NCBI GenBank assembly: GCA_000708835.1
Contig: DF237268.1
Coordinates: forward strand, 1-64,000
Reading direction: 5' to 3'
Length of the DNA: 64,000 bases
DNA from: Klebsormidium nitens
Taxonomy: Eukaryota; Plantae; Klebsormidiophyceae
Shown here in pieces: positions 1 to 64,000 of this stretch (position 1 is its first letter; every line of letters begins with the position of its first letter). Under the pieces are notes generated by a model. That model saw only the letters and a program-made list of their open reading frames with translations. It did no database searches and had not been told where the DNA came from. Both the position numbers and the translations under genes were made by a program.

Positions 1-3000
1 CTTCTCTTTTTCACCTAAAAACGCAACGGATCCGGAAATTGCGGAAATGTTGAAATGTTGAAATCAGTATCTCGCGATTTTTGTTTTGTTTATATATGAT
101 TTCAAAACGAGTACGAAAAGAATCCGCTTGACGGATTCTGAAGCTCGCCTCATTGTAGAGCGCAATATATAAGAAATATATTGCATCGATGTGTGTGGGT
201 GGGAGGGCGGCCCTGACTCTGACAGTGACGAGAGTGACTCCCATGGGCGCTGGGGAGGGCAAAAAGGGACCCCGTGCTGGTCACTTCCGGTACAATGCTT
301 CGCACAACCAACTTACAGCCTTTGGGGTCCGACCGATCTGCGCCCTCAGATTGACGAACTCAGCCGAGGGATGCATTCTAGACCGTCCAACCGACTAGAA
401 TTTTATTTATCGATTTACACGGCCGAAAAACGAAAGATTGAACTTCGGACACCCTCCGGCCCGGACAGGAAGAAGATGACCAAGAAGACCTGCTTCAGAG
501 AGCAACATTCAGGAGCTATTTGTCTTGACAAGGCGCCGGTAGCGACGTGATTTCGGCCATCAAAGCAGGGAAGCTTAGAAGGGAAGCGCCATATCAGCTT
601 GACACTGCAGTGGGCTTGAGTGGAGAAGATTTCCTGGCCAACGCAGCATGTGGAAGTGGTGCATGGCCTGCCTGCTCCCATGGTGTCAAATCTGACCCCC
701 AGACAATCTCTGCGGTGGCAAAGAGTCCTAACATTTTTCTTTTGCCTCCAAACTTTGGCCAGGACGGCAGGAGGGTACTCTGAACACTTTCACCGCAGAG
801 CTTTGCAAGATTCAAACCACAGCTCCTGCAGATAGGTCACCAATAGCAGCCATTGCCTCTGTTTTGCCCATCTGAGGATGTTAGCTTCTGCCCTTGTCTT
901 TAGCATGGTCAACAGCAGTAGTAAATAGGATGTGGAGGCTCAGGAAGCCTGGGGTGTTCTTCGCAAGTCAGCTGGACCTAAGTTTCTTGAAAGAGTGCAT
1001 TCCACAAACCAAGGATGTAAGTTCAAGGTTTTCTTATTGAAGGCCTTTGTTGTTTTCCATTGTTTTTGGTCAGGAAAATGCTTCATGGGCTGTGAGCATG
1101 GGCTATGACCCTTTCCTGTATGCAAAGCATGTAGGGTTTGATGTTCTGGAGAACGCTGCTGTTGCAGGAAGTTCACAGAGGTCTGAGTGCTGCATTTTGC
1201 AGATCTGTCAGGGATCGCAAGCATGTCCTTTGATTGAAATACGGAGGACCAGCACATACGTTGTCTGGGGACTTTGAATGTGGTTCTTTGTAGCATACTG
1301 CCTGGATGTGCTGACTGCGGGATAGCATCGATCCTAAGTCAAGGCTGTCCAGACGTCTAGGTTTTAAAAGAGTTTGTTCTCTGCAGCTTTGTCAGGTAGT
1401 GTCACTTCCGGCATCGCCTCTTCGTAGTGGATCAGAGGGTTGTCAGGATGATAGCGTACGATCACACTTGGATGTTTCGCGGGGTTTGCACTTTGCAAAG
1501 AGCACCGCTCAGCATTCTTTGATTGACCTAGGAGTCATGAAGGTACTTTACAAGTTGTTCGACAAGACAGCATAAGTTACTTCTGTCTTTTATTTGCCCC
1601 GGCGACTGTGCGTCTGAAAGAGTTCTGCTTCTTGGTTCAGGCTCGGTTGGGCCTGGCACGATAGCTGCAATTGTGCACCTGTTTGAAGCCTCTTGCATAA
1701 AGAGCCAGAACTCTGTCCATCTCATCCATGTTGAGATGAGGTTTTTGGCAGCCTACCGTGAGCTTGTCAGATGGTTCAGTAAGGTGACAACTATTGTGTA
1801 AAGGCTTTGTGAGGAAGAAATGTTTTCCATGATGATCACTTCACCGGTGGATGGTACCAATGGCTTCGGCCAACCCAGTTCGATCCTGGGGGTGAATCAA
1901 ATTGTCAACCTGCTGAAGCTTGTGACTCTTGATAGTGACACTGACAAAGCAATTCGAATGTGGTCAGAAGCAGTACTTTAAATGCACTGAATTAGTTTTC
2001 TGCAAAGACTGACAATCGAAACGATGACGAACAATTGCTATGCATATCTTCAGATCTATCATGGAGATACATTGAATGCACGCCTGCACAAATGGCTCAG
2101 TGATGCTGGCAGACATCATGACTCATGCCATGTCCAACCCGATGCTCTACCAGACTCATACGGATAGGTAGATCGGCACCAGGCAGTTCAGGCAAACAAA
2201 TCCTGGAAGGAAGCCATGATCTTCCTGATTCCTGGTCCCATGCCATGATCAAGCATTGCCAATGCTAGACAACACCAGTCTGTGGAGGCCCGAACGCACT
2301 CAAATCACGAAGGGGCGAATCGTCGAACTGAAAGCCCCGAGAATTGGCACATGTAAGTCGATGTCGATAGTACGATACCGTTTTGCCCGTGTCGGACCAA
2401 ATTTCAGCCGTGTCCGTCGGAATCCAGGAATATTTGTTCGGACGACCGTCCGAAGTTGGTTGTGCGAAGAGTAACGTTCCACAGTGCAATTCAACAGGTG
2501 TATAGAGCCCTACGGTAGGCCCCGGGTCACATCAAAGAAAAGAACGCAATGTATGACGCGTAATACCCAAAAAAACTGGGTACGTTAAACCGCTAGGTTA
2601 AGTTACACATCGTTGGCCGACGGGTTAGGCTAAAGGAAAGTCCGGTGTTGTTATAAGTTTCCCCTTAAGTTTTGGTTTCAGTAGAGCTTGATCGACCTGG
2701 CAAATCTGCAGCACGGCTTTAAAGTTTGCGGGAAAATTGGAATTGTGCATGCAGGCGATTTATAATGAATTTGGACATTCAAGTTTCTAGTTCAGGCATG
2801 CAAATGTACATTGAATTATTCTACAATTCAACAGAATTGGATAAGTTCACCCTAGATTTGATATGGGGATTTCACGGTTGTAAGACCTCTTATATGTCCC
2901 ACGTTATTGGCCCGTCCAATAGCGGCGGCGTCGTACACTGAGCTATATAGCAAACTTTTCTGCCGGGAGGACCCCACATGCCGGACATGTGGCCCTAGTG

Positions 3001-4164
3001 GACCATACCCTCAGCTAAAGCTCGCCCAGCTATCGATAAATCTATAGGCTCGAGCTATAAAAACGCATGCATGCGTAAGAAATCAAGAAATCATGCATTG
3101 GGCGTGACCCTGGTGATGAGTTTGAAGGTCAGTGTCGATCGAGAACAGGTTTATTCGAAGTATCAAACTTGATCAAACTTGCATGACAGAATGACATAGT
3201 TAAGCCATGCCAGGTTGCATGAAATTAAAGATAGCTGCGCCGGCCTATAGCTCATTAGCCCACCGGTACGTCATTAATTAATTGAGTATGTGCACGCACA
3301 CAACCTAGTGAAATTCAGTCATGGATTTCCGAAATATGTATATAGCTCATGCATGTATTATCACGCAAAATTAGCTTGGTTTTTTGATATGTACAGATGA
3401 TTGATGGTAATTGAATACGTAATAGATCAGTAAGGTCAGTAATTGGATGTGTGAGTCAAATGGCCCTAGTCGGCCAGCACTGCACGCTCGCTTTCAAGTT
3501 TGTGCTAGAGTATATGTATAAGCCAGGTTTCAAATCTTAAAACTGTTGTCAGAAAATTTCTTGATCACATTGATTCAACTAGCACTTTTCCAATCATAGC
3601 ATCAAATGCAACGCTAAGGTCAATTAATCGGTTTTTTGCCAAGATCATGGGAGACTCTCAGTCTCATGGGAAGCACTTCGCGAAAACTTTTTCTGCCATG
3701 CCCGGCCTTGGAGGCTTCGAGTTTGACAGTGGTGTAGCTCCAAATGCGCAATTGCAGCGCCATCTAAAGTGGTGCGTATAATCAAAGGATACATGCATGC
3801 TTGAAACGAGTTTGGTGTTGTTGCTTATGCACCCAGCTTGAATTGCCTTACGTCGTGTCGTGTTCAGCAATGCGAACCTGTATACTCTATGCAACGGTGG
3901 TCGCTTGTCCAGCAGCCTGTCGGGGAAACGATGTACCTTTGAACACCTTGACTTAGAGCTCTACAAACATCAGCTTTTTCGGGGAGAGTACATACTCCAA
4001 AAAACGTGACAGAAAGAAGCTTCGATGCATAAATATGGCACATCCGCGTCTGACTCGGTGACCATCTGCCTCAAAGAGCCCTGCTTGGTAAAATAGAACA
4101 ACTATCATGCCAGTAGCAGTGGATGCAGCAAAAGAGCAAAGGCGAATTGAGAGAAGCCACTTAC

Positions 4165-6307
4165 CAGATGCTTCAACTCCTCGTAGGCAGCATCGTCTAT
4201 TCCCAGGGTTTTCAAGACTTGCGCAGCCGTAGCAGCCGTCTGATCAAGCAATCCAAGCAGCAAGTGTTCCGTCGTCACCTCCCCTTCTCCACCTGCTCTC
4301 AAAAGCAACCGGCCTAAATACTTTGAGCAAGTAATGGCCACAGGCAGAAGGGCTAGGCAACTGAAACAAGTTCCTGTATACATGATGTAGCACCCGTTTT
4401 TCGAGCAGGTGACATCACATCCTTCGAGCTTCTGAAACCTTAATTGCTCGAACTCAATGAATTGCGAGGGTAGCTGCTCTCAGTTACCTCTAGCCTGGAA
4501 CTCCCTAAAGCCAGCTATTACAATCGAGTGCACAAAACACCGTTGGCAAGGGGTCTCAAGTGGACAATGAAGTGCCGCCTTCGGTAACCACTTCAAGAAG
4601 AGAGAGGTTGACACGAGATTGCAATCCTTGCAAGTCTGCTTTGCTTCACCCTTCCAGCTGTTGTCCCTGACTCTTTGCGGCCAGAACTCTCTGGGCGAGC
4701 TTACTGTAGAGCTGAACATGCGCGCCACCCTGCTGCATGCTCTTGTTGCAAACGCAGGACTGGTCTAGCATAGCAACCCACCTGACAGAGTCTTCCGATA
4801 CGAGTGCGCGGCTTCTAGCGCCTTTTTCCCGGGCTCCGTGACAGGCGGGTGCTCGGGCGGGTTGTAGTACATGTCCCCCTTCCCCAGCAGCTTCACCGTC
4901 TCCTGCTTCACCTGCACCACGCACACGCCCAGCTTATGCTCGGCAGGCACCCTAGAAACAGCCTCGAGGGCCCTATATATACGCCTGTGATAGACCGAAG
5001 TCGTAGGAAAGCCTTGGCGGAAGTATGCTTAAACTCGATCAATCTCCAGCACATCCAGAAGCTGCCCTCTTTGCCGTCTTCAACTGTCCCAGATGCAGTC
5101 CGTTACTTACGGCGTACAGCGTGACGCCCTTGGTGCGCAGAAACCTGGCGGCTTTGCTGGTCCCCTCTGTGAGCATGCCCATGAGGAGCGCCTCCGTCCC
5201 GGTGGTGGCGTACTTGAGCTTGCGCGCCTCCAGCTCCGCCATGCCAAACGTCTTGATCAGCCGCGCGCTAAGCCTGGGGAGGACGCCACAAGCAAGGGGA
5301 TCTCACGGTGGCGCACTGGTGGATGCAGCAATCCAACAAGTCATGGGTTTCGATCATGCACTATACTTCCTGCCTAAGTGGGACTCGTCAAACATCCCGT
5401 CAAAAAGAACTCGTTGTCCCTGCGTTTAAGGGCCCCAGAATGCAGATTAGCTAGCTAGAAACAAGTGCTTTAAGTAAAAAAAAAGCAAGTTCTTTTCAAA
5501 AAGAACCTTCGCAGACTACATCTGCTCCAAATATTAGCAGCTCAATTGCGGTTCAGCAATCTGAGACACCTGACTGTAATGCCTGCGGCCAGTTAATATA
5601 CAGGGGCTGAATCCGACGCACCAGGTCCAAGTTACCCCGCTGGTTAGACGCAAGCCAGGCGTGCACAATAGATGAGTCACCAATCTGGCAAGTCTCTACT
5701 CACAGCGCCACTTGCTTCAGACTTTGATCAAGCCAAAATGATGGTATGGTGGTAAAGAAAATTTGCATTAAAATGATCCAGTTCAAACTAGATCGTGAAG
5801 GTATCCAAAAGGCAACAACAGCTTTGAAGTTCCGAAGAAAAGCATTCCTCCTGGATAAATTTAAAATCCTTCAAGGTGCAGGTTGCTATGTTTACCCGCT
5901 GAAGTTGAAGGTGACATCCGATGAGTACAGGTACAAACTTGAAGGTGATACCTGATGATTACAGGTACCATTCCACTATGGCGCTTCATCAAACACCACA
6001 CGACTTACCCTTTATACAAGCTGGGTTCACTCATTTGCACTCTCGCAGAACCGCATCTGCAGTCTGCTGTCGAACGCTGCCACTGACCACCACTCCCAAG
6101 GAAGGCCGTGTGCCGCTCGCTGACAATTCCAGCCCCTTGCAGACCTGAAAGAGGCTTACTCGATCGGGCTCGGGGCCGTTGCAGATATCCCTCACGGCAC
6201 ACAATCGGACTCACTGCTGGACAAGAGGACGACCCACGCCCGACATCGATGGCACCTGGGGCAATGGTGTACGGCCCCTGAGCAACCATCCGCGCTACAG
6301 ACGTCAT
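4165..6307 (-). CDS. CLPT: Chloroplast Clp protease accessory subunit ClpT (ClpT1/2-type, double Clp-N motif), spliced; last exon unresolved (probably about 3970-4080)
   Basis: Exons at about 6307-6009, 5273-5110, 4912-4775 and 4292-4165 join in frame. They give a transit-peptide-like N-terminus, then LSARLIKTFGMAELEARKLKYATTGTEALLMGMLTEG...VKQETVKLLGKGDMYYNPPEHPPVTEPGKKAL...GEVTTEHLLLGLL, matching plant ClpT. Confidence 0.88.
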
Positions 6308-6669
6308 CTTCACTGCTGCTACAACCTAAGTTGCCTTACAAAAGGCTGGAGACTCCGCCAGTGAGCGGAAGGAGGCGGCTAGAGCGCGCTACAATATGCA
6401 GACATGCAAGCGGAGTCCGACTACCGTGTGCAACAGTACAGTACCGTACTCCCAGAAGTCCCAAGCAGACGAGTCCACTTTGAAAAGTTGAGGACACTGG
6501 CACCAGGTGACTGCCCGTTCAGGACTTCGTCACTGCTCAAACTTCAAAGGCTGCGGTACAGGCCGGAACCCTACCGGCTTGGATGCTACGTGCCGGAGAC
6601 TGAGCTGAGTCAACACCGCTCGGGTTTAGACAGAGCCTAGAGGCCTGAGGTGTTCTCGAAAAATAAATA

Positions 6670-6982
6670 CCCGTTCTCCCCGGTGATGATTCCGAATAAA
6701 TGAATTAAATTATCTGCATTCGGAGAGTCAGAAATTCGGGTTTTGCATTTGGAAAGTGCAAATTCGGAAAAAGGTTAAACTTATCTAAAACGGGAGTTGA
6801 AAGCCAATTAAACCGCTAAAATCAGCCTTATTAAAACGTTAAAACCCTTCTCCTAGTGTAAATATAAGGCGTTCCAACTTCGGATTCTGTTCGGAATCAC
6901 CATAAATAACTCACCAGCTGTGGTCGGATTGTTGGAAAATATTTCCAGGAAATCCATTCGGAATTATCACCGGGGAGTAGGG
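6670..6982. mobile_element. 313-bp MITE, Tc1/mariner-like (TA flanks)
   Basis: Left end is CCCGTTCTCCCCGGTGATGATTCCGAAT; the reverse complement of the right end is CCCTACTCCCCGGTGATAATTCCGAAT. TA lies on both sides (6668-6669, 6983-6984). The interior is AT-rich and non-coding. Confidence 0.75.
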
Positions 6983-7800
6983 GTATGATTATCAGGCAGT
7001 GCTGCCGTTACCGAAGTAGACCGTACTCTGGCTGCCTGGATGCACAACTTCAAACTGATCATGTTCACAGTTCATTGACCTGAGGCTGGAGCCTGGGAGG
7101 GAGGGGTGGGGAGAATTGGAATACCTAATCTGAAACGAGCTTGCAAGCCAGTCAAGGCAGTCATTAACACGAGTTCGGAGCTCAACAACAGGTGCATGTC
7201 GGCAAAACGAGCTCGATTGGAAACATCTTGTCCGTCCGATGAAGTATGGGCAGTATTTCGAATTAAACCTACCGGTCTCGGCCGCCGTCACTCACTCGGA
7301 ACCCAAGTGGTCGGTACCGGCCGTAACCCAACGATGTGAACCGCGGTCTGTTTCAGCGCATGGTTTCAGGGGGTTTAGAGTACCTGCCTATATTGCCCCT
7401 TCCGAGTATGGAATCGAGCAATTTCCCCATGGCAGGCGGAACAGAGATACGAGATCCAATTCTCCCCACCCCCCTTCCCTGGAGGTCACTTGGGTGAAAT
7501 TGCCTTTGAACAGCACGTGTCACTCTCCACTGCACTGGTCAAGACTCATGAGAACTTTGTACAGTGAAACCAGTGCTCAGCTAACTTCGGAAAGGGTCAG
7601 CGAAAGCATGCCCATGATGCCCCGTGTTCAAAGTACTGAAGAACAACGCATAATTTGACATCAGCTTTGACAAGGCAAGGTGGTTCATCTGCCCGCGAAC
7701 TGACTCGCTTGTTTCTCGCGACAGTCGCGAGACTGCAATGCCAATCGGTATGCTGCAGTGTTGCAGTCGATGTAGGTGACGGCCCTAGGAGTGTAAAGAA

Positions 7801-10800
7801 ATGGCTACTTCTATGTGCTCTAGTCAGCATGCTGGGTGGAGCGCCATGCTTTGCCCCTCGCAAAGCAGCCCCTGGGCCAGCAGGCACGGTGAGCCTTTGT
7901 CAAGGAAGGCAACGCAGGTCCTGCTGGGTTTCACTAGGTGGCATTGTGTACCTTACCTGTACAACATCAGCTCCTGGCAGGAGCAAGGCTTGGATCTTGG
8001 TATGCTCAATCTTTAATACTTGCCTTGCCTGTTTGTGGTCCAGGTGTCGCGCTCATAAACCATTCACATGGAAGTCTTCACAAGAGCGCCGTGTTTTGCC
8101 ATAGAATGCTGGTAAGTTAGCAATTGCCCTCCTACTGTGTCAACATATATCTGAATTTATAGGACCTATAACAGCAAGTGAGTTGTCCTTTTCAGGATGA
8201 TTTTTTCCCCAACACTGCTTCGACATTGCTGATTTGGGGCTGTGGGGTGGTCTCCGGCATGGTGATACCGCCTATGCTCCAGGGGCTGCTTGCGCTTGTT
8301 CCTGCTGCTGTGTCTGTTTCTGGACAGCTATGCACCACCGCAGATTTGCACCACCCTGCCATCAGAGGCACTTGGGCACTCTGCCTCACACCAAGGCTCC
8401 AGAATTGGCTAGGGAGACAACCTGGCCTTATATGACAAGAGCATGTGCATCAGCAAAGTGCATATGTCCCGGCACAAGGCAGCCTATGTAACACGTTGCT
8501 CCTTCTAAGATCATGATCAGGGCCGTTTGTGTTGTTGACAGTGTAAGGCGCCCTACGCTGGGCAAGGAGCACGAGAAGCTGGAGACTGGTGGGGACTTGG
8601 TGTGGCAAGGTGCACGGCTACATTGCTGGCCGCTGTGCCTGTGCACACTTGTATCGGTGCCTGTTCACCCAGTCGGCCTGCAGGTGGGGCAAGGCAAATT
8701 GGCCGCCGGAGGAGCGTGCTTGGTGGAGCAGTGGGAATGGGGGCCGGAGAAGCGGGGCTCGAAGGAGATGGCAACGAGGACGGATGGGATGACGATGACG
8801 GCTGGGATGACGAGGATGGTGAATGGGAGGAGTACGGGGAGCTAGAGGAGGATGGGGGGGAATGGGGGGACGCAGAGTGGGAGGAGGAGGAGGACGATGA
8901 CCAGGGGGAGGCGGAGCAGGGGCAGGCTGCAGAGGCTGCCAGGCAAGAAGAAGGTGGGGAGGAGCAGCCGCCGGTTGAAGAAGGTGAGGATAGGGTGCGG
9001 TGTCCCCAGATTTTCTCAGTCCAACACAATGGAGCAAGATTAAGGTAATTGGTCATTTCATTCATTCTTGACCTTGATTATTGGTGATGTACATGGGTTT
9101 TTAGTGATATCGTACACGCTTGCGAAAGTCCTCGAGTGGAGAAAGCGCACAAAGTTGAAGAAAAGTTGCTCATGGCACTGTATGGTGATTCCTGTCGCTT
9201 CTGCTCCAGACCCGCTGGCCTCTCTCGCCATTGACTACTCCGTTCCCTTGGAAGAGGAGGCGTGGCCCGCTGTGGCCGCGCGCGTGGGCCAGCTGGACGC
9301 GCCCGCGCTGGTGCAGTGGCTGGAGGGGCAGCCGGACTGGGAGGCCGTACTGTGGCGCCTTGTGAACGTGCCCCCGGCAGATGGGCAGTGGACGCGCCAG
9401 GAGGCGGTGCGCCAGCGTCGGCGGTGGGTGAGCCAAGCGGAGGAGGGTGCCCTGGCCGCGGCTGCAGGCATCGAGCTGGAGCGCGACTTGGCGGAGGAGG
9501 GTGCGCAGGAACTGAGTACGGGTGCGCAGCAGGCGGGGAGCACTGCGGCAGAGGGACTGGCGGCAGCCTATCGGCATGTGGCGGACCGGCGTGCGCAGAG
9601 CAGCATGGGGCGGCTGATTGCGGGCACGCAGGCCGTGCTGGCGGTGGAGAGCAACAAGACGGTGGCCCAGCAGCTGTCGTACTACTACCGCGGCCTGCCG
9701 CAGTGGGTGGAGGACGAGGTGGCCCCGCAAGCCCTGGGGCCCGTGGCGCGCCAGGTGGCAGCTGTGGCGCAAAACGTGCAGCAGCAGATGGACGGCCTGT
9801 GCGGGGCCATGGAAGAGGAGCTGCGCACTGCGGTAAGGGGAGATTTACGGAGAGGCTGTGGAGAACGACAGAGATTGTTGCTCTTTCCATGAGCGCTTCC
9901 TTGTGATCCACAAGTGCATTGATCAGATGTCAGCCGCTTGGCTGCTTGAAGTGCCCGTCACGTATCCGCTTTGCCCGTGCTCTCAGGGCTGAGCTTCTTG
10001 AACGTCCTGTTTGGCATGAACTTTATGTCCCCTGAAGTGGTCAAGTAATCGCACTCACTGGGTGGCTCATACCGTGCTTGAAGCCTCGTCTTTCCATTGG
10101 GCGGCTCTAAAATGCCAACTACCTGGAGCGCCCCCATCGCATTTCAAGCAGGAATGAAGCCAGTAAACAAGTGTGTCCGAGAAAGCCGACTGTATTAGTG
10201 GCTGGCTTGCCACGGAGGGAGGAGAAGGAAGAAGGACAACAAGCCTCCATATTTTACCCAGCTCAAGCATGGACATGGCTGTTGGGGAGACCTTTTGCGT
10301 TGTTTCCAACCAGGCATATACCAGTTTATCTTTATCACAGCAACAGTGGGCTTCTGTTTCTTTTTAATGATGACCTGAACGGTGGCTGCTTAGCTCAGCC
10401 GAATCCGCCATGGCTGCTGTTGACGTCTGACCCAATTTGGAGAGTGCCGGAAGCAGAAAGTCTGCTGGGGGGGCAAAAGATGGTGTATTTTTGCTCAACA
10501 AAAGCACACAGCAAAACGTGGAGCCTGTGGGATGCCCTTTGCCGTTACTTTGACAGATTTGCTTCACTCTTTGTGTCCCAGCTGCAGAAGGGCTCGTGCT
10601 GGTAGCCACTGCGCTAGCACAGAGCTCCTTTGCAAAGACTCATCAGAGCAGGATTTGGGGTTCAAAGCGGTCGGATCCGTGTCCCTCGGTTTAGGCTGGG
10701 AATTCCGTGCATTTCTCCAGGTGCTTCAACCAGTTTTGACCGTCCAATCTGCATATGGACGAAGAGAAGTCCCTGTGCTGTCGATTTCTGATTCAACAGG

Positions 10801-13202
10801 TTTACTCCCATGTTTACTTGAACCCTTCGCCTGACGGACCTTAATGCCAGACAGGAACGTGTGACTCTCGGTGCAGGCTCAAGAGGTGTACAGCGAGCTG
10901 CGGCTGGCGGGCGCAGAGGGCCTAGCGGATCGCGTGGGGTTCCACCTGCTGGGGGGCGTGGAGGAGGCGAAGCAGCAGTATGCAGCGCACAAGGCGGAGC
11001 GACGTCGGCAAGTGACGGTGGCGGTGCGGGCGGAAGAGTTGGGGGCGCTGGAGACGGGGAAAGGGCTGGCGCGTGCGTACCAGGAGGACGCGCGCGATGT
11101 GAGCCACGGCATCCTCAGCCGGCGCGACCTGGAGGTGCGCAAGGCGTTCATGACGCTCGAGGAGGACGAGGTGGCGCCCAAGCTGAAGAAGCCGCCCACC
11201 CACGACGAGGAGGACGCGGCCGCTGCGCAGCTGGCCCTCACGGCGTCACCGCCCCCCGCGCCCCCGGCCCCGGCCGTCAGCCAGTTCGACCCGTACGCTC
11301 TGTTCGCCGTGCGAGCCGCCCAGGCGGGGCTGCTGCCGCCGTTGAAGCATGACGACGGGACGGTGCTGGTGTCGGAAGCGGCGCGCGCCAGGGCGTTCCA
11401 ACCGTCCCTGAAGCAGCTGCGGCTGCAGCGCGAGGAGGAGAAGAAGAAAGCGATGGGCATCGAGTGAGTGCACCAGGCCCTGCACTGCGTGCGCAAGAAG
11501 GTGGCGCAGGTCTGCCTCTTGCTGGCATGCTGACAGTGCATGACAACGACTGTGCTCGATTCGGCACCCATGCGAAGATCTGCCCGTGGCAGGTACTTCA
11601 CGTCAGGCGCTGCTTCGGGCCACCACGTGGGCCCTCAGGGCGGGCGCGTGTTCCCGCCCGACGACGAGTGGCGGCCCACGCTGGGCCCGATGAGCGTCGA
11701 CGAGGAGGTGGACGCGCTGGCGGCGTACCTGCGCACGCAAAGCGAGAGCGACTACCTGCACATGAAGGCAGCCGACATCCAGTTTAACCGCGACCCCGTC
11801 ACATGGGACATGACCTGGGACGACATCAACGTCTGTGAGCCGCCCCACCATGAGACGCTTTTCGTCGCAGAGAAAATTGTGATATTGAGAGCAGTCTCTG
11901 CGAATGCGGGGCAGAATGGGAGGCGTCGGGTTGACATTGTCAGGACCGTCAAACGCCTTGCCTTGCGTGGTCTCATGTTTCAAACGGACGCAGGAGGTGG
12001 AGTCATGACTTCCTCCGGGTCTCTGGCTGCGGCTCCTCGGGCGGCCCGCCACACTGCGCGCAAAGCTGCCCCCATAACCTCGCGCTGCCTTGTTGCATGT
12101 GCAGACTTTGATGGCGACTCCCGCATCGAGATCGACAATCTCATCAACGCCCCAGACGAGAAGCTGAGCTTTGCTGGGCCCGAGTGGGAGCGACCGCAGA
12201 GCGCCTGGGAGTTCATCCACACGGTCAGTTCCGCCCGTAGGCCTTGGGTAGCCGAATGCGGCAAAGGCCAGCTTGCGCAGGCTCCAGAAACCAACTTGTT
12301 TGCTGTTTGGAAGCAAGCGAGAGCCCGAGCGGCAAGAAGATGCCTTGTTGCAAGCATGGTCTATTGTTGCATCCCTTGAGAGCACGTGGTCTTGCTGTGA
12401 ATGGCTGGCCTCACCTGCTCTGAGCGTATTGGTCGCCCCTTGCAGATTGGTCGCCTCTTGCCCCCTCAGCCCGACATCCCCGAGACTGTGGAGTACCGCA
12501 GTGTGCCCAAGGTAGGCCGCCCACACCCAGCGGGTCTCCTCAGAAGCCGTCCGAAGCATGTCATGCTTGGGCGCCTAAACGTTTACACACCAGTGTCGGC
12601 AGAGGCAGCTGGGTTGTGGGCGAACTTGGATCACGCTCCCGCAGCTTTGGTTCGAAGTAGGAACGAGCGGGGAGAGAAGCGCCTGGCCGGGCAAATCTTC
12701 AATCAAGGCGTACAATCAAGGCGTACGATTGTCGCGGGCGCCTTGCTCCTGTGCGTTGCTATGGCAGGCATTTTGCCGTCCTTGCTGGCGTTATACCGCT
12801 GACCCCGCGTCGTGTGCTTGGCTGCAGTGGGAGCGCGAGTGGGGCCCTCACCCGCCGGCCATGCTGACGCCCGAGGACGAGCCGCTGGCGGTGCCGGCCG
12901 TGGAGGAGGAGGAGCGCGGGGAGGCGGCCGCGCTGGAGCTGGCCGAGGACGTGGGCGACGAGCTGGAGGACGACGAGCTGGAGCTGGCGCTGCCCAAGGG
13001 GGCCTTCGCGGAGGAGGACGACGGCGCGATAGCGGCAGGGGCGGGCGGCGCGCAGGGGGTCGACGTCAAAAAGTTGCTCAAGGGGGCTAAGAAGGAGTTC
13101 TCGCCGCGAAAAGGATCGACGGACGCGCTAGATAGATTAAATATCAAATCCTTACCGGACGATCTAGAGCTATTGGCCTCGGAAGATGAGGACTACCGAT
13201 GA
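7801..13202 (+). CDS. Large acidic protein whose C-terminal part resembles pTAC12/HEMERA/PAP5 (plastid RNA polymerase-associated protein); 5' exons uncertain
   Basis: Phase-compatible exons at 8684-8983, 9210-9832, 10877-11463, 11593-11834, 12105-12224, 12446-12511 and 12828-13202. Candidate first exon 7801-7888 is Ser-rich and transit-peptide-like. The spliced segment ARAR...RLQREEEKKKAMGIEYF...TQSESDYLHMKAADIQFNRDP...DDINVYFDGD...NLINAPDEKLSFAGPEW aligns with the recalled Arabidopsis HMR sequence. Confidence 0.62.
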
Positions 13203-14531
13203 AAGGTTGAAAGGCTGGCGACCAGAGTAACCTCCTCAAAATTTTCTAGCTCCGCCCCACACTTTCAGAGTGACAGTGGCTCACTAAAGTAAATGGGGAA
13301 TGTAACGTTCGATCTAGCGCCCAGCCGCCGTGAGGCGCGAACCGCGATCGAAGACATGTATAGTAGGCATTGTGCCGCATATCATGGATTCATAATTCTA
13401 GCTGAATGCATGACAACAATTGTCAGAAGCGTTCGCAATTCCAATCAAGTATAGATAATTGTCATGAATGGTTGTCATTTAACCGACAGTACCACTTGAA
13501 TACCCGGTATGAAGAGTACCTTATTCTTCATGCCTGCAATATTACATGGGTTTTTAATTCAATCAAGGGCATCATTGGTTGTATATCATGTATTCGAGTT
13601 CATCACATCAACGTACCTACAGGCTCAACCCATGCATATAGCCCATTCATGCGATGATTGCGCCGTCAAATGGGGGCCGCCGCACATGGGAATCAATACA
13701 CAGATCGAAGTTGCGATTCACAACCGAACTGGCTATAACCTCTATGCGCGTGCCACCGTATGAGTGACTGTGCCAGATATGGTTACAACTTAATTCGGGC
13801 CGCGTATAATCATCATTTTTTCCCCCACCTTCTCATGACCGTGTTGGCATCACCGAAGTTGGCCGCTCATTCGATGTGGTGAGGACTTTCTTCTTTTGTC
13901 GCTTGTGCTACTGCCGTTCATTTCCATTCCCCACTCTAGTCTCGAGCATTGCACGCCGTATGTGATACTGACAAGCTGCCTAAGGACTTTAGCCCCAAGC
14001 TCTTATCCCAGCTGCTCAGGCCTGATTTGAATGGGCCGGGGATGGGCCGCCTTTGCTTTGCTTGTTCCGTGTGTGACCTTTGCATGTCGGCTGGAATCGG
14101 CAACCAGCACAAGCCCCTGCACAAGCCAAGAGCACAAGCCCATAGCGTCTGCAGCCTGCAAACTAGTGTTTGGATTTGTAAACCGCCGGTTCCTTTTTCC
14201 CCTCCAAAGAAAAGATCCCCAAAGCTTTGAAGTACGGGGCAGGGGTTTTTTAATGGTCCGGCGTTATGCACTTCCAACCTAGTTTGCCATCATAATGCAC
14301 AAGCCACGAGAGTCTCCTGCCTACCATGTTCAACCTACCCGAATCGGCGCTGCAAGATTCCAAGGTATCCTGATCAAGTTGAGAACAAGTATAAGCACAA
14401 CTGAAATTCCAAGGACATTGATGAGAAGCATTGTAAGCAGGACTTGTAGCGTTGATGCGGTGTACTACGGACCTCTGGTAGGTAGGCATAGGCTAGCCAT
14501 CGCAAAGCAGAAGAGGACATACACAAACTCA

Positions 14532-14972
14532 TACATGTATGCCATGAGAAGCCTATGGCCTATTTGGCTACGGCAAGAACGAAAAGAGACCATCATTGCA
14601 TATCACACTGTGATCCTTAAAGTACGTTGCATGCCAGTGTGACGTGAAACTTTTCTCTGCCCTAGGCTGCATGCAGGCTGCATGCAATTAATTCAATGTA
14701 TATGTCTTAAGCGTCAGATCGTGTAATGACAGTGACCGGCAAGCCGCTGAGCGTTGTCATGCATCTCGGCAACATATATATAGCATGATACCGTGCAAGT
14801 GACCGCGGGCAGTACCGTGCCTAGTGACACATTGCAGTGTAGAGTGCGCGGCATGCTCAGCTGAGGCCGACTCGATGGTCTCTTTTCGTATACTCGCCAT
14901 AGCTCGATGGTCTCTTTTCGTACTCGCCGTAGCCAAATAGGCCATAGGCTTCTCATGGGCGGCATACATGTA
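14532..14972. repeat. Inverted pair of a dispersed ~60-bp repeat (other copies at 23477, 32726, 43527)
   Basis: 14532-14594 is the approximate reverse complement of 14903-14972 (TACATGTATGCC..CATGAGAAGCCTATGGCCTATTTGGCTACGGC.AG.ACGAAAAGAGACCATC). Confidence 0.85.
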
Positions 14973-15020
14973 CTCGATCGGAGCTCGCGTTCGGTCGGCC
15001 GCCGTGGATGGTTGGATCCA

Positions 15021-15293
15021 ATGACGGAGTCGACTACAACATTTCTAAGATCGATTTTAAATATGCAAGTGGTACAGTATATGGCCGAAGCGCTAGGATA
15101 CATCATGCATCACAACGTGGTTGAGCACGTGAACGCGGCCACAGAAAATACCCGAGCTATTGCGGAGGCTGCGGCGGCAGAGTTGGCGGCGCGCGCGGAG
15201 AACGCGCCCGGTCAGATGAACCAGATGGACCTCATGCAGGACATTGCGGCGCTCGTCTACCAGCGCTTCCTGAAGGGGAAGAACCCGGAGTAG
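15021..15293 (+). other. Small intronless ORF of unknown function with a decayed paralogue at about 43890-44060 (-)
   Basis: TRAIAEAAAAELAARAENAPGQMNQMDLMQDIAALVYQRFLKGKNPE aligns with TRAIAAAAAEALPRRPTIDNAP..DNMQE.LAKFIYDRLVKGKNQD in the second copy. Confidence 0.5.
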
Positions 15294-16170
15294 GCTTGAT
15301 AGAGTCTACTAGATTAGTTCAGACCATATCCTCTAGGGTGATGCACCGTAGAAGCCATCCCGCCGTAGTCATTTGCATAGCTTGTAGGTCATACACATAC
15401 ATTAAATCCCGTATGCATGAGATCGTAGATGGATCGTAGATTTGAGATTGGATTGAGAGTGATTTGCATGCCATCTAGCTAGTAAGACATTGGACATGAC
15501 TTGCAGCCGTAGCAAGCTGCAGAGTCAACTCATTGTACCGTCCCGGTCTCACCGGCAGCTAGACTTTGCCCGATGGCTCTATGTGGCTCAGGGCGTTAAT
15601 AAACCGTAAGTTACCATCACACCATATGATAGTACGTAGGTATACGGTAATCGTATCGGGTGCAACTATTAATGGATCATTCGCTTTAGTCCGATCTTGA
15701 CCGTCTCGCGCGCGTGCCACAATCGTAAATGAAGTCTAGAAACCAGGACGGGCGGCCCATATGTCACGCAAGTAAAAATCCGAGTCCATGATCGGTTTTT
15801 GAAAAGAGAACATTGAAGATTGTGCTTCATGCCCCTACCAAAGTGCCAAGCTGAGTGGGTTGATAAGGGCGTTGGTAAGCGAGAAATTATCGTCAGTACA
15901 TCGAGTCGTCCTTTGCCGGACTCACACTTAAGCTCTTAATTATTACATGAATTCAAGCCTAGACTAACTAGGGATCAATTTGCTTGCACCTTCTCCACAC
16001 TCTGTACAAACTTCGCTTGACAATAAACAGTGTATCAACTTCCTCACATTGAACGCTGTATGCGGGTAGTATACAACATCGTACAGGCCGCCTCGTCATG
16101 ATCTCGACCAAGTGGTCACATATGTGCATGCCCACTCTACCGAAGCTGACCTACCTAGACCCTAGTCAAC

Positions 16171-19100
16171 TTACATGTCCTCATTGGCACCACCTAGGGC
16201 TATGACGTTGAAGTTCAAAGCATCTGAAGACCGTGCGATGGATTTTTGAACTACCTTAGCGGAATCCTGCAAGAGATGAAGGGAACTCAACATTTCAAGA
16301 GAGATTGCCTTCGACCTGCTTCTTGGGTGTCTTCGACCGCTGTTTTTACATCAATGCGTGAGTATGCATGCTCATTTCATGCCCATTCCTTGCGTCCCAG
16401 TCCTCATGCAAGCCTGCAACAGGTCCCGCAGTCTGCAGCTGCTGCGCTCACCTGCAGTAACGTGCTGGGACTGCTAGGGCCATGTGGAATCGGGAACGGC
16501 TTCCGTCCATCCAGCTCGTAAAGGGTCCCTGCAATGACCACAGAAAGGTCGATTACATCCAGACCAGCGGCCAACGGGACTCTCTTTCTGCATCTGTTGC
16601 TGAACTTCATCCTCAAGTTACTTTCGATTTAAATCCTGACCCGATTCAGGCCTGAGGCCAGCACGCAGTGCCCCGAGTATCCTGCAGCAGTCCACTGATT
16701 TTGCCGCCAAGGAAAGCTGTGGAGCAAAATCAAGAGCACGAAATACCTGGCCAAAGAAACGCACAGCTACATCCAGATTCAGACTTCTGGCGACCCATGA
16801 CATGTCTACAAGTACAGCTACGACTGATATTCCCTTTGCCTAGCAATGTAACAGTACTCCTGGGGCTTTGCAATCTGCTAACGAACACCAAGGCATCTGA
16901 ATTTGCCAATCCGCAGTCTGGAAGCAAAGTTCAATTCCATGAGGCACACGTTTTGAATCTTCAAAAACTTCTACAGTAGCCAAGACATGAATTATTTTTG
17001 ATGATCGGTAGAAAACTCTGCCGAATCTCATTGCCAAGGCTAAACATGCCGCAGCTTCCAGGGCCGATGCATTTTACCAAAATTGCTAGTGCAATTTGAC
17101 AAAGTGCTTGATAAATGGCCAGAACCAAAGCTACGAAGAAGCCGTGGGTCTGTGACTCCGTTCAGAAGCCCTTTGTCAAAAGCAGTGCTTCCAGGAGCGC
17201 CTCAGACCCTCACTGCACGTCTAGATTGTTCCGCCCCCCTGCAATTGCGAGTTGCTGCGCCTCTTACTCCGTGAGGGGGCTGCGAGGGATCCCCGGCGGC
17301 AAGCATTGAGCAGGAGTGATACTGACTTAGTTGCGCTTACCTTGTTTTTCAACAAAGCAGACAAAGTGGAGGTTGACAGGGTCGTGCCGATCAGGGGCCT
17401 GCACCACAGATAGCCATAAGATACCATGGGTTCCTAGCACAGCGCTACTGCTGGGCACAAGTGGCCACCGCTGTGGGGCAGAGTGCAGGCGTTCATCTGT
17501 GTGCGGTTGCTTAGCCCCTACTCTCAATCAGGGCGATAGTCCGCCGCATGGAACATCGCAAGTGGCACAAAATCCCCATGAAGTCCCACGCCTCTGCAGC
17601 GGGCGCCCTCAGGTTGGGAGGAGCGCACACCCCCTCCCCCCCCCTTCCTTCCCCCTGCCTGCGCCTCACCTGGGTGTCCCCTGTGGAAGCGGCTGACTCA
17701 TGCGCCCCTTCCAGCTCCTGGTCCTCCTCCAGAAAGTGTGCCCGCTGAACGGAAGGACGGCCATCATTCAGAATTTGAAGAAGGCTGGGCAGTCGAGACG
17801 GGAAAGTCTAGTGCAAGCATGCGAAATTGAGGCTTTGTACCTGCAGCCCGTCATGCCCTGAGCGTCGATGCAAGTACACTGGAGCTGACCGGAACCTGCC
17901 ACAACAATCAGCCTGTCGAAGGAGCGGGTTGTTTTGGCAGACCCTCAACGCAGTCAACCCAGCCTTTTGACAAGTCCATGGTGCCACGCCCACAACCAGG
18001 CACCAAGAAGCTCTCCTGGTGGCTCACCTCCATGGGGCTCATTGCTGCTGTCTTCTCCTTGAATCTCTCCAGGTACGACCCATGGCCTGCACACCCAAGA
18101 CACAAGGGTCCACGTTGGCAAGCATCGAGAAGGGGCTGCACATCCCCAGGTTCATCTCCTACACAGGTACACCAGCGCAAGCTTGCGCACATTCCGCTGG
18201 GCAGCACGGTGGACTCCGACCACGGTGGTGGCGATGGCGGTGGTGGTGGCAGTGGCGGGGGCTTTGCCGGTGGTGGTGGCGATGGTGGTGGTGGTGGTGC
18301 TGGTGCTGGCAGTGGCGGTGGTGGTGCTTGCCATCAGGCAGCGGGGGTGCCCTTACCTGGTGGCACCGCTTCTGCATTATTCAGCAGGGCGTGCAGCAGC
18401 CCAATCGTGCCGCACGCGTTGCCCACTGTCTGCCGCAAGAAGTAGACACTCTGGCCAGCGCCCGCCCCTGCGCTGCTCGCAGCCAGGTCCTTGATTTCAT
18501 CAGCATCGGCGGCGTCTGACTGCGGCAGAATGCGATCAAGGGGCTATGGTACGGGTGGTTGAGGAAAGCCCAGCGTCCAAAACCAGGCTGCCTCTTTATC
18601 TAAACGCTGGACATCAACCTTGCCCCTGTTGCTTTGGTAAAAGTTGCCCGCTAAAAGCAAGGCGGTCGATCAAACGAGTTGCCACCCTTTGGGCCACTTT
18701 CACCCAGTTGCTTTTGTAGAACCACTCTTCGAGTTGATGACTAGCTTGGGGATAGGTGAAGATTCAGGAAGCTTAGAGTAAAAGCTATCAGGCAAGGGAT
18801 TGAAGCCTTGTCTGAATTGACCTGGCCTAAAATCGGCTAGCATAGTGAGGTAGACCTTTTGCCCCCTGAACCCTAATCCTAATTTACCCTCTCCCTCAAT
18901 CACAGCTAGAGCAGACGCAGAACAAGGAGCAGTGCTGAAACAACAATGATGCTGCCGTAAAGATGAATCCGCTCCAAAAAAAGCAGGGCGCCAGCATCCC
19001 AAACTCCTGCTCACTTGCTCGGTGATTGGAAACAACAGGAGGACGGCTCGCACGGGCTGCGGCACCATGGCCAGCAGGTCGGGGTCCAGGCCAAACACAT

Positions 19101-19370
19101 CATGAAAGGCGGCAGAAGGAGGAGCGCCAAGCCGCCGAGCAAACTGCAAGTACCCACTTGGCCAATGAGACATCCTTCAATGTTGTTCAGAGATGGATAG
19201 AAGCAGGCGGTCCAGTCTGACTGATTGCAAGGCTTTCTAAAGGCTTAATAAAGCAATCACATGCAGACTTCTGGAGAGTTTTTGCAACTTCGACAGCGGT
19301 CACTTACATCGTTCATAACGTCCGGATTCGCCTCCAAGGGGAGCCATTTGCGTCCAGTATCCTCCTCCAT
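16171..19370 (-). CDS. UCH3: Ubiquitin carboxyl-terminal hydrolase, peptidase family C12 (UCH-L3/UCH3-like), 8 exons
   Basis: Exons give [21 protein letters not shown] / [27 protein letters not shown] / [15 protein letters not shown] (Cys) / LHFVCF (His) / LYELDGRK (Asp) / [10 protein letters not shown]...stop. The catalytic triad is intact. Confidence 0.95.
18224..18327. repeat. Degenerate (GGT/GGC)n trinucleotide tract inside a UCH intron
   Basis: GGTGGTGGCGATGGCGGTGGTGGTGGCAGT... lies between exons ending at about 18357 and starting at about 18089. Confidence 0.8.
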
Positions 19371-19956
19371 TGCCATGCACTCAAGCTGAGCGACAAGGCG
19401 AATATGACGAACAGTAGCTTCCTGTCTCAACAGCAGCCGGAGTGCAATTTAAACTGCGCTATTCTTCAATGTTCACCGCGCATAGGCCTAGACCTAGAGG
19501 CATTCATGAAATTCCCTTTGCAGCTTGGAGTCGGACCACCTGGCACCTTCCCGAGTCCATCTTCATTTTGCAAATGTAGAGCCGGGTGGGTTAGCGCGTT
19601 GCCTGGTTCAGTAAACCCGAATCCATACAGGGCTGCAACCATTGGTTGGAGTCACCTTGTACAAGATAACGCGCTGTGTATACCGTCCGATCGAGACTCG
19701 CGGCACAACTTCACCTTCGATCTGTGCACAGAAACAGGAAAAAGCCGATTTCACTGGATGAATGAGGAAACCACCTTAAGGAAGCAAACCCAGTCTTGAA
19801 CATTGCCCAGGAAGACGCTCTGCTGGACGTCTCCGCCTCAGGTTTCTGCTGAATCCCTGCTTCACTCTTGACGCAAGCAATTCAACCTTCTGCATCTTGT
19901 TCGTCGCGACCCAGTTTACAGTTCCAACTTTTAGCAAGACGTACGCAATTTAAAAA

Positions 19957-21410
19957 ATGGCTGCTGTCGCTGCTGTCTCTTCCCGGGCCCTGGCCGCTCC
20001 TAGCTGCGGGCTGCGTCAGGTGAACCGGCTAGACAATGTGGCCCCCAGCCATGCGGCGGTGCTGCCGCGGGTGGCACAGAGCAGCAGGGTGGTGTGCCTA
20101 AACCCGTCCATTGTCATCTCAGGGTCCACCGCGCTGTCACTGGTGAGTGGACGCGGCAGACGGAGCAAGCGACCTGAAAGTTGCACTGGAGAAGCAATGC
20201 CATCTGGCCTGCATGGTTTCAAGCACCTGGCCCAGAATCTTCAATCCTGCTAGGATATGGCAAGTGGATTCAACCCATTGTGTCTGCCCTGTGCAGGCTT
20301 TGGGGAGGTTCGCGTTCCGCCCTTTCTGGAAGAGAACAAACGAGGAGCAAGGGCGCCCAGTGCAGGTCAGAACATGCGGGCTTGGATTGTGACTGGTCAG
20401 CATAGGAATTGAAAGGGCAATCCAGTTGCATATAAACTGCGCCCACAAGCATCTTGTCTGTCATTGCATTTGCTGATGGTCAGACCAGTTCTTGTAGCCA
20501 ACCAACTTGTAGCACACTCGGCCTGGGTAGCACTTAGTCCAGTTGGCCCTTCTTGAACAGTGTATCCGTGTCTTCCAGACTGGACTTATCATCTCTCAAT
20601 CGGCAATAGTTGCCTGCATTGGAAAGAGTACAGACGTAATCGTCGATGAGCCGTCCAATTGTGAATTTTCAGTGTCCACATTGTGGGGGGACACTGTTGC
20701 TGTGTTTGGCTTCCAGTCCCAGCCAGCTGTCACTTGGATTGTCATCTTCTTATGCCTATGCACTAAAGAGGCTTTTGCTCTGCAGAACGGTGTCACCCAC
20801 GAGGACGCGGGTGACTCCAGGGCAGCTGAGGTCTCGTCTGTGTTGAAGAGCAACGACCCAGAGGGTTTCAGTGTTGTCGAGGTAAGGGCCAGCTGCTCCC
20901 AGTCCGCTGCTGAAGGACCCGTATTCAAGTGCTCACCAGAGTCTGCGGAGAAGTGGGGATGCAGGACCTAAGTCTGGGCATGTGTCTTGTCCATGAGATG
21001 TTCACGCTCTCTCGTCCTTCAAACCTGGGGTTTGCCGCAGTAGCAAGCGCCGCCCATCCAAATGGGTTGGCGCAGCATTGCAGAACCTCCCCTCTTACGC
21101 GCCTCACTCGCCTCCAGGTCCTCGCATGGGGTGCCATTGGCCACGCAATTGCATACTTCATTCTTGCAACTGCCTCCAACGGGTGAGTCTTGCTGATGCG
21201 CGTGATCCACATGAATCTTTACCCTTCAGACACTTGATCATGGATGCGCTCGCTGTAGCAGGCATGGTCTTCAAAGTTCTGTTTGTAGAGCAGTCTCTTG
21301 CAAAATTGTGCGCCGGCAATATCTAGACCTCATACCAGGACCGAATGTAGTGCCTGATTGTGACTGGATTCGCGGCTTTATTTGGTTGCAGGTATGAGCC
21401 CAAGTTTTAG
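19957..21410 (+). CDS. PSAG: Photosystem I subunit G (PSI-G), 5 exons
   Basis: Transit peptide, then LNPSIVISGSTALSL / ALGRFAFRPF / NGVTHEDAGDSRAAEVSSVLKSNDPEGFSVVE / VLAWGAIGHAIAYFILATASNG / YEPKF-stop, all with canonical splice sites. Confidence 0.96.
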
Positions 21411-22345
21411 GGATCTGTACAATCTGAACAGCGCGAGTACTTGAGTCTGCAAGGAACACGATGTGGGCTGCTCTTCTGGCAAGCAACTCAGTCAAGTTGC
21501 TGTTGAGAAGAGAGCCGAATCAGTGGCGCCAGCTTAGTTGATGCTATTTGCGACGAACATTTAAGACTGGAGCTTGTGTACATGTATAGAGACTGGTGCT
21601 TCATACAAGCAGTTTGTGATTCTCTGCAAGTGAATACGTCTTGGCAAGCCTGAGCTCTTGATCAAAAGAGGAATGATCATCTTGGTTGTAATCATAATCG
21701 AGTTTTGCTGCACAAGAAATTCTTTCACACTGAGCGAAGGGAAGTGTGTCAATTGCCCGTCGCGGCAGTGAGTTTCGGCTTGTGAAAGTCAAAGCAAATC
21801 TACCACAGCGGAAAGGTAACCCATCTAGACTGCACATGTCACGGAACCGTGCTTGTGAAGCGCCACGACTCTTTGGCCATATATAGACTGATTGCTTGAT
21901 GGGCGCCTTCCAAGCCTTGCTTTGCGGCCTTTCCATTCTGGACTTTTATGGGAGTGTTTGCGCACCCGTCGTCCCGCACCAGCCTTTTCGTGTTCATATA
22001 GTGAGCCTGTGAGTCAAGAATATTCCGACATGTGCCAGCCTGCGTGTGAGTTCACAGTAAGCACATTGCATGAGTTATGCTAGGCTACTAGGCTATTGCA
22101 AGTACGTACCTCAAGATCCAGTCACTCTGCTAGCGAGTTGATACAAAACTTGCTCCTCAATGCATATTATAAGATGCGTGTGGCAGTAATGCGCGCGACC
22201 TGTGTATTTCGGAAGCTAGGTACATGTAGTAGTACCGTGCTGCCTGTCGAAACATGCATGTATATATAGCATGGCTGCCCGGAGGCTTTGTTTTGTACAA
22301 GTATACTTTCGAATTGAATGCAGATCACTTGTATACAAGGACGTA

Positions 22346-22782
22346 CCGTCACTTTGAAGTGGCACCCGGTTAGGTATTTAAGTACGGCACTTTGGCTTGA
22401 GGGTCACAAGCCCCCCCCCCCGGATCCCGGCCTTGTTATCACAAAAATGGTCAAGGCCCCGAGCCAGTTGTCCACCAACCGGGCCGGCCACAGGTTTGAA
22501 GAAAAGCACTGTCATATACATGTTTTTGCCTCTTTTTCACGTTGAAAAGTGTATTTTTGTAGCATTCAAGGGGTAGATGTTCGCATCATTCTGTGGGCAA
22601 AAGGAGGATAAAATAGCATGTAAAAGAAGATTCTGCACCAAAGACCCGGCTAGGGCTGCGCCCCAAGTTAAAGGCCTCAATTGAAGCCCCTTCCCCCTCC
22701 GGCCCCACCTTCAGTTGGATGAAGCAACCCAAGGCCCCCCCCCCAACAGAATACCTAAGGGGGTGCCACTTCAAAGTGACGG
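22346..22782. mobile_element. 437-bp MITE, Tc1/mariner-like, ~33-bp TIRs with TA target duplication
   Basis: Left end is TA|CCGTCACTTTGAAGTGGCACCCGGTTAGGTATT; the reverse complement of the right end is TA|CCGTCACTTTGAAGTGGCACCCCCTTAGGTATT. Confidence 0.88.
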
Positions 22783-23665
22783 TACCCTAAGGTTCCAACA
22801 TTGTAAGATCGTCCATGCAATTGAGTCCGACGTTCAGCTCATGGGCCGGCCTTGCCGGTGGCAGCCGCATATGATGCCTTGTTCATAAGAAGTCTCCATA
22901 CTAGCATGCTGGCATCACTGGCATGACTAGCGTCGATAATTCATCGATCGTCCAACGGACTCTGCCCGATGGGTTCCATTGAAACACGTGCCACTTGCAC
23001 CATGAGCGTCCGGCGCGCCGGGTGAGACGGTCCATGACTTGCGCGCGCATGCGCGTAACGGAATCTGTTGATTCTGGGTTTTCACAGAGGTCACACTAGA
23101 GGTCATCACAACCAATGCCGCCATGCATGGCTTAATTGGGGGCAGCGGCATGCACGCGACCGAGGGCCTTTTCGTGCGAGTCAATGTGGAATACAAAGGG
23201 CAGAGCCGGAATAAAATAGCTAGAGTCCGCTTTTTGTCAATTGATCGAACTTATACTCAGTAAGGCTGGATGTTATGTTACAACTGTAGCGTTCATTCCA
23301 GATGGCACTCCGCAATTAAGGATGTTATACAGCCTTCTTAGTGGATCGATTTAAATCACACACGCAACATTACCATCATGCTTCTTGCCGCGCAGTGCGC
23401 TTGCAGAGTGCCACCTAGATTGAACGCGAGCTAGTAGATCAACATATTTGGATCCATATGGATGCCATGGATCGAGGCCTATGGCCCATGTGGCTACGGC
23501 CTTTGACAAGAGAGCGCATATCCGGCAAGCAAGGCAACCAGACCGTATGGCACGTCAGATTGACGTTCAATCCCAAATTTCCATGCGCCAAAATCGACCA
23601 TACCAGACTGATTGCATGATATTAGGATTGTCAAACCACATCCAACTTTATTGCATGCAGACGCG

Positions 23666-26600
23666 CTATTTCTTCCCAGAGGAGGTGACGTTGAACTTGA
23701 AGAAGATAATGTCGCCATCTTGTATGACGTACGTTTTCCCTTCTTGTCGGTACTTCCCTGCTGCCTGCATCATCAAAGCACCGCAAGGATTTGAATCGAA
23801 ATCACATGCGGTATTCTGCACAAAGATGATGTGGATAGACACCAGACTTACCCCTTGCTGTCGCCAGCACAGGCTTGTGGAGCCCGAAGCTGATATGCTG
23901 TGTGTTGAACCCATACGGGGGAGCCGCGCTTACCTTAACGGCTGACTCCGACCCCAGTTCCTTCAGTTCGTCGAACTTCATGACCTGCACAGACGTGGCA
24001 GCGGCCGCTCAGCCTCCTCTCGCATCCCGGTGGCATTCTGTATGGCATGCAAGCGGGGGGACGTGGCGCACCCCGTATACCTGGTGCTCCTAGAGCACGG
24101 CCAGCGCACCTAGGCCTGGCGGAACGTCCCTTGCGCCACTGCTGCGCTCACCTCCGCACAGATGAAGCCCCTCTCGAAGTCCGTGTGGATGGCCCCCGCC
24201 CCTTGCGGCGCCTTGGTCAGCTTCCGAATCTGCCAGCACTTGACCTGCACGCACAGCACACAAAGCACCTCAGACCCTGCGGCCCGCAGGACGCCCTGGA
24301 ACCTGCAGCAACATTGGACAAGAATCCCCCCACAGCGCTGCCAGTGCCAGCCGAGGCCGCGGGGGGATGCCGGCTCCGCTTGTGCTTTCACGATGGGACG
24401 CACCTCGTCTGGGCCGGCCGTGAAGAAGTAGATGAGGTGGATGGCCGCAAAGCCGGTCTTGATGATCTTGGGCAACGCACTGCACACACGCGTCAAAGGG
24501 TCAGAGGAAGCGGGGCCCTGCGCAGCCCGCGGCCAACACACCCCCAACAAAGGACACCGCCGTCGTGCCAGGTTTCTGTGCTTGCAACGACAGCCCTACG
24601 ATATGGCAGGGCCAACCTCCCCTTGACGAACAGTATAGGGGCGCGTGGCCAGAACAGCCGGGCGCCCCTTCCCTCGCCGTTGCGCATGCCTGACCTGGCA
24701 ATGTCGTTCTCCTTGCAGTAGGTGGCGCCCTCGTCCGCGGGCATGTCCGCCAGCTTCTGCTCGAGCACCCCGCTGAACGGAATCAGCACGTCGCCCCCGT
24801 GCTCCTGCACCCTGCAGCGCCGCGGCAGACCGCAAGTCACATACTAGGAAACCAGCGGCAAGGGCTTCGCCAATGTATTCACGTGTCATGTAGGTGATCG
24901 GCTGCAATCCCAATAGCTTTGGATTTGTCTTTACAAGCAGCCACAGTGCGAGACAGAGCAGTCGCATCCAGATGCAAGCCTCCTCACCAGGCATGGATCT
25001 TGGCCAGCCACTTGTTCTTTTTCCGCTGGTAATCCTTCTCCGTCAGATTCACCTGCGCGAGAGACAGCCTTCAACTTGGAGCTTCTCGCTGGACAAAAGT
25101 CGTACAACCACAGGATCGATCAGCGGACCCAGTGAAACAGGGGGCCCTGTCCCAACCAGCTGCTGTGACGGCAGAGCCAACGTCCAATGACGGCGCTGCT
25201 GTTGTGGGGCTTACGAGGTAGACAACGGGCTTGGCGGAGAGGAGCTGCATGGTGTTGATGAACTCGACGTCGAGCGCCTTCCATTCGCCGGAGCGCACGT
25301 CCTTGCCGTCTTTCAGCCAGTCGAGGAGCTTCTCCTGCGTCTCCAGCTCCTGCTTGAGCACCTTCTCGTTGCTGCGCTTGAGCACCTTCTGCAGCTCCTC
25401 CAGGCGCCGCTCCACAAACTCAATGTCCTGCCAGCCACAACCGTGCGCAAGCCCAGTCAGCCACACGCACGCAAGTACCCTCTTCCAGAAAAGAAGACAA
25501 CCAGCAACGTGCATCAACAGACCAGAATACCAGCAAAACATTTCAGCAGCATTTCTGACTTCTAAGCAGATCAGCATAATCAATCGCAGTCCGCTGTCCA
25601 AAGAAACACTAAGATATGATGGCCTTCGCCAGTCTGAACACGTCTGGGCAAGCCATCATGGCCCATGATTGACTCCACAAGTACCGGGTGGCAGGGACCC
25701 GACCTTGAGGCGCAGCTCGTTGGTGATGATGTCGAGATCACGCACGGGGTCTACGCTGTCCTCCACGTGGATCACATCGCTATCGTCAAACGCACCTGCG
25801 CATCATCGCAGTCAAGGGGCAACAGGAATGACTGAGGAAGCGCAGGCGCAGTGGCAGCTGACAGAGCGGCAGCTGAGGCAGCAGAGCAGATTTTAGAGCG
25901 CAGCATGACGCGGGGGGGAGAGGATACGGAGGACGTGGAAGATGCCGTCGACGGCGCGGATGTGCGAGAGGAAGGCGTTCCCCAGGCCCTGCCCCTCGTT
26001 GGCACCCCGCACCAGGCCCGCAATGTCGTGCACCTCCAGGAACGCAGGCACCTGCACCCCAGGATAGCGGACAAGGTGTCTGAGGGGGCAGCGCAGACAC
26101 AGCGCGAAGCAGGATAAGGGGGAAACCCAACCCCGGGCAGCCGAGGACGGTTGAGGGCGCTGCCACCAATCAGAATCATTCCCGACCCGTGAGCCCTCAG
26201 ATCACTGTTTGCATCACAAGAAGGAAGGGAGTCAAGCAGCCACAGAGGTGATAGTCGCCCAGCTTGTCTGGTGGCGCGATGGGGCCTCCCTCACCTCGCT
26301 CTTGGGCTTGAAGAGTTGGCACAGCCAGTCAAACCTCTCGTCGGGGACAATGACGCGGGCTTCATTGGGCTCGATGGTACAGAAGGGGAAGTTCTCGGCG
26401 GGAATGCACAGCTTGGTCAAAGTGTTGAACAGGGTCGACTTGCCCACATTGGGGAGGCCCACCTGCGACACACACACATCGGCCAGTCAGCCAGGAGCAG
26501 CGCCGGAGATCACTCTGTGCTGTTATCCAAGGCCACCAGCCAATCAACCGTACCGCATGGGTGGGTGGGTGGTGCGCTGCACGCCTGCCCCCACCACCCT

Positions 26601-26896
26601 CCCGGCGGCCGCATGCTGCTGCAGGCGCCTCATCCCATGACAACCGCGGCCGCTGCGCAGAATGCTCCGGATCCATATCTTGTGTCTGCGGAAGCCGTCT
26701 GACGGAAGCCGTCTGACAGACGTTGTACACAGGACCCTTGCACTCGCCGCTCGGTACAGGTCAGCATTTTGAAGTGGTTGCGGAGCGGAAAAGTTGGCCC
26801 AGTACTCACAATGCCAATTTTCAAGTGGCTGGAGAAGCGACCCAGGATAGGCTTCTCTGTCGGAGCCTCCCCCTTCTTAGAAGCTTTGGGAGGCAT
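23666..26896 (-). CDS. OLA1: Obg-like ATPase 1 (YchF family), multi-exon
   Basis: MPPKASKK...[26 protein letters not shown] (P-loop), [42 protein letters not shown], and [24 protein letters not shown]. Confidence 0.97.
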
Positions 26897-27858
26897 GGCG
26901 GCGCAAAACCGTGCGCGGACTCTATGCAAGTAGCGCCGCTGGCAACTCGGATCGAGTCCCCCACTTTTGGTTCAGCAATTAGCATGTACAAGTGATATGT
27001 TGACCGAGCTTCTACAGCTAGATGTGCAGAGGGGCGTAGCCGTCGGCAGAGAGTCAGATGTGCCTCGAGAGTTGGAATATGGCCATGCCGCCACTACAAC
27101 TTACAAGTTACAAGTTTGATCTGTACGCCGTCGCTGATGAATTGGGTCTCTCTTCCGTTCCCCTTCAATCGACCCATTTATACCGGGCTCGTGTGTGTGT
27201 GATCGACTCGGACCGGACTCCGGGATGCTCTCTACTTGGGCTAACCTTGGCAATGGTCAACCACACCTGTGACTTACTCGCCCCGCCTAGTTGACAAACT
27301 CAGGAAGCAGTTGATCGTTCCGGCCGTCGATTCAGCATACGCGCTTTGACACCGTCCATTGCAGTAAAAGTGCAATGCAGTCCATCACTGTCCATGAGTG
27401 GGAATACGGCGCCATGATTCATTGATTGTGATTGTGGTGAGGGGCTGAGGCAGCCATTGGCATCATGATTCATGGTGAGCTCGAGCTTCGAGCAAAGTAA
27501 GGAAGATTTGGCGCATTGGCCAAGCAGTTAAAGAAAGAATGGAGTAGGAGCTGAGAATCAAGCTGAACATTTGAAAGGGGTCTCTAGGTGATGAAGAATC
27601 CTATGATTCTACATTCGTCGTCTGGGATGAATTGGCCTCGCCGCGACCTCAGTTGGTAGAGCTGCAGTAATAACCACCTCCTGCAAAACAGCCACTTCCC
27701 ATTGAAGGGCCAAAGTCAGAAGAAGCAGCAGCTGAGCTTCATCAATCTATACGAGGTTTTGCTGCCTGACTGGTGATCAGGGTTTATCCCAGAATTTCGA
27801 GGATCTGACAGAAGCTGGGCGCCAAAGTGGCAGTAGCGTGCAGGAGGGGCTGTCCAAG

Positions 27859-30830
<2,972 letters not shown>

Positions 30831-32079
30831 TCCCGGGCCCGGCCGCGGCGCCGCTACGCCAGGCACGCGCAAACCCCTCCCCTAGCTAGAGGCAAGGCAG
30901 CGCTGAGTAGGCGCTCATGCAGGAAGCATCGACTGGATGACTGGTGCCCCGCAGCGAGCAGCTGTGGGCGGCACTGAAATAACGACCTTCCACAGCTTGT
31001 GGTCAAAGCCCTTGCGAGGAGAGCGGTGCAGTACTGAACACCGCAGACCAGCCTCCTACTCACTCGAGAACGGTCCTTATCTAGAGAAATGTGTTTGAAA
31101 CCCTTCAGCTGGGTTGTGACGTATATCCAAGTAAGTCGCCAAGAGATGCAAGTGTTGTCTCGCAGAAGGACAAGCTGTATTCTAAATATGCGTGCGACCA
31201 TCCTTGGCATGGTACACCACCTTGCAGGTCTGGCAGCCTGGTATTCACCATGCAGGTCCGCATATTGACTACATGGTCGGACTGATCTTTATGCAACATT
31301 TTGATGATTTGTTCAACTCGTCCGACTAGGTACACATCAGAACTTAGCCGCCGCGACTAAAAGTGATCGGTCGGATCAAGCTCGATCGAGTTGGAGCATT
31401 GATGAACCGTATGCACCGTTGCTCAAATTATCGCAATTATATAGCCTGAGATGTGATTGCACTACTGATAGTGGCTATGGTCAGATGTGTGGTTTGCACT
31501 TGAGAACGATACATGGAAGCGCGGCCGCATATACGGCGCAGGAAAGATGGTCATGTGCGCAATTAACATATGGTTTATTAGTTTTTTGAGACTCCGCATG
31601 CATATGTTAATCAAACCGCGATCAAAATATGCATATGTGCATACGTATTTGTATGCGCATGTGCATACGTATTTTGTGTCGGTGCCTTTCAACCTTCGAT
31701 GAAAAGATGGCCCCAAAGCTATAAGAAGTACGGGGCAGGGGTTGTTTAACGACCGGCATAATGCATATAGTATAATTCACAAGCTACCTATGGTGGGTGT
31801 CGACGGTATCGACCGCGTCACGGTCCGGTAACAAATCTGATTGACCGGTGTCACGCGTCGCGACAAATGTTGTACGCAGTACTAACGACCGTACTCGGCG
31901 GTACTTGAGAATTGGGTCCGAGTTCATGAATTGATACCGGGTCCCACATTTTCGTTGCGGTTCGAGTCGGAGTCGACTCGGCCGGAACCCACCGTAGGTA
32001 GCTTGTGTTCTTTGCTTGATTAATTAAGTCCGTTTGGGGGCTACAACAGGCCTAGTATAGCATGGACTGTCCTAACATG

Positions 32080-32480
32080 AAGTTTTGGCTAGCTAAGTCT
32101 ATCTCCTTCCTCCGGCCTCTTCATGCATAGATTCGAATGTATTTAGCAACGGAGTATTTGTCTTCCAAGCCTGTTGAGAAAGGCTCCTAAGTCCTTGCTA
32201 AGAAATGTTGTGGCCGGAAAGATGCCTATAAACTGGAGCTTGATATCCTGGTATGCCTCGATCATGCAGTCGAATAGATGTAATGAGCCTCGTCCTCGAC
32301 TTGACTGCAATTACAGACTTGGCACAACCTGAGTCTTCTCTCGGATACATCATGCATAACAATACACGTTCCGCAATTGCTTCAGTGCCTCTTCGCGGTC
32401 TACATCCCTACCAATATTGCTGCTGCTAGTTAGTACCATCCTACTTCCGACAAACTGCCCGGTGTCGACTTGAAGGCGCG
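32080..32480 (-). mobile_element. Decayed 3' fragment of a non-LTR retrotransposon (LINE) ORF2 with a CCHC zinc knuckle
   Basis: Frameshifted minus-strand translation gives RLQVDTGQF...RLCQVCNCSQVEDEAHYI(F)DC..AYQDIK..F..IF....L..FLN. This matches the typical LINE C-terminal pattern RL.iETG...C-x2-C...VEDE.H..F.C..Y..IR. Confidence 0.7.
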
Positions 32481-32641
32481 GTAGTTGGCGGAGTCGTTTT
32501 GTGCAGCACACCAAGTTTGGTATTGTAAGCTGAATTGTCAGACTACTATACTGTTGTCAGACCTAAGGTTCGGTGGCTCGGTGACTTAGCGTACGCTATT
32601 TAGTTGATTTGGTAGATAAAATCAAAAGAGCTATTTAGACG

Positions 32642-32676
32642 AATTCAATTCAATTCCATTCAATTCAATTCAATTC
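32642..32676. repeat. (CAATT)n pentanucleotide microsatellite
   Basis: AATTCAATTCAATTCCATTCAATTCAATTCAATTC. Confidence 0.9.
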
Positions 32677-33469
32677 CCGAAACATCGATTCCCCTGTATA
32701 TGCCTCGTATATGCCAACATGGAAAGCCTATGGCCCATGTGGCTACGGCGTTTGAAGAGAACATCATGAATATAGATGGCGGCATGCAGCTGCAGGGCGC
32801 GCCCATCACGCAACGGCGGAGCTGTGCAGGGGTTCCCACATGCGCGCAGATGCCCAGAGCGGATATTTGCATGCGATCTTACCGCGTTCGATGATTTGAA
32901 TAGCTCATGGCAGGCTGACTCAGTCGCTCACATGGCATGCTAGCTTGTGCCCATGCATGGCATACGCATCTGCGTCATGCGTCCCCGCTGTCACAGTGCA
33001 CCGATGCAAAGGAAAGGGCTGCAGAGACTCTGAGTTGAGAGACCTCAGTGCTAATTGTATTTATAGAAGGCTTGCACAGTACGACATGTAGGCGGCAATT
33101 CTTTTGGCAATGGCACACGGATGTGATGACGGTCGACTCCTTCCAATGAAGAATGTCCACAGAATCTTACATGACGTGTCCACGTTTACTTTGACCAACT
33201 CGTCATCAGCTTTCCCGTCGACTTTCATACTTTCCGACCAGTTTAATGGATAGAATTGCCGGATCTCGAGCGGCAACTTGCGTTCCGCTCAAGATCAGGA
33301 TCGACCAGCTGCCAACTCGACGATGACTTGACTTTGTATTTTTGCGGTGCAACGAAGCAACGCCCGAGAGAAGGCCCCCCAAAAGCATGCCCGTGCTCGG
33401 TGCCCGAGTTTGCACAAAAGCGGCCGGATCTTGCCGGCTTCCTGGCAAGGAAGCAAGCCGCAGCCCCTG

Positions 33470-35705
33470 CTAGTGCCGCAAGGGGTTCTCCGGTATTTTG
33501 GCCTTGATTGGCCGCAACCCCTTCAGACCATAAATCTCTGCCCGCCATTTTTGTACGTCGTCCCCGTTGCCACTCAGCGCAGCAATGTCGTCCAGCAAAT
33601 CGGACAGCAGGTTGCGGAGTCGGGCCTCGTTTACCCCGAAGTCGGACTGCACATAAGAGAGGAATAAGTCGGACGACATCAAGGCCCTGCCGCACGCGGG
33701 CCAAACGGGCAAGGCTTGGGCGAAAAGTAGCCAACACGAAAAGCCCTGGTGCAAGCAAACCAACATATGAATTGAAGCAAAATTCGTCAGTCCTTTCCAC
33801 ACCAGGCTTGTCTCAAACTGCCCTTCCTCCATGTCCGGAATCGAAAATACACCCATGCATGCCGCCTGTGCCTCTGCGAAGCTCCTGCAAGGCAGCAACC
33901 CGCTCAGGGTGGCGGTGTGCGTGGCGCGGGCTGACCTTGCCTATCCGCAGCTGCGAGTGCCCCAAAATGTACACCAGGCCCGCGCGCGCGTGCTCCCCCT
34001 TGTGCCCCTCCCGCAGCTCCACCGTCAACAACACATCGTCTGCAAACCCCCAGAATGCAGACACCGCCCTGCAGCACGCAACCCAGCAGTCCGCTCTCAA
34101 ACTCAAGCGTCGGTTGGGAGGGGGGCAAGCAGCTAGGCCAAGTCCCACTTTCCTCTTCATGCCAATCATCATATTCTGTGTCATGCAACACAAATGCCAC
34201 TGCAACCGCCTGCGGGCGAACTGCATTCCAGCTTCTTTTGAGAGACAGGCAGGCAGGACCAGGAGCAGCGACCCATCCGGCGTGCGTTTGGAGGTGCGAG
34301 CACCAGCTCTCGCCTCATTGCAGTCGGCCTGAAGAAAGTCGTGTAGCCCAAGCAAGTTCGGTCACAGCAGTAAGAAGGTTAGTTGAGTTGGTTGCTGACC
34401 TCAGGTGCATAAACATGGCCGTGGGGCTGCCCACCGTAGGCCACTGGTGCAGAACCGTGACGCCCCGTTGCCGCGCGGCCCAGCGCTGCACCATGCTGGA
34501 CAGCCGGGCAGCCCAATGTAAGCACTAGGGCGAGTGTGAAAAGAGACATCAAGGGCAGCCAATCGCAGGGGACTCGCATTGACGAACTGAGCAGAAACCT
34601 TGTTGCGTTCGATGGGCTAGCTCAAAAAGCAGACTCGTAGCAGATCAGGAAACAAAGTCGAGCAAGCTGACGCGTAGGCACCAACCTGGCAATATCTTGG
34701 ATGGCGATCCTGCCATCTGGAGGGGGGTTGGGGTTGGGCACGTTGGGAACCACCACAGAGAGACGAGAACACCCCTGGGCCTGCGCCAGGGAGGACGACA
34801 AGTCGGCCGAAGTCCTCAGAGAGTCGAGCTTGGCCCTAGGTCGCAAGATTAACTTTGATCACTCGCTCCTTGCTTGGAAATCAACACAAAGGTCGCAGGA
34901 CGGGTGGGGCGGCGGCCCACCTTGGCAAGCGCACACGTCTCGGGGATGCGGTCGTAGTAGGGATCAGGGCTGGCGATGCGGATCAGCAGCAGCAGGCCTA
35001 GCAGCACCACAAACCTGCACAACAAGCGCGCTCCGCTCAAAGCTGCGCAGCAGAGCTGAAAACAGTGCTGCCGGCAGTGGCCGGCTCTGACCACAAGGCT
35101 GATGGGTGGTGTGAATGGGCAGAGCAGCAGAGCACACCCAATGCCATACCCCGGGTTTAGGGACGAGTCGGGGCAAGCAGGCGGGGCTGCTGCTGTGGTG
35201 GTGGCTCACCCCTTGAGCAGGCCGCTGCCGCGGCCGTCCGCCCAGGCGCGCGTCCTGGCGCCCCACTGCAGCAGCTGCAAGCCCAGCCCTAGTAGCACCG
35301 CACAGCAGCCAATGGCCACGCCGCTCGGATTGCCCCACTCCGCTGCCAACCACAGCTGCAGCGCGCCCAGCAGGCCCAAAAGCTGCACATGCGCCGGGGG
35401 CCAGTCAGAGGGCAAGCATGCACAACATGGGGCACCCATCTCGAAGGAAAATGCGCTGCTGGAGAGACGATGCCATGGCATGACCACAGCCAATCGGAAC
35501 CACCGGGAGGGTGCAAGCTGTGCAGTGGTGGCTCCCTGTGGAGTGGTGCACCCACCGGGAGCAGCGTTGGGTGGAAGGGCTTGCGGTGGAGGGCGTCGCC
35601 ATGCAGCGCGTCGGAGAGCTTGCTGAAGGACGCGAGGTAGCCGCCATTGCCTGTCTCCAGGCTGGTGTCGCCCACGTCGGGGCTCTTGCCGCGGTGCCGC
35701 ACCAT
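33470..35705 (-). CDS. DUF1499 family protein with N-terminal hydrophobic (membrane) segments
   Basis: The spliced C-terminus FMHLRAVSAFWGFADDV...HSQLRIGK/SDFGVNEARL fits the DUF1499 pattern (S.lfgF.DD...S.sR.G.sD.GvN..R). Upstream exons are hydrophobic. Some internal exons and the start codon are uncertain. Confidence 0.75.
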
Positions 35706-36491
35706 GCTCCGCCGGCGGGGAGATGCACTCTGAAGCGACACACACAGGGAGGGAGCTCGAAGGTCACGGCCTGAAACCCTAATGTGAAGTCAAGCAAGCG
35801 GGTTGTGCCAGCGTTTGTAAAGGTTGCAGGGGATTGGCATGCAAGATTTGAAGCGTAAGGAAGGCGGCGGAATCGTCATGGACCAACCGACGCACTCATC
35901 CGAGCTAAGGGAATCACAGCGGGGACATCCAAGCTGAGAAACCACAGAGGGTGCATTGATTGGATTCACTGCGTAACGACAAGGATTCATGCTTCTTATG
36001 ATCAATGGACAAGAACCTGACCTCGCAATCTGGGCCAATCTGCATCTCCCCCAGTCGACCTGAATGCACAAGCAGGTGCCAAAGCGTTGAGAGGTCAGCA
36101 CTTAACAAACACCTAAGATAACATGGGTGCCATGAGCGGTCATTCTATCTAGCCAGCCAACCACAACACGACCACCACTCCTTATGAGCCTTCAAGCGAT
36201 CCCCCTCGACGTCATCTTCTGTGTGTGGCATCACTTGCTCATGCCATTTCGAGCGCTAGCTGCGTCTTCTAAGTTCCAAATTCTGCGCAGGGCGCCGCGC
36301 TTCGTCCTCAGATCGAGGCCCAATGATCCCACAATGACATTCTTGCCGTCAAAATGATAGAACCTTTAATATTGTAACCCTTAATTTCATTCCTATAACC
36401 CGCCTACGCTACACCCCCTATATCGCCCTATGAGTCATGACGGTCCACTAAGCCTCATCGAATATTGTAACTCCAATTTAACCCTGTAGAC

Positions 36492-36873
36492 CTGAGATCG
36501 TGGCGCAACCTAATTGATTGCGCCAATTAGGGTTGCGCCGCATTTCGCCAATATTCCGCCCAGAGCCCCTATTTCGCCAACCCGGCACAATTCTCAGAAG
36601 ATTTCGCTTATATGCACATAAGATAGCAGTTTTGAGACCAAAGTTGGTCAAAATCAGACCGAGAGCAGTCGTTATCGCGGTTTTGGCTCAGGGAATTGAC
36701 TTCGGAGGTTCTGCATATTGCGTTCCAGAGATTTGTATAAGGAAGAGGCAGCTTGCAGCATAAGCGGCAAGCTGAAGGCCCTTGTATTTCGCCAATTTCG
36801 CCGAATTGCGCCAATTAGTGCATTTTGAATTAGGGTTAGTGCATAGCGGGTTTGTATTTCGCCACGATTTCTG
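36492..36873. repeat. Segment with clustered ATTTCGCCAA/TTGCGCCAATTAG repeats, an internal hairpin and weak terminal inverted repeats; possible non-autonomous DNA transposon
   Basis: At least six motif copies; a hairpin at 36502-36539; ends CTGAGATCGTGGCGCAA versus reverse-complemented CAGAAATCGTGGCGAAA. No TSD found. Confidence 0.45.
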
Positions 36874-36955
36874 CAAAGTTCTACGAACGGTTCTTGTCAG
36901 ATCTAAGACTACAGCCTGAGCTAGGAAAAGCCACTCGTCTTCCGCGTTTGGCAGC

Positions 36956-39900
36956 ATGGGTTCCTCCAGCGTGGACTGGAAGCGCCTCAATTCCCCCTTT
37001 CCCCCTCCCCCCCGCTCACTTCCCGCCTTCTCCCCTTCCCTTCACTTCAACGAGCAGGATGTAGGGGACATTGAGCTGCCCATTGGCCAGCACTTCGTGC
37101 TTAATTGGGAGACTGCGTGTGGGGGTCGTCTGAGTGTGCGCCATGAAGATGACCCCACCAAGCTGCAGTGGGCCACCCCCCCTGGCCGTGGCTTTGTCGT
37201 TGCGGCGCAAGGTGAGCACCGGGCCGAAGTGGGCCCCCTGCAGTCAGCCTGCAGGCAGCAGGGGGGCAGTGATGTGACAGCAGCCTTGGGGCAGGAGAAG
37301 CCTTGCCGGCGCTCCCAATCTTGTGCTGTCGCTTCGTACCCCGCAATTGAGTGTCCTTTGACAACCCCTCCCCCCGCCTTTCAATCCGCGCAGGCGAAGC
37401 CCTGGTTGAAGAGTCCCGCGGCTCATTCGCCATCCACGACACTGCCGCGCTGCTCCTCCCACATCAGGTGGTCACCCATGTGCGCCGCACACCGGACGGG
37501 GGGGCGGAGGTTCACGGCGTGCTGTGCAGTGACTGGGCCGCTGCGCACGCGATCGTGGCGGGCCAGCGCAGCGGGGTGGGCGGGGGGCGCGGCTGTCCTC
37601 GGTGGCGCTGCTGGGCCGGCAGGGCCTGGTGGCGGCCCCCCCGCCAACTGGTGGTACGCTACGCAGCTGCTCTGGTCTGCATGGAGCACGCAGGGGCATA
37701 AAGCTTGGGTTTTGTCGCGACAGCTCGTGCGTGCCTCTGTGAGATGTGTATTGAGTAGTCAATGGTCCCCCTCCCCCAGCTCTTCAGCTCCGAGAAGTAG
37801 GAGTAGGTGCGGGCCCTGACTGTGTCTTTGTGGTGTGCAGGCCCCCTACTGGCTCACATTCCAAGAGACCGGCACTCACCGTCTTACCTTCCACCTGCGT
37901 GTGGCCCCTCCCTCGCTGCTGCCCCCTGGTCCTTCGGCTTTCCCCCATATAGCCACTCTGCCACATTGCTCCTCCGATGGCCGTGCCCCGCTCTCACCTG
38001 GCCCCCCTGCGTGGGCCCCGTTCGCTTGGCTCAGGAGTTACTGGCAGAGCTCTGCCTCCGTGCGCCCATCGGACCCCCTAGAGCCCCTTCTCAGCAATTC
38101 TCCCCCCACCCCCCAGCATCCCCCCCTGAATCGGGTTGGCCTCATTTACAGTAGTAATGCCGCGGAGCGCTTCTTTGGGTTTGGAGAGCAGTTTTCGTTC
38201 TTTGACTGCAAGGGGCGGCGCGTGAGCGTGCTGGTCCAGGAGCAGGGCCTCGGCCGCGGGGACCAGCCCATCACAGCGGCCGCCAACTTTGCGTCGCACC
38301 GCAGCGGGGGGACCCCCGACTCCACGTACGCGCCCGTGCCGTTCTACCTGACCAGCCAGATGCGCTGCCTGTTCCTGGACAATTACGAGCCCGCGCTGTT
38401 CGACCTAACTGCCCCCGACCGGGTGGCCGTGCACGTGCACGCAGCAGACATGCGCGGCAGCGTCCTCGTGGGGGCCTCCCCGCCGCAGCTCATCGAGCGC
38501 TACACCGCCGTAGTGGGGCGCATGCGGCGCCTGCCTGATTGGGTCCACGCGGGGGCCATTGTGGGCATGCAGGTGATGTGCATCCCTTTTTCGTTCCCCT
38601 TATCTTTCACTGTGAGATTCTGAGGTAGTGGCGGTACTCAACACACTGAGCTTGGTCATAGCCAATGATCACATTTATGACAGTGGTCGACAGTGTTTGC
38701 TTCAGTGAGTCTTCCGACATATGCACCAATGTGGGGATGATTTACGGCTGCCGTATCGTTTGATTCTTCTTTGGCCTGTTTGCCTGTGGCCCCTTCAGGG
38801 TGCTCATTGTCTGTGGCTCCCCCGCTGAGGCAGGCCATGTTTGTCCTTGCTTGCAGGGCGGCACTGAGCGCGTCCTGGGCGTGCTGCGCAGCCTGGCCGA
38901 GCTGGGGGTCCCGGTGGCCGCCGTCTGGCTGCAGGACTGGTGCGGCCAACGCAAGACCAGCTTCGGTACGCAGCCCCTCCATACGGCCCCTCAGCACCTG
39001 CCTCATCGTCAACCCATCATTGCTGGCAGTCTTTTTTGCCTTTCGTGCTGAGAAGCCCACATGTGCACTCTCGATCTTGTGTTTAGTCCCTTGCGTCGGC
39101 ACCGTCCGCCTGGCGGCCGTGCTGCTGCTGACGCGTGCTGTGCGGCGTGGCAGGCAAGCAGCTGTGGTGGAACTGGGAGCTGGACACGGACCACTACGCC
39201 GGCTGGCAGGAGCAGCTGCGCCCGTATGTCGAGGAGCACAACATCCGCATCATGACCTACGTCAACCCGTACCTCGCAGACGTAAGCAACAACAACAAGC
39301 TGTTTCGGAGTATCTTATGGCTCGCTGCCAGCTGCGACTTGGTGGGTTACACAAGCCAGCTGAGCGTTGGGTCGGACAACATGGTGATGAACTGTCTGTC
39401 TGTTGCTCGTTTAGTCTGGCCGCTGGAAGGTTTCCGACTTGCGTGCTGATGCCGCTCTGTCAGCGGTGTCCCGCAGGTGTCTGCGAAGGCCAACGCGCGG
39501 CGGTCGCTGCTGGCGGAGGCGCTGTCTGCGGGGTACCTGGTGACGACGCGCGCGGGGGGGCCGTACTTCATCGAGAACACCAGCTTCCACGCCGCCATGG
39601 TGGACCTCACCAACCCGGCCGCCGCGGCCTGGCTCAAGGACGTCATCAAAACCATGCTGCACACCTGCGGCGCAGCAGGGTGCGCCGCCTGCCTCCAATA
39701 GTTGTTGTGGAGAGCTTTTGTCCATGCCAGATCAAGTTGCCAGAGTGCAGGAAGGTTCCTGATGCTGCTTGCCTATGATTATGGGAAGGGTTGATTCCTC
39801 TGGCCAATTCGCTTAAAGTAACACCCTGTAACCCTCTTCACTCGGTTGCACCTCTGGTCGCACAGCTCGAAACTGGTCCGTTTTGTCTGACCGCTGGCCG

Positions 39901-42454
39901 CTTCGTCGCAGGTACATGGCAGACTTCGGCGAGGCCCTCCCATTTGACGCTTGCCTTCACAGCGGTAAGCACGGACGTTCATTTCTGCCGTGGCCTCGAG
40001 CCGCTCTCTCTCTTCTTACTGCCATCTGCAAGCTGTTTCGTCGTTCCTTGTTGGCAGTCGCGAGTCCCTCTTCTCGACGCCTTCTGATCCGGCTCGTCCT
40101 CTGCCTGTGCTCAGGCGAGTCCCCCGACAGTGCCCACAACCTGTACCCCGAGCTGTGGGCGCGCCTCAACGCGGAGGTCTTCGAGGAGTACGCCGCAGAG
40201 CGTCAGGAGGGCCGCTGCGGGGCGCACGCCCCTCTCCGCCTGCCAGCCCAGCCTCCGCAAGAACCGGCAGGCGCAGGGGGCGCGGCGCTCCTCGAGGAGC
40301 GGGTGTTGCAGGCCGTTGCCGACGAGCTGGCCGCGGCTGGCGGCTCGGCTGGCGAGGCCGCCCTGGAGGCGGTGCCCGAAGGGGACGTGCCCCTGGCCGA
40401 CTGTCTGGACCAGGCCCTGCCGGCCGCGCGCTCCGCACACAACCTGGAGGCCCTCGTGCTGCCCGACCCTGAAGCGGGAGAAGCGGAGGCAGGGAAGAGG
40501 TCGCCTGCGGGCGGAGATCAGGAGTTGCCTCAGGACAGCTGCGCAGTGGCAGCGGACAAGGGCCGCATCGAAACAGATGCGTGCGGACATGGCGGGGAGG
40601 AGGGCAGCGCGAAGCGTCTCGAGGCGGGGGCGGAAGAAGACGACGGAGTGTTCTTCATGCGGGCGGGCTTCCGGGGCAGCCCGCGGCTGGCGCGCCTCTT
40701 CTGGCTGGGCGACCAGGTGACGCGCAGACCGAATCCTCCTGCTCACCATCTTCCTCCACGCTGGCGACCCTAGTGGCGGCAACTTGTCAAATTTACAGGC
40801 TCACAGCCCCAAAGTCTGTGCAGAGGAACTCAAGGAAGCTCAGACTCTTGTAGATTGCAGTAGCTCTCACTGTGACCTTGGCAGCTTCTTCGGGTATGTC
40901 TCGGTCTTCCTTGGCACCGGCTGGTGTCGAGCAGGGTTTGCCAGGCAGAGTGTTCCTTCATCCGGGCGTGTGTTGAAACGTTTTCGTGGCACTGTGCCCA
41001 GATGGTGAGCTGGCAGCGTCACGATGGCATCAAGAGCGCAGTTACCGGCCTCCTCACGGGCGGCCTGGCGGGCTATGCATACAACCACTCCGACATTGGC
41101 GGGTAAGGTCCGGTAAAGCAGAACTCAGGGAGGCCGCTGCTTTGGCGGAGTCTGAACAGCACCTAAGGATTCTGCAAGACAGAGGACGCCATATGCATTA
41201 GTGCCACCTTCCTTACGAGCTATCGTCGTCATACGAGCTACCATCGTCAACGACTTTTGAGTTGAACGTCCTTTACGGGCCAGAATGGACTCAAATATAG
41301 CATCAACGTCGGCATTCGTTTGTGGAGGCCGGTAGGAGTTCATTCTCGCGGTCCTGCCGGTCTGAGCGGCGCGGTGCCCGCGGTGGCGCAGGTACACCAC
41401 GGTGGTGCACCCGCTGATCCGGTACCGGCGCAGCGAGGAGCTGCTGCTGCGCTGGATGGAGCTCAACGCCTTCACCACCATCTTCCGCACGCATGAGGTC
41501 AGCACATCAGAAAACGCAACCAGTTGCCGCAACAGCCCCCAGCTGCCAGGTGTGCATTTGTCTCGATGGAATCTCCGCTCGTAAACGTTTTTTGTTGTCC
41601 ACCGTTGCTTTGACGGCGTTCGGCCTGTCTGTCCGCCGCAGGGCAACATCCCGGGCGCCAACGTGCAGTTTTACTCGAGCCCGCGCACGCTGGCCCACTT
41701 CCGGCGGTGCGCGCTGCTGCACCAGGCGTGGGCGTTCTACCGGCGCCAGCTGGTGCGCGAGGCCGCGGACACGGGCCTGCCCGTGGTGCGCCACCTGTTC
41801 GTGCACTACCCCGCCGACCCCAAGGTCCGCCGCTGCCACGAGCCAACTCAATTGGTGACGTATTGCGTGGCTGCATTTGTTGAACAGCATCTGACACGGT
41901 GTTCTGAATCGACCGCCCTGCTACTACGAGGTCGCAGGATTTGCCTGATCCACGCCGCGAAAATGTAGCGGTATATTTAGAGACTTGCTCCGCGGCCGCA
42001 TCCTCTGACACTTTCGCCGTTGTATGCACTCTGCAGTGTGTCAGAACCTGCCCGTCGCCTTCTCCCTAGAACCAAGCGGTCAAATCCAGGCCAGTGGCAG
42101 GCTCTTGCCTGCGGAGCCAGTCTCCAGCACCTCGTATTTTAATCTAAGCCGCTTGCCTTCGTGCACTTTGCGCAGGTGTGGCGGCTGACGTACGAGCAGT
42201 TCCTGGTGGGCACGGAGCTGCTGGTGGTGCCCGTGCTGGACCGCGCCGTTGCCGGCGTGGCCGTCTACCTCCCGGCCAGCGACGCGGGGGAGCGCTGGCG
42301 CCACGTCTGGACCGGCAGAGAATGGGCCGTGCCGCCTGCGGGTACGGCGTTCCGGGTGGAGGCGGCGCTGGGCTACCCCGCCGTTTTTGTGAAGGCTGAG
42401 TCGAGCGTGGGGAGAGAGTTCGAGGAGAACTTGAGGGCGATGCACCTGGTGTAG
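36956..42454 (+). CDS. Glycoside hydrolase family 31, YihQ/sulfoquinovosidase-like, multi-exon
   Basis: FGFGEQFS, GMQ/GGTE, WLQDWCGQRKTSFG/KQLWWNW, YVNPYL, DLTNP, YMADFGE (nucleophile Asp 39922-39924), FFMRAG, WLGDQ (acid/base Asp 40711-40713), HSDIGG/YTT, RSEELLLRW and RTHE/GN are colinear with recalled E. coli YihQ. Confidence 0.93.
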
Positions 42455-43526
42455 CTGGATATCATGTGCATATGCACACGGGGAGGAGCGTTGGGGCCGA
42501 AAGTGAGGAGAGGAACAAAAGCAGCTGAGGAGGGAGCTTCTTGTCAGAAACTTTACTTAAACCAGAGTTGTGCCAAGAGCTGGAGGAGGTTGCTAGCCAT
42601 AGCCATTAAAGGATTTGTATAGCTAGTCAGAGCTTTTACGGGATTCCGCCCCGACTACCAGGTGAATTGCATTCAACATAGCTCGATTGATTTTAAGGAG
42701 GACGGTTCGTTAAACGATTGTCCTATGGTTTAAGCAGCTTCGAGCGGATGTAGACTTGTACTCAATCGAGATTGAAACTTAGTTGGGTTTAGAGCAAGAG
42801 CATAGAGTGTTGAAAGAGGATAGAAAAATAGAAGCTGTAAGCTAGTTTTTAGGGATTGTAACGTAGTTAGCTGCTTTAGCTTCCAAAATCTGTACATTGA
42901 GTTAGGCAATTAGGGCCACGTTCGAGCACCACTGCACCGATTTCGGTGTGCCAGTACCATATACGTTAGTGCAATTAAATAATCACCTTGCTAGGTTGTA
43001 CGGTAAGACTGTTTAATCAACAATTGTGGTTTGCGAACATCTTCACTTACGATTGGGTTATGCTGCTCGCGAGACGAAGGTCACGCGCATGCCAGATCCG
43101 ATCATTCAGGATGATTGTCCCGAGCTACGTACTCCCCAATCATGGTCGATTCGATTGCACATGAGTGGTCACATGAACATATATGCCGCGGCGGCCGGGC
43201 TGCATCATGCATGCGCATGCCGTCGTGCAAATGCTCATGGTGCATCGATGTGCACGTACGTGCATGCATTGCGCTAGCTGGCCCAAATGCAAATTAGATC
43301 AAGCTCTGGGTTACGGGATCCGCGGCACTTATATATATGAGATGCATGCGGCGCTTCCGGGCGCATGGCGGTGATGGTCACTTATACTGTTATAAACCCT
43401 GAGCCACGCTGAGCCATCGGCCAACACTCCGGTGAGACTGGGATATACAATGAGTCGACCGTCGTACTCGAGTACTCGTCGAATACTCGAGTACGATCTG
43501 CAGCCTGCTACGGCTGCAAGTCATGT

Positions 43527-43600
43527 CGATGGTCTCTTTTCGTACTCGCCGTAGCCAAATAGGCCGTAGGCTTCTCATGGCATACATGTATGAATTGTGT
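43527..43600 (-). repeat. Copy of the dispersed ~60-bp repeat also found at 14532 and 14903
   Basis: CGATGGTCTCTTTTCGTACTCGCCGTAGCCAAATAGGCCGTAGGCTTCTCATGGCATACATGTA is near-identical to 14905-14972. Confidence 0.88.
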
Positions 43601-43889
43601 TTGACTTGGACTTAGCTCGGCTCTACCAAAAAGTTCTATATATCCCAAACCGAGGCTGTCGATCGATGTTCGTCATTATTCACTACGGAGAATTCTGGCA
43701 AGCATGCAACCATGACTACAACCTACACATCCGACATGCATATAAGGGCCAATTGTTCGTATCAATGACTCGCGGTATGCTATATGCAAATTAACGGCTA
43801 TGGCGAAATGGCGTTATGGCTAATGAGATCATATGGTCCGACTGTCTGCGCTAGACTCACCAGTGGCCTAGCTGGCATTACTGCGGCCC

Positions 43890-44060
43890 CCCGGCCCCGA
43901 TCTTGGTTCTTGCCCTTGACGAGGCGGTCGTAGATGAATTTGGCGAGGCCTCTTGCATGTTGTCCGTGCCACATAGTACGACGGGGCGCGTTGTCGATCG
44001 TGGGCCGGCGCGGCAGTGCCTCCGCCGCAGCCGCCGCAATGGCTCGAGTGTCACTGCCTG
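43890..44060 (-). pseudogene. Frameshifted paralogue of the 15021-15293 ORF
   Basis: Nucleotide and peptide similarity, with compensating frameshifts around DNMQE. Confidence 0.55.
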
Positions 44061-44880
44061 TGATGGGTGTTGGTGCGCACATGTGCGGCCGCGCTCGCCG
44101 GCGCCGCATCCTCCTTGGGCTTGCACTTAACTCAATGAGCAGTCCCTGGGCTAGCACAGCCGCCGTGAGGCCCTGGTACTGAGATCGGCCCAGGTCGCAT
44201 TTGTACATGTCCGCCACCGAGCCGAAGCACATCGCCCACATATATGTGCGTTTTAGGTACCCGCATTTGGTGAACGGGCACCAGGTTTGGACCACATCCA
44301 TGATGTGAAACCCGCAGCGAGAAGTGATCTAGCCATGGTCTAGCCATCCGGACGATTGTGAGCATATGCTGAACAAAGTTTACATTAGAAATTGCAATTG
44401 GATTTATCATGTCATGATGTGCGATACTCTCATGTAAGCTTGAATGCATGCTGGCGCCCATGCATGAGAACTTTGCCATGGCAGCCGTGCAGGTTGGCCA
44501 GTACAATATACCGTCTGCTCAGTGATGATTGCAGCTGAGCTAGCCGGATTGGAATCTGACGCCCGAATCATGCGCGAACGTCGAACATGTGCGCACCACA
44601 AGAATAGCACCGTCCCCATTGCAGATCCCTCGGGATCTGCGGCGCCAGCGTGACAAGCTTTCCTAGGCCTGCATTTGTTTCAATGAATGACGCCTGACCG
44701 ACTCAGGAATGACATTTTTCCCGTCTGATCGATACGTTCTGATTCCTGCTACACAGAGCCTTGCATTACTCTTGACTCCAAACAGTCCACCTTATGCTAG
44801 CGCTTGATTCATGCAAAAGTTCGTCACTGGATTGAAGCTCGAGTTGCATGAGGAGGGTCCGATTGAGTCGATGAACCTCC

Positions 44881-47515
44881 TTAGAGGATCTTTTCAAGGC
44901 CGTACACCATCGACTGCAGTCAAATGACAGGGATTACACCGTAAGCTTCGAGGAACGGTCATGCTGGAGACAAAAAGCAGTCACGGCAATGCCTAGAATT
45001 TCACACTGGGTCCTCAGTGTGGAAAGGTCTACGTCAGGCACGTTGCATTGAGGGAAGCTGACACGAGAAGTTTCCCCCGCTCTTGGCGCTCACCCGCAGG
45101 CGGGCAACTTTGCGGATGGCGAGCAGCAGGCCGGCCATGTACCCGCGCGCGCTGTGCACCGTGTGCCGCACCTCCAGGCTCTGCAGCGGCAGCCGCAAGG
45201 TGAGGGGAAAGGCAACGGAGCCCGCCACAGCGACATGCTCGGGAAGGTTCAGACTCGAGCAGCTGCGCAGAGCAAGCTTCTGGACGGCCGAAAGGAGCGA
45301 AGGCCAATGCCTCCCGTGAATGCCCGTTCATAAGAGAATCGCCGTAACTGGCTAGCCACATATGACATCGTGTGGAGATGTTTGCAACAGCACCAGATCA
45401 AAGCAGGGCTTGCACGGCGAGTGTTCCACAGATGCGCCTCTGGCTCAGCCCCTTTGACCACGGCGTCAACCAGACCGCACAGCTCGCACACCCATCCAGC
45501 GTAGATGCATCAGGCTGACGCGGCATCCAACAAGTTGCCGAGGGCTTGCAGATCCTCACCTCTCCCGCTCCCTCAAAGCGCAAGTGTTGGCTGTAGCGCA
45601 TGTCAGCGCCGCCCGTGCTGCGGCTAGCAATGACGAGGCCCTCCCCTGCGTCTGTTCGCTGCAGCAGGCCGTCGTCAGGCCCGAGCGGCGCATCCTCGGC
45701 GGCTGTGTTGAACTCCCGGCCCAGCCCCTTGAGAGCCTCCGCAGTACGAAGCACGCTGGCAGATGGCACCTCCTGAAGAAAGCAAACACTTCAGTCGGGG
45801 AATTAAACGGGCCAGCCTGGCGGCATTGCACAACAACCCCCTTTCGGATGAAGGCATGCGTGGCTCAGGTATTGAGGGTTTGAGCGGCAGCGGTACCTGC
45901 TGCGCTGGGTCCAGGCGCTCCTCCAGGTCGACCTCCCCGTAGTAGAAGCCGGCATTCACGGCAGCCTGCTGCAGCAACACCTCGCCAATGGAGAAGCTGG
46001 GCGCGGCCACGCAGCCCTGCACGACAACAGGGAGAGGGGCGGCCGTGTAATGGGAGAATGGCATGGGGACCATCCTCAGAATCAGATGTGGTCAGAAGCA
46101 CAGACCATGGAACATAGACTTTGAAGGGCATGACTGTTTATGAAAAGAAGTGATGGCAAGGTGCCTCAATCCAGCAAATAGTAGAAGCAGTGAAGCATCC
46201 AGTGCAGCGTTCTCACCATGCTAGACTTTTCACAGAAGTCAATGAGAGTGGACAGCTGCTTGGGTGTGAGGTCCTGGGCTCCAACCACACTGCGGAGCCC
46301 AAAGGCGGTCGCCTGCACAGCACAGCAGGAGGGGGGCAAGCAGCGTTAGGAAGCGGGAGTGCATTCAGACGAGGTGTGGATGCAGGAGAGCGATGATCAG
46401 GGGCTGATGGCAAGATGTGGGTTTGCATGCTCGTGGGCAGGCGCAAGGGAAGCCAACTACACAAAACAGCGCAGGTTGAAGGGGCTTGGACCGACCTGGC
46501 GGACAGTTTCGTAAGCGGTGCCGCCGCCCCCAATGTCTACCACCACCCCCAGGTCGTCGCGCGCCTGCTCTGCGTACAAGACAAGAACCCACAGCTGGGG
46601 GTGTCAGGCTGCCGGATGCCAGCCAGGCAATCACAGCCACAGGCACAACAAGGAAGGACGCCCAAGGCAGCGTGCGCTGCCAGGCAATACGTGCAAGGGT
46701 CCTGCGCTGGTGGGGCGGCCCCCACCTGGGAGATGGAGCTGAGCACCATGATGATGTCGTTCAGGACAGGCAGCTCCAGCGGCTCCAGCCCCGCCACCTG
46801 GCACGCCAAGAAACAGTGGCCCCCATCAGAGAAAGACACACCATCGTAATTCTCCTGCAAGTGCATGTGCGCCGAATGCTGAACAGACATCTGCTTGCTG
46901 GAGCCCAGGCCGCAATGGGCATTTGAAATGAGGGGTGGGATGCTCACCTCCCCAATGTCCTGCCCTGCGCAACTAGGATCCACCGCGCCGGCCACCTCCA
47001 TGCCGCGTGCCTTGTTCACAGCCCGCACCACCTCACGCCCAATCTCGGACCCCACACCGACCACAACCACCTGACAAGAGCAGGTCGTGAGACTTCGGAA
47101 TGTGCAGCGGCATCTAGCATGCAGATTCAAGAGTCCCAAAAGGAAGGGTCAGCTCCAATACGTCTCCCAGCCCGCTTCAGGAACATACCTTGATGTTGTT
47201 TCTGCTGGTGGCGCCCGCCCCTGCTCTGCACACAATGGTGCCCCGCTGGCGGACCTGATCTCGCGAATGCAGCACCACCGTCGAGGGGCCTTTTTGCCCC
47301 ACCTCTCCCCGCCCTTGTGCACCACCGGTCAGGCACCGCACCGTACTCGTGCAGCACACGGTGGGGGCTGGCTGCCACGGCGGGCCTGCGCGGAGGACAC
47401 TGCGGGCTGGTCGGCATGGCGCGCACCCAGCTTGCCCATGATGCTGGTGCCGCAGCACCCCGTGAATGAGGAAGTGCTCCCGGGACAAAGCCGGGCAACA
47501 CGTTCGGGAACCCAT
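44881..47515 (-). CDS. CRR1: Dihydrodipicolinate-reductase-like NDH assembly factor CRR1, multi-exon
   Basis: Transit peptide; VVVVGVGSEIGREVVRAVNKARGMEVAGAVD; LELPVLNDIIMVLSSISQ; GCVAAPSFSIGEVLLQQAA; EVPSASVLRTAEALKGLGREFN; YMAGLLLAIRKVARLR/SMVYGLEKIL-stop. The DapB HH..K catalytic motif is absent, as in plant CRR1. Confidence 0.87.
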
Positions 47516-48915
47516 GCCAATGCGATCGGAGGCTACTATCTGGCACCTGCTACCGCAGCTACGCAAAAGCCTGCATGCGTGAGCGAATGCTGCATTATAA
47601 TTTACGCTGCATGTTCCACATGCTTTTGCGCAACACTGACATCAAGTTGAATGACGGTGGCAGTTGTCAAGACTCAACACTACATATGTACTGACGTACC
47701 GTACATAGAGGCGCGGCCACCGAGCAATTTGCAAATGCCTACCGTAGGGTGACTGACCCTGGGGATTTTGCGCTTCGACATCGGATTCTGATTTTGAAAG
47801 GGACGGGCCAAAATTCTGTCTGGGAGATTCTCCGAGATATGGTCGGGCGTATACCGTCCGATGCTGCGAGTTAAGCCAATTGAGATCGGACGGTCGTCGC
47901 GCGAATCGTAAGTCGTAAGTCGTCGCGAGTCTCGGAAGGACTCGGGAGTCAGGACTCAGGAGTCAGAACACTGAGGACAGGCTCGAGCCTCGGAGGCTGT
48001 GAGGCTGGAGCTCTGCATCTGGCCACTGCTACCGAGTGCCCTTGCACATTGGGCCGTCTCTGGAGCCCACTGTCATGCACTGCATCTTTAGCTAAGGCAC
48101 GTACCGTCCTTGTGACATATTCTTAAAGTTGACCGAAAGATCGATTTTACATTGCTCAGCGCAACTAGTTAGCTGCACTGCATTAAGGCGCATGAGATGC
48201 CAGATGCGAGGTAGGTCATCAATGATCATTTTCCATGAAATTGCCGTACAATATACATTTCGACTGATTCAGTTCAATGCTTGCCCTAAGTTCATGCGCT
48301 TGCAATCACTGGTCTTGCATGCATGTGCACATGTAAAGGCACCAGCAAGTTCAAGCTTTAGGATGCTCGGTACGTACTCCCAATCGCTTTTGGTTGCCCG
48401 GCCTCTTTGCAACTTATTTTGGTAATGCATCCATGCTCATGACTGTGGATTGAACTTTAGAGCCCTCTACTTGACATCAAGCAAGTCCATAAGGTGTTGC
48501 ATTCAAAAAGGACAAAACGTGATAAAAATGGTCTTGAAGTAGAAAGCCAGGTGATTGATATTTGAACCGCAACTCACTGGCTACAACAATCGAAAGTTAA
48601 GCGAGCAATAGACCTTATAGTATTTAAGCAAGTCGTGGTCCCTTTCCTATGTAAACAAGCTTTTGCGTGCAGGTCGTTTCAGACCCTGTTGGAAGTCCGT
48701 GGCAGATGCAGGCGGTCTGTTTCATGCCCCTGGGAATCAGAACAACGTGGACCGAGGACGCAGGCTTTTGGTTGATGACCCGCGAAAAGCGTTTCCTCTC
48801 CCTCCACCTTCAAACAACCAAACCGTTGTGGTGCCGGCTGCCCTTGCAACTTGTTTGGGTTCGATCGCACCAGATCATGCGTTGCTCACTCCAAGCGCAC
48901 CGTGCACTCCTCGCG

Positions 48916-51900
48916 CTACACCTTGTCCCCCGGGTCGAGCTCGTCCTCCGTGGTTACGTGCGCCCCGTTGCGCGTGGGCGACGGCGCGCGCGAGGTGCGC
49001 GGCGTGGAGGCGGCGCTGGCGGGGTTGGAAGCGCGGCGGTACTTGGCCTTGACGGGCACGAGCTGCTGCTCCTTGAGCTCCTCCACGCTGGGGATGGCGG
49101 CGTCCAGCGTGAGGCCCTTGGCGAGCGCGGGGTGCGTGTACGCCGCGTCGCTGATGTCGCGCAGGTCCCACGACGGGTACTTCACGCTGTCGATCACGTC
49201 TTTCTCGTTCGCGCTCTGCACAGTAAGCCACGGCACGACTGTCGGCCTCTGCTTCGCCGTTTCGAGCATGCTCCTCTGAAGCGGAGCAGTGTAGATGCCA
49301 CCGAATGTGTTCGATTGGGAGCGTATCACGAGCTGCTCTTGCGAGGATGAACGCCAGGGCGACACTCGGTGTGTCGCTCCCTTCAGTGTGCTGTCAAATT
49401 CGCAAGCCACAGCACGTAGTTACACGATCAAATCTTCCGTTTGCGATTCAGTGTTGCGCTTGGCGTCTGCGGGCGTGATAGGAGCGTTACCTCGAGGGGG
49501 TAGCGCGAGAAGTTGGGCTCGAAGCGGTCGCGCAGCCAGACGCTGTAGACGAGCGTGAGCACCGGCAGCGGCACCGCAAAGGGCGCCACCTTGGAGGCGA
49601 GCTTGAGCGAGAGCACGCCCAGCAGCGTGATCTGCGCCACCAGCAGCGCCACGATCACACGATTAGCCACGAATGGCCACAGCCCCGCGCTGCTCTCGTA
49701 CTGCCGCTCGTACACGTTGATGATCTGGTTCTTGTACACCACGTACCTGCAACCAGCAGCCAACACCACACAGCACGCCGTCAGGAAAGCGGAGCCAGTA
49801 CCGCTGCGGCCAGAGATTTACTCTGCCCCAAGTCAAGGAGCAACAGAAGGCCGAGCACACCTCCCTAACGCAAGTTTGGAGTCGCAAGCTTTACTGCATC
49901 CTCTGGAAATGGTCGCATAAGGACTCTATGATGAGCGATACGGACGCAAGAGTCCATTGATGCCTGCAACTGGTACTCCGTCAGTCCCGTCTTGTCAACT
50001 CGGCGGGGATGCTGGCGGGAGTGGGACGCCAATGCAGCAACTTTGACGACTCTTTCACTGCGATTAGGTGTCCTTGACGAAACAGGCAGCAGGAGATGCC
50101 GGTGCGCGTGCGCGTGCTGACCCGATGACGAGGAAGAGCAGGAGGAAGGGCAGCAGCAGCGGCGCGATGGGCGCGTACACCAGGCCCAGCAGAATGTAGA
50201 ACAGCAGGCTCGGCAGCTGCACGCACCGCACAACGCAACGGCCAGCGTCAGACAACCAGGCAGGCGGCAGCGCCGACCAGAAAGCTCTCCAGAGCCTTCA
50301 GGGGCGGAGGTTGCTTTGGGAGGTCCTAAGAAAGGCACGCCAGGAAAAAGCGGAGAGAATAGGAGACAGGCTTTGCAAGTCTTGCCACGAACTCCCCATT
50401 CCGCAGGTCTCCAGCCAAGCGGACCCGGAGGGACAACCCAAGCTGACGGCCGCAGGCAGCCGATGCCCCGAAGTTCCTGAAGCAGCGGCCGTGCAACGGC
50501 TCACCAGCTCTTCGTAGTGGAGGCGCTGCAGGTTCATGGCATTTTCGCGGTCTTTGTCCGTGACGACGAAGAGCGCAACCCGCAGGTGGTAGAGCAGGAG
50601 GGGGAAGAGGCGCAGCAGCTCTGCAGGGAAGCCGGCCCAGCCGTCGACCATGATGTACGTGATGAAGAAGCTGGACTTGGTGGGGATGGCGTTGCCCAGC
50701 GTCTCCGGCAGCTTGGTCGGCTGCGACACGAAGCTGCGCAGCTGCTCGAACAGGCTGCCCGTCAGGATGCTCCCGAAGAACACGTTCACCTGCACGCGCG
50801 CGCAGGGCAACCTACTTTTCAGGGCGGAGCAATGGGCGCATCGCAGAAAGAGTCACGTAAAAGGGCGGAGCAATTGGCGCATCGCAGAAAGAGTCACGTA
50901 AAAGCTTTCTATCATGGCCGGAGCGCTGTCACAAGGCTCCCTAACGTTACGAGAAAGGAATATCAAATGGGCGCATAAGATGCACATTTTCGACTGGACG
51001 ACCCCAGCGCTGAGAGTCTGTTGCATCCAGTGTCTGCAGGCAACGGTGATTGGGTGCTCTGCCGAATGAGCGGGTCGACAGCGGAGGGTGCAGGCGTGGC
51101 TCACGAGCTGGAAGTAGTAGACCTTGATGGCGGCCTGCCTGACGATGGTGCTGGTCGAGGGGTGGCCCTCGAAGGTGCTCATAGTGCGCAGCAGTAGTGG
51201 CAGCAGCGCCAAAAACAGCTTCAGCACCAGCCCCGGCAAGAACCCGCTCACGAACCCCGCGATCACCGGCCTGCACAACACGCCCACCCGCCGATGTGGT
51301 CAGGCAGGGCAGCGCGACTAGGGGCGTTAAGAACGGGCAATACGGCCACCTTTCACGCGAAGACTTGTGTGTGTGCGACGGATGGCATCATTCGCATCAA
51401 GTACGAAAGGGGCGTTACAAGGCAGCCTACTTTGAAGTGGTACCCGGTTAGCACTACCGATCGTGATGTCACCTCGGCAAGCGGCACAGAAGAAGCGGAT
51501 TCGTTACTCATAGCGGGACGGCGCTATATTTGGTAGCAGACTGCCAGGAAAGGCACAGCTTGGTCGGTATGATATGAAGCACAAGCAGGAAAAACGGGAG
51601 GTGATCAGCTCACACGTCTACGATCTCCTTGACGGGGGTGCCGATATGGCGCAGGCTGTCTAGGTTGGCGAGCGACTGGACCAGCGAGATGGGGACCATG
51701 TAGAAAAAGACCTGCCAGCGCACAGCACGGGGAGCACGCTCAGGGCATGCGGTGTCCGATTCGTTGTTCCTTGTGTCAAAGCGGACGCTCTTGTTGTCAC
51801 TTCAACGGCGGTGCAAAAGAAGACGTTGCCAGAATGCAATCGACCAATCGGAACGAAAGCGTTAGGGTGTGCAAAGGGGCCTCCCCTACTTCAACAACGA

Positions 51901-54900
51901 TCTGGGAAGTCCCGTTTAGACCTCCCCTTGATGTGGCACGTGGGCATGGCCTACCAGGAAGAAGACGGCGGTCCCCACAGCGAGGCGGCGCAGGCCTTGG
52001 TGCCACTTGGACATGCCCAGGTTGGGCCAGTACACGTCGCGCGGCTCTGGCGCCCACGACGTGATCCACAGCTGCGCCACCCGCAAGCACCCGCACACCG
52101 TCAGCGCAAAGGCCGGCTGATGATATGCCGTTGATGTGAAGCAAAAAGGAGTCACTGGGCATGGACTGGCGCACCAATGCTTGACTGTTCAGAAGCAGTG
52201 AGCCGGCTTCAAAAGCCCTTGATGGCCCGAACTCCAACTTTACTAACGCTAGCATCTCGTTACAAAAGTGGTCTTTTTTATCGGCTTACATGTTGCCATT
52301 TTATACATGCTGACATATGTATGTTGCCGTCATTCTGACCTGGGGGTTCTTCGAAACCTGCGTTTGCGCCGCCACGGCTGCCCCCCAGCGGTTGCGGAAC
52401 GTGACGAAGGCGGCATTGACAACGCGCTTCTGGCTGCTTTGAATGATGCCGGACTCCGTGGCCGCCTCCTCCCGCAGCTGCGACAGTTCCCTGGAGGACA
52501 CAATTGGCCTAAAATCAGGAGACCCAGGACGGCTGGTGATGGGAGGGTGATTGAGACAACTTACTTCTTATGCTTTTCGAGCCCAGATAATCCACCTTGG
52601 GGATTGCTCTTGATCAAGGAGAACGTGAGGGGGGCTTTAGGAAAACTTCGGATGCGGAGGTGGTCAATATTGGAGTTGGAATTCTCCCAGACCAACACTC
52701 AAACAGCTATGATCCTTCAATGCAATCGCACTCTAAATTAGCCAGTAGTCCGTCCATTTGCTGGGCACGTTTCGAAGCCGGCGCCTCACTTTTCGTAGAA
52801 GTCGATGGAGTCGACTTTGGGCCCCCGCAGCCCCAGGAAGCCCGTCCGGTGCATGGGTCGCCCCTTGCGCGGCTTGCGCTCCATCTTGATGCGCAGCGCG
52901 TCCACCTTGTTGGCTGCAACCGCACCACACGCCGCAGTTAGCCTTCCAGCATCGTGCCAAGCAGGGGCTGACTTTCGCGGGTTTGCTCTGCACTCTGATT
53001 CGACTACTAAGCCTTGCGGCTCCGCTCCTGTTGCGTGCAAAACGAGAGGAGGTGTTTGCAGTCTCTTCGAATTGATCAACAGCACTCTACCTTGTGCAGC
53101 AACGAGGTTGTAAAAGGAGCTGCTTTTGGGAGTATGCAAGTGGAGCACGGGGCCGCAGCCCACCTGTTTTGTCTCTCTTGTTGACGAGCGCCCAGAGCGG
53201 GTTGGCATTGATGACGACGTTGTGCGCGAAGTAGATGTCCGGGTACTGCACCCGGAAGTAGCGCGCCACGCGCTGGCTCATCGTCTCTGACGACTGTGCG
53301 TCCACCTTCGGGATCTGAAAGCGCCAAGGAATGTGAAGGGGCCTTGTTCAGAGCCCTTGACCTTGAAAGCAGGGATTGAGCCGCCTCGTGTCGCTGCTGA
53401 AGCAACAGAAGCATTGCATACAGCAAGCTCCCCTTTTCAAACTCAACTCGCAATTCTTGAACCCAACCTACCGAGTTGGCCAAGCAAGATCGAGCACTAT
53501 GTGACCATACCAATTGTACACTTCTTCGAGTTGCAACAAGCCCGTGTTTGGGCAGTCCATGCAACACGTGCGCACCTCGGTGGTGAGGACAGTGAACTGG
53601 TCGGGCTGGGGCTGCAGGTCCGCCATGTAGCCCAGGCGCAGCCGTGTGATGTACTCGTACTCCTGCAGTGGGGGGCGCGCAAGCACAGGTTGAAACCAGG
53701 GGAGAGGCGCCCACAATCTGCTCGATAGCAAGAATGCAGAACAGAAACCGATCCCAAATCGAGAGGGATGCGCAACCGAGTAGCAGAAGCAAGAAATCGC
53801 AGGCGGTCAAGCCAGCAGTGTGGAAGCCAGCTTGAAGCGACCGGGGTCAGGCCAGGCAAGGGGCTTACTTTCCAGAGGCAGTAGTACGCCCAAAAGGCAA
53901 ACATGTAGGCGGAAAGGAGGTGCGCCCACATCCTGCGGCACAGAAGCAGAGCTTTGGTTGAGAAATCGGACTTTGATTGCTGTCGTCGCAGAAGGAATCA
54001 GAGGTCAAGGAAGTAGCACGAAAACAACAACGAGACCTCTCTTTTGAGACCTCTCTTTCGTGAAGAACATGCCCCAGGCCCTCACCGGCTCACCTATCGG
54101 ACCTGTCCTGCACGTTGGACAGGCTCAGCTGATCCACTGCGCTAAAGCTGGACTTGGGGTTGACCGCATGCTGCTGCCTGTGTAAACGGTGAGCACCCGA
54201 TTCATCGCACCATTTGTGCAAAGCAATTTGTGCTGCAGTAGAGCAGGAATTTCACAACGGGGGCTGGCACGAGGAGTGGGGGGCAGGGGCAAGGAGACAC
54301 AAAGCAGAAGGGTAAGTGGGGCAAGTATGCGCCAAGCATGTCACAGCAGCATGCCGTAAGAGAGCCAGCCTGGTCTCACTGGACGTTGTTATCCGTCTTG
54401 TTGATGGGGATGAGTACGATAGCACCCCACAGAGCCATGGGGAACAGCATCTTCATGCTGGCCACACAAACAGCAAGAGACGCAGGGTCAGGCTTCGAGT
54501 CCTGTATATCTTTTTTCAACTGTACAGTTTTATCAAGTGGAGGTCGCCCTCAGCTGATGCAACTCGTTCTAAGTGGCGGCCCTAGATTGCGATGAGCCGA
54601 CTGACTTTGTGTACCCTCATGTACTCTCTGGTCTGACTAAGTGCGATGGGAGGAATGCTTACTGAAAGTGGGCTGGTTTTGAAATATGATATGCAGAGTC
54701 AAGAGGGGTGCAACAAACAAGGACACCAGACTGTGCCATCAATGGTCCAATGCACTACTTTTTCCACAATCATACATGTATAATCACCTGAAAAAGAAGA
54801 CGCGCAGCACCACCACCTGGGCAACAAGAACAAACTAAAAGTCAGTTGAGGCTGCCAAGATCATGGAAGCAGCAAAATCATTTGACGGCAGGCAATCTTT

Positions 54901-55379
54901 TGATCAACAATGCCTGACAAGAAGCATGAGTCCCAGAGTGCCCCTCACCGCGTCGAGGCCGGCTGTAGCAATGAGCTCCTCCTCGGGCATCTTGAGTGCC
55001 CCGTGCAGCCAGTCCAGCAGCCGCAGGTTCAGCATGAAGCGCTCCAGGCCCGTCTTGCCCGTCTCCTTGAACTTGCTGGGGTCGCGCTGCACGCAAGGGA
55101 GACACCACTCTCACAATGCAGACAGGAGAAGCATCCCTGCACAAAATGGACCGCCAGTCCGATGCCCACCTGGGGGCACCCTGCAATATTTGCAGAGCTG
55201 ACAGCATTCCGTGTAGCAGCTAGTGTGAAGCATACTGCCCTCACCTGGAGGAGTGCGGGGAAGTAGACGCGCGTGTTGATGGGCATCTTGATGGCCACGC
55301 TGTAGGCCGCAATGAAGATGGTGGCCAGCCCCAGGTTGATGCCCGCAGCCACGCCCAGGTTCTCCAGGTCGCTGCCCAT
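48916..55379 (-). CDS. OSCA/CSC1/ERD4 (DUF221) mechanosensitive calcium-permeable channel, multi-exon
   Basis: LGVAAGINLG...NTRVYFP, EEELIATAGLDA, RLGYMADLQPQPDQFTVL, GFLGLRGPKVDSIDFY, AAFVTFRNRWGAAVAAQTQ, WAPEPRDVYWPNL, KSSFFITYIMVDGWAG, VYKNQIINVYERQYES. Confidence 0.96.
50821..50902. repeat. 41-bp tandem duplication in an OSCA intron
   Basis: AGGGCGGAGCAAT(G/T)GGCGCATCGCAGAAAGAGTCACGTAAA occurs twice with one mismatch. Confidence 0.9.
51429..51451. repeat. Solo fragment of the 22346 MITE terminal repeat inside an OSCA intron
   Basis: ACTTTGAAGTGGTACCCGGTTAG versus ACTTTGAAGTGGCACCCGGTTAG (22351-22373), 22/23 identical. Confidence 0.7.
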
Positions 55380-56338
55380 GGTGCACGCCAAGCACAGCAA
55401 ACGGGCAACGAAAATGGTGTGGCAGACTCTACTTTTCAGTCTACAAGGTTCTACAAGTCGCTGAGCTTACAAGCTACAGAAGCATCGCATCCCTCAAACT
55501 CAATTTTTGCAGCAACAAGCAACCCCACAGCTGATGCGCCACAGATATGTGTTAATGCCAAGACGGTCTGCTTGTACATCAATCACTCTCAACTACCTAT
55601 AAAACTTCCACGCTTTCCCCTGAGGACCTCTACTCCTAAAGGTTCAGACTATCTACACAGGGTACCAGACAAAACCGATTGGAATGCAGCCTCCGCCTGC
55701 CAAGCCATCCCAACGCCATAATGCCATCAGCCGCCAAGGCTGCACACGGGTGTTGGAACAATGTCTTTTACCTTATACTGTATACTGGCATGGGGCATTG
55801 CAATGAGGTTCCAAAGCCTAGGGCAAAGGCGCTCCCCCTAGCTGTAGCCGCTCGATCATGCAGCAGTTACAGTAGGTAGCTGGCAAACCCCCCATGATGA
55901 TGTACCCCCATGTACCCCCATGATGATGTATGTGACAGATTGGTGCCAGTTGTCGTTGCCTGGGAGTCGGCATCGGAGGAAAATTCAGATTCTCAGAATC
56001 CAAAATGGTCTACACGTGGAGCTTGGGATCCTTTTCATCCACACATTTTGACCTTGAAATCCGGAATGGTTGACATGTCAGCACCGGGGCACACGCAAAT
56101 TCGGCGCGCCCCCTGCCTAACAGTACAGGCCTCTGCCAATGCCATACTTGAACCGGCCGGTGGCTGCTTGCATCAGATTCAAATTGGCTTGCAAGAGAGG
56201 AGACGGCCCGGAGTCCGGACTCTAGTCCTAGACACACTGACAGCTAGGACTCGTCGGAGGACAGGACATTGGCAGGAGATACTGTGTTTCTCCGCAAGCT
56301 GCTAGTGCTGGGTCCCCTCGCTGCACAAGGACTCCACA

Positions 56339-59300
56339 ATGGCCTTGACAGCTTGCTGCCGTGTGGGAAGCATTTTCAAGCTGCCACTGGATATTGCCGC
56401 CAAGCAGTCGTGTTCGCAAAGACACTTCAAGACTTGCTCCGGTCCTATAAGCAGCCTAAGATTAGGCAGCATTGCATACCACCAAGGCCCCGCGGCACAG
56501 TTCTTGCTGAGGCAAGTGCAGACTCCCGCGCACCATGTTGGTCACCATAATGTAGACAGTACTGGGCACACGACAAGAGCGGCAGAGCCCGCAGTCGCGA
56601 ATGGAAAGCCAGCTCACACAAAGTCCTTTCAAAATGTCAAAACGGAAGAAGGTGAGGCGGTTCTTTGTTGTGCAGATCAGCACCTTGGCTGAAGGAACTC
56701 TGCCGATATTGGCCTTGGAGATGTCTAGTCCCTTGACAAGCAGGAACGTTGCTATGCCGACGACAACATCGCACATTGTGAAGGTTCAAGAAAGTCGCAA
56801 TATGTCGTAGCTACGTAAGCAGTGAGAGCTCCTGTGAGCATCCGGCGATGGAAGACACTTCGAATGTCGATCACTGACTTTGTAGAGATTGATCTGCCGT
56901 CCTGGTCAAAGCGTTGTTTTCCTTCCAGAGTTGTTGGCTGGCATCCAAGCCGAGATTGCTGCCAAGCGGTTGCCCTCGCGGGCGGGCCCAGGAATGCAGC
57001 TGTTCTACAACAATTACAAGAAAGCGGTGAGGGGCAGGCTTGAGTGGGGTGGAGTCGAAGCACAGCCCACATTGCACAAGACGCGTCCCCCTTGACAACA
57101 TACACCCTTAGCCAGTGCAACAGGGACCATCTTGCAATGTGGTGCTTTTCGAGGGCTTGGGGTGGCCGTCGCCACCCCTTGGCAGCGAACATGCGAGCTC
57201 CGCTGTTCTGACACACCTGTCCTGCGTGCGCAGATGCTTAGCAGCGGGCGGCCGGATGCAGAAGAGACTGCAGTGCGTGTTATGTCTATGGTGTTTGACC
57301 GGATCATGGTCCAGTTCGAGGTGAGCCACAGTTCAACGGGGGCTTCGCACCTCAGCTGACTCGTTACAGCCGGGGATACCTTGCAACAGTGTAATTCCGC
57401 TCGAAGGCGGTCCTTGAACATGAATGTTCTTGTAGGACGCTGGCAGCATGCTGAAGCGCAGTACATCAGTGAACCTGGTCGGAAGCTTCTTCCAATCCTG
57501 CGCAAATACCATTGCTGCAGGACCCATTCACATTCAATTCGCACCACCTTGCCATCAGAGAACCGTACGATTACTACCGCTTTGGCCAGGAGTATGTGGG
57601 GCCTCTCCTCAACTTCAGGTGGGTGGGTGTCACTGACCTAACATTCAGATCACTCAGATCCTCCAGCATCTCGGCATCTCCGCTGATGCTTCCGCCACCC
57701 AATCTCGGTTTGTGTGAGGCAGAAACCATGTGAACTGAGATGAAGGAGACGGCACGTACTCTTGACACATGTTCGGAGCTTTCAGTGACTCACGAACTCT
57801 TGACAAGCACCGTCTCCCTCAGCGCGACTGCACTGTTCTCCCCAGTCAAGTGTGTCAAAAGGAGTGGTACTTGCTGGGGGCCTTTGCTATTGTAAATTCG
57901 CCCAACTTGCAACTCTGTTGTGCAGTGAGTCGTACTTGGGCAACCTGCACCTGTTTGATGCGATGGAGGAACAGCTACGAGCGGGCCACAACGTGGTGCT
58001 GCTGTCCAACCACCAGACGGAGGCAGACCCCGCCGTCATCGCACTGCTGCTGGAGCACTCCCACCCCTTCCTGGCTGAGAACCTGGTGAGGCGACCCCGT
58101 CCGGTGGCACCACTTGGCTAGAACTCCGACACCATGCACCTGGCATGGGGTTTCCGAAGATCATATTCTAGCCGAGGGGCCCTCGTCTGTGCACGAACTA
58201 GGAAGTCGACCGGCGCTTGTTTAAAGCTAACTGTGCTGCGACGTTCGAAGTCGCTTTCAGAGCGGCAGCCTGCTCTTGCGTGTGCGCTTTCCAAGCCCTT
58301 GGACCTTCCTGGTGGGGCATATGACAAGTTTTCCAATCGGGTTTCATTTAGCAGGGACCCTTGTTCCACGTGCGGCTCCATTCTTCGACCGCGCGTGCTG
58401 TATTTGTTGCCTTAACTTGGGTCGAATGACAGCGCTCCTCAACGACGAATCAAGCACACCCGGAGCCACCTTTTGCAGACGTACGTTGCTGGTGACCGCG
58501 TGGTACACGACCCTTTCGCCAAGCCCTTCAGCATGGGCAGGTACGACTCCTGCGCCACTCTACGAGCCAATTGTCAGCGCTCGACTCCAAGTTTCGGCAG
58601 GCTAGGATACATTGAACGGGGCACCCACTCTTCCAATCGGCATACGCTTTTGTTAAGTCGTCTTACCGTACTTGTCACATCAGCCACGAGGACTCCTTTC
58701 GATTGCACGAAGTCTCCAATATCGTTGAGTATTTCCCGCTAGGCTGCATTGAGTGGGATGCGTGCTCTGATGCGTCGCGTGGTGTCGGCAGGAACCTGCT
58801 GTGCGTGTACTCCAAGAAGCACATCAACGACGTCCCCGAGCTGGCCGCCGAGAAGACCAAGGCCAACCGGCGCACCCTCGTTGAGATGGCCCGCCTCTTC
58901 AAGTGAGCGCCCGGCCGGCCTCGTCGCACTCGTCTCTGCGTTCGTTCTGACAGCAGATTGCTGCCTCGAAGAGCATCGACATAGTGACACTGGAAGGTTC
59001 GTGCAGAAAGAAGGGACGAAGCATGCGATGAAGCTTAAAGTGTGCCTGTTGCTTGCAGGGCGGGGGGACAATTCATTTGGATCGCTCCCAGTGGGGGCCG
59101 GGATCGACCAGACCCCGCCACAGGACAGTGGGTGCCGGTAAGCGCAGCGGACCTTACATTGGGGGGAAGTTTGCCGGTATACAGGCGACCCGGCACGATC
59201 TGCACATCATGTCTGAGAATCTTCCACGGAAATATTTAGCTGAGCTATTTCGGCCAAAATGGAATAGGTGCCTTAAGTTCTTTTTGAGTCCTTTGATTCA

Positions 59301-60215
59301 GCACGTGGATTGAATGTATGTATGTGCAGGCCGCGTTTGACGACTCTTCGGTAGAGTTGATGCGGCGATTGTCCGACGACAGCCCCGTGCCCGGGCACCT
59401 GTACCCGCTCGCCGTCCTGTGCCACGACATCATGCCGCCACCGCCCACGGTACGCGCCAGCCGCAACAAGGTCTTGTTGTACAAGGCATCAACGAGAACT
59501 GTGGACACTGGCGCATCAAGCTCGTCGTCATTGGGTGACTTTTCATTGCGTACCCGTGGTGACTCTGCAATGATCCATGCTCTGGATGTGCACGATGGGG
59601 ACGTCCTGCATTCTCGCGGCTGATGCGACCGTCGTGTGCGTGCTCGCGTGCAGCTGGACAAGGCGCTGGGCGAGCAGCGGATCACCAACTACCATGGGGT
59701 GGGCATGTCCGTGGGGCCGCAACTGCATTTCGAGGAGGTCTGTCAAGGGATCGAGGATAGAAAACAGGTGAGCCCTCAATCTTTTCCCTCTTGACTTTGA
59801 GGCCGTTACGTAACCCCGAGTGTGGCTCAAGATGTGGGCTCGGGACGTCTCGATCTCAGCATTTTCCTTCCAAGGGCATCTTTTTTCCCCACCAGAACCC
59901 GGCCGTATTCTCCTCAGGAGCCAGCCTTGTGGAAGTGAGAAAACAAGCGGCACGCCACGGCAGGCAGCCAGTCGTGCAGGCGTGTGCCAGCTGGCCTAGC
60001 TGCGTGGGGGCCGTGGGGCAGCTGGCCTGATGCCGCACTCGTGCTGGATGCAGGCCCGTGCCGTCTACTCTGCCGCAGCGTTTGCCGCAGTGGAGGAGCA
60101 GTACAAGGTCCTCGAGGCGGCCGTGCACGGCAGCAAGGGCACCGCCTCGTCCACCGCGGCAGTGCGGCTGGAGCAACCCTGGAAAGTGGAAAAGGACGCG
60201 GCCCTGGTCTCATGA
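56339..60215 (+). CDS. ATS1: Plastid glycerol-3-phosphate acyltransferase (soluble GPAT), multi-exon
   Basis: Transit peptide; [25 protein letters not shown]...FYNNYKKAV; HX4D motif in [12 protein letters not shown]; [18 protein letters not shown]; [10 protein letters not shown]; [13 protein letters not shown]; DIMPPP. Confidence 0.96.
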
Positions 60216-62053
60216 CGATTTCGGGCCACATGTAGGCGCAGGTGGCAGGCTGACGTAGTGACGCGCGCACAACCAGGTTTCACGTAGCATCAGGGTCAAG
60301 CGCTTGGCCACGGTACGAAAGCACAGACTGACGACACGTCACCCCTGCAATCTTGCAAGAAGCTTCGGAACTCTGGTCGAAGCTGCTTGAGGCTGATGCC
60401 TCAAGACAATCCTTTGGTTACCTTCGGAAAGCAGTCGGGCTGGGCTGGGTCGGGGCCGCCCTTGCCTGGCACGTTATATGCACTATTGAGATATGCACAA
60501 TTCGTGACGCATCACTGATAGGTCGAAACGATCGAGGATCAGATCTGGACAATCCGCTTGTTAATGCGCAGGTGGTAAGCCTGAAGTGAGTCTAATCAAC
60601 CAAAAGTGATCATTGAATTTTGAGAGTTGCCAGTCATTCAGATCTGGTTTGAAACCATTCTTTGGTACTGTGGGTCAGTGCAAGGTGAGCTAGCTAAAGA
60701 CTTCCGCTAAAATGCCATCACGTGAGTCAGTGCATGGCAAAAAAGTTCCCCCTGCTCTCAGTCCAACCGTCAACGATTCAATTCGGCATGTATCATGTGT
60801 GGCCACACCGGACCTAGTTCAAGACCTACATTGCAACTCAGTGACAAACTTTTGTATTATATCTCGCTAAGCGGCTGTCAACTGCTCACAGTGCCGGGCC
60901 AGGCCATTTTAAAGCATCATATATGGCCTGCGGATCGTCTTGACGCATCATTGGCCGCGTGCAATGTCGTTGTATGGCAGACGCAATGTACACTGACCAT
61001 TGTAGTACGTGATGGTCACTAGCCGGATGGACGTGCCTCAGTGATCATAGATGTACACAGAGCTGCCCCGTCCCCGGGCCCATGCATGCGCCCTCGTTGC
61101 CCATGCCTGGCCGGATGATCCATATGTGGAAACGGAAATATGCAGAGCTAGGCCCGCGTGCCAGCAGGTGACCCATAGGTAGCGGCCAGAATTGGGTTGA
61201 AGTATACTAACGCGTTGGCGCTGGCCGCCGGCTCGACATAATCAAAAGTGAGTAGCTCAATTCATGATGCGCAACGTACCATGCATGGAAAGAGCGTACA
61301 TTGTTATTGAATTACATACCCGGCGGGCGCGGCCAGCGCGCGCGCCGCGGTCGACGGCATGTGAACCGTATGCATGCGGCATGCCATGAGCCTGCCGCAT
61401 GTGCTCATGATAATCCGACAGCTATATAGAATTGAGACTGTATGGCAATTCAATTGACTACATTTATTCCGCCGGTACCTCCTGCCCACTAGACAGCCTG
61501 AATTTCGTCAAGGTTTAAAAACTCCATGTATACGCAAAAGCAAGCTCTAAACAGTCTACAATTTAGACCGTCCTGACCGGGTATATAGGATGCAAAACAA
61601 CATATTCCAAGCATGTGAGATCGACCTGCATTTGATTATGCATGAAATGGCGCACCCACGTTGGGCAGCAAGGTCGGAACCGGTGATTGAACAGCTTTCA
61701 AGTTCCATCATGACCTTGTCAAGTAGTTTCTTTGATTCAGCAATGACTGTATCTGCCTCGAACAACATAGACTGGTAACTAGCAAAGAAAGCAACATGTT
61801 TGCTTGTGCCCGAGTTAATCTGGTTCAACTATGTCCACCTTGCTTCGTTGGTACTATACCAGTCCTACACTATGATTGTGATCAGGTACAACGGTCGGTT
61901 AACTGGTCGCATGCCCGCATGCACAACTTAAGAGAGCAATCTCTAAGCATGGAACTGATGTCATTTGAGCAATCTCTCTTGCTATTCAGTGACCACTCCT
62001 TGATGTGTTCCAGAATCTGCGTAAACTTATCCCGATTGTCTGTACTAATGGGC

Positions 62054-63746
62054 TCACTCGAAAACAACATCCGACCGCAGCACGTACTTGACTCCTTGCT
62101 TGACCTCCCTGGCCTCATGCAAAAGGCATCTGTCCCCATGGACATGCAGCAAAGCAAGGCCAGTTTCTGGGGCCACCTGCAAACATTTGTTAAAACAAGC
62201 TAGATGATCCTCGCAATTCGACCCTGCTAGGAGGAAACGGAATGGCCTAAGCCTTTCTGTCCTGAGAATACGTAGTCATGTTGAGGCATCGAGTCTCCAA
62301 AGCAGCATTCTCAAGGTAATTCGTTCCTTTTTGTATTAAGCCTTGTGCACGACATGTCAAAGTCGACCATCTTGCTCCAAAGGACGTACCTTGGCCACTT
62401 GTACTCCTCTTCGTCCATAGAAGACTGTCTCTCCTCCTTTTAGTGCTTCCTTCTCTGGGGCCGTCGTCCTCCCTCCCGAAAGATAGACAAGTAGTGTATA
62501 CCCAGTATAGAGGCCACGATCGACTCGAACACTCTCGTCTACGTGCTTGCCGAATTTTTGCCCCTTCTCATACTTGTATATGCGCACTGCAACACCACAA
62601 TTGATGACCAGGGTCCATGTGTAGGCATGTTCTAGAACTGTATCGTCCCTTCACACAAGCACGATGTAATCACAACCGTCACAATGGTCATCTAGACGAA
62701 TCAGACTCTGGTGCAAGCTTTACTGAGACATGATATGAAGCAGAAGAACTTTGAGAGCAATCAATCCGAATGTGCTTACCGTTAGGATTGAATTTGCTGG
62801 GCCATTTGCCTTCTATCTGCAGTGATGGCGCTGTGCATTGTGAGACTTCGTAGCCAGTGTCCCTGTCATGATGACCTGGCCAAGGAGATGTCAATCTCGT
62901 TGTGTCTTCGACAGGTGTACGTGAGTTGAAAAAACAAGCTTTTAGTAGCAAGACAAGTGCGCCAGCACGCTGAGTCGAAATGGTACTCACCTGTAGTAGT
63001 TTGACAAGCAAAGAGCCTAAACCGCTGTCCCAGATGCTCTGCGCTAAGTCTGCATCCTCCACAGCAAGCCTTCCGTTGTCTCTGTAAGCCTGTACGCACA
63101 ACCAGCTGCATAAAAGCCCTGCAGTGCCTTTTATTTGCTTATTTACGAGTTAAAGGGCGGCTACCAACCTTCCAACAGCAACATGCATTCAAGTACCTAC
63201 AATGAGAGAAATTTCTCTTCAACTTTGACCCCAGAGTAAACAACAAACGGTGCCAAAAGGAAACTTACTGCCACCAGTACTGAGTGTCACGTTGGTAACT
63301 GGGCTCTCGACGCCTGGCTTTGGCCTTGGGCTGGGCTTCTGTGTAAGCGGCGCCAAGAGAATGAAGCACAGTGGATGCCGGAAGCTTTCAAGGTTGGTAA
63401 GACAAAATAAATATAGGAAAAAGGTGGTGGGACAACCAGTGCAGTTGCCACCACTAGTGACCATCACCTCTCCAAACTTTGGACCCCGGCTGCCTTGATG
63501 CTGGAAGCGTCTAGTTTCAGCTGCCTCCACAAACCTGTGGCACTCCGCTTCTGAGAAGACTCCTTGAACAGTGAAGAGATCCAATTTATCACCACCGCCT
63601 AGCACCGTCAATTGCGACCCCAAGCTAGCTTTCTTCGCAATGCTTGGCCATTCCACATCACCGGTGCCACCTTGAAGAAGTTCCGTACGTGACCGATCTT
63701 CAGGTTTCCTTTGGAAGGCAGCTTTGCTGCCTACTCCGAGTTCCAT
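62054..63746 (-). CDS. 2-oxoglutarate/Fe(II)-dependent oxygenase (prolyl-4-hydroxylase-like fold), multi-exon
   Basis: VFSEAECHRFVEAAE, RDNGR, RIYKYEKGQKFGKHVD (HxD), TLLVYL, GGETVFY, and GDRCLLHEAREVKQGVKYVLRSDVVF-stop (distal His and 2OG-binding residues). The start codon is tentative. Confidence 0.9.
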
Positions 63747-64000
63747 TCTCCTATTCCTTGTTATTGTCCCCCCAATTGACCGCCTTGGCAATAATACTCT
63801 CCAGAATATTGTTTCAACAGGATTTGGATGGCATCTACCACCGTCAAAAGCACAGCTGGCCCAAACGAGATTGGCAGGACGACTGCTACAAGTGGCCCCA
63901 CCAGCCCTTAGCATCCGTCTCATGCTGACCAAGGGGACATAATAGATGAGTCGCGTATGCAGGCAAAATAAGAGCCTGCCCGAGGAGCGAATCGGCCGAA

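Follow-up and report, generated by a model that had tools for sequence, protein, structure and literature searches.

A PAP5/pTAC12/HEMERA-like central domain encoded by an expressed nuclear gene of the green alga Klebsormidium nitens

The timing and the order in which the nuclear-encoded PAP proteins were recruited to the plastid RNA polymerase (PEP) are an open question, which has been sharpened by the plant PEP structures of 2024 and the Chlamydomonas PEP structure of 2026. PAP5 of the Sinapis PEP structure has a central domain (V255-G384) that packs on the β-sheet of one α subunit and faces the rim helices of β'' (bioRxiv 10.1101/2024.10.25.620210). A 2024 review describes HEMERA-type regulators as absent from green algae (PMC11132900). 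In another preprint, a PAP5 orthologue of Chara braunii (g48045) is cited from Nishiyama et al. 2018, and K. nitens is credited with only eight of the 12 PAP orthologues, which are left unnamed (bioRxiv 10.1101/2023.02.12.528195). As Chara is a streptophyte alga, the presence of the orthologue there implies that the PAP5 family predates land plants.

The locus described below lies in the first 64,000 nucleotides of K. nitens contig DF237268.1 (referred to as the window). No paper on pTAC12 in Klebsormidium was found in the literature, and a search of paper texts for the motif strings found none.

Structure and expression of the gene

The first-pass annotation of the window proposed that four exons within 11290-12511, when spliced, encode a remote homologue of pTAC12/HEMERA/PAP5. 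All four exons are real, as spliced transcript-like contigs from four runs of four studies show exactly their GT..AG junctions (joints 11463/11593, 11834/12105, 12223/12446 and 12511/12828). The translations that were quoted are present in the window: they correspond to the C-terminal part of 10877-11463, followed by 11593-11834, 12105-12223 and 12446-12511. The splicing of the four exons was correctly perceived, but the noted part is incomplete. The same contigs contain the further joints 8983/9210, 9832/10877 and 8111/8542, and the whole gene comprises eight coding exons over 8106-13202 of the plus strand, with a coding sequence of 2460 nt and a protein product of 819 residues. The features of the gene are as follows.

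8106-8111, 8542-8983, 9210-9832, 10877-11463, 11593-11834, 12105-12223, 12446-12511 and 12828-13202, plus strand: full coding sequence
7837-8111, plus strand: first exon, with the 5' leader and two codons (ATG at 8106, then CTG); donor GTAAGT at 8112
8542-8983, plus strand: coding exon E1; joint 8983/9210, frame open from the start of the exon
9210-9832, plus strand: coding exon E2; joints 8983/9210 and 9832/10877 in transcript-like contigs
10877-11463, plus strand: coding exon E3; its C-terminal part, 11288-11458, probably homologous to HMR 252-305
11593-11834, plus strand: coding exon E4; 11699-11833 probably homologous to HMR 335-379
11835-12104, plus strand: intron 4, 270 nt, phase 1, in frame and free of stops; joint 11834/12105
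12105-12223, plus strand: coding exon E5, 119 nt; 12107-12199 probably homologous to HMR 381-411
12446-12511, plus strand: coding exon E6, 66 nt, phase 0 to 0, Pro-rich
12828-13202, plus strand: last coding exon E7, with the stop codon; 3' UTR to at least 13387

All the junctions are of the GT..AG type, and the reading frame is kept throughout. The contigs are called transcript-like because the RNA nature of the runs is presumed; it is supported by the exact joints and by the contrast in read depth, which is 27-120 in the exons and 0-3 in the introns. The 819-residue PAP5-like protein is the product of an expressed nuclear gene of a green alga. Three related algal lineages have kept all of its exons with an intact frame.

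At the 5' end of the gene, four transcript contigs have loose ends that match 8081-8110 and are joined to 8541/8542, and the ATG-CTG-GTAAGT of the first exon is kept in the 91% relative L005. The 5' limit of this exon (7837) presumes that the contig and the genome are colinear upstream. The internal methionine at 8737 is not the start codon, because L005 has a lysine in its place. The leader of the first exon carries an upstream ORF (7846-8016).

The central domain and its introns

The land-plant pTAC12 genes and cDNAs used for comparison were fetched with a 38-letter degenerate DNA pattern for a 13-residue motif. One of them, L041, contains a 527-residue ORF that matches the PAP5 chains of the PEP cryo-EM structures (8QMA_H, 8W9Z_H and 8XZV_G) at 1042 bits. 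The Arabidopsis HMR strings quoted in the first-pass annotation occur verbatim in this ORF. A word search with the plant alignment gave 326 matches, which confirmed the family name; the best 120 of the 326 are all from angiosperms. Homology was tested exon by exon, using hhalign, an HMM of plant pTAC12 and shuffles that preserve composition.

Three stretches of the algal protein align with HMR in the same order. With hhalign, E4 matches HMR 335-379 with a probability of 91.4%, an E-value of 9e-7 and 28% identity; residues 2-31 of E5 match HMR 382-411 (E 1.4e-3, 30% identity), and residues 138-194 of E3 match HMR 252-305 (E 8e-3, 26% identity). E4 and E5 are in exact register, and the block that had been proposed to align without gaps is reproduced as such. 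The exon-wise matches to the plant HMM are likewise colinear. The score of E4 (19.4 bits) is reached by none of 2000 shuffles, as is that of residues 131-195 of E3 (8.0 bits); the score of E5 is reached by nine of 2000. In a search of the HMM through the complete six-frame translation of the window (1904 pieces), E4 ranks first with an E-value of 9.5e-4. The second-ranked piece of that scan is a spurious weak match caused by an acidic tract. As negative controls, E1, E2, E6 and E7 give hhalign E-values of 0.15-0.4 against plants.

The C-terminal part of E3 is nearly invariant among the algal relatives; its counterpart in PAP5 forms the first helices of the central domain, the kinked helix among them. 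In the three related lineages, few parts of the protein are as conserved as the homologous blocks, and the identity of these blocks to plants is only 26-30% over about 130 columns. HMR 306-334, which forms helices in the middle of the plant central domain, is not alignable; a Gly/Pro-rich stretch is found instead, and the first 35 residues of E4 are Gly/Pro-rich and invariant in the relatives, unlike in plants. These comparisons make it very probable that the middle of the algal protein is truly, if distantly, homologous to the central domain of PAP5/pTAC12/HEMERA in land plants and to the start of the C-terminal thread that follows it.

The position of intron 4 is common to the alga and the land-plant pTAC12 genes. 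The intron splits the codon before F-D-G-D in the alga and before W-G-G-D in plants; in the hhalign register, V80 of E4 corresponds to Q379 of HMR, the split codon to I380 and F1 of E5 to W381. The counterpart junctions in plants lie at nucleotides 1138 (Arabidopsis-type), 1300 (moss-type) and 1267 (monocot-type) of the coding sequence, all in phase 1. An AG acceptor is present at this spot in 37 of 40 plant loci; two of these 37 (L006 and L009) are cDNA-like, so that their AG is fortuitous. The intron after E5 is in phase 0 and is positioned one codon before the plant phase-0 intron that follows E420 of HMR. The algal gene therefore matches the structure of the plant family, in which a phase-1 intron is followed by a phase-0 intron about 40 codons on. 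E5 and E6 measure 119 and 66 nt, compared with 122 and 69 nt in plants (69 nt in Arabidopsis-type and moss-type genes). The plant phase-2 intron in R293 has no counterpart in the algal gene.

With each exon, and with exon 4-intron-exon 5 as one piece, phmmer against PDB sequences gave no PAP5 match at E<=10; these misses are not evidence against homology, because such searches are underpowered for pieces of 35-45 residues at 28% identity. Against 1.84 billion representatives, phmmer with exon 4-intron-exon 5 gave no plant match and no rival family, and yielded three fragments of close relatives together with three spurious matches (P0003-P0005). Pfam found nothing in any exon. No better match to another family was found by Pfam or phmmer. 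Word searches with the 279-residue ORF and with E2 returned nothing beyond ORF fragments of close relatives, and the 279-residue ORF had no exact match on record. E4 gave noise in the ESM Atlas, and no related loci were found in metagenomes with the E4 alignment.

Regions outside the central domain

The homology holds for the central domain (HMR about 252-411); the plant N-terminal motifs and the C-terminal activation domain were not detected. About 480 residues of the algal protein are lineage-specific. E1 begins with an Arg/Ala/Gly-rich stretch of about 65 residues, which is poorly conserved and is followed by a strongly acidic, Trp-containing tract. The stretch itself has few acidic residues and evolves fast; its composition makes it a possible transit peptide. 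Residues 14-53 of E1 show a weak colinear match to a plant motif at HMR about 112-150 (one of 2000 shuffles, hhalign E 0.15), the key residues of which are not kept in L005; this match is treated as a lead only.

E2 is conserved in the relatives (65-91% identity), and its AlphaFold2 model consists of helices throughout, with a mean pLDDT of 48. It has no counterpart in plants by hhalign (E 0.4) and no Pfam match. The N-terminal 130 residues of E3 are lineage-specific. Neither E2 nor the N-terminal part of E3 significantly matches the plant N-terminal motifs at HMR about 84-250, among which is the PAP8-pairing strand.

Downstream of the central domain, E6 is 95% identical in each relative and has no detectable sequence similarity to plants. 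E7 consists of an acidic tract, a basic patch and an acidic-hydrophobic C-terminus that is invariant in the relatives; its resemblance to plants is confined to a short motif in colinear position, A-x-D-[IV]-G-[DE] (hhalign E 0.37). A conserved C-terminal activation domain was considered and dropped, because the match of the algal tail to the plant activation tail, which serves nuclear PIF signalling, is not significant, being no better than 617 of 2000 shuffles.

Possible origin of the gene and comparison with known systems

Two helical, charged and partly low-complexity proteins might resemble each other by chance, in particular when such a match was being looked for. The identity is low, database-wide searches with single exons do not reach PAP5 because the exons are too short, and the acidic tracts of both proteins yield spurious weak matches. 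However, three independent exon-level alignments are colinear, two of them in exact register; the shuffles never match the scores of E4 or of the C-terminal part of E3; E4 comes first when the whole window is scanned without bias; and alga and plants have an intron of identical phase in the same aligned codon, with the next intron one codon off. Chance similarity is close to refuted and, in our view, very improbable. Still less credible is a decaying or non-functional gene copy, which has nothing in its favor except the upstream ORF in the leader and is contradicted by the intact spliced transcripts, by the frame that is open through all exons and by the preservation of these exons in three related lineages.

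It is also conceivable that the central domain is that of PAP5 by descent, but that the protein is no subunit of PEP. It would then be a paralogous or pre-recruitment form working in the nucleus, in the cytosol or in another plastid process, and the PEP role of the plant protein would have arisen later. The restriction of the conservation to the central domain agrees with this possibility, as do the lack of the plant N-terminal motifs and of the segments with which the plant protein binds PAP8 and other PAPs, the large lineage-specific part and the statement that HMR-type regulators arose with the adaptation to land (PMC11132900). Furthermore, the Chlamydomonas PEP preprint does not contain the terms PAP5 or pTAC12, and among its new subunits just PEPS3, PEPS2 and PEPS12 are related to land-plant PAPs. 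On the other hand, what is conserved is precisely the domain with which the plant protein touches the polymerase core in the structure; this domain is strongly constrained in the algal relatives, the N-terminal composition is that of a transit peptide, and PAP5 is reported in Chara. A protein with no place in PEP is accordingly considered unlikely.

The preferred explanation is that the expressed algal gene, with its diverged central domain and an ancient phase-1 intron, is the algal counterpart of PAP5/pTAC12/HEMERA and probably its orthologue, since both the central domain and the intron are shared. The distant homology of the central domain, down to the shared intron, also suggests that a PAP5-type protein is older than land plants. 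The algal protein may well associate with PEP in the plastid, and a HEMERA-like nuclear phytochrome role appears improbable. The lineage-specific residues (the acidic tract and the helical region of E2 and E3) may replace the N-terminal thread with which the plant protein binds PAP8, PAP3 and PAP6/PAP10.

Klebsormidium branches earlier than Chara. The first-pass annotation had spoken of an early algal form; a PAP5-like gene in an alga is indeed what is found, but the term needs qualifying in view of the orthologue reported for Chara. It can tentatively be proposed, at slightly less than even chances, that the polymerase-binding central domain predates the split of the Klebsormidium type from the line of Chara and land plants. 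In this alga the domain would sit in a much larger protein, with a lineage-specific helical region of about 480 residues and without the plant PAP8-binding thread or the activation tail, and its PEP would have an architecture intermediate between the chlorophyte PEPS and the land-plant PAP sets. The gene may also belong to the PAPs that are counted as missing from K. nitens, having escaped annotation and searches at the level of BLAST.

The sequence and the shared intron indicate that the domain of PAP5 that binds the polymerase core is present in this alga, and that the central domain is the old part of the protein, the plant N-terminal thread and activation tail being not detectably shared. 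For PEP pull-downs in a streptophyte alga, the protein is a concrete candidate, and it offers a natural test of whether the nuclear role of HEMERA is a later addition.

Of the systems described in other organisms, the PEPS proteins of Chlamydomonas are likewise nuclear-encoded in a green alga and decorate the core of the plastid polymerase, several of them at sites occupied by PAPs in plants. The preprint that describes them states that sequence comparison does not link most PEPS proteins to PAPs (bioRxiv 10.64898/2026.06.23.732312).

Also among the closest known systems is PAP5/pTAC12/HEMERA of land plants (Arabidopsis At2g34640; 8QMA chain H, 8W9Z chain H and 8XZV chain G). The algal protein is longer (819 residues, compared with about 490-590 in land plants), and several plant-invariant N-terminal motifs are not found in it, namely the P-P-Y..S-Y..D-S-T-S-G block, W-W-N-W-R-K-P, W-Q-R-R-R-P-D and the PAP8-pairing strand. 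In both proteins the core is followed by an acidic tract, and the C-terminus is acidic-hydrophobic, a likeness of composition only. What they very probably share by descent is the central domain, in which the counterparts of HMR 252-305 and 335-411 are colinear and in register, and their genes have in common the phase-1 intron before [WF]-x-G-D and, at a nearly shared position, the phase-0 intron that follows it.

Structure and conservation of the gene

All of the translations quoted in the first-pass annotation are found in the window, where they belong to a gene whose exon structure was drawn by eye, with GT..AG introns and a frame that is consistent throughout. The coding sequence is 2460 nt long and comprises 819 codons and a stop.

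Coding exons of the gene
8106-8111, + strand, first coding exon (two codons)
8542-8983, + strand, E1
9210-9832, + strand, E2
10877-11463, + strand, E3
11593-11834, + strand, E4
12105-12223, + strand, E5
12446-12511, + strand, E6
12828-13202, + strand, E7

Spliced contigs from four public runs (four studies), presumed to be RNA, were compared with positions 8500-13400. Contig depth in the four runs is 27-120 in the exons and 0-3 in the introns. The runs are probably transcript, as exact GT..AG skipping at such depth is hard to account for otherwise. The six internal joints are exactly as modelled in these contigs, so that the proposed splice junctions, which a differing cDNA was to overturn, are upheld. 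A seventh joint leads to an exon further upstream, and the 3' end of the transcript lies past 13387. Contigs of low depth (1-3, against 27-120) span parts of several introns.

The ATG CTG and the GTAAGT donor of the first coding exon are kept in L005, the contig of a relative that is 91% identical. Translation does not start at the internal Met of 8737, since that relative has Lys there. The 5' leader, assumed to be colinear with the genome, contains an upstream ORF (7846-8016; also an ATG at 7801) that is 57 codons or longer and precedes the ATG at 8106; it could exert translational control. As judged by composition and comparison with relatives, the N-terminal ~65 residues are fast-evolving, Arg/Ala/Gly-rich and almost devoid of acidic residues. 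Positions 8740-8983 encode a strongly acidic tract in which Trp recurs at regular intervals (D-G-W-D-D, G-E-W-E-E, A-E-W-E-E); the tract is almost invariant in the 91% relative.

Database searches with the gene's ORFs gave matches limited to ORF fragments of close relatives. Their contigs, L001 and L003 (~67-85% identical), L002, L004 and L005 (~91%), have the exons of the window gene in unchanged order, with no break in frame. The gene is real, spliced and conserved. L001 and L003, two distinct gene variants in one metagenome (3300060284), have one additional intron of ~300 nt near residue 47-50 of E3, an exon that it splits (L001 4859-5767; L003 7800-8700). Its lack in the window and in L005 implies intron gain or loss inside the algal group.

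Constraint among the relatives is highest in the C-terminal part of E3, E4, E6 and the final 45 residues, and lower in E1 and E2. A Pfam search of each exon gave no match. E2 and the N-terminal part of E3 form a conserved helical region, according to the relatives and structure prediction, for which neither a plant counterpart (HMM, hhalign) nor a confident fold was found. The first 23 residues of E4 are invariant in all relatives, and the whole 35-residue stretch (11594-11698), Gly/Pro/His-rich and unlike the plant helices in that place, is nearly so. A Mitsuba-1/galactose-lectin motif in this stretch (E 0.002) was a weak, repeat-like match and was taken as chance. Elsewhere in the window, ORFs with GH31-like sequence (36956-41410) represent a sulfoquinovosidase candidate.

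Homology to the PAP5 central domain

Plant reference sequences were fetched by screening JGI metagenome contigs for a 38-letter degenerate DNA pattern that encodes the 13-residue motif D-P-V-Y-P-T-x-N-Y-x-Q-D-P. The resulting 40 loci (L006-L045) are pTAC12 genes of land plants and cDNA-like contigs that lack introns. The 527-aa ORF of L041 matches Sinapis PAP5 (8QMA_H and five more entries) with 1042 bits, as well as tobacco 8W9Z_H and spinach 8XZV_G, and it contains verbatim all three Arabidopsis HMR strings quoted in the first-pass annotation. Alignment A2 consists of the full ORFs of L041, a monocot type (L011), another seed-plant type (L015), a moss type (L006, with genomic twins L023/L033/L034) and a further non-seed type (L009). 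A word search with A2 returned proteins named 'PLASTID TRANSCRIPTIONALLY ACTIVE 12'. Plant-associated metagenomes and metatranscriptomes at JGI contain nuclear genes of the host plants as well as full cDNA-like contigs, and a short degenerate DNA pattern can retrieve a eukaryotic-family reference that was out of reach for protein searches from the algal query.

Homology tests were run on separate exons.

Matches of single exons to A2 (hhalign)
E4 aa 36-80, to HMR 335-379: probability 91.4%, E 9e-7, 28% identity
E5 aa 2-31, to HMR 382-411: E 1.4e-3, 30% identity
E3 aa 138-194, to HMR 252-305: E 8e-3, 26% identity

The three blocks are colinear with HMR, and for E4 and E5 the register agrees exactly: V80 corresponds to Q379, the split codon to I380 and F1 to W381. 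The negative controls E1, E2, E6 and E7 gave E values of 0.15-0.4 against A2. When the plant HMM, with filters off, was run over the 1904 stop-to-stop six-frame pieces of the 64 kb, the E4 piece ranked first (E 9.5e-4; second piece E 0.41). Exon by exon, the HMM positions (E3 280-309, E4 340-381, E5 393-415) are likewise colinear and in register. Composition-preserving shuffles, 2000 for each region, never reached the real HMM score for E4 36-80 or E3 131-195 and reached it nine times for E5; E2, the N-terminal part of E3, E4 1-35, E6 and E7 scored no differently from their shuffles.

Per-exon phmmer searches of PDB sequences did not match PAP5, and phmmer against 1.84 billion proteins gave no plant match. 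At ~28% identity, a block with 35-45 residues aligned free of gaps is worth about 20-25 BLAST bits, enough for significance in a single chosen pair but not database-wide, and this block is also split in two by an intron; the phmmer blanks are therefore uninformative either way. At the level of sequence, these comparisons establish that the gene product is homologous to the PAP5 central domain.

An intron shared with land plants

Plant introns, which the first-pass annotation had not drawn on, were placed by mapping cDNA-like ORFs to the corresponding plants' genomic loci. Land-plant pTAC12 genes have a phase-1 intron in the codon immediately before W-G-G-D (CDS nt 1138 in the Arabidopsis type, 1300 in the moss type and 1267 in the monocot type). 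The window intron at 11835-12104 is also in phase 1 and splits the codon aligned with that plant codon; the phase-1 intron is common to both. An AG acceptor is present at this site in 37 of the 40 plant loci, two of the 37 (L006, L009) being cDNA-like with a fortuitous AG. The following intron is in phase 0 in both, after HMR E420 in plants and one codon earlier in the window. The exon between these introns measures 122 nt in land plants and 119 nt in the window, and the next one 69 nt (Arabidopsis and moss types) and 66 nt. A phase-2 intron in R293 is found in plants only; the phase-2 intron of the window lies 14 codons further on. At ~1 intron per 350 nt, one exact match and another within one codon are very unlikely to arise by chance, and the intron agreement is independent of residue similarity.

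The shared intron is 270 nt long, stop-free and in frame, and E4, the intron and E5 therefore form a single 279-aa ORF (11540-12379). If retained, it would add 90 residues inside the conserved domain.

Relation to known PAP5 proteins

HEMERA-type regulators are absent from green algae according to a 2024 review (PMC11132900). A Chara transcriptome preprint (bioRxiv 10.1101/2023.02.12.528195), citing Nishiyama et al. 2018, lists PAP5 (g48045) among ten PAP orthologues of Chara, and gives eight for K. nitens, there without names, and five for Chlamydomonas. A 2026 preprint on the Chlamydomonas PEP never uses the terms PAP5 and pTAC12 (bioRxiv 10.64898/2026.06.23.732312). A literature search for pTAC12 in Klebsormidium gave no paper, and no annotated full-length protein for the gene was found by phmmer against the 1.84 billion proteins, by a word search with E2 or among the best 120 matches of that with A2. 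The PAP5 family is already known and an algal member has been reported in Chara; the window gene is a strongly diverged, larger algal variant. If the alga is Klebsormidium nitens, the origin of the PAP5 core moves one node deeper.

In the Sinapis PEP structure (bioRxiv 10.1101/2024.10.25.620210), the N-terminal thread of PAP5 (N184-D254) is unfolded; a seven-helix central domain (V255-G384) follows, and then a C-terminal thread (G385-T441), residues 442-529 being unseen. One face of the central domain lies against the alpha-1 beta-sheet, and its kinked helix (L278-E306) is turned toward the beta'' rim helices and the PAP8 C-terminal helix. The algal blocks fall on the central domain and the beginning of the C-terminal thread, and for these parts hhalign, the HMM, the shuffles and the intron bear out the first-pass proposal of a pTAC12/HEMERA/PAP5 homologue. 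By analogy with PAP5, the algal protein may be imported and then dock on the plastid polymerase core. The N-terminal motifs of plants were not found in the algal protein by HMM or hhalign, and the algal C-terminal tail bears a compositional likeness only to the plant activation tail. The plant helices at 306-334 are replaced in the alga by the Gly/Pro-rich stretch that is invariant among its relatives. The comparison is neutral as to a nuclear phytochrome role in the alga. Of the regions serving that role in Arabidopsis HMR, PIR1 and the activation tail are not detectable in the algal protein, and PIR2 is only partly conserved.
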